Assembly (NCBI GenBank): GCA_964016885.1
Contig: OZ024741.1
Location: forward strand, 122,884,001 to 122,948,000
Length of the DNA stretch: 64,000 nt
Reading direction: 5' to 3'
Origin: Eledone cirrhosa
Taxonomy: Eukaryota
The first letter of the stretch is position 1. Each line of letters begins with the position of its first letter. Position numbers and translations under genes: made by a program. Below, in pieces: positions 1 through 64,000 of the stretch. The notes beneath the pieces were generated by a model. It made no database searches and was not told the origin of the DNA. It saw only the letters and a program-made list of their open reading frames with translations.

Positions 1-707
1 TCTCACACTAAAACTCCTCGAGAATAAAATTAAAAGTACACGACTGCGGAATGCTTCGCAAATGTCACGTTAGTTTCATGAACAGGGTGTTGCTTTGATC
101 AAAATGAACGTAACACTCAATGAAGAAACCGACGGAGGTCCAACACGCCTCCGCACAACACTTCAGTATAAATCAGAATGAGAAATCTAAGTTTCCGCTG
201 AGCCAAACGAAAACGCCATTTATAACGCCAATGTGAACTGGCTAGTCTATGCAGGTAAATTTGATTTTAGTATCACTTGTGAGAAAATTGATATCTGTTA
301 GTGGAAGCAATGTAAGTTGTAAACAAAAGCAGAATAGTCAATGTTATATTTGATTACATTTTTAAGAAGCTCAAGACTGATTTATTTCACACCAATTTTC
401 ACTAAACCCTTCAGCATTCTTTCTGTTTGCACAAATATCGACATTACGTTTTCCTTGGAATGTTTTATCGTCGTGTTTTATTCAATAGAAGAACGTTTGG
501 CTAATGGGAAAATCCATGCCTGTGTTTGAATATTAAACTAAATGTATAGCTACCTAACATTGATTTTGCTAACATGTGTGGTATTGACCACACATGGAGT
601 CGTATTGACATACAACCATTCTCTCCAGGTTTGAATACAACAGATTTCCTTCAGAGAAAGATAGACGATGAGAGAATAGAAATAAGAGAGAAATATAGGG
701 GAAGAAA

Positions 708-857
708 TAACCCCAGTATTCGACTGGTACTTTGTTTATCGAGCTTGAATGAAGGAAAATCGAAGTTTATTCGGCGGGATGTGAACTAATGGATCAGAGA
801 GCCGAAACGACTAATTCAAGGCATTCTATTCGAAGTTCTAACAACACTGCCAAATCA
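708..857 (-). mobile_element. Degenerate tRNA-derived SINE
   Basis: Diverged reverse-complement match to the SINE repeated at 24865-25080, 26641-26784, 37435-37625 and elsewhere (ctggtactttgtttatcga...cggcgggatgtgaact). Confidence 0.55.
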
Positions 858-1449
858 TTGTCTATGAATAAACAATACTATTTTGTAATTACAAAAGAAC
901 GGCAAAGATGATGATCAAGATGAGTGAGAAAGACGTATGTGTCAACAACGAATTCAAAACATCAATTCATGAAGTGTCAAATGCCAGCAACCAACAGCAA
1001 ATAAATATAGCTTAATTCTTTCAAAGAATGAACACAAGAGATGATTAAGGAGTAAATCAAATGAAAGCTTAATTATTTATTTAGAATAAATATTACGGAG
1101 CAAAAATGAAGACGTTTGTCGACTATACACGCTAAAATAAAATGAAGTAATTATCAGGTGACATTCCATTAATTCAAGAATTTTACGTCCAGAAAATCGT
1201 AAAACATGAAGTGTTAAGCATTATACTAAAACTGAAGATGTTATATTTGAAATAAGTAAAAAACAACAACAAAAAAAAACGAACAAAAACGAAGATATGT
1301 GATGTACTTTACATTACATTTATTATGTCATCAACAACAGCCGCTCTGTCATGAACATTTTGTGAAGGATATTGCCATGTTGTCTATGTATGTCCAATGA
1401 AAACAATATTATTTTATTTCGTATCTACGGGAATACAGATAGCCCGGCG

Positions 1450-1451
<2 letters not shown>

Positions 1452-1540
<89 letters not shown>
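1452..1540. repeat. (CA)n microsatellite followed by short (TA)n
   Basis: Direct reading. It explains the poly-HT ORFs. Confidence 0.98.
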
Positions 1541-1541
<1 letters not shown>

Positions 1542-2205
1542 CCGAGGCGAAAACCATTCACTGTTCATCAGCTAGCTTGGAGTCGAAAATCTCCCTTCAT
1601 CTCTTTGCCAGATACTAAGAATATACTTTATCGGAGATCCTTAATAAGGAGATACTACTGTAATTGGAACAATCTCTCTTGTCTACCTTTCTGAAAATTA
1701 GGATTATCTCTCCCGATTGCCATTGCTTAGGTGCCCTTCCGGAGATCCAGACCACCCGTCACACACGAGTCAGCCAGAGAATCCCTTTTTTATTTAAGGC
1801 TTTTAACATCTCGGGCCAGATTTTGTCCTTCCCAAAGGCTTTGAGCTGTTTAACTGATTTTGCGAGCTCAGCCTCTAACAGATTAGTCACTACTCTTAGA
1901 TGCACATCGTGTACATCCGAACATGCTGTCGTAATCGGGTTTAAGAGATCAGAAAAGTATTCTCTTCACCTCACGAGGATCCACCTCTCTGGGGAGAAGA
2001 GAAACCTAGACACGTTCTTGATAGCAGGTGTAGAGGAGGGATTTTTATTACAAAGTCGGCGCATGGTCTACCAAAGCACTTATTTTGCTGATCTGAAATG
2101 GGATTCCAGCTTAATCCAAAAGTCCTCCCATTGGAGACTGTTGCTTCTGACAGTGACCGCTAAAAGGAGAGTTTGAGGACTCTGCTGCCACGACCCTCGC
2201 AGGAA
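1541..2205 (-). mobile_element. Degenerate RTE-clade LINE fragment (Rex3/Expander-like, RT N-terminal region)
   Basis: Minus-strand translation with stops and frameshifts gives EDFWIKLESHFRSA..REYFSDLLNP..GILWLTRV..WISGRAPKQWQSGEIILIFRKVDKRDCSNYSSISLL..KVYS..DEQ. This matches RTE RT motifs (WxxGxxPxxWxxxxIxPIxKKGDxxxCxNYRxIxLL). Confidence 0.8.
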
Positions 2206-2231
2206 TTTGTGGGCGAATAATAATAATAATA

Positions 2232-5200
2232 AATTGGAGGGAATGAAGGTGAAGAGGTTGAGACACCTGAGGAAGCATCCGAAGCAGACAATGATCTGAA
2301 TGCTGAAATACATAACATCTGGAACGAAGATATGGCCATTAAGGAAATTAATGCTGACGGGCTAGGACAAGATTAGGTTGATATCCTGAATTTAGTGGTA
2401 GATGAAATGAATAATGATAGAGGAAAACCTATGAACCTAAGATTTGTAGACGGAAAAAAAGTTAAAAGAAACAACAGCTAAGGTTAACAAAGTCATCCGA
2501 TACCTTGAGGCGAGGAACCTTCACCAATGCAACAATATCCTCAAAGCAACAGCAAATGGGGTGAGGAAATTTCTTGGCATAAAAACGAGAGGAAACAACA
2601 CATTGGTGGAAGAAACGACTGAATGGTCAAATCAAGGAACTGAGAAAAGACATTGAAAAGCTTGAGTCCCTACTGAATGGGACATTACAAAACATAGACA
2701 CTAAAAATAGATTGGAAATAAAGTACAAAACTAGGGGGAAACAGCTAAATATTTTCATAGAGGAACTGAAGAAACGCATTGTAGCAAAAAGTGCAAAGAT
2801 TAGGCGGTACGAGAGCAGAGTCAGTCAGTATAGACAGAACCGCATGTTTGACAACAGCCAGAAGATGTTTGAACAGTATGAAGGGAAAGAAAGAGGCAAC
2901 GACTTGATCCCTGAGGCGGCCAGACTAAGACATTCTGGAGAGTAATATGAGAGCAGGATGCTGACATAATGGTCGGGCAGTGTGGATTGTGACAGTACAA
3001 AAGGAGATTAGTGAACAAGCACACCAACAAACTGATTTGAGTATCACAGTTGAAACTCTTAGAGGGCAGGCCAAAAAACTAACCAACTGCAAATCACCAG
3101 ATCCAGATTGTGTGCAGGGGTATTGGATTAAAGATATAACATCCCCCCACCCGAAACTGACAACCATGTTCAATGACTGCTTAATGTCGGGTGAAGTATC
3201 AGAGTGGTTGACAAAAGGTGCCACAGTTCTGGTAATGAAAGACCGAATCAAGGGTAATGATGTTACCAACTATAGACCTACCACATGTCTGTCCGTAATG
3301 TGGAAACTGTTGACAAGCATTATGTCTGAGGAAATCTACCATCACCTCCACATAAACAACTTGCTACCGGACGAACAGAAAGGATGCCGAAAGACGTCCC
3401 GTGGTACAAAAGACCAGCTACTTATTGATAAGATTGTAATGAGGAATTGCAAGAGAAGACACACTGGTCTTGCCATGGGATGGATAGATTACAAAAAGGC
3501 ATTCGACATGGTACCTCATTCTTGGATAACCAAAAGCCTAGAGATGTTCAAGGTGGCAGATAACATCAAGCAGTTGTTGAGCAAAAGTATGAAGTCCTGG
3601 AAAACAGAGTTAACATCAGCTGGAGAATCCTTGGGAGGCGTGAAGATCAAGAGAAGTATCTTCCACGGAGATAGTTTGTCCCTTCTGCTGTTTGCCCTTG
3701 CCCTGATACCCCTGACCATTATATTGCGAAAAGTGAGAGCAGGATACAAGTTGGGAAAAGGAGAACTTACCATCAACCACCTCCTCTTCATGGACGATCT
3801 TAAACTCTTTGGGGAGAGTGGGAAGGAGTTGGATGTACTTGTTGACACTCTCCGTATTTTCAGCAATGATATACGTATGGAATTTGGTATTAATAAGTGT
3901 GGAGTCCTTGTGATGAAGAGGGGTAAATTGAGCAGAAGCAACGGAATCCAGGTACCAACAGGTGAGATGTTAAAGGAAATTGACACTGAAGGATACAAAT
4001 ATTTAGGTGTTCTGGAGGCAGATGACAACAAGAATAAAAACATGAAGGAATTGATAAGATCTAAGTATATTAGGAGAGTAAGGAGCATATTAAAATCACA
4101 TCTAAATAGTAGGAATGCCATAAGTGCAGTGAATTCCCGAGCTGTGTCTATTATTAGGTACAGTGCGGGAATTCTGAAATGGAATGTTGCTGAAAAAAAA
4201 GAAATGGATATGAAGACTAGGAAGCTATTGACTATCTACAACATGTTCCACTAGAGGAGTTATGTCGATAGACTCTACTTAAAGAGATCTGAAGGTGGAA
4301 GAGGTCTTATCTGCACAGAGAACTCTGTTCAGATGGAGAAAATAACCTGCACAAATACGTGACTGACAGTAGGGAGCTAATACTCAAAATTGTACTGAAG
4401 GAGAAGACAATTGATCAGGGGATGTCCAAGGAGGAAATAACAACAAGGTGGAATATCAACCTTCATGAAAAATCCCTTCATATTACCTTCTTTAAGAAGA
4501 CTGAATTTAGAGATCCACAGACATGGAACTGGTTAAAAAGAGAAGACCTGAAAAAGGCTGCAGAAGGAATGTTAATGGCTGCGCAAGAGCAGGCACTCAG
4601 AATAGAGCGGGTGAAACACCATATTTACAAGGAGGAGGCTAGCCCACTGTGTAGGATCTGTGGAGAGAGAGAGAGGAGGCTGTGGCTTACATTGTATCCG
4701 AGTGTAAACACCTAGCTCAGGTTCACTATAAATGCTGGAGACGTGATATGATGGGCAGGGTGATCCACTGGTACCTATGCAAAGTAAACAATCAACCACA
4801 TTCTGAGAAGTGGTATGAGCATAAACCAGAGTCAGTGATAGAAAACGATCAGGTGCAGGTGCTATGGGATTTTAGGATACAGGCGGACAAGAAATTAGAA
4901 CACAATAGGCCTGACGTGGTGGTTTTGGACAATGAAAAAAGATCGCGTCTGATTGTAGATGTAGCCTGCCCATTTGACACCAGAGTGCAAGAGAAGGAGA
5001 GGGAGAAAATTAACCGATACCAGGACTTGAAGTGGGAGGTAAAAAAGGATTTGGAACTGCCATGAAGTCAAGGTCGTCCCTATTGTCATAGGCACACTAG
5101 GTACTATCTCAAAGAGTTTCCAAGGATGGTTAAAGAAGATTAGTCCAGCTGCGCTTTTGGGAAGACTTCAAAAGGCATGCTTATGTGAATAGCAAGAACC

Positions 5201-5330
5201 GTCCGATGCGTCCTGAACATCTGAGGCTGCAGGTAGCAGCTTGAATATTCATTCCAACAAACTTTCCAGTTAACTAACATCAATGACTGAGACTCAAAGA
5301 ACAATAATAATAATAATAATAATAATAATG

Positions 5331-5362
<32 letters not shown>
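2232..5362 (+). mobile_element. R4/Dong-clade non-LTR retrotransposon, copy A (5'-truncated, frameshifted)
   Basis: RT motifs NYRPTTCL, EQKGC, WIDYKKAFDMVPH and HLLFMDDLKL. CCHC finger (CRICGERE..IVSEC) and restriction-like endonuclease RPDVVVLD..IVDVACPFD..EKINRY. Short (TAA)n at the 5' junction (~2216-2232) and a long (TAA)n tail (~5302-5362). Confidence 0.92.
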
Positions 5363-5363
<1 letters not shown>

Positions 5364-5756
5364 GAAGGGAAGAAAACGCACATGGTGGATATATATCGTT
5401 ATGGAATCGCTCCCGTAAGTTTTTGATTTTTACTTATTTAAAACAACTGTGATAGAATAATTCTTATTACAAATGAAATATAAGATTACAGGTTTCCGCT
5501 CAGCAAGCCACAACGCATCACATTACGGCATAGGTCCCCAATATTTAATATTTAATTTTGGGTCAGAAATGTTATAGTCGAAAAAGCGAAATATGGCAAA
5601 ATGGCTAAGTGGACAGACAGGCAAATAATTTCAACACCAACACCACCACCGCCACCATCACCACTACCACGCCAAAAACTCTAGTCAAGATACCTCAACT
5701 TCTATTTCTACTTCAACTTCAACACCATCACTACAGTACTACGATCACATCACCAC

Positions 5757-5882
5757 CACCACTGCCTCATTATCGCTACCGCCTCTATTCTCTCCCACTA
5801 CCTTCTGCTAAATACTACTAACACAGCACCACTGTCTCATTATCGCTACCGCCGCTATTCTCTCCCACTACCTCCTGCTAAG
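5757..5882 (+). repeat. Two-copy ~71-bp tandem duplication in CAC/CTA-rich low-complexity DNA
   Basis: caccactg(c/t)ctcattatcgctaccgcc(t/g)ctattctctcccactacct(t/c)ctgctaa occurs twice. Confidence 0.85.
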
Positions 5883-6129
5883 ATATGCATCGTAGTGTCC
5901 CCACTAAGAGAGGAAGGTATTAAAAGATATAAATAGACTAATTTGATGACCCGGTCAAAAAATCAAAAAAAACAAAGATCAAAATCAAACCAGCACAGCA
6001 GCAATGTAAAACGTAAAGAAATGAAAAGAAAAGAAAAGAAAAAGGAAAAGAAAAACAAACAGACAGACAGACAAGCAAAAAAAAACTAAGTCAGACATTC
6101 AAACATTACATTACAATGAAACTTATGCT

Positions 6130-9100
6130 TATTCTTTTTGGGGGAGTTTTTACCTATTTGTTTGTTTGTTTATTTATGTTCGTCTACAGCGTGATAGTGC
6201 CACACTAAAATCACCGGTGGTTATGTAACCATACATTCACCAATCCTCGATAAGAGTGTTTAAATGTCGAACCTAAAGAGTTCGAATATCGGTGAAGTGG
6301 AGACTGGAATGTCATGTAACATACTCTCACCCAGCAGGTGCTCCCTGGCTCAGCAGCAGGGACCTGGCTGTCAACCAAATACTGCTGGCGTCGGAGGAAG
6401 AAGAAGGAGGAAAGAGACCAGAACCAACTGCACGAAAGAATTGAATAGAACTGTTATGCAATGTTACCTGAAGAGTAACCCCAAGGAGAAAGGCTATAGG
6501 AAACGGATGCATTACACCTGGAACGAGATTGGTCTATTTAAATTAGCTCAGATAATAAGAACTAATGGGTGGATAAGCGAGCTGGAACTGGAGGAACTGA
6601 GCAGAGCGATTAGGTTGGAAATGGAGAGTGGAGTATGCGAGGCAAACGAGCCAGTGGGAAATGAAGGTGAAGAGGTTGAGAGAATGGAGGAACCATCCAA
6701 AGCAGACAATGATCTGAATGCTGAAATAAATAATACCTGGAACAAAGATACGGCCATTGAGGAGATGAATGTTGACGGGCTAGGACAAGATTTGGTTGAT
6801 ATCCTAAACTTAGTGGTAGATAAATTGAACAATCATAGTGGGAAACCTATGAACCTAATATTTGTAGACTGGAAAAAGTTAAAAGAAACAACAGCTAAGG
6901 TAAACAAAGTCATCCCATATGTTGAGGCGAGGAGCCTTCACCAGTACAACAATATCCTCAAAGCCACAGCAAATGCGGCGAGGAAATTACTTGGCATAAA
7001 AGCGAGAGGAAACAACAAACAAGAAAGATCAGAACCTTGGTGGAAGAAACGACCGAATGATCAAATCAGGGAAATGAGAAATGACATTGGAAAGCTTGAG
7101 TCCCTACTGAATGGGACACTAGAAAACATAGACACTAAAAATAGACTGGAAATAAAATACAAAACTAGGAGGAAAAAGCTAAATATTATCATAGAAGAAC
7201 TGAAGCAACGCATTGTAGCAAAGAGTGCAAAAATTAGACGATACGAGAGCAAAGTCAGTCAGAATAGACAGAACCGCATGTTTAACAACAACCAGACGTT
7301 GCTGTTTGGACAGCTTGAAGGGAAAGAAAGAGGCAACGACTTGATCCCTGAGGCGGAGCAAACTAAGACATTCTGGAGAAGAATATGGGAGCAGGATGTT
7401 AAACATAATGACGGGACAGTGTGGATTGAGAGAGTACAAAAGGAGATTAGTGAACAAGCACACCAATACATTTATTTGAGTATCTCAGTTAAAACTCTTA
7501 AGGGGCAGGCCAAAAAACTAACCAACTGGAAATCACCAGGCCCAGATGGTGTGCAGGGGTATTGGATTAAACTTATAACATCCCTCCACCCGAAACTTAC
7601 AACCATGTTCAATGACTGCTTGATGTCAGGTGAGGTAGCAGAGTGGTTGATAAAAGGTACCACAGTTCTGGTAATGAAAGACCGAATCAAGGGTAATGAT
7701 GTTACCAACTATAGACCTATCACATGTCTGTCCATAATGTGGAAACTGTTGACAAGCATTATCTCTGAGGAAATCTACCATCACCTCCATAAAAACAACT
7801 TGTTACCGGACGAACAGAAAGGATGCCGAAAGAAGTCACGTGGTACAAAGACCAGTTATTTATTGATAAGACGGTAATGAGGAATTGCAAGAGGAGACAC
7901 ACTGGTCTTGCCATGGGATTGGTAGACTACAAAAAGGCATTCGACATGGTGCCTCATTCTTGGATCACCAAAAGCCTAGAGATCTTCAAGGTGGCAGATA
8001 GCATCAGACAGTTGTTGAGCAAAAGTATGAAGTCCTGGAAAACAGAGTTAACATCAGCTGGAGAATCCTTGGGAGGCGTGAAGATCAAGAGAGGTATCTT
8101 CCAGGGAGTTAGTCTGTCCACTCTGTTGTTTGTCCTTGCCCTGATGCTCCTGACCATTATACTGCGAAAAGTGAGAGCAGGATACAAGTTGGGAAAGGGA
8201 GAGCTTACCATTAACCACCTCCTCTTCATGGACGATCTTAAACTCTTTGGGAAGAGTGGGAAGGAGTTGGATGTATTTGTTGACACTGTCCGTATTTTCA
8301 GCAATGATATATGTATGCAATTTGGTATTAGTAAGTTTGGTGTCCTTGTGATGAAGAGGGGGTAAATTGAGCAGAAGCAACGGAATCCAGGTACCAACAG
8401 GTGAGATGATAAAGGAAATTGACACTGAAGAGGGATACAAGTATTTGGGTGTTCTGGAGGCTGATGACATCAAGAACAAAAAAAATGAAGGAATTGATAA
8501 GATCTGAATACATTCGGAGAGAAAGCAGCGTATTAAAATCACATCTGAACAGTAGGAATGCCATAAGTGCAGTAAATTCCCGAGCTGTGTCTATTATTAG
8601 GTACAGTGCGGGAATTCTGAGATAGAATGTTGCTGAACAAAAAGAAATGGATGGGAAGTCTAGGAAGCTATTGACTATATACAACATGTTCCACAAGAGG
8701 AGTGATATCGATAGACTCTACTTATGGAGATCTGAAGGTGGAAGAGGTCTTATCAGCATAGAGGACTGTGTTAAGATGGAGAAAAACAACCTACACAAAT
8801 ACGTGACTGATAGTAGGGAGCCAATGCTCAGAATTGTACTGAAGGAGAGGACAATAGACCAGGGGATGTCCAAGGAGAAAATAACAACAAGGAGAAAGAG
8901 CAGCCTTCATGAAAAATCCCTTCATAGTACCTTCTTTGAGAAAACTGAATTCAGAGATCCACAGACATGGAACTGGTGGAAAAGTGGAGACCTTAAAAAG
9001 GCTACAGAAGGAATGCTAATGGATGCGCAAGAGCAGGCCCTCAAAACGAAGTGGTTGAAACACCATATTTACAAGAGGAGGCTAGCCCACCTTGCAGGAT

Positions 9101-9785
9101 CTGTGGAGAGAGAGAGGAGACTGTGTCTCACATTGTATCCGAGTGTAAACAGCTAGCCCATACTCACTAAAAAGGCTGGAGACATGATGTGATGGGCAGG
9201 GTGATCCACTGGCACCTATGCAAAGTAAACAATTTACCAAATTCTGAGAAGTGGTATGAGCATAAGCCAGAGTCGGTGATAGTAAACGATCAGGTGAAGG
9301 TGCTGTGGGATTTTAGGATACAGAAGGACAAGAAACTGGAACACAATAGTCCTGACCTGGTGGTTCTGGACAAGGAAAAAAGATCGTGCCTGATTGTGGA
9401 TGTGGCCTGCCCATTCGACATGAGAGTGCAAGAGAAGGAGAGGGAGAAAATTAACCGATACCAGGACTTAAAGTGGGAGGCAAAAAGGATTTGGAACTGC
9501 CATGAAGTCAAAGTGATCCCGATTATCATAGGCGCACTAGGTACTATCTCAAATAGTTTCCGGGGATGGTTAAAGAAAATTGGCCCCGCCAAGCTTTTTG
9601 GAACGCTTCAAAAGGCATGCTTGCTGGGAACAGCAAGAACCCTCCGATACGTTCTGAATATCTGAGGTAGTGGCTTGATATTCATTTCAACAAACTTTCC
9701 AGTTAACTAACATCAATGACTGAGACTCAAAAAATAGTAATAATGATGAGGAGGGGTAGGTTGAGATTCAAGGAATAACAATAAC

Positions 9786-9836
<51 letters not shown>
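6130..9836 (+). mobile_element. R4/Dong-clade non-LTR retrotransposon, copy B (near full length, several frameshifts and stops; 5' boundary approximate)
   Basis: Broken ORF 6264-9665 with an N-terminal TKELNRTVMQCY motif, RT (WKSPGPDG, NYRPITCL, GIFQG, FMDD) and endonuclease (SPDLVVLD..VDVACPFD, IPIIIGALG). Same family as copy A. Ends in (TAA)n at ~9773-9836. Confidence 0.92.
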
Positions 9837-9838
<2 letters not shown>

Positions 9839-10099
9839 TTTCTTTATTAACCACAAGGGTTTACATAAAGTAGACATTAAGGACAGTGCAGGACAATGCA
9901 GGACGGTACAAATGGGCATTTCTGCGTGTAAAAAAAACAAAAATAGAGGATGTAACAAAAATAACAATGAAAATAACAATGAAAAATTCCCCAATAGGGG
10001 GGAGACTTCGGAGGGACATTTGTGGAGAAAGCCCAGTAAAAAGCCACAATGACCCTGACCACCAAGGCAAGTGCCCTCTCCCAGTTTTCCACCTTTAGT

Positions 10100-13000
10100 T
10101 TACAGATATATACTCAGAGTCGGCCCATTCACTCGGGCCATTCTTGCTTCTCTCACCCATCTTTCAACAAAATGCTGGGAAGAGAGCACTTCCTTCTCTA
10201 CTCTGATTTTCCTTTTCAAATGAAATTTGAAAAAGTCAATCAGAGCATCACCGAAGAGGTAAGTGCTCGTCTTCAGCCCTTTCAAACGTGTCCACCATAC
10301 TATCTCTTTCGCCATGGCCACCAGACAGATAAAAACTGCCTGCCCTTCCCGGCTAAAGGAGGAGGGCGGGGCAATCCTCACGATAGACTCAGATGATAGC
10401 TGGATCCGTCCTAAACGCGACAGCAGGTGTTCGACATAAACCCACAAGTCAGCAATTTTCGGACACTGGACGAGTGCGTGCAGGACGGTTTCGTCGCCCT
10501 GCGCGCATCTCGGACATGCCCGGCTGACGGCACCTCCATGCCTGTAGAGTTTATCCCGAACTGGCAAGGCTCCTCGGTAGCACTGCCAGGCCAGAGATTT
10601 CTGGAAGTTGTCCATAGGCCCTGGCCCGAAGGTTCTTCCGAAGAGATTGGCTAGTTGATTTTCGTCGACGCCTAGAGTTTCCCCAAGTACGTCGTCGCTC
10701 TTCCCCTCCACTAATCCTCTATAGAACGCCGAGGTGGAGTTTCCACCGATCACATTGCCCGATTGGTCGAGGGCTGTGAGCGCCTGAAGACATTCCAGTC
10801 TCCAGGCGCTCCCTCTCGGTCTTCGCTTGACCCAGGACTGCAGCTCCGTCAAGGAAACGAGCTGGGGAAAAACGCGTCTAGCAAACGGCGACCACACCTG
10901 ATCACCGTCGAGGAAGAGGTGGAGATGTCGTAGCCTGAGCGCGTGCCTGCGCATCATCAGCCACGGCATGCCCAGCCCTCCACGTAGCGGGTGTTGACAA
11001 CAGATGGACCGCCTGACCATCGGAGCACGTCCCTTCCACAAAAAGCGAAAGAGCAAACGCTCCAGCGCAGTCAGGCGAGGCTTAGGACAAGGTACGACGG
11101 TTAGGCGGTAGCAGATGACAGACGCGATGTACGCGTTAGCCACCTCCGCTCGACCTTTCAGGGATAGCTTCCTCTCCGCCCATTTCTGGGTGAGAGAAGC
11201 CACCCTGCTCGTCACCTCGTCCCAGTTTTTGTCCGTCTGGAGGTCCGGACCGAACCAGACCCCTAGCAATTTAACCGGTCCGTCCGTCCAGCGCCCGACG
11301 ACGCTGTTGGACGGCATGGACCTGCCTCTCCAGGTGCCGAGCTGCAGGCCCACTGACTTTTCCTGGTTGATCATTGCTCCTGTCACCGCTTCGTATTCTC
11401 TTAGTGTAGTGCCGATCGCCTCGATGTGTTTGGCGTTCGACACCACTACGGTGACATCGTCCGCATATGCTGACACGGATCTTCCGCATCCTAGTTCGCG
11501 CGGGACTCCCCTCAACGTCTCCAGTTTGTGCAGTAATGGCTCGAGAGTCAATACGTACAAGAGGGACGAGAGGGGACATCCTTGGCGGACCGAGCGCATG
11601 ATGTTGAACGGTTCCGACAGGTGACCGTTCACTCTCACCACAGAGCAGATGTCGCTGTGCATGGCAGCGATCCAGCCTCTGAAGACGGGCCCAAAGCCAG
11701 CCGCCCTCAGGACTGCCGCTAGGTAACGATGGTCGACCCTATCGAAAGCTTTCGACTGATCTAAATTGATCAAGGACCCACCCGTGCCAGGTTCCCTAGC
11801 TACCCTCTCTACGATGTATCGCATGAGGTGGAGGTTGTCGTGGATGGATCTGTCGGGAATGGCGCATGTCTGCGCCTCTCCCACCAGACCACCAACGACA
11901 AGCGCCAACCTCTTTGCTAGCACCTTGGCCAAAATCTTAAACTCTGTGTTTAGCAGAGTTATGGGCCGGAAATTGTCTATGTTATCCCCCTTGTTCGGAT
12001 CCTTTCTCAGCAGTGCCACCGCTCCTCGGCTCACAGAACTGGGAATTCTCCCGTTCTGTTGCCAGTTGCAGTAGACGTCCGCCAAGAGGCCTCCGAACAA
12101 GTCTGGCATCTGTACGTAAAGTTCATAGGGCAGACCATCCAAACCAGGCGATTTACCCCTTGTGCAGCCAGTCATTGCCTCCCTTACTTCAGCGGCTGTT
12201 ATCGGCTTTTCGCAACACTTCGCCTCAGTGGCCGAGAGCCGCGGCAGTCCGTCGAGGTAGACACTAAAGTCCATCCCTCTACCCGGCCCCCCGCTGCCCC
12301 CGAACAGCTGAGCGAAGTGTCGCTGAAAAGCTTCACACATTTGCCCGGGATCGAGTAGCATGCGCCCGTCGTGGTCCACCAAAGACCGGATCGTGGCTTT
12401 GTTGCCACGACGCGCCTCCGCCACTCGGGCCCATTGAACGGCTTTCGTCCCCTCGTGTCTGAGAGCACGCACCCTAGCTCTGACAACGCAGCCTTCGTGC
12501 TTTGCATTGAAGAATTGGTCAAGGGCCAATTTCGCCGCAAGCACGTCGGTCGCAATGCCTTTGCTAAGCGCCTCGTCTAATTTTCTAACTAGTTCTCCCT
12601 CTGCTCTATTTTTCTCTATTGCTAAAGCCTTACTAAACCTAATCGATTCTATTCTAATCGCTCTTTTCAGAGCAAACCACCACTTGTTGTTGACGATGGC
12701 CCCCGTCAACGCCCGCTTAACTAGTTCGCTAATCCGGTCTCTGTAGGCCTTGCGCGCTGGTAAGGACGCGTTTAGCTTCCAGTAGCCGGGTCCTCGTCTA
12801 TGAAGCCTATCTAAGTCAAGCACACAGATCACGAATTTGTGGTCCGTGTAGCTGACTATCTTGAATTGTGGACAGCCTATGCTAGACCTATCTATTTCCC
12901 TACAAAATACTCTATCTAGATATGATCTGGATGACCCTATGCGGTTTGTCCAAGTCCACATTGGCACATTCGGGAAATCCAATCGGTACCTGTCAGACAG

Positions 13001-13519
13001 TTCAAAACGCCTGAGCAGGTTGGTGAGGCTCTTGCACCCTCCACCCCTATCCGCTAATCCCACACAGTCCCAGCGTGCATCTAAGATCCCGTTCCAGTCG
13101 CCCACTAACACTAAAGAGCGCGACGTTCCAAGAAAGGTCTCCAGACGCCGGAAGAAATCAGGCCGCCCTGCTCCTGTCGGGGCATAGACGGCCACTAGCC
13201 TGAAAGCTTGCCCGTCTCCGCTGGTCACGTCCAGCACCACCAGCTTACCCTCTGGGTCCAGGAAGATGGCCCGTATGGCGAGATCCAAACCTCTCCGAAA
13301 AAGCACAGCAACTCCTCCACCCGATCCAGGACGGCTGGGAGATGCGTACACATCGTAGCCGCCGAAGATCGGTGCGAAGGCCCGTGCTTCGGAGATTCTG
13401 GTCTCGCTGATGGCCACTACATCTATGTTTAGTGACCTGAGGTCGTTGAGCAGGTGACCCTGCTTCCATGACGACCCCAAGCCACGCGCATTTATGCTGC
13501 CTATTCTGAGTGAGGTCAT
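10100..13519 (-). CDS. Tx1/L1 ORF2: APE endonuclease, reverse transcriptase and C-terminal CCHC
   Basis: 1139 aa open frame. APE motifs SINARGL, SETR, VYAP, GDWN, SYLDR and TDH. RT motifs KSPGLDG, NFRPITLLN, LDQSKAFDRV, RQGCPLS and AYADD. C-terminal CPRC..ETVLHALVQC. Confidence 0.95.
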   Translation of the reverse strand: MTSLRIGSINARGLGSSWKQGHLLNDLRSLNIDVVAISETRISEARAFAPIFGGYDVYASPSRPGSGGGVAVLFRRGLDLAIRAIFLDPEGKLVVLDVTSGDGQAFRLVAVYAPTGAGRPDFFRRLETFLGTSRSLVLVGDWNGILDARWDCVGLADRGGGCKSLTNLLRRFELSDRYRLDFPNVPMWTWTNRIGSSRSYLDRVFCREIDRSSIGCPQFKIVSYTDHKFVICVLDLDRLHRRGPGYWKLNASLPARKAYRDRISELVKRALTGAIVNNKWWFALKRAIRIESIRFSKALAIEKNRAEGELVRKLDEALSKGIATDVLAAKLALDQFFNAKHEGCVVRARVRALRHEGTKAVQWARVAEARRGNKATIRSLVDHDGRMLLDPGQMCEAFQRHFAQLFGGSGGPGRGMDFSVYLDGLPRLSATEAKCCEKPITAAEVREAMTGCTRGKSPGLDGLPYELYVQMPDLFGGLLADVYCNWQQNGRIPSSVSRGAVALLRKDPNKGDNIDNFRPITLLNTEFKILAKVLAKRLALVVGGLVGEAQTCAIPDRSIHDNLHLMRYIVERVAREPGTGGSLINLDQSKAFDRVDHRYLAAVLRAAGFGPVFRGWIAAMHSDICSVVRVNGHLSEPFNIMRSVRQGCPLSSLLYVLTLEPLLHKLETLRGVPRELGCGRSVSAYADDVTVVVSNAKHIEAIGTTLREYEAVTGAMINQEKSVGLQLGTWRGRSMPSNSVVGRWTDGPVKLLGVWFGPDLQTDKNWDEVTSRVASLTQKWAERKLSLKGRAEVANAYIASVICYRLTVVPCPKPRLTALERLLFRFLWKGRAPMVRRSICCQHPLRGGLGMPWLMMRRHALRLRHLHLFLDGDQVWSPFARRVFPQLVSLTELQSWVKRRPRGSAWRLECLQALTALDQSGNVIGGNSTSAFYRGLVEGKSDDVLGETLGVDENQLANLFGRTFGPGPMDNFQKSLAWQCYRGALPVRDKLYRHGGAVSRACPRCAQGDETVLHALVQCPKIADLWVYVEHLLSRLGRIQLSSESIVRIAPPSSFSREGQAVFICLVAMAKEIVWWTRLKGLKTSTYLFGDALIDFFKFHLKRKIRVEKEVLSSQHFVERWVREARMARVNGPTLSIYL

Positions 13520-13554
13520 GTTTAAAATAGAGTGGAAAAGATGGGAAAGACCAC

Positions 13555-15687
13555 TTACCGTATTTTTGGTAGAGGAGGGATGGTTTTTACATCCCTTTTC
13601 ACTTGATCGTCTGGTGAAGGGACCGTTGAATCGTCCCTTCGGCTGGTCGTCGGCTCTTCTAAGAGAATGTCTGAATATACTCTTCGATTAATGGTTCCTC
13701 CTAGGTCCCTGAAATCACCAACTGCGTTGGGGAATTTCGTTTTAATGTTTGTGTATTGTTTCTGTGCTATTTTTAGCAGTCTTATGTTAGTTGGCGTTTT
13801 GATTGGTGCTGGTATTATGTAGTCCTGTTGTGAAATGTCTGTGTGTTCAATTATGTAAGTCATTAGTTTCTTGTTGTGTGTGTTTATTGCCGTGCATTTG
13901 TTTTTCTGGGGGTGGGGTGTGGTTCTGCTATTTTCTTGTCGTTGTTGCTGGGTGTGTGTGTTTTGTTGTTGTGTTTGCGATGTTGGTGCTTGTGGTGGTG
14001 GTGTTGAAGGTGTTGTTGGCGGTGGGGTTGTCGCCGGTGGTGATGGTGGTGCTGGTGTGGGTGGTGATGGTGTTGGTGGTGTTGCTGCTGTGGGTCTCTT
14101 TGCAGTAGACTTTACCCTTTTCTCATTTCTTTCCTCCCTTTTCAAAGGCGACGATGCGCTGCTTCTGCGTTTGTGCCTTCTTGAGACCTTTTGCCATCCC
14201 TCTCCCACCTCACACTCCATGTCTGATTCTGTAAGGTCGGGGAGGGGTACCAGCTCCACTCTTTCACTTGTTGTTGTTGGTGATGTTTGCACTGGAGTCT
14301 CTGTTGCAGCTGCATTTGGTATTGCTGTTGTTGTTGTTAATATTTCCACTGCTGCTGCTGTCTTTGATTTCCGTGGAGTGGGTATGGGTGCCACGGACCT
14401 ATCGTTCCTGGTTGCCGCTTGTCCTGTTGCTGGTAGCCGTGGAACCGGATTCGGGAGGAGGGGGGTTTTCTCCTTTCTCAGGGTCTTCTCGTTGCAGAAG
14501 GCCCTGAGGTGAGTCTTCGATCCACAGCGAAAGCATTTCGGGCGTTTGCCCTCAACACTTATGGGCAGTTGAGTGCCGTTATCGAAGTCTATCACATCCG
14601 GGATAGCTTCGATGCACTCCTGGTTGGTTTGGATTAGCATCTCAATGGAGGAGCCGACCCAATCTTCTCTTACTTTTTTCTGTACTTGCAGTACAGTTGT
14701 TTTGTCCTCGATTCCGACGAGGACAGACGCGGCCAGCCAAGAAGGGGTCATTCCGGGGGGGACGTGGGTCAGTTTGACCCTCACAATTTTTTGCCCGCAG
14801 TAGGAGGGCACCAACACCATTTCCTCGCTCCTTAGGGTCACTACTGATTGGGCCTTTGCCTCCTGGGGTGTGGCAAAAAGTACGTCTACGGTGGCGTATT
14901 TTTTGCCTCGGGTGATGTGCGTTTTCCTCTGCCACACAGACCCCAAGGCTTTTTGTATTTGGGCCTCTGTGGCTCTTTCCACCCTACGGGATTTTGTACT
15001 TACTGTACGGTACGTGACCGTACAGTGCTCTTGGGTTTCGAAAAAATTTTTCGCTGCCTTGCAGATTGCTCGGTGTCCGTTCTTTGTCACCATCTTCTTC
15101 GCTTCCTCTAATTCCTCATTTGTTATGAGGATTGTTTCCAGGTTTTTCGCAATACCTGCAAATGAGATTGGTTTTTCTCTGCTGTTGTTGTTGTCGTCAG
15201 AGCTGCTGGTACTTTTGTTGTTGCTGCAGGTACTACGACTACTGCCTCCGCCGCTGTTGCTGTGGTTGTTGTTGGTGTTGCTGCTGCTAATGCTGTTGTT
15301 GTTTATGCTGCTGGTGATGCTGTTGCGGCTGCTACTGTTGTTTTCATTGTCACTGTTGCTGTTGTTATTACGGCTGCTACTGCTATTATTCCTGACGTCA
15401 GACGAATGAACTGGGTTTTCGTATTTCCCGCACACCTGTTTCGTCGCTGTCGTCGTCGTCGTGGAGAAACCTTGCACGCTTTGCACGAGACTTTTCTTTT
15501 CTTTCGTCGCTTGCGAAAGAGAAGGTAGGGAGAGAGACACATTTAAAGAAGGGAGGGAGAGAGACAATCTTCTCTCTCCTGTAGTGATGATTGAGGAAGA
15601 AGAAGACGGAATGAGTGGGAGTGACGTATGAAATTTTTTTTTTTTGGTAGCCATGTTTTTTTGTTTAAAATGAAATTTTGGGTACAA
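13555..15687 (-). CDS. Tx1/L1 ORF1 (gag-like, zinc knuckle); true start may be the second Met (MATKKKK)
   Basis: 710 aa open frame directly upstream of ORF2. CX2CX4HX4C knuckle CFRCGSKTHLRAFC, with Asn/Ser- and Pro/Thr-rich low-complexity flanks. Confidence 0.88.
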   Translation of the reverse strand: MYPKFHFKQKNMATKKKKFHTSLPLIPSSSSSIITTGERRLSLSLPSLNVSLSLPSLSQATKEKKSLVQSVQGFSTTTTTATKQVCGKYENPVHSSDVRNNSSSSRNNNSNSDNENNSSSRNSITSSINNNSISSSNTNNNHSNSGGGSSRSTCSNNKSTSSSDDNNNSREKPISFAGIAKNLETILITNEELEEAKKMVTKNGHRAICKAAKNFFETQEHCTVTYRTVSTKSRRVERATEAQIQKALGSVWQRKTHITRGKKYATVDVLFATPQEAKAQSVVTLRSEEMVLVPSYCGQKIVRVKLTHVPPGMTPSWLAASVLVGIEDKTTVLQVQKKVREDWVGSSIEMLIQTNQECIEAIPDVIDFDNGTQLPISVEGKRPKCFRCGSKTHLRAFCNEKTLRKEKTPLLPNPVPRLPATGQAATRNDRSVAPIPTPRKSKTAAAVEILTTTTAIPNAAATETPVQTSPTTTSERVELVPLPDLTESDMECEVGEGWQKVSRRHKRRSSASSPLKREERNEKRVKSTAKRPTAATPPTPSPPTPAPPSPPATTPPPTTPSTPPPQAPTSQTQQQNTHTQQQRQENSRTTPHPQKNKCTAINTHNKKLMTYIIEHTDISQQDYIIPAPIKTPTNIRLLKIAQKQYTNIKTKFPNAVGDFRDLGGTINRRVYSDILLEEPTTSRRDDSTVPSPDDQVKRDVKTIPPLPKIR

Positions 15688-15867
15688 AACCCCAATAACT
15701 GGTTATTTAACCCCGAAGGGCCAAATAACGGACAGAAAGACCCCTCTCACGAGGAGGAGGGTGTCTTTATCAACAATTTGGTTCAAGTTTTAAACAATTT
15801 ACAATTGTTTTAACGGTTAAAAATTACTATACCTTACAGAGCCGAGCCTCCGTCAACCATGGCATTC

Positions 15868-15893
15868 AATAATAATAATAATAATAATAATAA

Positions 15894-15924
<31 letters not shown>

Positions 15925-15926
15925 AA
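15868..15926. repeat. (AAT)n followed by (AAG)n microsatellite
   Basis: Direct reading. Confidence 0.95.
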
Positions 15927-16699
15927 GGAAAGAAGACGCACGTGGTGGTAGAAGGTCATGACATCGCTCCCGTAAGTTTTTGATTTTTAACATATTTAAA
16001 TCAATTGTGAAATAACAATTCTTAGTACAAATGTTGCATAAACCACCGAATCAAGTCCCATAATATATTGTTGTATCGCTCAAACATTCAATTTTGTATT
16101 ATATATTTTGTATTCAAAAAAAGAAAATGGTTATAAATGGAAGAAAACACCCTCTGTCTACACTATATAGAACAGCCAAATAACAGCAATTTCACCAATA
16201 CCAGAAACTTAATACACCACCTACCCCATCACACTAAATATAACAGCCAGATAACGGCAATTTCACCACCACCACCACCAATCCCAGCATCATAATAATA
16301 ATTACTATTATTATTGTCTCAAGTTTTAACAAAATGTTTAATTCCAATTTTACGGGAATATGTCAACACAATATATATTAAACATACGAATACAAAGTCA
16401 TAGATACTACATTTCACAAAACTTAGTAACGACAACGCCACCGCCGTCAACATCAACAACTATGGGACTGCTGGCTCACCCCTTTCTCACCAACAATATA
16501 AAAAGCCCCGGCACCACCACCGACATCGCCAACAACAATAACAGGCAACTCCAGCAAAAAGTATATTATATTATTGTAATGCACTGGGTGATTGCTGGCC
16601 TTGTGCCTGGAGTGGAGACAATTATTAATAATTTCATTCTTAAGCCACGCAATGCTCACATTAAGGAAGCACTCATGATAATAACAATTTAAAAAAACA

Positions 16700-19600
16700 A
16701 CAAAAAGAAAACCCCGTGACCAAGAAATACCGGGATGGCGGCCGGCGGGGAATAGCCGTGTCTCTAGGGGAGAACGACCCCTCTAGTCTTGGTTGACACT
16801 CGTTCTAGAAGTGGTAACACGAAATGATTAGCCCTTGGCGGATAAGGATAAAACGCGACAAAATAAAGTAAATGTCTAATGATAAAATCTCATACCGGAT
16901 CGGCCGTCACCCGGGTAAAAAAGGGGCGCGTCCCTCAGAGAGGAACCAGACTGGGGTCGAAAAATCAGCTAATGGTTCAAACCTTCCCATCACTTCGGAG
17001 CTGGAGACCTCCCATAACGGGATACTCCTACTGTTGGCCCTCCATGCTCACCACCAAGAAATCCAAAGAAAAAGAGAGAAAAATGGTCAAGGGAAGATAA
17101 TAAAGAAGTCCTTGAGGCTTTCTACACTGCCATGTACTACCCATCAAATACATCGAATACACAACAGACATATATCAACTGGAAAAAGAAACACCCCGAA
17201 AACAGAGGCTATATTGACAGTAACAAACTAGCCAATATACGAAGAAATATTGTAAAAAAAAAGTTATTAACTGATATAGAAATTGATCAGATCAAGCTAT
17301 TAGCACAAAGTCAGCGAAGGGAAAATGAAACATGTGTCAGTGAAAACGAGGTAAATTGTAACACTTCGAATCCCAGGGTTGGGGCGGAATCACTGGCAAC
17401 AGAACAAATTAAAGAAAGGATCGAAAAAGTGGAGGGAGTGCATGCTCAAGATGAAACTCCAAATGAAAATAATGAGATCGTAAATGATAAAGAAATGAAT
17501 GAGAATGAACTTGCCAACTTGAAGGATAAAATTATGATCGAATGGATGAAAATGAAAGAATCTGACATGGGGCAACGAGACACCCTCCCTAAGATCCAGA
17601 ACTCCAAACAGAACCAAAAGATAATACACAAGACTAACATAATTCTCAAAAACATTATCATCACAAAAAAACTAAACATTACTGATTTAAATCATCTCTA
17701 TTATGCATCGGCTAAAGTCACCACTCACTTATGTGGAGTGAAGATGAAAAAGCAAAGGAATTCCCACAAGAAATCTACTTGGCAACAGAACATCAATCGC
17801 CAAATAAACCTTATCCGATCTGACATAGAAATTTTAACAAACTATAAAGTAGGTGAACATGTTAAACATAGTAAACTTAGAAAATTGAAAAAAAAGTACA
17901 GTATAAAATCAACATGTGACATAGACATGCTGATAGAAATAATCAAGCAAAAAGTGTCGGCCAAAGCTGCTCGTATAAGGCGCTTTGAAAAGCGATCTAG
18001 ATTCTATAAGGACAATAATATGTTCAAAAACAACCAAAGAAACTTCTACAGAAAAATTGGTAAGTCAACAATAACTGCTAAATCAATACCACCCAAGGAG
18101 GAAGTGCAAGAATTCTGGGAAAAGATCTGGGCCGAAGAAAAAGTTCATAACATACATGCCCCATGGATAGACAGACAAATGAAAGAAACAGCTCACCTTG
18201 AAGAACAAACATGGGAAAATATAACAGTTGAACAGCTGCGCTTGGCTCTAAGAAAAACCAGCAAATGGAAATCCCCAGGAAAAGACAAAATACAAAACTT
18301 TTGGATAAATGCCTTCACAGAGTCTCATGAGCTGTTAGCCCAAATTTACAATGAAATAGTTAAGGAGCCAGAAAAGATACCATCATGGCTAGTTAACGGC
18401 ATTACATTCCTGCTACCGAAGAATGATGAGACAAACAATCCCAAAAATTACAGACCGATAACCTGCTTGACCACAATGTATAAAATTTTAACATCAGTCC
18501 TAACTGAATACACATATGACCACCTGATAACAAATGACCTATTTCCCATTGAGCAGAAAGGGTGTAAAGGAGGCTCATATGGCTGTAAGGATCAGCTTCT
18601 GGTTAACAAAATGATACTGGAAGATTGTCATAATAGACACAAAAATCTATCGATTGCTTGGATAGATTATAAAAAAGCATTTGATAGTTTGCCACACAGT
18701 TGGATTGAAAAATGTTTAGAGATTTTCAAAATATCCCCCGTTGTCAGGAGGTTTTTGTCATTCAGTATGAGGACATGGAGAACGACACTCCTTTTGAATA
18801 GTGAAACAAAATCACTGGAAGCTGGAGAAGTTAACATTAATTGTGGAATTTTTCAGGGTGACTCTTTATCACCGCTTTTATTCTGCATCGCACTTATACC
18901 ATTAAGTAAAATGCTCAATGAAACAAAACATGGATATAGAGTCTATGACAAAACCATTAATCACCTGTTCTACATGGATGACCTGAAACTATTTGCAAAA
19001 ATGATGAACAATTGCAAGGGCTATTATCCACTGTGAAGCAGTTCAGTGATGACATTAAAATGGAGTTTGGACTGGATAAATGCGCCAAAGCAACGTTCAC
19101 CAGAGGAAAGCTGCTGAAGAGTTCAGACATTAATCTTGATCGGGGGAACGTGATAAGAGAGCTTGATCAAGAACAAACTTACAAATATCTAGGTGTTTGT
19201 GAAGGAGACGGAATCAAGCACTCGACAATGAGGGAAAGGATAAGGAAGGAATGTTACCGCAGAGTCAGAGCAATCTTAAGAACGGAATTGAATGCAAGGA
19301 ATAGGATCGATGCCATAAACACGCTTGCCATACCAGTAGTAACCTACAGTTACAATGTCATCAACTGGTCAAGCACAGAGATCCGTAGGCTCGATACAAA
19401 AATCCGAAAATTCTTAACCATGCACAGAATGCATCACCCTAAGGCAGACATAGATAGAATATATCTCCCTAGGAAAGAAGGAGGACGTGGGTTAATCCAG
19501 TTAGACATTGCGTTGAAAACTGCAACAATTGGATTATCCACATATCTAATGGAATCACATGATTGGATGATCAAACTCGTTTTGAAACACGAAAGCACCA

Positions 19601-20699
19601 AAAGATCATATTCCATTACAAAAGATGCACAAAGATACAGTAATGGACTACAAATTTCAGAAGTCCCATTTACTGCTGAAATGGAAAACACAGAAAAAGC
19701 AAAGCAGGTAAAAGTAACTGCAAAGAAAGAACTGCTACAGAAACTGGCTACGAAATGGCAAGAAAAGCCTCTGTATGGAAAATACCCAGAGCGAGCTAAC
19801 AATCCTGATGTTGACAAAACTTTAACCCATCAGTGGTTGGCATCCTCTGGACTGAAATCGGAGACTGAAGGACTGATTATATCCGCACAAGATCAGTGTC
19901 TGCCAACAAAAAATTACCAAGCCAACATAATAAAAAATGGGTGCAGCCCATTATGCCGTGTATGCAAAAAACAACCAGAGACCATTGACCATATAATTTC
20001 AATGTGCAGTCCTATAGCTCCAACCGAATACCTAAACAGGCATGACAGAGCTGCACAATACATACATTGGATAATGTGTAAGCATTTTGACCTGCCCCAT
20101 CAAAAGAATTGGTGGGAACATCAACCACCTCCCATACTTGAAAAAGATCACATCTCAATCTTGTGGAACTTTAGCATCCAAACAGACCGAAAAATAGATG
20201 CAAATAGACCTGATATAATATTGAAGGACTTTCAAAGGAGGGTATGCCTGCTAATTGATATGTCTGTTCCAATAGACAAGAATGTATCTATAAAAACATT
20301 TGAAAAATTGAGCAAGTATAAGGACCTGGAGATAGAAATTGGAAAAATGTGGAAATTGAGAACTAAAACAATACCAGTGGTTGTAGGCGCTCTGGGAATG
20401 ATACCTAAGGGGTCTAACGACTACTTATCGCAAATCCCAGGAAACCCGCGTATAGGAGAAATACAAAAGATAGTACTAATGGGAACTGCCCATATACTAA
20501 GGAAGATCCTGTCAATATAAGTACATCACAAGTCTAAACACTAAGGATGCATGTGTGAATATGTATGTTCTTTCTTGAACATGGCGGACCTTGTTGTCTC
20601 TTGAGGTCACTGGTTGTGACTTGGTGATAACTCGTATAAACATAAAGCAAGATAAATGTAAATAATAATAATAATAATAATATTAAAAATAATAATAAT
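16700..20699 (+). mobile_element. R4/Dong-clade non-LTR retrotransposon, copy C (distinct family, full length, near-intact)
   Basis: GC-richer 5' UTR, ORF pieces spanning 16872-20520, 3' UTR and a degenerate (TAA)n tail at ~20660-20699. The 5' boundary is approximate. Confidence 0.92.
16872..20520 (+). pseudogene. R4/Dong ORF (RT, CCHC, restriction-like endonuclease) broken by two apparent 1-bp deletions
   Basis: N-terminal KWSREDNKEVLEAFY motif. RT motifs NYRPITCL, WIDYKKAFDS, GIFQGDSLSP and HLFYMDD. CRVCKKQPETIDHIISMC, RHD and RPDIILKD..LIDMSVP..EKLSKY. Frame changes near 17019 (G run) and 19000 (A run). Confidence 0.85.
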
Positions 20700-20713
20700 T
20701 ATATATATATATA

Positions 20714-21190
20714 TAGAGAGAGTTAGAACACTGGAAGATAATAACCGTAGTGTTAGAGGACTCAGTCCATGGGACGAGTTTGGTAGAGGTAGGAACACAA
20801 CAGTTAGTTCACCATACCGAGAATAATTATTTCACCTTATGGGGATCTTCAGCTCGGACTGGTCATGGTTATACAGAACAGGAAGAACAACCGTATGAAC
20901 GCGCATGCGCAGAAACGGTCACTTCTCCCAATCGATACCAAACTACTGGCGAAAGTCCGGAATAAGATGCTCGAGTTGATTATAAAATTAGAATGTTGTT
21001 GTTAGGCAATCCGGAGCTTTGTATTTATGCCAAGAGGTGTTTCCAGACATGTGGACAACGTGAGAAGATTTCCATCCTCGAATTTAGGTAATCGCTATTG
21101 CGTTATCTCCTTAGAATATTTATCCTTCCTTCAATACACAGTCCACAATATCGGATAAGAAGAACTCTACAGTTTGTAGGACTGGAGTAT
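20714..21190 (-). mobile_element. 3' fragment of a Hydra-type Penelope-like element
   Basis: Minus strand encodes RYCGLCIEGRINIL..YLNSRMEIFSRCPHVWKHLLA* (stop at 21025-21027), homologous to the C-terminus of the 60400-62628 ORF. A hammerhead motif follows, then a (TA)n junction. Confidence 0.8.
20817..20857 (-). ncRNA. Type I hammerhead ribozyme motif
   Basis: ccgag-CUGAAGA-uccccauaaggu-GAAA-uaauua-UU-cucgg: 5-bp stem I, short stem II and palindromic stem III. Confidence 0.78.
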
Positions 21191-21232
21191 ACATAATATA
21201 TAAGATCAAAAGATGGTTAAAGGAGTTCCATG

Positions 21233-21303
21233 TATTTTATTATGCGCATTTCAAAAACAAACATCATCATGCAATAATATTTGTGTTTTCATCAGATAAA
21301 ACA
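21233..21303 (-). ncRNA. Type I hammerhead ribozyme motif (left arm of palindrome)
   Basis: Reverse complement of the motif at 21431-21501. Confidence 0.85.
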
Positions 21304-21430
21304 GGAAGACATGATATGAAGGCTAAAAAACACTTGTGGATAGTGCAGTTTTAAATCAAATGTTGATTTAAATGTTGATTTAAAACTGAACTATCCACAA
21401 GTGTTTTTTAGCCTTCATATCATGTCCTCC

Positions 21431-21501
21431 TGTTTTATCTGATGAAAACACAAATATTATTGCATGATGATGTTTGTTTTTGAAATGCGCATAATAAAAT
21501 A
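21431..21501 (+). ncRNA. Type I hammerhead ribozyme motif (right arm of palindrome)
   Basis: uguuuuau-CUGAUGA-[~15-bp stem II, GCAU loop]-GAAA-ugcgca-UA-auaaaaua. Confidence 0.88.
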
Positions 21502-21529
21502 CATGGAACTCCTTTAACCATCTTTTGAG

Positions 21530-21860
<331 letters not shown>

Positions 21861-21864
21861 AGTG

Positions 21865-21985
21865 AAGGCGTGTGGCTGAGTGGTTAGAGAATTGGATTCA
21901 CAATCTTGACGTTGTGAGTTCAATTCCTGGACCGGGCGATGCGTTATGTCCTTGAGCAAGACACTTTATTTCACGTTGTTCCTTC
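21865..21985 (+). mobile_element. tRNA-derived SINE 5' part
   Basis: A-box-like gtggctgagtggtt and B-box-like gagttcaattcc, followed by CORE-like tgtccttgagcaagacactt. Confidence 0.7.
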
Positions 21986-23346
21986 CACCTGGAGTTGCGA
22001 CCGATAGATAGTACTAGCAACTGGAAAGACCAATGGAAACATTGTTTCCTCGGTCCGATTTGACGAAAGTCGATCGACTCCTTTTATATATATATATATG
22101 CAAATATACACGCACAGAGTCACATACAAACACACACAAACGCACAGAAATACTGAAGCACGCAGTTTATATATATGAATTAGTGCCCTTTCTGCGTCTA
22201 TGATTGCTATTTGTTTTTCTTCCGTACTTTGTAATAATTACCAGCGTCGATATAGTCAACTAAATCCCATACAAAGAGTACCCCAGCATGGTCACAGTTT
22301 AATGATTGAAAGAACTAAAAAATAAATAAAGGAATAAACTAATCCTCACCTATCTCAACTATATCCATCCCATTGTGAGCAATAACTGAAGATAGTAAAC
22401 ACATTCTATTCTTTAGAGATTTGCAACTAAGGTTAGTTTGTTGACAAACCGGCAGAGTGTTCATGCAGGTAAATTTGATTTCAGTATATCTTGTGAGAAT
22501 GTTATCTGTCAGTGGACGCAATGGAAGTTGTAAACAAAAACAGCATAGTCAGACAATGTCATAATTGCATCATTTCTGAAGATGCCCTGGGCTAACTTAT
22601 TTCACACTAATTTTCACTAAACACTTCACATTTCTTTCCGTTTGCACAAATATCAACAATACTTTTTCACTGGAAACTTATATTTTCCTGTTTTCTTTAA
22701 TGAATGAGTTAAGGGGCGAATTTATGTCAGTATTTGAAGAGCATCACGTGTATATGAGTTGAACCATCAACGGTACCAAAGACGAGTGTTCAGGTTGCCC
22801 AAACAATGGAGCAGACAGCACACTAATTGAAAATGTAAGCGTCTGAGTATTTCACAGATACGTGCACTATTAATGTAAATCTCAACGAAACTCAACACGA
22901 TAGAGCATATGACAAGATTGGACCTGTAAAGGTCAGAGCTGAGTGGACTGAACTAATGGGAAATAAAATGTCATGCTCAAACATACAATGCGCTATCGAG
23001 CACAGAAATCGAACTCCTCGTTCTACGACCATATACATATATATATATATCTCCCCATGCATTGTGTTCTCTCATGATTGCCCAGTCCCAACGCCGCAGA
23101 CCCTCTCTCTTTCTCCACTTCTCTCTCTCTACCCACTTCTCTCTCAATATATATATATAAATATATGTATATGCACACATGTACACACGCGCGCGCGCAC
23201 AAACACACACACACACATATATATACACAGATATATATATATAAACGGAAAAAATTAAACGAAATTTCATTTCTCACTCTTAGTACGGCTGTTACTTAAA
23301 TGTATGTATACGTACATATATATATATGTATACAGACGTACAGTAG

Positions 23347-23382
<36 letters not shown>

Positions 23383-23523
23383 CATGCACACATACATATA
23401 TGTACGTATGGATTCACCGAACATTTATTATAATGCTCGGTGTGTTTGTAAACAAACATCCCGAATTAAGCCGTACAGTGTCTAGCAACCATCGTTGCTC
23501 ATTTGTTCAACACTGACAAAGGA

Positions 23524-23566
23524 ACGCTCTACTAGTTTCAAGCTTATTAGCTATCGTCAGCAACGT
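23524..23566 (-). ncRNA. Type I hammerhead motif (retrozyme family; first stem I pair mismatched)
   Basis: acguug-CUGACGA-uagcuaauaagcuu-GAAA-cuag-UA-gagcgu. Confidence 0.75.
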
Positions 23567-23721
23567 ATACCTTCCTGCTAGATGGTTGAACGTCTGAACA
23601 AATGAGCAACGATGGTCGCTAGACACTGTACGGCTTAATTCGGGATGTTTGTTTACAAACACACTGAGCATTATAATAAATGTTCGGTGAATCCATACAT
23701 ACATATATGTATGTGTGCATG

Positions 23722-23779
<58 letters not shown>

Positions 23780-24004
23780 CTACTGTACGTCTGTATACCT
23801 ATATGTATGTACGTATGCATACTTATATTTATGTAACAGCCGTACTAAGAGTGAGAAATAAAATTTCGTTTCATTTTTTCCGTTTATCGTTTTCGGTAGT
23901 CCGGCCGATTAACTCACTCGATATTCAAATTAGGCTGCTCAGCCGTTAATATGCATAAGGAAAGTATATACTTTCAGACGTTCAACCATCTTGCAGGAAG
24001 GTAT

Positions 24005-24047
24005 ACGTTGCTGACGATAGCTAATAAGCTTGAAACTAGTACAGCGT
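24005..24047 (+). ncRNA. Type I hammerhead motif (retrozyme family)
   Basis: acguug-CUGACGA-uagcu aaua agcuu-GAAA-cuag-UA-cagcgu. Confidence 0.85.
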
Positions 24048-24249
24048 TCCTTTGTCAGTGTTGAACAAATGAGCAACGATGGTTGCTAGACACGGTACGG
24101 CTTAATTCGGGATGTTTGTTTACAAACACACCGAGCATTATAATAAATGTTCGGTGAATCCATACGTACATATACGTATGTGTGCATGTATGTAATATTT
24201 ATATATACTACTGTGCGTCTGTATACATATGTATGTACGTATACATACT

Positions 24250-24280
<31 letters not shown>

Positions 24281-24864
24281 GCAGGCACACACTCAAGTAT
24301 ATGCACAGGTATATGCACTCGCACACGCACAGCTCTATATACAAACTTTTTTTTCCTTTCAAGGAAACTCTTTCTCTCGACTTCTTTTCGTGAATCCGTA
24401 ATACCATTGAGAGAATGTGGGATGGGGTATCAGCTGGAAAGAATGTGCCATTGATTAAGCATATATGTTTTATGGTTGATTTCCAGCTATATGGGAAAGC
24501 AGGAATGAGGTTAATTCATTGGTGCTGAATATTTGGCAACATAGCGTGAACATAGAAATGAGTTTTTTGTATAAATAAGTGTGCCACAGTGTCACTTGAA
24601 ATGAGCCGGAGTGTTGAATTTAATACGATTAAATTTCAAACGGGAGATAGAATCGGCGAACCAGATGCAGCCGTCTACTAGAACTTGAAAGCATTTTGTG
24701 CTACGAATTGAAAAACAAAAAAAAATAACAAAAGAGATATATCAGAAAAGGGATACTTTGTTGATCAAAGGTAAATTGAATCCGACGAATTTATTCTTGT
24801 TGATGATAATATGGGCTGTATCAGCTATCAGGTGAAAGCGTTTTATTCATATAGTGGACTCAGC

Positions 24865-25080
24865 GCCGTAGATTGGCAGTATCGGTAGAGAGTAGGACAC
24901 CATGCTTTGCAACGTAGAGTTACGCCCCTTTACAGTCTGAGTTCAAATCCCGCTAAGGTTAACTTTGCCTTTCATCCTTACGGGGTCGATAAAATAAAGC
25001 ACCAGTAACATACAGGGGTCGATTTAATCGATTTTCCCCTCCACCAAATTACTAGCGTTGTGCCTATACTAGAAATCATT
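24865..25080 (+). mobile_element. tRNA-derived SINE (central domain resembles the MetaSINE domain)
   Basis: A-box-like tggcagtatcgg, B-box gagttcaaatccc, conserved actttgcctttcatccttacggggtcgataaaa and tail ttgtgcct..tagaaa. Many copies in the window. Confidence 0.85.
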
Positions 25081-25084
25081 CATA

Positions 25085-25380
25085 CAGTGGACTAAAGAAG
25101 AACCGCAAAAATTTGATAGGCAGACAAGAAAAGTATTGGGCAAAGATGTGGTCTGGGCCCAAAGGTAGACATTTTAAGGTTGTACACCAACAGTGTTTTG
25201 CTTCCTTCAAAAACGACGTAGGCCAGTATTCTCCAGATTTACGCCTCTGATGGGAGCCCGGAAATGTTGACCCTTACTGATTTTCTTTTAAAATAAGATG
25301 GGTAGGGAATATAATCGTCCCTCTGACATGTTACCATTGAGAGATTGATGGTCGGGGATTCACTCTTAAAGAGTTCCCAC
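25085..25380 (-). mobile_element. Possible decayed Tx1-type ORF1 fragment
   Basis: YPSYFKRKSVRVNISGLP resembles VPSYCGQKIVRVKLTHVP in the ORF1 at 13555-15687. Confidence 0.35.
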
Positions 25381-26640
25381 GTATGTGTATGTATGTATGC
25401 ATGCGTGTGTGTATGTGAGTGTGTGGAGTCCATCAATGTTACATTTATAGGAATGTAGCATTTGTCGATTTATCTGGTATAGCCTGATCAACATTCAATT
25501 GTATATGTATAGGTATGGATGTGTGTGTGTGTGCGAGCCTTTGTGTGGTGGTGAGTGTATATATGTGTGTTTGTGCATGTGTGTCTTTAGGTGATATATC
25601 GACCAGGAAAAACATATCCAAATATTGCTTTAGGAAATAAGTTACTTGTTAGATATATAATTAAATCCTATAATAACAATGGATACAACATGGCTGAATG
25701 TATAAAATGTTGGTTCCGTAGTCATTAAGTCACAGGTTGGATCTCATTGCATGAAATCGTTAACAAACGTTATTTTCGTTAGTGTCAGATCGGCTCATAC
25801 TTTGTGAGTGAGATTGGGTAGACAGATACTGTTTGAAAGCCCATCACTTGCACATTATTTTCATGGGCAGGCTGATCAAACAACTGGAAAAACTGGAATA
25901 ATTTGAACAATTGGAATACTGATCATCGAAACCGACGGAAATCCATCGAATCGAATATTAAGAAACTCACTATCAATGCCACCGCCGCCCAGTTCTAAAC
26001 AGAAATACTGATTCTTAAATATTTGAATATCTGTTTATCTATTTATCGGTTTTCCAGAAATAATTTAAGAGGATTCTGATTCGAAATTAATAATGAATAA
26101 ATAAATATACATAATAAATAAATCAAATAGAATAAATTAAAAAGCAAAGAAGTAAAAAAGAAAATGAAAAAGAAATTAAAACAACATAACAAGCCTTCCT
26201 CATAATCCCTTAAAAATCGTTTGACGTAATACAAATCCATTCAGCGGAGATGGAGGAGAACAGTTTCATTATGTTGATACTGATGTTGCTTATGATGGTT
26301 TTATCGTTGTAATTATGCAGATTGGAAATGACAGATAGTTCTATATAATGATATAATATGCTTGCATTTGCATAAGATTGGTTTAAAGATTGAGAAATAC
26401 TAGATTTACATTGAGAAATGATGATGAATTATACGCTTGGCTTTATAGAAATGAAAGAGATATGTAGGCTACACTGTAAGAAATAGTAAACACATAATCC
26501 CTTATTCATTTTATTGTTTAAGGATAATATATACACACATATAGTCACATCATACAAACGTATAGATACAAGCATTTGCAATGATATACCATGCACACAC
26601 ACACAACACACAGACGTATGTTAAAATGTATTATTACTAA

Positions 26641-26782
26641 TTGGCAGTTACGTCCCTTTACGATCTGAGTTCAAATCCCGCCGAAGTTGACTTTGCCTTT
26701 CATCCTTACGGGGTCGATAAAAGAAAGTACCACTAATGCACTGGGTAATTGCTGGCCTTGTGCCTAAAGTAGAAACAATTAT

Positions 26783-26784
<2 letters not shown>
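26641..26784 (+). mobile_element. SINE, same family as 24865-25080 (internally deleted)
   Basis: gagttcaaatcccgccgaagttgactttgcctttcatccttacggggtcgat...ggccttgtgcctaaagtagaaacaatt. Confidence 0.85.
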
Positions 26785-26828
<44 letters not shown>

Positions 26829-26891
26829 CGGGAGTATATGCATGGATGGATAGATGCATGTGCACACATACATACACACATACATACAAAG

Positions 26892-26970
<79 letters not shown>

Positions 26971-26974
<4 letters not shown>

Positions 26975-27222
26975 TATGTATACGCAAATACATATATGTA
27001 TACAGACGTACAGTAGTATGTATATATATACATACATGCACACATATATACATGTACGTATAGATTTACCGGGCAACTATTATAATGCTTGGTTTGTTTG
27101 TAAACAAACAAACATCCCGAATTAAGCCGTACAGTGTCTAGCAACCATCGTTGCCCTTTTGTTCAACACTGTTAAAGGAACGATGTACTAGTTTCAAGCT
27201 TATAAGCTATCGTCAGCACCGT
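26971..27222 (-). mobile_element. Partial copy of the retrozyme-like family with hammerhead at 27180-27222
   Basis: Homologous to 24005-24250. acggug-CUGACGA-uagcuuauaagcuu-GAAA-cuag-UA-caucgu. The 3' end abuts (TA)n. Confidence 0.85.
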
Positions 27223-29730
<2,508 letters not shown>

Positions 29731-29774
29731 AAGTTAAATAAAAGTCAAATGATTAAAATTTAGCTTCGTTTATT

Positions 29775-29829
29775 ACTGCTATATATATTTCAGTGACAGC
29801 CATCTTTGGCTGTGACCTCTTCAGGCAGT
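29775..29829 (-). ncRNA. Type I hammerhead motif in an inverted, diverged PLE pseudo-LTR copy (~29725-29990)
   Basis: acugc-CUGAAGA-ggucacagcc aaagau ggcugucacu-GAAA-uauaua-UA-gcagu. Confidence 0.88.
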
Positions 29830-31224
29830 TTGAATTAGTATGGTATAGACAAGTACATATGTTGTTTAGGTGTATGATATTGTCAATACTCTGATATGCC
29901 CAGTTCCTTGCTGGGTTGTTAATTCACTGGGGAACTGGAGTCATATGTTGTGATTCATCATGTTTACCGATGCGTTGAAACAAATGAGGAAAGATTATAA
30001 AGAATTAAGTACTGAGCTTCTAGTAGATTGCGTATTCCGCAGAGAATATTATGCTAGTCGCTTAATGTGTGTGACAATGCGGTTATAACCCTTCTATCAA
30101 ATCGTCTGTGACTGCCGCTGGTTTCATTATACAATTCTACATATTTTAAAGAGTGTCTATGTATGTGGAAACATTCCAGCATAATTTAAATAAGAACATT
30201 TGTTAATGAGAAAATTAATTTCGTTACTAAATGACTGTATATTCTTGGTTAATTTCAAAATTATTTTAAAATAATAGGTATTACCTTTCGTTAGTGATAT
30301 TTATCTAAAAGAGTTAAATAGAAAATAGTTTCAAATATATCAAAGCATAAAATTTGGTGTACCGTTATAAGCTGAACTATATATAGATTTAGGTGTATCA
30401 CTAGTGATAGAAGAATATGAAAAAGTTATAAAGCTGCCTAATCATTTAAAAATATAGAGTCACCAGCGACATGCAAATTTCTAGTAAAGAAGTGCAGTTT
30501 TCTTTCATTGTATTTTTTCTACTACTATAACAGCCTATGCTTCCGTGATTATCAAGTTAAATACCATCTCCACACAAAAACCACTGCATGCAGTAGCTTG
30601 CCTTTCCTAATCCTGGGAATATTCCACAAGTTAGGACGAGACAGATATAAATAGCACTTGAATTTCCTTAAATCTTTATCTAACGTTTAATGGTCCAGAA
30701 GATTTAGGAAAGACCTGGGTTTAAATAACAACACCACCCCTTTTACTTCATCTCACCATTTCTTCAGTACTTTTCTAGTGTAACTCAATAGTAAGTTTAT
30801 ACGTACCATCGAGATTCTTTACCGTCCGTAAAAGGGCACGATATCAAGCTGAATATCACCTACACGGTTCTCTATGTTTAAGGAAACTTTCAGAAAAGAA
30901 ACAAACACGGATGTAGACTAAATATATAAAAACAGTTACATATTTAGGTAAGATCTTGTATATGCAGCGTTAAGAAGGCTACAAGCACAGTAATGGACGT
31001 TTGCGGCAAACAACATGAGAGTATATTTCCCAGAAAGCATAGATGTTGTCGAGTATGGTTCTACTTTAAAGAATACTCTAACTGAAAATAAACTCATCAA
31101 CTTCAAATTTAAGGAAGGTTGCCAAACTAACCAATTATCTAGTGTGAATTATGCAATGAGCTATAAAATGTCTCTCTTCTCTTTCTCTCTCTATATATAT
31201 ATATCTTATATCTCATTGCATAAT

Positions 31225-31611
31225 TCACTACCACCAGGGTAAAGTAGGTCAGTTGGACTTGAACATTCTGATAAAAACAACTATAACAGGCTGACGTGAT
31301 TCTTAGGAATGTCTATAGACTGGGAAGTGGGATGATAAATAACCAATGGCGTGGGCGCGTATCCTCTGATGCTGAAATTCGTTTGTTCTAGCCCATATGA
31401 TTCCAGTTGCTCTGAGGACTAACAACACACCCAGGAGCTGGACATACCGCTTAATTGACAGAGTGGAACGCAATGCAACACCAGGTCTACCTGTTTTTTC
31501 TACATTCATTCGTACTGCCGGAATAGGTCACAGCCAATAATAGCTGTCACTGAAATATATATAGCAGAGAATTATAATAAACGAAGCCAACTTTAACATA
31601 TTTGACTTACT

Positions 31612-31620
<9 letters not shown>
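31225..31620 (+). mobile_element. Solo PLE pseudo-LTR copy (homologous to 29200-29600) with decayed hammerhead at 31515-31567
   Basis: Direct similarity. The core is mutated to CGGAAUA. Ends in (TA)n. Confidence 0.8.
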
Positions 31621-31652
<32 letters not shown>

Positions 31653-31756
31653 TATATGTATAGTATGCTTAATTAAAAACATTTTGAAGACCTTGCGCTA
31701 TTATTTTAAAGTAGTGACAATGTCACTTATTTCTTTTTTCAACAAACGAAGGGAGA

Positions 31757-31802
31757 TAAGCTGACAGATCTGTTTCACACTGTTGGTGATCATCAGAGCT
31801 TA
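31757..31802 (-). ncRNA. Type I hammerhead ribozyme motif (GUC site)
   Basis: uaagcu-CUGAUGA-ucac caaca gugu-GAAA-cagaucug-UC-agcuua, enclosed by a further 13-bp helix (ttttcaacaaacg/cgtttgttgaaaa). Confidence 0.88.
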
Positions 31803-31927
31803 CCACTCGCCGACGTTTGTTGAAAATTACATAGTCTGGATTCTTATAGAATTCCAGTAATAATCAGGAACTGATTATACAGAGCGATTGCTAGTCCACC
31901 AATAAGTGAAAATTAGGATTGGTGCTC

Positions 31928-32028
31928 TGAAATAGCGATGTATACATGAATATGTATATATATTTGGCAAGCATACAGTATATTGCCAAATAAACTGTAC
32001 ATATATTCATGTATACATCGCTATTTCA
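31928..32028. repeat. Imperfect palindrome
   Basis: tgaaatagcgatgtatacatgaatat ... atattcatgtatacatcgctatttca, with inner atttggcaa/ttgccaaat. Confidence 0.9.
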
Positions 32029-35000
32029 TCGCTATTTCGTTTTTGTTGCGGTATGTATCTTGTCGGTAAGATTGAGTGTAGTTTTATGAATTCCATTTGT
32101 TTGTGTTCGTGAATAGCGTTAGTTCGATATTGATTTGTTTGCGTTACGGTTAACGCAAGTAAAAGTTATATTTATTTATTTATATATAGAACAGAAAATG
32201 AAAGACTGAAAGAAAGGGTGTAAGAGAAATGGAAAGAGAATGAAGGAAAGTTATATAGTACACAGAACATCATACAGTGATATTGTTTATGGTGCGCAGA
32301 CATTTGGCAGTTGCGACTGAGAGTCAAGAATGTTTAACCAGAATCTACCGGAGATATCAGAAGCGAGATGTTTCTGTTGGATAGCCCTAAATTACAAAAG
32401 CAATATTTTCAACAAGGCTTTACTAGTTTTAATATGCAAAACGAGAAATTGAATGGACATCTACCTGTTTCGACTGATTAGCGTACCATTAATTCAATTA
32501 ATGGAAGAGGAAAGATACTGCTCATGAAATGAAAGTCTAATTGAATGTGCATACTAGAGACAAATGTATCGTTAACGTACTGCTCAAGTAGATTCTGCAT
32601 GACCCCTTCAACTACAGGTACAGCCCAATCTGACGGGTTTCCAAACAGTTTCTCTGTACTAAATTTTACACATGGGTCGACTCAGGTTTGTGGCAACCCA
32701 CTAATATTGGGATCTAACACGTGGACTAATGATTGCAAACGCACACATATACAAATAGAAATGCTGCTTTCTCATACTGACAGTCTGATATGTCAAACGA
32801 GCCTACAGTTAAATAAACTGAATTTTTCAATTCAATACAGCTTAACAAAGTGGAAAATGTTTATGTTGTGTATGTGAGGGATGTATGAAGAAAAGGATAG
32901 AATATAAGATGCTATTATCTGGATCTCTATATAAAGATATTACTTTAACTGATAACGTGTAGTGATATTGAACAAACTACTTCATGGCATTTTAGTTACA
33001 GACATTTTCAGAGCCAAATATAACTCAAAGAAAAATTCCAACATCAAAGACTTTGAGTTGATTTTCTTTGCTCACTATATATTAACAATCTATATGCGCT
33101 TATCGATCAGAACTGGCGATGACCAATTTTATTAATGCCTATATTTTGCAACAAATAAAAGAGAAAATAAAATGAGTAAATAAAAATAAAACAAAATAAA
33201 AAACAAAAAATGTAAAGAAAACGAAAAGTCAAAGTCTAGCTGGAATATGAAGTACATGAAAGCAGTGTGCAGTTTTGCTGATGTAAATGGAAATGTATTT
33301 TACTAATAGTGTAATGGCAGTGTAGAATTCTATTTTAAAATCATGGAAACTAAATGGAAACATCTTCAAGAGTTTAATTCGCTTTTTTTGAAGCAGATTT
33401 GTAGAGGAGGTCCTTATTTTCGATGCACATAGTTTTATATTCTAACATTAATAATCAACCCATTTAGAATACCTTTTAGTTACTTGATATTACTTTGATC
33501 GAATCAATATGAATCCGAGGAGAATTTAAAGAAATATATCGTATGGTTAAATATGTTATTAATTATCTAGTTTTTATAATGTGTTACCAAAAGGAACACT
33601 TGGATGAAAACCACAAACATTACTTAAGGAAACGAATTGGCAGAATGTTTAAGATGTCCAGTAGAATGCTTAACAATATGTGTGCGGAATCCTTGCTTTT
33701 TGAGTTCAAATCCCACTCGAGTCATATTTGGCTTTCATTCTATCGGCAACTATTGGCATAATTATTCTCCCTCTGTGAATTGCTCCCGTTGCTCCGTAAG
33801 AGGGGTTATGTAAGACGAAGCACAATGTCTCTATATCTAAAACAGACAAGATCTGAAGAGGTGTTAGCAATCTCTTCGTATAAAAAAATACTCCTATTCA
33901 TGTATATCAAACAGAAATCGCAGCTATGTAAAGCACACTGCGAAACTGTCGGAACGAACAATGTTACTTAGCTGAAAGACTATTTAACTGTATAGCCATG
34001 TTATTTCTTGAAGTATTGGAAAATAACTGTTAGTATTGATTTGGTATAGGCCATTGACTACGGATGTCATTTACTGGGAAAGATTCAGATGATCGTTCGT
34101 TTACTCGGCCCAAAGTAGCATTCCGATATCTCCTCCCTCCATCACATGAATGCTTTCAGAAATTGAATAACAAAGAATATAGATTACGTTTTATTTGTGG
34201 ACAGTCCAGCGAGAGGCTTAACTCATAAGTAAATAAAGTCAATTACAATGCAGTATATATCTCTGGAGTAGATCAGAAGCTTCCTCTGTGATGACAGATC
34301 ATTTCGGACATTGTATTGCTCCTATATTGTCGGTTTTCTCTTCCAGATCTAGATTGATACTAATCTGATTAGGCTGTCGACAAGACCACAGGGGAAATAT
34401 CTCGGCATCTTCTAAAGCCGATAGAACATCAGAAAGAAGATATCTTATATACATACATACTTCCATATATATATATATATATACATATATACACACAAAC
34501 ACACACGCAGACCCGCGCGCACACATACGCACACACATATATATGCAGTTTGTGAGATAATGTTAACGCCCAGCTCCTGTTAGTGATATTCAATTCGCTT
34601 CATATACGCTCAACGATGTTTACACGAACAAAATACATTTGGATTCTAGTATATATTATAATTATGATAGAGGACTGATGAACAAGAACATAGCCAGAAC
34701 TGTATCTCATAAAGAAAAGTATTGACATTAGTCAAGCAACTGCAATGTTCGAATTATCTTCCTCTATTTTCACAGATTTCTATCTTTTCAATGATATTTA
34801 GATATATATATATTTATAAATTCAGATGATAAATAAACAGATTGTTTGAAGGATAAATTGACGATTTTCTATCAAATGTTATTTAATATGAAACAAAGGA
34901 AAACGATTGATGGTTTAGCAAAGACGTACTCACGTAATGCATTATATAATCTATTCACATACTAGTAAATTGTATTAACGTAATCGATACTCTATTACCT

Positions 35001-35529
35001 TTATCAATGCATGGGCATTTATGAAGTGAAGACCTACTATCAGACGAGATAACTATGTCCGTAGAGCAAGGTGCGCCTTCAGTTCCAAATATATTATCTT
35101 TGTTCGCAAGCGTATAGTGAGAAGATAACCGATACTTCATGCTATGTATACAGATGTCGTAGAAAATAGTTTTCAGTTGAGTTGTATTCTGCAAATTCTC
35201 CTGAGAAGGAGCTAAGTTTGCAGTGAGGTGAGCAATGTATCTATTCCAGCAAACATTCTTGAAGAGAAATCTCCCAGAGATAACACCATGTGGGCTTAAA
35301 AATATTAGGACCTTGGACAATATACAAAATACGGAGGCTGTGAAGAGTGAAACGAATCTGATCGTGGGTCTGTCTGATGAGAAAAGGTTTGGGCTAAACG
35401 TATGTATGTATGTATATATGTACGTTCTTTTGGTTTTATAATTTCACAAATTTTTACCAATTGAGAGAGAGTCGGTTTCTAACATTGATACAAGACTCTC
35501 ATTGGAATTTACACATCAACTAGGTAGAT

Positions 35530-38000
35530 ATGTATGCATGTCTGAATGCATTCATGTGTAGATATGGATGTTATTGTATGTGTGGATGTGTATGTTTTGA
35601 GTTGTATGTGTGCATGTGTATATGCTTTGTATCTGTATATGCAGTTATTACATGCAACATTTTTGGAATGTTTTACATATTTTTACTGTTCCATTAATGG
35701 ATTGTACTTGTAATTTCCTAACTAGTTGTCTTCTTTCTGTTCCTGTGAAGCCTAGCTTCTCAAGATTTGTATTAAGGCAGTTACTAACATACCCCAGTGC
35801 CCCAATAATCACAGGCAGAAATCTGAAGGTGTAATCAGGGTGGACTATCTGCAGATTTCTTATCAGTTCTGCATAAATATTCTCCTTTTCGCTAATCTTT
35901 GATATTATATTGGCATCTGCTGGGCAGTTAACTTCTACTACTGTGCATGCTTTCTTTTCCCTGTCGCATATCATAATATCTGGTCTGTTATGCCTGCATT
36001 TTATTGGGGTTTTTACTGGAACATTCCACCAGTACTCTTTCATATTATATGGATGTCTTCCACATTGCTGTAGCTTTTAATGTGTTTATTATCGGGGCTA
36101 TCTTTTCTACGGATTGCATTGTACAGTGTTTTGGCCACTACATCATGCCTCATAGGTAGATAGTACCGTGATGTCATCTTTGGACAGCTGCTGATGACAT
36201 GGGTGACATCTTTGATGTTAATGCTTCAGAGTCTGCACTTGTCATCATAGCTTGGTTGTTTACCTGCCTCCCCATCTCTTTTGTGTATCAGGTATTCGTG
36301 TTAATTTCCTGTTCCTTGATTGGAAAAGCGTATCCTCCAAAGTGGGAGTCAATATAGCGGTTGTTGGTCCAAGTTAGACTACTTTCCTTATATATATTAC
36401 TCTCACTCGAGAGCTTCCTGGCAACATATCCATGCATGATTTTTTGCTGATAAGTATGCAGTTTTCCATCCATGGATTCACTGCGATACTGCTGAGCGAC
36501 TTCCCTGGGTGTGAGTTTTTGATTATCACACAGGGAATATCTCTCGAGAAGTTCCTTCCCAATTCTCATGATCTTATCTGTTTCATGCAGATAGACTTGC
36601 TCGAGTGACGTGCTCTCCTACGCTTCGAGATTCGTAGATGTTGTCGGAGGGTTATGATGCGACATTCAAATGCTGTCTGGACTGATGTTAGGCCTCTGCC
36701 TTCCTGCTTACGTTTCAAGTAAAGGCGGTCTATGTCACTGTTGATGTGGAATTTTCCGGTGTTGTTTAGTATTTTTCGAGTTCTAACATCAACGGCTTGG
36801 ATTTCGTCTATCATCCAATTGAGTATTCCAAGCGTTGGTGTTAGGACAGGCACAGCAAACACATTGTGAGCCACGGTTTTGTTTGCGGAGAGTTCCGATG
36901 ACCAGATCTTTCTTAATCGAGTGTAGTATTCCCTGGTTACGCGTTAGTTATTACAAATACCATTATAGGATATGTTCTCATCTATCCCCAGGTATCTGTA
37001 GCAGTCCTCATCAGATATCGGAGAAACAGGTAGGCCATTGATGACAATGTTGCTGGTATTCTCCGCTTTGCAGTCATGAGCATTTATTTTGGCCAAAATC
37101 TATTCCTACATCCTTTGAGAACGTTGTAACCAGGTCAAGATTTTTCTTCATCCCATCCATGTTCTTGGCATAGAGTTTCAGATCATCCACAAAGAAATTA
37201 TGGGTTAGGTTCGTATTTCTGTCCTCCTGTGAGGCAATGATGTATCCTTCACATTTCTTGAGCAGAAAGGACAAGGGGTTTAATGACAGGATGAATAATA
37301 TCACAGAGAGACTGACTCCCTGAAATATACCCCTGCGATATCTGATTTTATCAGTGAAAATAGAGTCCTCCTTCTCTGTCTTTAACTTTAGGATAGTAGC
37401 CCAAGAAGAAGACAGCTTCTCTATGGCTCTGAAAATAATTGTTTCTACTTTAGGCACAAGGCCATCAATTACCCAGTACATTACTGGTACTTTATTTTAT
37501 CGACCCCGTAAGGATGAAAGGCAAAGTTAACCTCGGCGGAATTTGAATCTCGGTGGGATTTGAACTCGTAACTATGCTAGAAAGCATGGCGTCCAACCCT
37601 CTACCGATACTGCCAATTCACAATGTCTGGGACTTTAGCAAGTTGGAGGGCCTCTATCATCCAAGAGTGGGGAACAGAATCGAAACCTTTCCTGTAGTCC
37701 AGCCAGACTATAGCCATATTCCTCCTAAGTTGTCGCACCTCCGACATCGCAGTTTTGTTGATTAGGAGTTGTTCAGCACATCCCCAAACGCCTTTCTTTC
37801 CAGCTGCTTGTTCATCTGTGATGATATTATTATTTTCACAGTGATCTTGGAGGAATAGGTTCTGTCAGGCTGTATATATCTTATACATCAGGTTCTGGCA
37901 TGCAATGGGTCGGTAGTTTTTTGGCAAGTGGGTCTCTTTGTTCTTGGGGGCCAGTAATGTTTGTGCTAATGTCAACCATTCTGGTATAAGTACTCTCCTG
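35530..38000 (-). mobile_element. Decayed R4/Dong-clade retrotransposon, copy D (third family), interrupted by a SINE
   Basis: Minus-strand pieces IPEWL..KNYRPIACQNLMYK..EQAAGKKG..WLDYRKGFDSVPHSW (37625-38000), GIFQGVSLS..FVDDLKLY and RPDIMICD..VVEVNCPAD..LPVIIGALG. Confidence 0.88.
37435..37625 (-). mobile_element. SINE inserted into Dong copy D
   Basis: Reverse complement of the 24865/26641 SINE family. It splits the RT reading frame. Confidence 0.88.
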
Positions 38001-38615
38001 TAGATTCTATTTTTATTTCTATGTTCTCTAATTTACCCTTGTGCTCTCTAATTTACCCTTGTGTTCTATTATAAATAGAACACAGGAGTAAATTAGAGAA
38101 CATAGAAATAAAAATAGAATCTACACACAGAAAAGACGCAATGTTTAGACAAATTACAGAGGCAATAAACATAAAAGAATTACAACCAAAATTAAATAGA
38201 ATATATAAGTGGAACAGCAACATCACAACTTACAATTAAGGACAAAATGAAAACACACACACACATAGAACAAACAACCAACCAGTAACATGTAAATAAA
38301 CAAATAAATAAATGAACATAAACACACACAGACACCCGGATGTGGCGCGTGCGCAGACTGAGCACACAACACACACAGAAACAAAATGGCGTAGGACAGA
38401 ACAAAGGAGAGGCACAGAAACAAAGAAAGGAATCCCCAGTCACTGAAGAGGTCACAGAGTGTGTGACGAAAGAACTATGACAATATATAAACAACTATCT
38501 GGTTGTGGAACCAACCAACCAACCAACCAGAAATTTATAAATTTATTATAATAAATTGAAGTGAAAGCAACTGGTGCGTGTGTTTCTTATTGGCAACACG
38601 ACCCTCCCAAAGTAT

Positions 38616-38620
<5 letters not shown>
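38000..38620 (+). mobile_element. PLE pseudo-LTR-like segment with inverted 5' junction and hammerhead motif at 38439-38481
   Basis: Foldback at 38000-38123. guca-CUGAAGA-g gucaca gagug ugugac-GAAA-gaac-UA-ugac. The terminus attggcaacacgaccctcccaaagtataacaa abuts (TA)n and recurs inverted at 39199-39230. Confidence 0.7.
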
Positions 38621-38682
<62 letters not shown>

Positions 38683-39127
38683 AAAAGAGTCAGGACCCCG
38701 ACGGTTGAGCTCCGGTCCTTTCGACAGCTTGATCCGAAACTACCCGTGCTCAGCCTTCAGGTCCTGACTCTTTTCCTATTATCCACTCTACTACCCTAAG
38801 TATCGAGTACCTTGGTGGGTTATGGTCCACCTGGTTTCTTACAACACTCTCTTTGTTTTATATATATACCCCAAGCTTAAGCTTACATATATCATGTACT
38901 TGTCTCTTCCTATCTTTCCGTTGCAATACCATCGTTGTTTGTTTATATGTCTCGCTCGTTTCACCCTATTTTATTTGTCCCAATAACTTTATTTAGTTAT
39001 TGCTCGCACCAACCAGAGGTATATGATTTTTAAAGCGATTAAATACCAATGAAAGTTGGAAGATCACTGATGAAGGACTAATTTTATTCATATGTAACCC
39101 ATGTGCAACCACGCAGCACTCCATTTT

Positions 39128-39203
<76 letters not shown>

Positions 39204-39864
39204 ATACTTTGGGAGGGTCATGTTGCCAATATATATATATATCAAAGTATTAAATTGTAGAAATATTGGAAATACATGTTTTCGAACATCTAACCCGCAT
39301 GCACTACTTCCAATGTTCCTCCATTTACCCATTCTTTTACAAGTCATTAGTGGAATAAATGTTATATATCATAGCATTACTTGGCACCAGATTACTAATG
39401 CCTTTTGGAAGAATCTATAAATACCTGTTGTTGTATACCTGAAGCTGTTAAATTATGGTTAAAGAAAATAAAAGAAATATATATCACATTTGTTTTTTGG
39501 TTTCAGTATGAAAGAATTTCACTTGTTTTTCTCCAATAATTCTTCATTGTGTTTTACATCATATTCTCTTTAATTTTTCTTTATTCGGAAAGCTGTATTT
39601 TCTAAAACAATTATATTTACTATTTATCTTTTACAAATTTTTCTGCTAATTCTGATTTGCAGTTTTTTTTCCTTTAGATATGCCTTTTCGAAACACATTA
39701 CTATTTCTCATATTTTTTCCCCCCCATTTAAATTATTTTCATATCCTTTCAGCTATTAAAAAAGTCAAATAATTATTTTATATGTCGTCTGCATTTTTAA
39801 CATTTCACATTACTTTTTGTTTCTTTTGTGAGAAAAATAAACTGAGAGTAATTCAGGCTATAAG

Positions 39865-39942
39865 CTACACACGCGCACGCACCCACACACACACACGCAC
39901 TAGCAAAAACACACACATATACACACACATACACACACACAT

Positions 39943-40020
<78 letters not shown>
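39865..40020. repeat. Imperfect (CA)n/(TA)n microsatellite
   Basis: Direct reading. Confidence 0.95.
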
Positions 40021-40304
40021 GCAATATTTGTTTAATCTAGGGTTATCTAAAATGAGAGTATGTTTTTTTTGAGTTGAGTTCATATTTCTTATTCACTGAA
40101 ATAATAATTTTTAAATCAAGCAAGAAAACAACGTTTGGTGGATATATGGTAAAGTAAATCGACCGGAGGTTTTGACTGGTACTTATAGTACCGTTTCTAG
40201 TTGAAAGTCAAAATCACCCTCGGTGGTATTTCACTGCATGATGTAATGTGCCGCAATAATATTTTGCCACCTAATCTATAACGATTTTTTCATGTATTAA
40301 ATGA

Positions 40305-40495
40305 AATAATTGTTTCTACTTTTGGCACAAGGCCAGCAATTACCCAGTACATTACTGGTACTTTATTTATCGACCCCGTAAGGATGAAAGGCAAAGTTAA
40401 CCTCGGCGGAATTTGAACTCAGATCATAAAGGGACGTAACTCTATGCTTCAAAACATGGTGTCCGACTCTCTATCGATACTGCCAATCCACCGTC
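40305..40495 (-). mobile_element. Full-length SINE with target-site duplication
   Basis: Reverse complement of the SINE family. tgtattaaatgaaataat occurs on both sides (~40293 and ~40497). Confidence 0.9.
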
Positions 40496-41350
40496 CTGTA
40501 TTAAATGAAATAATGAGAATAATTTGGATCCTAACATGACTGATTTGGACGTAAACAATATAACAACAACAACAACAACAATATCCTATTAGAGTGTGAT
40601 TCATCAAGTTAGCTGAGTCATAAGAGTAATTATCATCTCACAGAATCAATGATATTCCATATCCTGCTACGAATAATGTTCCTAGCCTACATTTTCTACT
40701 CACTGGGTTTTTTTCCGTATCCAATCATACAAGTTATCATCCAGAAAGTGACTATTTATAACGAGTGAAGACAAAACATGACTTTATTACTAAGAGATTC
40801 GCTACTCAATTTTTAGGTCTCATATTAGAGCCCATCACGTGGATTCATGTGCTAGAATCCTTTACTATAACCTCGGCCCCATCCTTGTAATTGAGTCTGA
40901 GTAGGCAGAAACTGTTAGGAAGCATTTCACTCCTGACTCAACCTGTAATTCTAAAGGTCAGTGTGTCAAATTATGTGTCACTCTAAAGTTGTCTCTCTCT
41001 CTCTTTGAAATGCTCACATTAATGAGAAGGTTCCGAGGAGGGAAGGAACATTTAAGGAAGTTATCCTCAAACAGTTACACATTACTAACGTTTGCAACAA
41101 GATAAACTCTGGTAGATGCACCGAAAGGAGAGCAGCATGTGTGTCTGTGGAACACACATACTTTATCTCCTTAAAACTGTTTTCCGTTTCTTCCTCTTCG
41201 TTATCTTTCTATTCTTTTATTTCTCATTCTAGCTTCTAATGAATGTCTAACGTCTGAAACGTTAAAACTCTTTTCCTAATATATGAAGTGTTAAACTAAC
41301 TTCAGTGTACTGTGTCGTGTTGTGTCGTTTTCTGTTTAGTAAATATATAA

Positions 41351-41433
<83 letters not shown>

Positions 41434-60399: not shown

Positions 60400-62628
60400 C
60401 TACATTTTAAATTTATATTTATATTTAAAAGTTGAGTTCAATCTATATCTGCAGCAACTGAATAAATTTGTCCGTAAATTAAGGGAATTTTTAGATTTTA
60501 GTATAAAGAATATCTCCTCCGTGCAGAGGTCACATGTCTCAGAGGATGAATTAAAAGGAATCCCTCTTGAGACTATATTCCAAGCCGTTGAATATCCAAC
60601 GTTATCATGCCTAAGTTGCCAGAGTAGGCCTGATAGTGATGTTGAGGATTTTTTGCTTGGATCTGTGAAAGAATTCTTGTGGTTATTATAGCGAAGTTTA
60701 AATTCTGTCGAGGTGGAACCAACATAGTTAAAAGAATTTAAGTCCGTTTTAACATTACAGTTGTATATTATATTTTTAACTAAGCAATTGTTATTTAACG
60801 GGCATTTAGATCTATCTCTACAGTTACATTTGTTAACTTGGATATTATTTATGCTATTATCGGTATTTTGGCTAGGTTTTAAATTCCTATTATTTATTCT
60901 ATTAATATTTTGTGCTAAATTTTTGGTGGATGAGTAGGTTAATTTTATAGTATGTCTATTGAAAATTGAGTGATACCTATGTGTTCTAGGGAAGCGATTA
61001 TCAAGAGCATTAAAAAATAGTTTAGCGATGTGGGTTTTAATGTTTAGTGAGAAAGGGGGGGGGGGGGCAAACCATATTATATTCCTAGTTCTATTTCTTT
61101 TTTGGCTTTTGGAACTATTGTAATGCTTTCTATTATAGTTGTTAAAGTTGTTGCCGTAATTAAAATTGTTGTTATTTTGGTTAGTTTGTCTATTATTATC
61201 TATGTACATAATTTTATCAGTATATCCTGCTCTAGCTAACGCTTCATTGTAATACTGGGCTTTTTCGTCGAAAATCTTTTTATTAGATGAGATTCTAGAG
61301 ATACGATTTTGAACAGAGTTTACTATAGTATTTTTAACAGATCTGGGGTGGTTAGAGTTAAAGCTGACATAGTTTAAGTTTTCATTCAACTTGTGAAATG
61401 GATAGTGAAGACATGTGTTGAGATTTAATGTTACATCTAGGAAATTGACTATTCTATGGTTATTCTCAATTTCTATTTTTAGATTAAAGTAATTAAAAAA
61501 TTGTGTAATTTGTTTTCTTTTTCTATTTAGTTCAGAGTTATTATTTTCAATAAGTAAAAGCATGTCATCTCTATATAAACCTCCGGTAGCACCGGGTATT
61601 TTCCTATGCAGCGAATTGATTAAAAATAGGCCCACAAGGTCAGTTACCTGAGCTGAGTCGGATGATCCCATAGTAATGTCGAAATTGTTATCTCTATCTG
61701 CTCTGGTCCATAGTTGGTCATTAAATTCTATCAGTGTTTTCCTAGCCGATAATATAATGTGCATTTCATTGCTAGTTAGGTCTGTATGTTTGAATGCGTA
61801 ATTTAGTGCCTTATTTAGTAGATTAGGGGTAATAGATGAATAATAGTTAGCGATATCTAGTTGAATAAACTTATTATTATTGTTATATTTAATTTCTTTA
61901 AACCACTCAACAACCTCTCCAGTTCCCTTCCACAAGCTGAAGTTAGGTACACAATTCAAGTTTTTAATTTGCTGTATCACCCTGTCTAGAATGTTTTTGC
62001 TTAGTTTACCCAGGTCCGATTTTGATGGTGCAATCAATCTGACTGGCAGGTCATTTTCAAAATTACTTTTGTGATCTTTCATATTGATCTTCGGTTTCCT
62101 GGGCACGAAAGGTTGTGTTCTGTTCTCAATTTCCAACTCATGCATTATACAAGATGCCTCAACATTCATTTTCTCAAGCTCGGCCTTATCTGCTACCTTG
62201 TACTTTTTCCTCAGTTCTTTCAGTATTAGGCCATTATACATGTCTTTTTGCACTCCATAGAGGTTGTTGGTCTTGTCAGATTTCACCAAGATCTTCTCAG
62301 TTTTCTCTAAGCTCTCAATATTATCCTTAATGCCTTTCAGATATTCCTGGCCTTTGAAGTTTCTCTTGAATTTGACTCCTTGTATGATAGAAATTATATC
62401 GTTTTCAAAGTCAAATAAAAGTTTGTTGGGGGGTGGATTTCTTTTAGATTTGAAAACTTTGTCTAAGTCCGAGACATTTTCATTTATATTAGATTTATCA
62501 AAGTGGAATGCCCGCCACCTGATTCTCCTTATAAAAGAGTCAGATTTATCTATTAATTGTTTAATAAAGTCTTTGTTTCTAGGTAGAGGTATGTCTTTTA
62601 AAGAGGAAGAAATCTTAAAGAATTCCAT
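60400..62628 (-). CDS. PLE polyprotein: reverse transcriptase and C-terminal GIY-YIG endonuclease
   Basis: 742 aa open frame with IRRIRWRAF, KSDKTNNLY, KDHK..PVRLI, LDIANYY, ITMGS, LYRDD, NFLDVTL, CxCx5C linker CNCRDRSKC, IIYNC..YVGST..FKLRYNNH and CDLCTEE. Confidence 0.93.
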   Translation of the reverse strand: MEFFKISSSLKDIPLPRNKDFIKQLIDKSDSFIRRIRWRAFHFDKSNINENVSDLDKVFKSKRNPPPNKLLFDFENDIISIIQGVKFKRNFKGQEYLKGIKDNIESLEKTEKILVKSDKTNNLYGVQKDMYNGLILKELRKKYKVADKAELEKMNVEASCIMHELEIENRTQPFVPRKPKINMKDHKSNFENDLPVRLIAPSKSDLGKLSKNILDRVIQQIKNLNCVPNFSLWKGTGEVVEWFKEIKYNNNNKFIQLDIANYYSSITPNLLNKALNYAFKHTDLTSNEMHIILSARKTLIEFNDQLWTRADRDNNFDITMGSSDSAQVTDLVGLFLINSLHRKIPGATGGLYRDDMLLLIENNNSELNRKRKQITQFFNYFNLKIEIENNHRIVNFLDVTLNLNTCLHYPFHKLNENLNYVSFNSNHPRSVKNTIVNSVQNRISRISSNKKIFDEKAQYYNEALARAGYTDKIMYIDNNRQTNQNNNNFNYGNNFNNYNRKHYNSSKSQKRNRTRNIIWFAPPPPFSLNIKTHIAKLFFNALDNRFPRTHRYHSIFNRHTIKLTYSSTKNLAQNINRINNRNLKPSQNTDNSINNIQVNKCNCRDRSKCPLNNNCLVKNIIYNCNVKTDLNSFNYVGSTSTEFKLRYNNHKNSFTDPSKKSSTSLSGLLWQLRHDNVGYSTAWNIVSRGIPFNSSSETCDLCTEEIFFILKSKNSLNLRTNLFSCCRYRLNSTFKYKYKFKM

Positions 62629-62807
62629 TTTTTCAGTTATAATATAAAGCGCTCAACAGTATTGGAGCAAGATATATGCAAAGTTTTATTTAAATTGTTG
62701 GGTTAACAACGAGTAAATATTTATAACTGATATAAAAGCACTCAACTAGTATTTGGAGTATATTTACGATATTAAATAAATGGAAACTATATTTATAAAA
62801 CCATATT

Positions 62808-62873
62808 TATTTCATTATATATATTTCAGGGATATCATATTAAAAATATGTTATGCCTTCTTCAGACAAAATA
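62808..62873 (-). ncRNA. Type I hammerhead motif in the 5' pseudo-LTR
   Basis: Identical to 58952-59017. Confidence 0.87.
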
Positions 62874-64000
62874 CAATATAAACAGTCTTATAAATAGATA
62901 GATTCGACATACCTTTCAACTTCGACTTCTATTTGAAAAGTTGATTTGGTAGTGAAAAAATATTAGGGACAGTTATAAGAAGAAAGAAAGAAAAACGAAG
63001 AAAAAGAAGAAATGCATGCAACTAAATAGAGAGAGATAGATATAGAGAGATAGATAGAGAGAAGAAATTCATGTAAAGAAACAGAGAGAGATATATAGAG
63101 AGAGGAAAAAACACAGAGGGAGATAGATAGAGAGAGAGAGAGAGAGAAGAGAGGAGAGAGAGAGAGAGAGAGAGAAAATATAGAGAGATAGATATAGATA
63201 GAGATAGAGAGAAAGAAACTAGGTAGTTGGGCACCAGTTGAATGACGTATCAATGTTATATTTATTTATTTATTTATTTATTTAGCTCTAGTATTAATGT
63301 AGAGAGAGATATATGTGGTTAAGAGAGAAAACAGCCGTTACATAGAGACAAAAAAAATATCCAGATAAAAATGAGGCAGATTTAAAACACTATGTTTCAT
63401 CAATGTAAAAAATATCAATTCGTATAAAACAGGCATTATAATGTAAATATCAGTATTCATGAATGAGACACGTATCAATAATGTGTGAAAAATAATGATC
63501 ATATGTCTAGTTTAAAATTCCTAGGTTTATATTAGAGGTGAGTTAAATAGAAGGTTATCCCAGATTTTATACTATATACATCCATGTGAATTTACGTGAT
63601 CAGCTCTGCAAATTCCTATTTCACACGAAAACATTCTCATTGTGCTATAAAAATTTAAGTATACATATATGTGTACATACACACAAATATATATAGAGTC
63701 TACATTAATTTTAACAATACTATTCATGTCTTTACTCTACATGATTATCGTTCAAGCATAAATAGAGAACAGATATCAATATATCAATAAAAATATCAGA
63801 AACAAAAAGTAAATAAAAAACAAAAAATCAAAAAAATATTAAAAATAAAAATATTAAAAATATTAAAAATATTAAAATTAAAATAAAACATAGTATGCCC
63901 CGCAAATCAACCACAGAGATCAACCCTTCAAAGTTAATTGACAATATATTGCCAAGTTCATTATAAGCATCAGAATCAAAAGCAAACAAAACCAAAAATT

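What the first reader, a model, noticed from the sequence alone, without database searches (positions are those of the whole stretch)
23243..27222. Diverged relatives of the array unit show ribozyme covariation and shared termini
Seen: copies at 23243-24250 and 26971-27222 are clearly diverged from the array, yet they keep the catalytic core. Changes fall at the free core position (CUGAUGA to CUGACGA), in loop 2 (AACA to AAUA/UAUA) and as a compensatory G.U to U.G swap in stem I (cggug/caucg versus cguug/cagcg). Three insertions end at nearly the same point of the unit (..atacatactt, at 24250, 26971 and ~48000) joined to (TA)n. Both inverted 5' pieces (23243 and 43639) also end at one homologous site (..ttttttc(c/a)(g/a)(t/c)tt|atat). 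Inference: the fold is under selection, and the family is a real mobile element with defined priming sites at (TA)n rather than a locally amplified satellite.
Basis: partly seen in the sequence, partly recalled or inferred. Interest (0 to 1): 0.78.

Follow-up and report, generated by a model that had tools for sequence, protein, structure and literature searches.

The report
Ribozyme-bearing tandem retroelement spread by Penelope machinery
The diverged copies belong to a dispersed family of about 470-base tandem repeats carrying a hammerhead-ribozyme motif, inserted at many chromosomal sites with the same two fixed ends in TA repeats as an intact Penelope-like retrotransposon family (copies 99-100% alike) of the same genome, so it is likely a known kind of parasite of those elements (a "retrozyme") rather than a new system.

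Summary
Observation confirmed. 23244-24250 and 26971-27222 are members of an older subfamily (B) of the 472-nt array unit (A, 43637-48005). They keep the hammerhead core. The G.U to U.G swap in stem I is real.

Across the genome, both subfamilies occur at many loci on at least 12 contigs each. Nearly every complete insertion is two head-to-head arms with a private inner junction. One outer end is "short" (..CATACTT) and the other is "tailed" (61-70 nt further, ..TTTTC(AAC/CG)TT), and both usually abut (TA)n. There are 40 short/tailed pairs, 2 doubtful short/short and 0 tailed/tailed among 72 insertion clusters.

A Penelope-like element family with an intact RT plus GIY-YIG frame in the same genome shows the identical signature (13 of 13 complete pairs, 64-nt tail). 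This matches published in-vitro Penelope biochemistry: two internal RT start sites, both strands extended, AT-rich target.

Verdict: a non-LTR retrozyme, likely mobilised in trans by Penelope-like elements. It is a new member of a known kind.

Support for ribozyme selection is moderate. Catalysis and RNA circles are untested. No sequence-matched autonomous partner was found.

This scan reported Penelope-type TA insertions of tandem arrays before, on other genomes.

The parts
23244..23595 (-). Subfamily-B arm, about 0.75 unit, inverted. Its outer (left) end is the tailed terminus ..TTTTTTCCGTT(T) next to (TA)n. It holds the hammerhead domain at 23501-23590 (core intact, C1.1 changed to G).
   Evidence: inverted repeats I1/I2; R1 106.8 bits.
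23596..24250 (+). Subfamily-B arm, 1.4 units, head-to-head with the previous arm. The junction is at about unit position 45 | 131, with TGAAC microhomology. The outer end is the short terminus ..TATACATACTT|(AT)n. Intact hammerhead domain at 23981-24070.
   Evidence: D6, spacing 467; 112.9 bits.
26971..27228 (-). Single 5'-truncated arm of a B-like variant (CUGACGA, loop UAUA, stem I as in A). The short terminus at 26971 abuts an about 80-nt (TA)n. The 5' break lies at the start of the hammerhead and abuts an unrelated repeat.
   Evidence: (60.5 bits).
43637..43856 (-). Subfamily-A inverted arm with an internal deletion (unit 397-476, 1-43, then 330-431). Its outer end is the tailed terminus ..TTTTTTTTCAACTT|(AT)n.
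43856..48005 (+). Subfamily-A array, 8.8 units of 468-484 nt. The outer end is the short terminus ..CATACTTACATTTA|(TA)n. Seven of 9 hammerhead copies keep the core. Two carry a core change (GAAA to CAAA in the unit at 44380-44469, GAAA to GAAG in the unit at 45328-45417).
23209..23243 (.). Short (CA)n/(TA)n tract flanking the tailed end of the B insertion.
24251..24277 (.). (TA)14 flanking the short end of the B insertion.
26786..26970 (.). Interrupted (TA)n flanking the short end of the truncated copy.
43450..43636 (.). (AT)95 flanking the tailed end of the A insertion.
48006..48030 (.). (TA)n flanking the short end of the A array.

Best explanation
These copies are members of a dispersed, non-coding family of about 470-nt tandem units with a hammerhead motif (a non-LTR 'retrozyme') that is likely copied into (TA)n tracts in trans by the reverse transcriptase/GIY-YIG endonuclease of Penelope-like elements (PLEs).

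Shown:
- Each insertion consists of two head-to-head arms of 0.2 to 14 units.
- The inner (5') ends differ from locus to locus.
- The outer (3') ends are always one 'short' site and one 'tailed' site, 61-70 nt further along the unit. Both usually abut (TA)n.
- A PLE family with an intact frame (copies 99-100% alike) in the same genome has the same architecture, with a 64-nt tail.

Inferred, from the in-vitro PLE work of Frangieh et al. 2024:
- A PLE ribonucleoprotein cuts both strands in AT-rich DNA.
- Each 3'-OH primes cDNA synthesis at one of two internal start sites on a multimeric or circular retrozyme RNA.
- Synthesis runs through several units and stops at variable points.
- The two cDNAs are joined with 0-7 nt of microhomology or a short filler.

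Predicted, not shown:
- The hammerhead has a 1-bp helix III capped by the palindromic loop CUAG and a U.U at the base of helix II. This is the dimer-dependent type described in amphibian retrozymes.
- It would cut multimeric transcripts to unit length, for circularisation by a host ligase.
For: Dispersal. The A unit gives 459 matches from 40 scored of 1743 candidate places, and the B unit 91 from 40 of 2599. The listed rows lie on 12 contigs each.

Architecture.
- A: 43 clusters in 39 fetched loci plus the window give 25 short/tailed, 2 nominal short/short, 0 tailed/tailed and 11 with one 5'-truncated or undetermined end.
- B: 29 clusters in 28 loci give 15 short/tailed, 0 short/short and 0 tailed/tailed.
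- Junction positions are private to each locus: 214/153, 175/177, 435/47, 184/184 and so on. The one exception is a local duplicate, L071/L091.

TA flanks. 51 of 67 (A) and 30 of 44 (B) defined ends have them, against 1 of 13 and 2 of 9 5'-type ends and 3.75% background.

PLEs in this genome.
- GIY-YIG: 150 of 150 scored places exceed the Pfam cut-off, out of 10597 candidates.
- One copy has a 938-aa open frame with RVT_1 at 466-610 and GIY-YIG at 851-935.
- All 40 scored 3' ends of this family (P1) are 99-100% identical.
- Its ends are either ..CTTTTTCTTT|(AT)n or the same plus a 64-nt tail before (AT)n.
- 3 of 3 and 10 of 10 complete pairs are short/tailed.
- In tandem context the tail runs on into the next unit.

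Tail lengths are 70 (A), 61 (B) and 64 (P1) nt.

Within-array units are identical in L063 and in both arms of L069, and 99.95% alike in L094, against 99.2% between loci. This fits arrays made at insertion from one template.

Literature.
- Frangieh et al. 2024 (PMC11167929, main text read): two adjacent internal RT start sites make the tail, both strands are cleaved and extended, and cleavage prefers AT-rich DNA.
- Craig et al. 2021 (PMC8557442, passages read): inverted 5'-truncated copy, tail at one end, (TA)n bias.
- Cervera & de la Pena 2020 (PMC7229834, passages read): retrozyme definition; a 1-bp helix III with palindromic tetraloop and a U.U at helix II in axolotl ribozymes that work as dimers.

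Hammerhead. The core is kept in A, B and a third variant. For covariation. The domain is 87% identical between A and B against 75-76% elsewhere. The unit-length RNA folds with z = -7.8, and stem I plus two outer helices bring its ends together.
Against: - No sequence homology was found between the retrozyme termini and the P1 3' end or tail (local alignment score within shuffles).
- P1 and the other 43 PLE loci examined carry no related hammerhead of their own. The hits there are retrozyme insertions. The specific autonomous partner is therefore unidentified.
- Rfam does not call the motif: 0 hits at gathering in the window, and the best is Hammerhead_HH9 at 18.5 bits against a cut-off of 52.
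- Within the family only one base pair covaries.
- Two of 9 array units carry core changes, so resident copies decay freely.
- Published PLE tails are 30-40 bp, here 61-70.
- In vitro, no strand preference between the two start sites was reported, whereas here the pairing is strictly one of each.
- In at least four clear single-arm copies (L072, L076, L081, L095) the 5' junction is not in TA. So it is not proven that (TA)n is a pre-existing target rather than partly made at insertion.
- No empty site or target-site duplication could be read.
Confidence: 0.8

Rival explanations
1. A SINE-like element mobilised by a LINE (not a PLE) through ordinary target-primed reverse transcription. The inverted arm would arise by twin priming and (TA)n would be a LINE-type microsatellite tail.
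For: - Fixed 3' ends, variable 5' truncation and 5' inversions are also LINE hallmarks (established knowledge of L1 twin priming, recalled).
- Single-arm copies have TA only at the 3' end.
Against: - Twin priming gives a variable second priming point. Here the second end is fixed and always the 'other' site (40 short/tailed against 0 tailed/tailed).
- The offset of 61-70 nt equals that of the resident PLE family, which shows the same rule in 13 of 13 complete pairs.
- No LINE with matching ends was looked for, so this is not formally excluded.
Confidence: 0.07
2. A DNA-level element: a foldback or TIR transposon, a Helitron-type rolling-circle element, or re-integrating extrachromosomal circles of satellite DNA, with TA as the target.
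For: - Inverted arms made of tandem repeats resemble foldback elements.
- Insertion is in TA/AT-rich DNA.
Against: - Every locus has a different inner junction, arm length and unit number. Cut-and-paste or Helitron copying would preserve these.
- The two ends are not inverted repeats of each other. They share only AAGT and are offset by 61-70 nt.
- There is no coding capacity: the longest stop-free frame in the array is 74 aa.
Confidence: 0.06
3. An ordinary satellite, amplified locally and scattered by segmental duplication. The hammerhead-like motif would be a chance or relic sequence.
For: - Tandem organisation.
- Rfam does not reach threshold.
- One pair of loci (L071/L091) is a local duplicate.
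Against: - There are 72 insertion clusters, on 12 contigs per subfamily, with private junctions but shared termini.
- The motif keeps all core nucleotides in three subfamilies, and related domains with compensated helices occur in other families.
Confidence: 0.02

Closest known systems
Non-LTR retrozymes of animals (Cervera & de la Pena 2020, PMC7229834; passages read)
   Same: - Tandem, non-coding, AT-rich repeats of a few hundred bases, each with a type-I hammerhead.
- Dispersed, in dimers to multimers.
- No LTR, PBS or PPT.
- Highly self-paired unit RNA.
- The ribozyme combines the two weak features described for axolotl motifs: a 1-bp helix III with palindromic tetraloop, and a U.U at the base of helix II.
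   Different: - The unit is 467-476 nt, slightly above the quoted 150-450 bp.
- Expression, cleavage and circles are not shown here.
- The paper does not describe the two fixed termini, the head-to-head arms or (TA)n flanks.
Penelope-like elements and their insertion signature (Craig et al. 2021, PMC8557442, passages read; Frangieh et al. 2024, PMC11167929, main text read)
   Same: - 5' truncation, partial tandems, an adjacent inverted 5'-truncated copy.
- A tail at one end only, explained by two internal RT start sites.
- Both strands extended.
- AT-rich/(TA)n target.
- The same signature is seen in a resident PLE family with an intact frame.
   Different: - The element encodes nothing.
- Its tail is 61-70 nt against the published 30-40.
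- No sequence similarity to the resident PLE examined.
- Genomic pairs are strictly one short plus one tailed end, which the in-vitro work did not report.
[quoted passage not shown]
   Same: The same hypothesis of PLE dependence.
   Different: - Their evidence is co-distribution plus pLTR homology in Xenopus.
- They picture local amplification into tandems after insertion.
- Here the evidence is the insertion signature itself, plus arrays whose units, and in one locus both arms, are identical. That points to arrays made at insertion.
- Supplements of this preprint could not be seen.
Dimer-dependent hammerheads of amphibian satellite 2 / axolotl HHR_Amex1 and Amex2
   Same: - Helix III of one pair capped by a palindromic tetraloop. 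Here A-CUAG-U, so ACUAGU can pair with a second copy.
- U.U at the base of helix II.
   Different: - Sequence unrelated as far as compared.
- Loop 1-loop 2 contacts not assessed.
- Activity untested.
tRNA-bearing Penelope-type tandem arrays noted earlier in this scan (e1-7810660, e1-7881736; other genomes)
   Same: Ready-made tandem arrays with an inverted head, inserted in TA microsatellites.
   Different: Those carry a tRNA module and no ribozyme. This family carries a hammerhead.

Membership tests
Hammerhead ribozyme, type I | Conserved core: C3 U4 G5 A6 N7 G8 A9, G12 A13 A14, A15.1-U16.1, and a non-G at position 17 before the cut. | tested here: met
   CUGAUGA or CUGACGA, GAAA, A..U and A17 are present in A, B and the third variant. 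Seven of 9 array units are intact.
Hammerhead ribozyme, type I | Three helices around the core, with helix I open. | tested here: inconclusive
   Helix I is 6-7 bp plus two outer helices. Helix II is 4 bp with a U.U at its base. Helix III is only 1 bp with the palindromic loop CUAG. This is viable only as a dimer or with help, as published for axolotl motifs.
Hammerhead ribozyme, type I | Reaches the curated Rfam score. | tested here: not met
   0 hits at gathering in the window. The best is Hammerhead_HH9 at 18.5 bits against 52.
Hammerhead ribozyme, type I | Compensatory changes in the helices. | tested here: inconclusive
   Within the family one pair covaries. Across families of this genome 21 of 24 pairs change on both sides, but the alignment is model-fitted and holds few clades. 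R-scape was not available.
Hammerhead ribozyme, type I | Self-cleavage at the predicted site. | not testable with these tools
   No RNA holder was listed and no raw RNA reads were available.
Non-LTR retrozyme | Short tandem repeats (150-450 bp), each with a type-I hammerhead, in multiple dispersed copies. | tested here: met
   Period 467-476 nt, marginally above the quoted range. Dispersed on 12 contigs per subfamily.
Non-LTR retrozyme | Low GC, no coding capacity, no LTR/PBS/PPT. | tested here: met
   GC is 0.355 (A) and 0.366 (B). The longest stop-free frame is 74 aa in the array and 90 aa in the B copy. No terminal direct repeats other than the units themselves. PBS and PPT were not searched for specifically.
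Non-LTR retrozyme | Expressed as unit-length linear and circular RNA. | not testable with these tools
   No RNA data.
PLE-mobilised (non-autonomous Penelope-type) element | 5' truncation, partial tandems, and an adjacent inverted 5'-truncated copy. | tested here: met
PLE-mobilised (non-autonomous Penelope-type) element | A tail extension at one end only (two RT start sites). | tested here: met
   40 short/tailed, 2 doubtful short/short and 0 tailed/tailed. The tail is 61-70 nt.
PLE-mobilised (non-autonomous Penelope-type) element | AT-rich or microsatellite target. | tested here: met
   81 of 111 defined ends are flanked by a strict (TA)5+ run, against 3.75% background. Pre-existence of the tract is not proven.
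PLE-mobilised (non-autonomous Penelope-type) element | A co-resident autonomous PLE (RT plus GIY-YIG in one frame) with the same signature. | tested here: met
PLE-mobilised (non-autonomous Penelope-type) element | Sequence similarity to the partner's 3' end or pLTR. | tested here: not met
   Not met for family P1. Other PLE families of the genome (more than 10,000 GIY-YIG candidates) were sampled at only 44 loci.

The most novel reading that the evidence does not exclude
The strict one-short-plus-one-tailed rule holds in 53 of 55 complete pairs, counting the retrozyme and the autonomous PLE together, and the two exceptions are doubtful. Both arms are identical in some loci. Together these would mean that one dimeric Penelope ribonucleoprotein sits on an about 60-70-nt stretch of a single RNA and fires its two reverse transcriptases from the two edges of that footprint, one for each DNA strand. 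On this reading the 'tail' is a molecular ruler of the complex. Retrozyme arrays would then be natural records of rolling-circle copying of a ribozyme-made RNA circle by that complex.
Probability: 0.3. Interest if true: 0.65.

Novelty: new member of a known kind. Interest (0 to 1): 0.45.

Why it matters
The partnership between animal retrozymes and Penelope-like elements has so far rested on co-distribution and on pLTR homology in frogs.

Here the insertion scars themselves carry the Penelope signature: head-to-head arms, two start sites 61-70 nt apart, and TA tracts. The same genome holds a Penelope family with an intact frame that shows the same scars. This is independent, mechanistic support for the partnership.

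The data also suggest that the arrays are laid down ready-made rather than grown locally afterwards. The strict pairing of the two end types is a testable constraint on the still poorly understood Penelope integration reaction.

For annotation, such arrays should be filed as mobile elements and not as satellites.

Tried and rejected
- Rfam E-value scan of 23000-48500: swamped by TA-rich microRNA look-alikes and uninformative.
- Sequencing runs: 20 holders, no RNA holder listed.
- Contigs of X4-X7: these gave only short fragments. X4 and X7 held both A- and B-type variants, X5 one contig, X6 none laid. They say nothing on expression or empty sites.
- Raw Hi-C reads X23/X24: 0 reads laid, so no test.
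- Search for a hammerhead or unit homology in 44 PLE loci: the only strong hits are retrozyme insertions lying in the (TA)n beside PLE 3' ends (L124, L140, L141, L101).
- Local alignment of the P1 3' end plus tail against the A and B termini: not above shuffles. The shared TTTCATTTT is not significant.
- RNAcofold of two domains: it did not return the classical double hammerhead as the minimum-energy form. The dimer idea rests on the self-complementary ACUAGU and on the literature.
- Family D: too palindromic to dissect its termini with simple BLAST chaining. Left as a side note.
- Target-site duplications: unreadable because both flanks are (TA)n.
- Earlier-findings look-ups by place and by sequence: nothing relevant.
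- ESM Atlas on the PLE frame: only generic GIY-YIG/HTH_animal/RVT_1 clusters, no clade assignment.

Full report
**What is in the window**

Tandem Repeats Finder reports a 472-nt array at 43852-48005 (8.8 copies, 98% matches). BLAST with one unit shows that the array is preceded by an inverted piece of the same unit at 43637-43856.

Diverged copies lie at three places:
- 23257-23593 (minus strand, 80%);
- 23711-24251 (plus strand, 76-83%);
- 26971-27222 (minus strand, 75%).

The stretch 23244-24250 is itself a pair of head-to-head arms. A minus arm of about 0.75 unit meets a plus arm of 1.4 units at about 23595/23596. The window copy of this diverged type matches other loci at 93-95%. It therefore belongs to a separate, older subfamily (B), while array-type units (A) are about 99% alike between loci outside their TA-rich part.

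**The motif**

Every unit carries ACGGUG-CUGAUGA-U-AGCU-AACA-AGCU-U-GAAA-CUAG-UA|CAUCGU. Read as a type-I hammerhead it has:
- helix I of 6-7 bp, extended by two outer helices (CUGGCA/UGUCAG and UUCAAC/GUUGAA);
- helix II of 4 bp with a U.U at its base;
- helix III of a single A-U pair capped by the palindromic loop CUAG.

The copy at 27157-27234 has CUGACGA, loop UAUA and the A-type stem.

Rfam does not call the motif. There are 0 hits at gathering in the window, and the best is Hammerhead_HH9 at 18.5 bits against a cut-off of 52. The two weak features, a 1-bp helix III with a palindromic tetraloop and a U.U under helix II, are the ones described for the axolotl retrozyme ribozymes, which cleave poorly as monomers and act as dimers (Cervera & de la Pena 2020, PMC7229834, passages read).

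**Is the fold constrained?**

- Among 59 distinct 90-nt domains from A, B and a third variant, one pair (2.3-1.3) covaries: UG 29, GU 23, AU 4, GC 1, UA 1, unpaired 1. All other pairs vary on one side or by loss of pairing. Most of this is a single subfamily split.
- Between A and B the domain is 87% identical, against 75-76% for the rest of the unit. Of the 11 differences, 8 fall in columns I classed as unconstrained, 2 are the compensated pair and 1 opens the last pair of helix I (hypergeometric p about 0.009, classification made post hoc).
- A covariance model built from these sequences (R1) finds further, much more distant hammerhead domains in the same genome. These are window 31733-31824 (family D), L101 (a D variant) and L142 (family E). 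They keep the core and the outer-helix layout but have different helices I and II.
- On the model-fitted alignment, 21 of 24 pairs change on both sides and 90.1% of cells pair, against 72.6% in shuffles and 26-40% when partners are slid. The alignment leans towards the structure and the clades are few.

I read all this as moderate support, not proof. Two of the 9 array units have core substitutions, as expected if inserted copies decay freely.

**The ends, genome-wide**

The A unit finds 459 matches from 40 scored of 1743 candidate places. The B unit finds 91 from 40 of 2599. The listed rows lie on 12 contigs each. I fetched 39 A loci with flanks and used 28 B loci.

Almost every complete insertion is two arms placed head to head. 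The inner ends differ from locus to locus (unit positions 214/153, 175/177, 435/47, 319/73, 184/184 and so on). They meet with 0-7 nt of overlap or a filler of up to 44 nt. The only shared junction is a local duplicate, L071/L091.

The outer ends fall at just two places of the unit:
- a short end: A ..ACGTATACATACATACTT, with up to 7-10 further unit bases; B ..GTACGTATACATACTT;
- a tailed end 61-70 nt further on: A ..CGTTTTCATTTTTTTCAACTT; B ..CATTTTTTCCGTTT.

Counts:

| Subfamily | Clusters | Short/tailed | Short/short | Tailed/tailed | One defined end plus a 5'-truncated or undetermined end | Other |
|---|---|---|---|---|---|---|
| A | 43 | 25 | 2 nominal | 0 | 11 | 4, plus 1 cut by the locus edge |
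| B | 29 | 15 | 0 | 0 | 9 | 5 |

Both nominal short/short cases in A have an end inside the unit's own TA-rich tract and are doubtful.

A strict (TA)5+ run starts within 8 nt of 51 of 67 (A) and 30 of 44 (B) defined ends. The figures are 1 of 13 and 2 of 9 for 5'-type ends, and 3.75% for window positions at large.

The window's three short ends (24250, 26971, 48005) and two tailed ends (23244, 43639) are ordinary members of this pattern.

**The machinery**

Published descriptions of Penelope-like elements list exactly these traits: strong 5' truncation, partial tandems, an inverted 5'-truncated copy next to the 5' end, a 'tail' extension at one end only, and a bias for (TA)n (Craig et al. 2021, PMC8557442, passages read).

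In vitro, a purified Penelope protein:
- cleaves and extends both DNA strands;
- prefers AT-rich DNA;
- starts reverse transcription at two adjacent internal sites of its RNA that are not homologous to the target.

The tail is the sequence between those two sites. Hammerhead cleavage was not needed for insertion and was protein-assisted (Frangieh et al. 2024, PMC11167929, main text read).

This genome is rich in such elements. All 150 scored GIY-YIG places exceed the Pfam cut-off, out of 10597 candidates. [quoted passage not shown] All 40 scored 3' ends of P1 are 99-100% identical.

P1 ends either at ..CATC(C/T)CTTTTTCTTT|(AT)n or at the same point plus a 64-nt tail before (AT)n. Where copies are in tandem, the tail simply continues into the next unit. 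Complete head-to-head pairs are short/tailed in 3 of 3 and 10 of 10 cases.

The non-coding family and the autonomous family thus share architecture, pairing rule, tail length and flank.

**What is not shown**

- P1's 3' end and tail show no significant similarity to the retrozyme termini.
- Neither P1 nor the other 43 PLE loci sampled have a related hammerhead of their own. The hits there are retrozyme copies lying in the TA tract beside PLE 3' ends (L124, L140, L141, L101). That shows shared targeting, not descent. The actual partner family is therefore unknown.
- No RNA data could be had. Transcription, cleavage and circles are predictions.
- No empty site or target duplication could be read. 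In four clear single-arm copies the 5' junction is not in TA. The TA tract as a pre-existing target is therefore the likely, published, but here unproven reading.

**Template**

Arms run through the predicted cleavage site (unit position about 112) many times, and the ends lie elsewhere (about 360 and 431). The template was therefore an uncleaved multimer or a religated circle, not a cleaved linear monomer.

Outside the TA-rich part, units are identical to one another in L063 and in both arms of L069, and 99.95% alike in L094, while units of different loci are 99.2% alike. The window array (99.1%) and L092 (98.9%) are as heterogeneous as the family.

Identical units in both arms fit copying of one unit-length circle, or of a homogeneous multimer, at the time of insertion. 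This disagrees with growth of arrays only by later unequal exchange, the picture drawn in the 2026 preprint of Li et al. (sections 14 and 16 read).

The unit-length RNA, cut at the predicted site, folds far better than shuffles (-155 against -110 kcal/mol, z = -7.8). Helix I and the outer helices bring its two ends together.

**Comparison and verdict**

By structure the family is a non-LTR retrozyme. By its scars it is a non-autonomous passenger of Penelope-like elements, an idea already in print (Cervera & de la Pena 2020; Craig et al. 2021; Li et al. 2026). This scan also met it on other genomes for tRNA-bearing arrays.

It is therefore a new member of a known kind. What it adds:
- direct scar-level evidence for the partnership;
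- a tail about twice the published length;
- a strict one-of-each pairing of the two start sites, in both the passenger and an autonomous element. The in-vitro study did not see this, and it constrains models of the integration complex.

Searches for prior description of retrozyme termini or TA targeting found none beyond the papers cited. Supplements of the preprint could not be seen.

Noticed in passing
window 31660-32010 (minus strand), hammerhead domain 31733-31824: A second ribozyme-bearing family (D). Tandem copies elsewhere are spaced about 317 nt, and there are 3163 candidate places. Helix III is palindromic (CAGAUCUG). It shares the UUCAAC/GUUGAA outer helix and the CAACA loop with the 472-nt family. 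It ends at the (TA)n of 31617-31662.
   Followed up: partly
L142 about 3200-3590; L101 2441-2890: Two further hammerhead elements lie between (TA)n tracts, both with inverted arms. One is family E, with a 3-bp helix III. The other is a D variant whose outer helices and helix II differ from D by compensatory changes.
   Followed up: partly
L141 3090-3676, L124 2685-3264, L140 7679-9901, L161 and L163: Retrozyme copies sit in the TA tract directly beside PLE 3' ends or beside copies of family D. This suggests repeated hits on the same microsatellites.
   Followed up: partly
window 27223-27330 (+) and 31340-31452 (-): A repeat of about 110 nt (starting GGGTGTGTTGTTAGTCC) occurs as an inverted pair 4.1 kb apart. 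The left copy abuts the 5' break of the truncated retrozyme copy. It may be the ends of another mobile element.
   Followed up: no
window 24918-25017 and 26646-26745: Two tRNA-like, SINE-type repeats, 86% identical (D8).
   Followed up: no
unit positions 432-476 and 1-60 (for example window 45233-45337): This is the most conserved block between subfamilies A and B (88-93%). It lies just 3' of the tailed start site and holds two small hairpins (GGCUGCUCAGCC and GAAAGUAUAUACUUUC). It is a candidate protein-binding or promoter element.
   Followed up: no
window 37998-38126: A long, near-perfect hairpin that scores 57.8 bits on a plant microRNA model, below its cut-off of 96.2. It is probably a palindromic repeat.
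   Followed up: no
runs X1-X24: Near-identical words of the unit are held by runs labelled with 17 coded organisms from 15 studies. Yet raw Hi-C reads labelled like one of them held none in 1.9 billion letters each. The labels may not name the DNA's true source.
   Followed up: no
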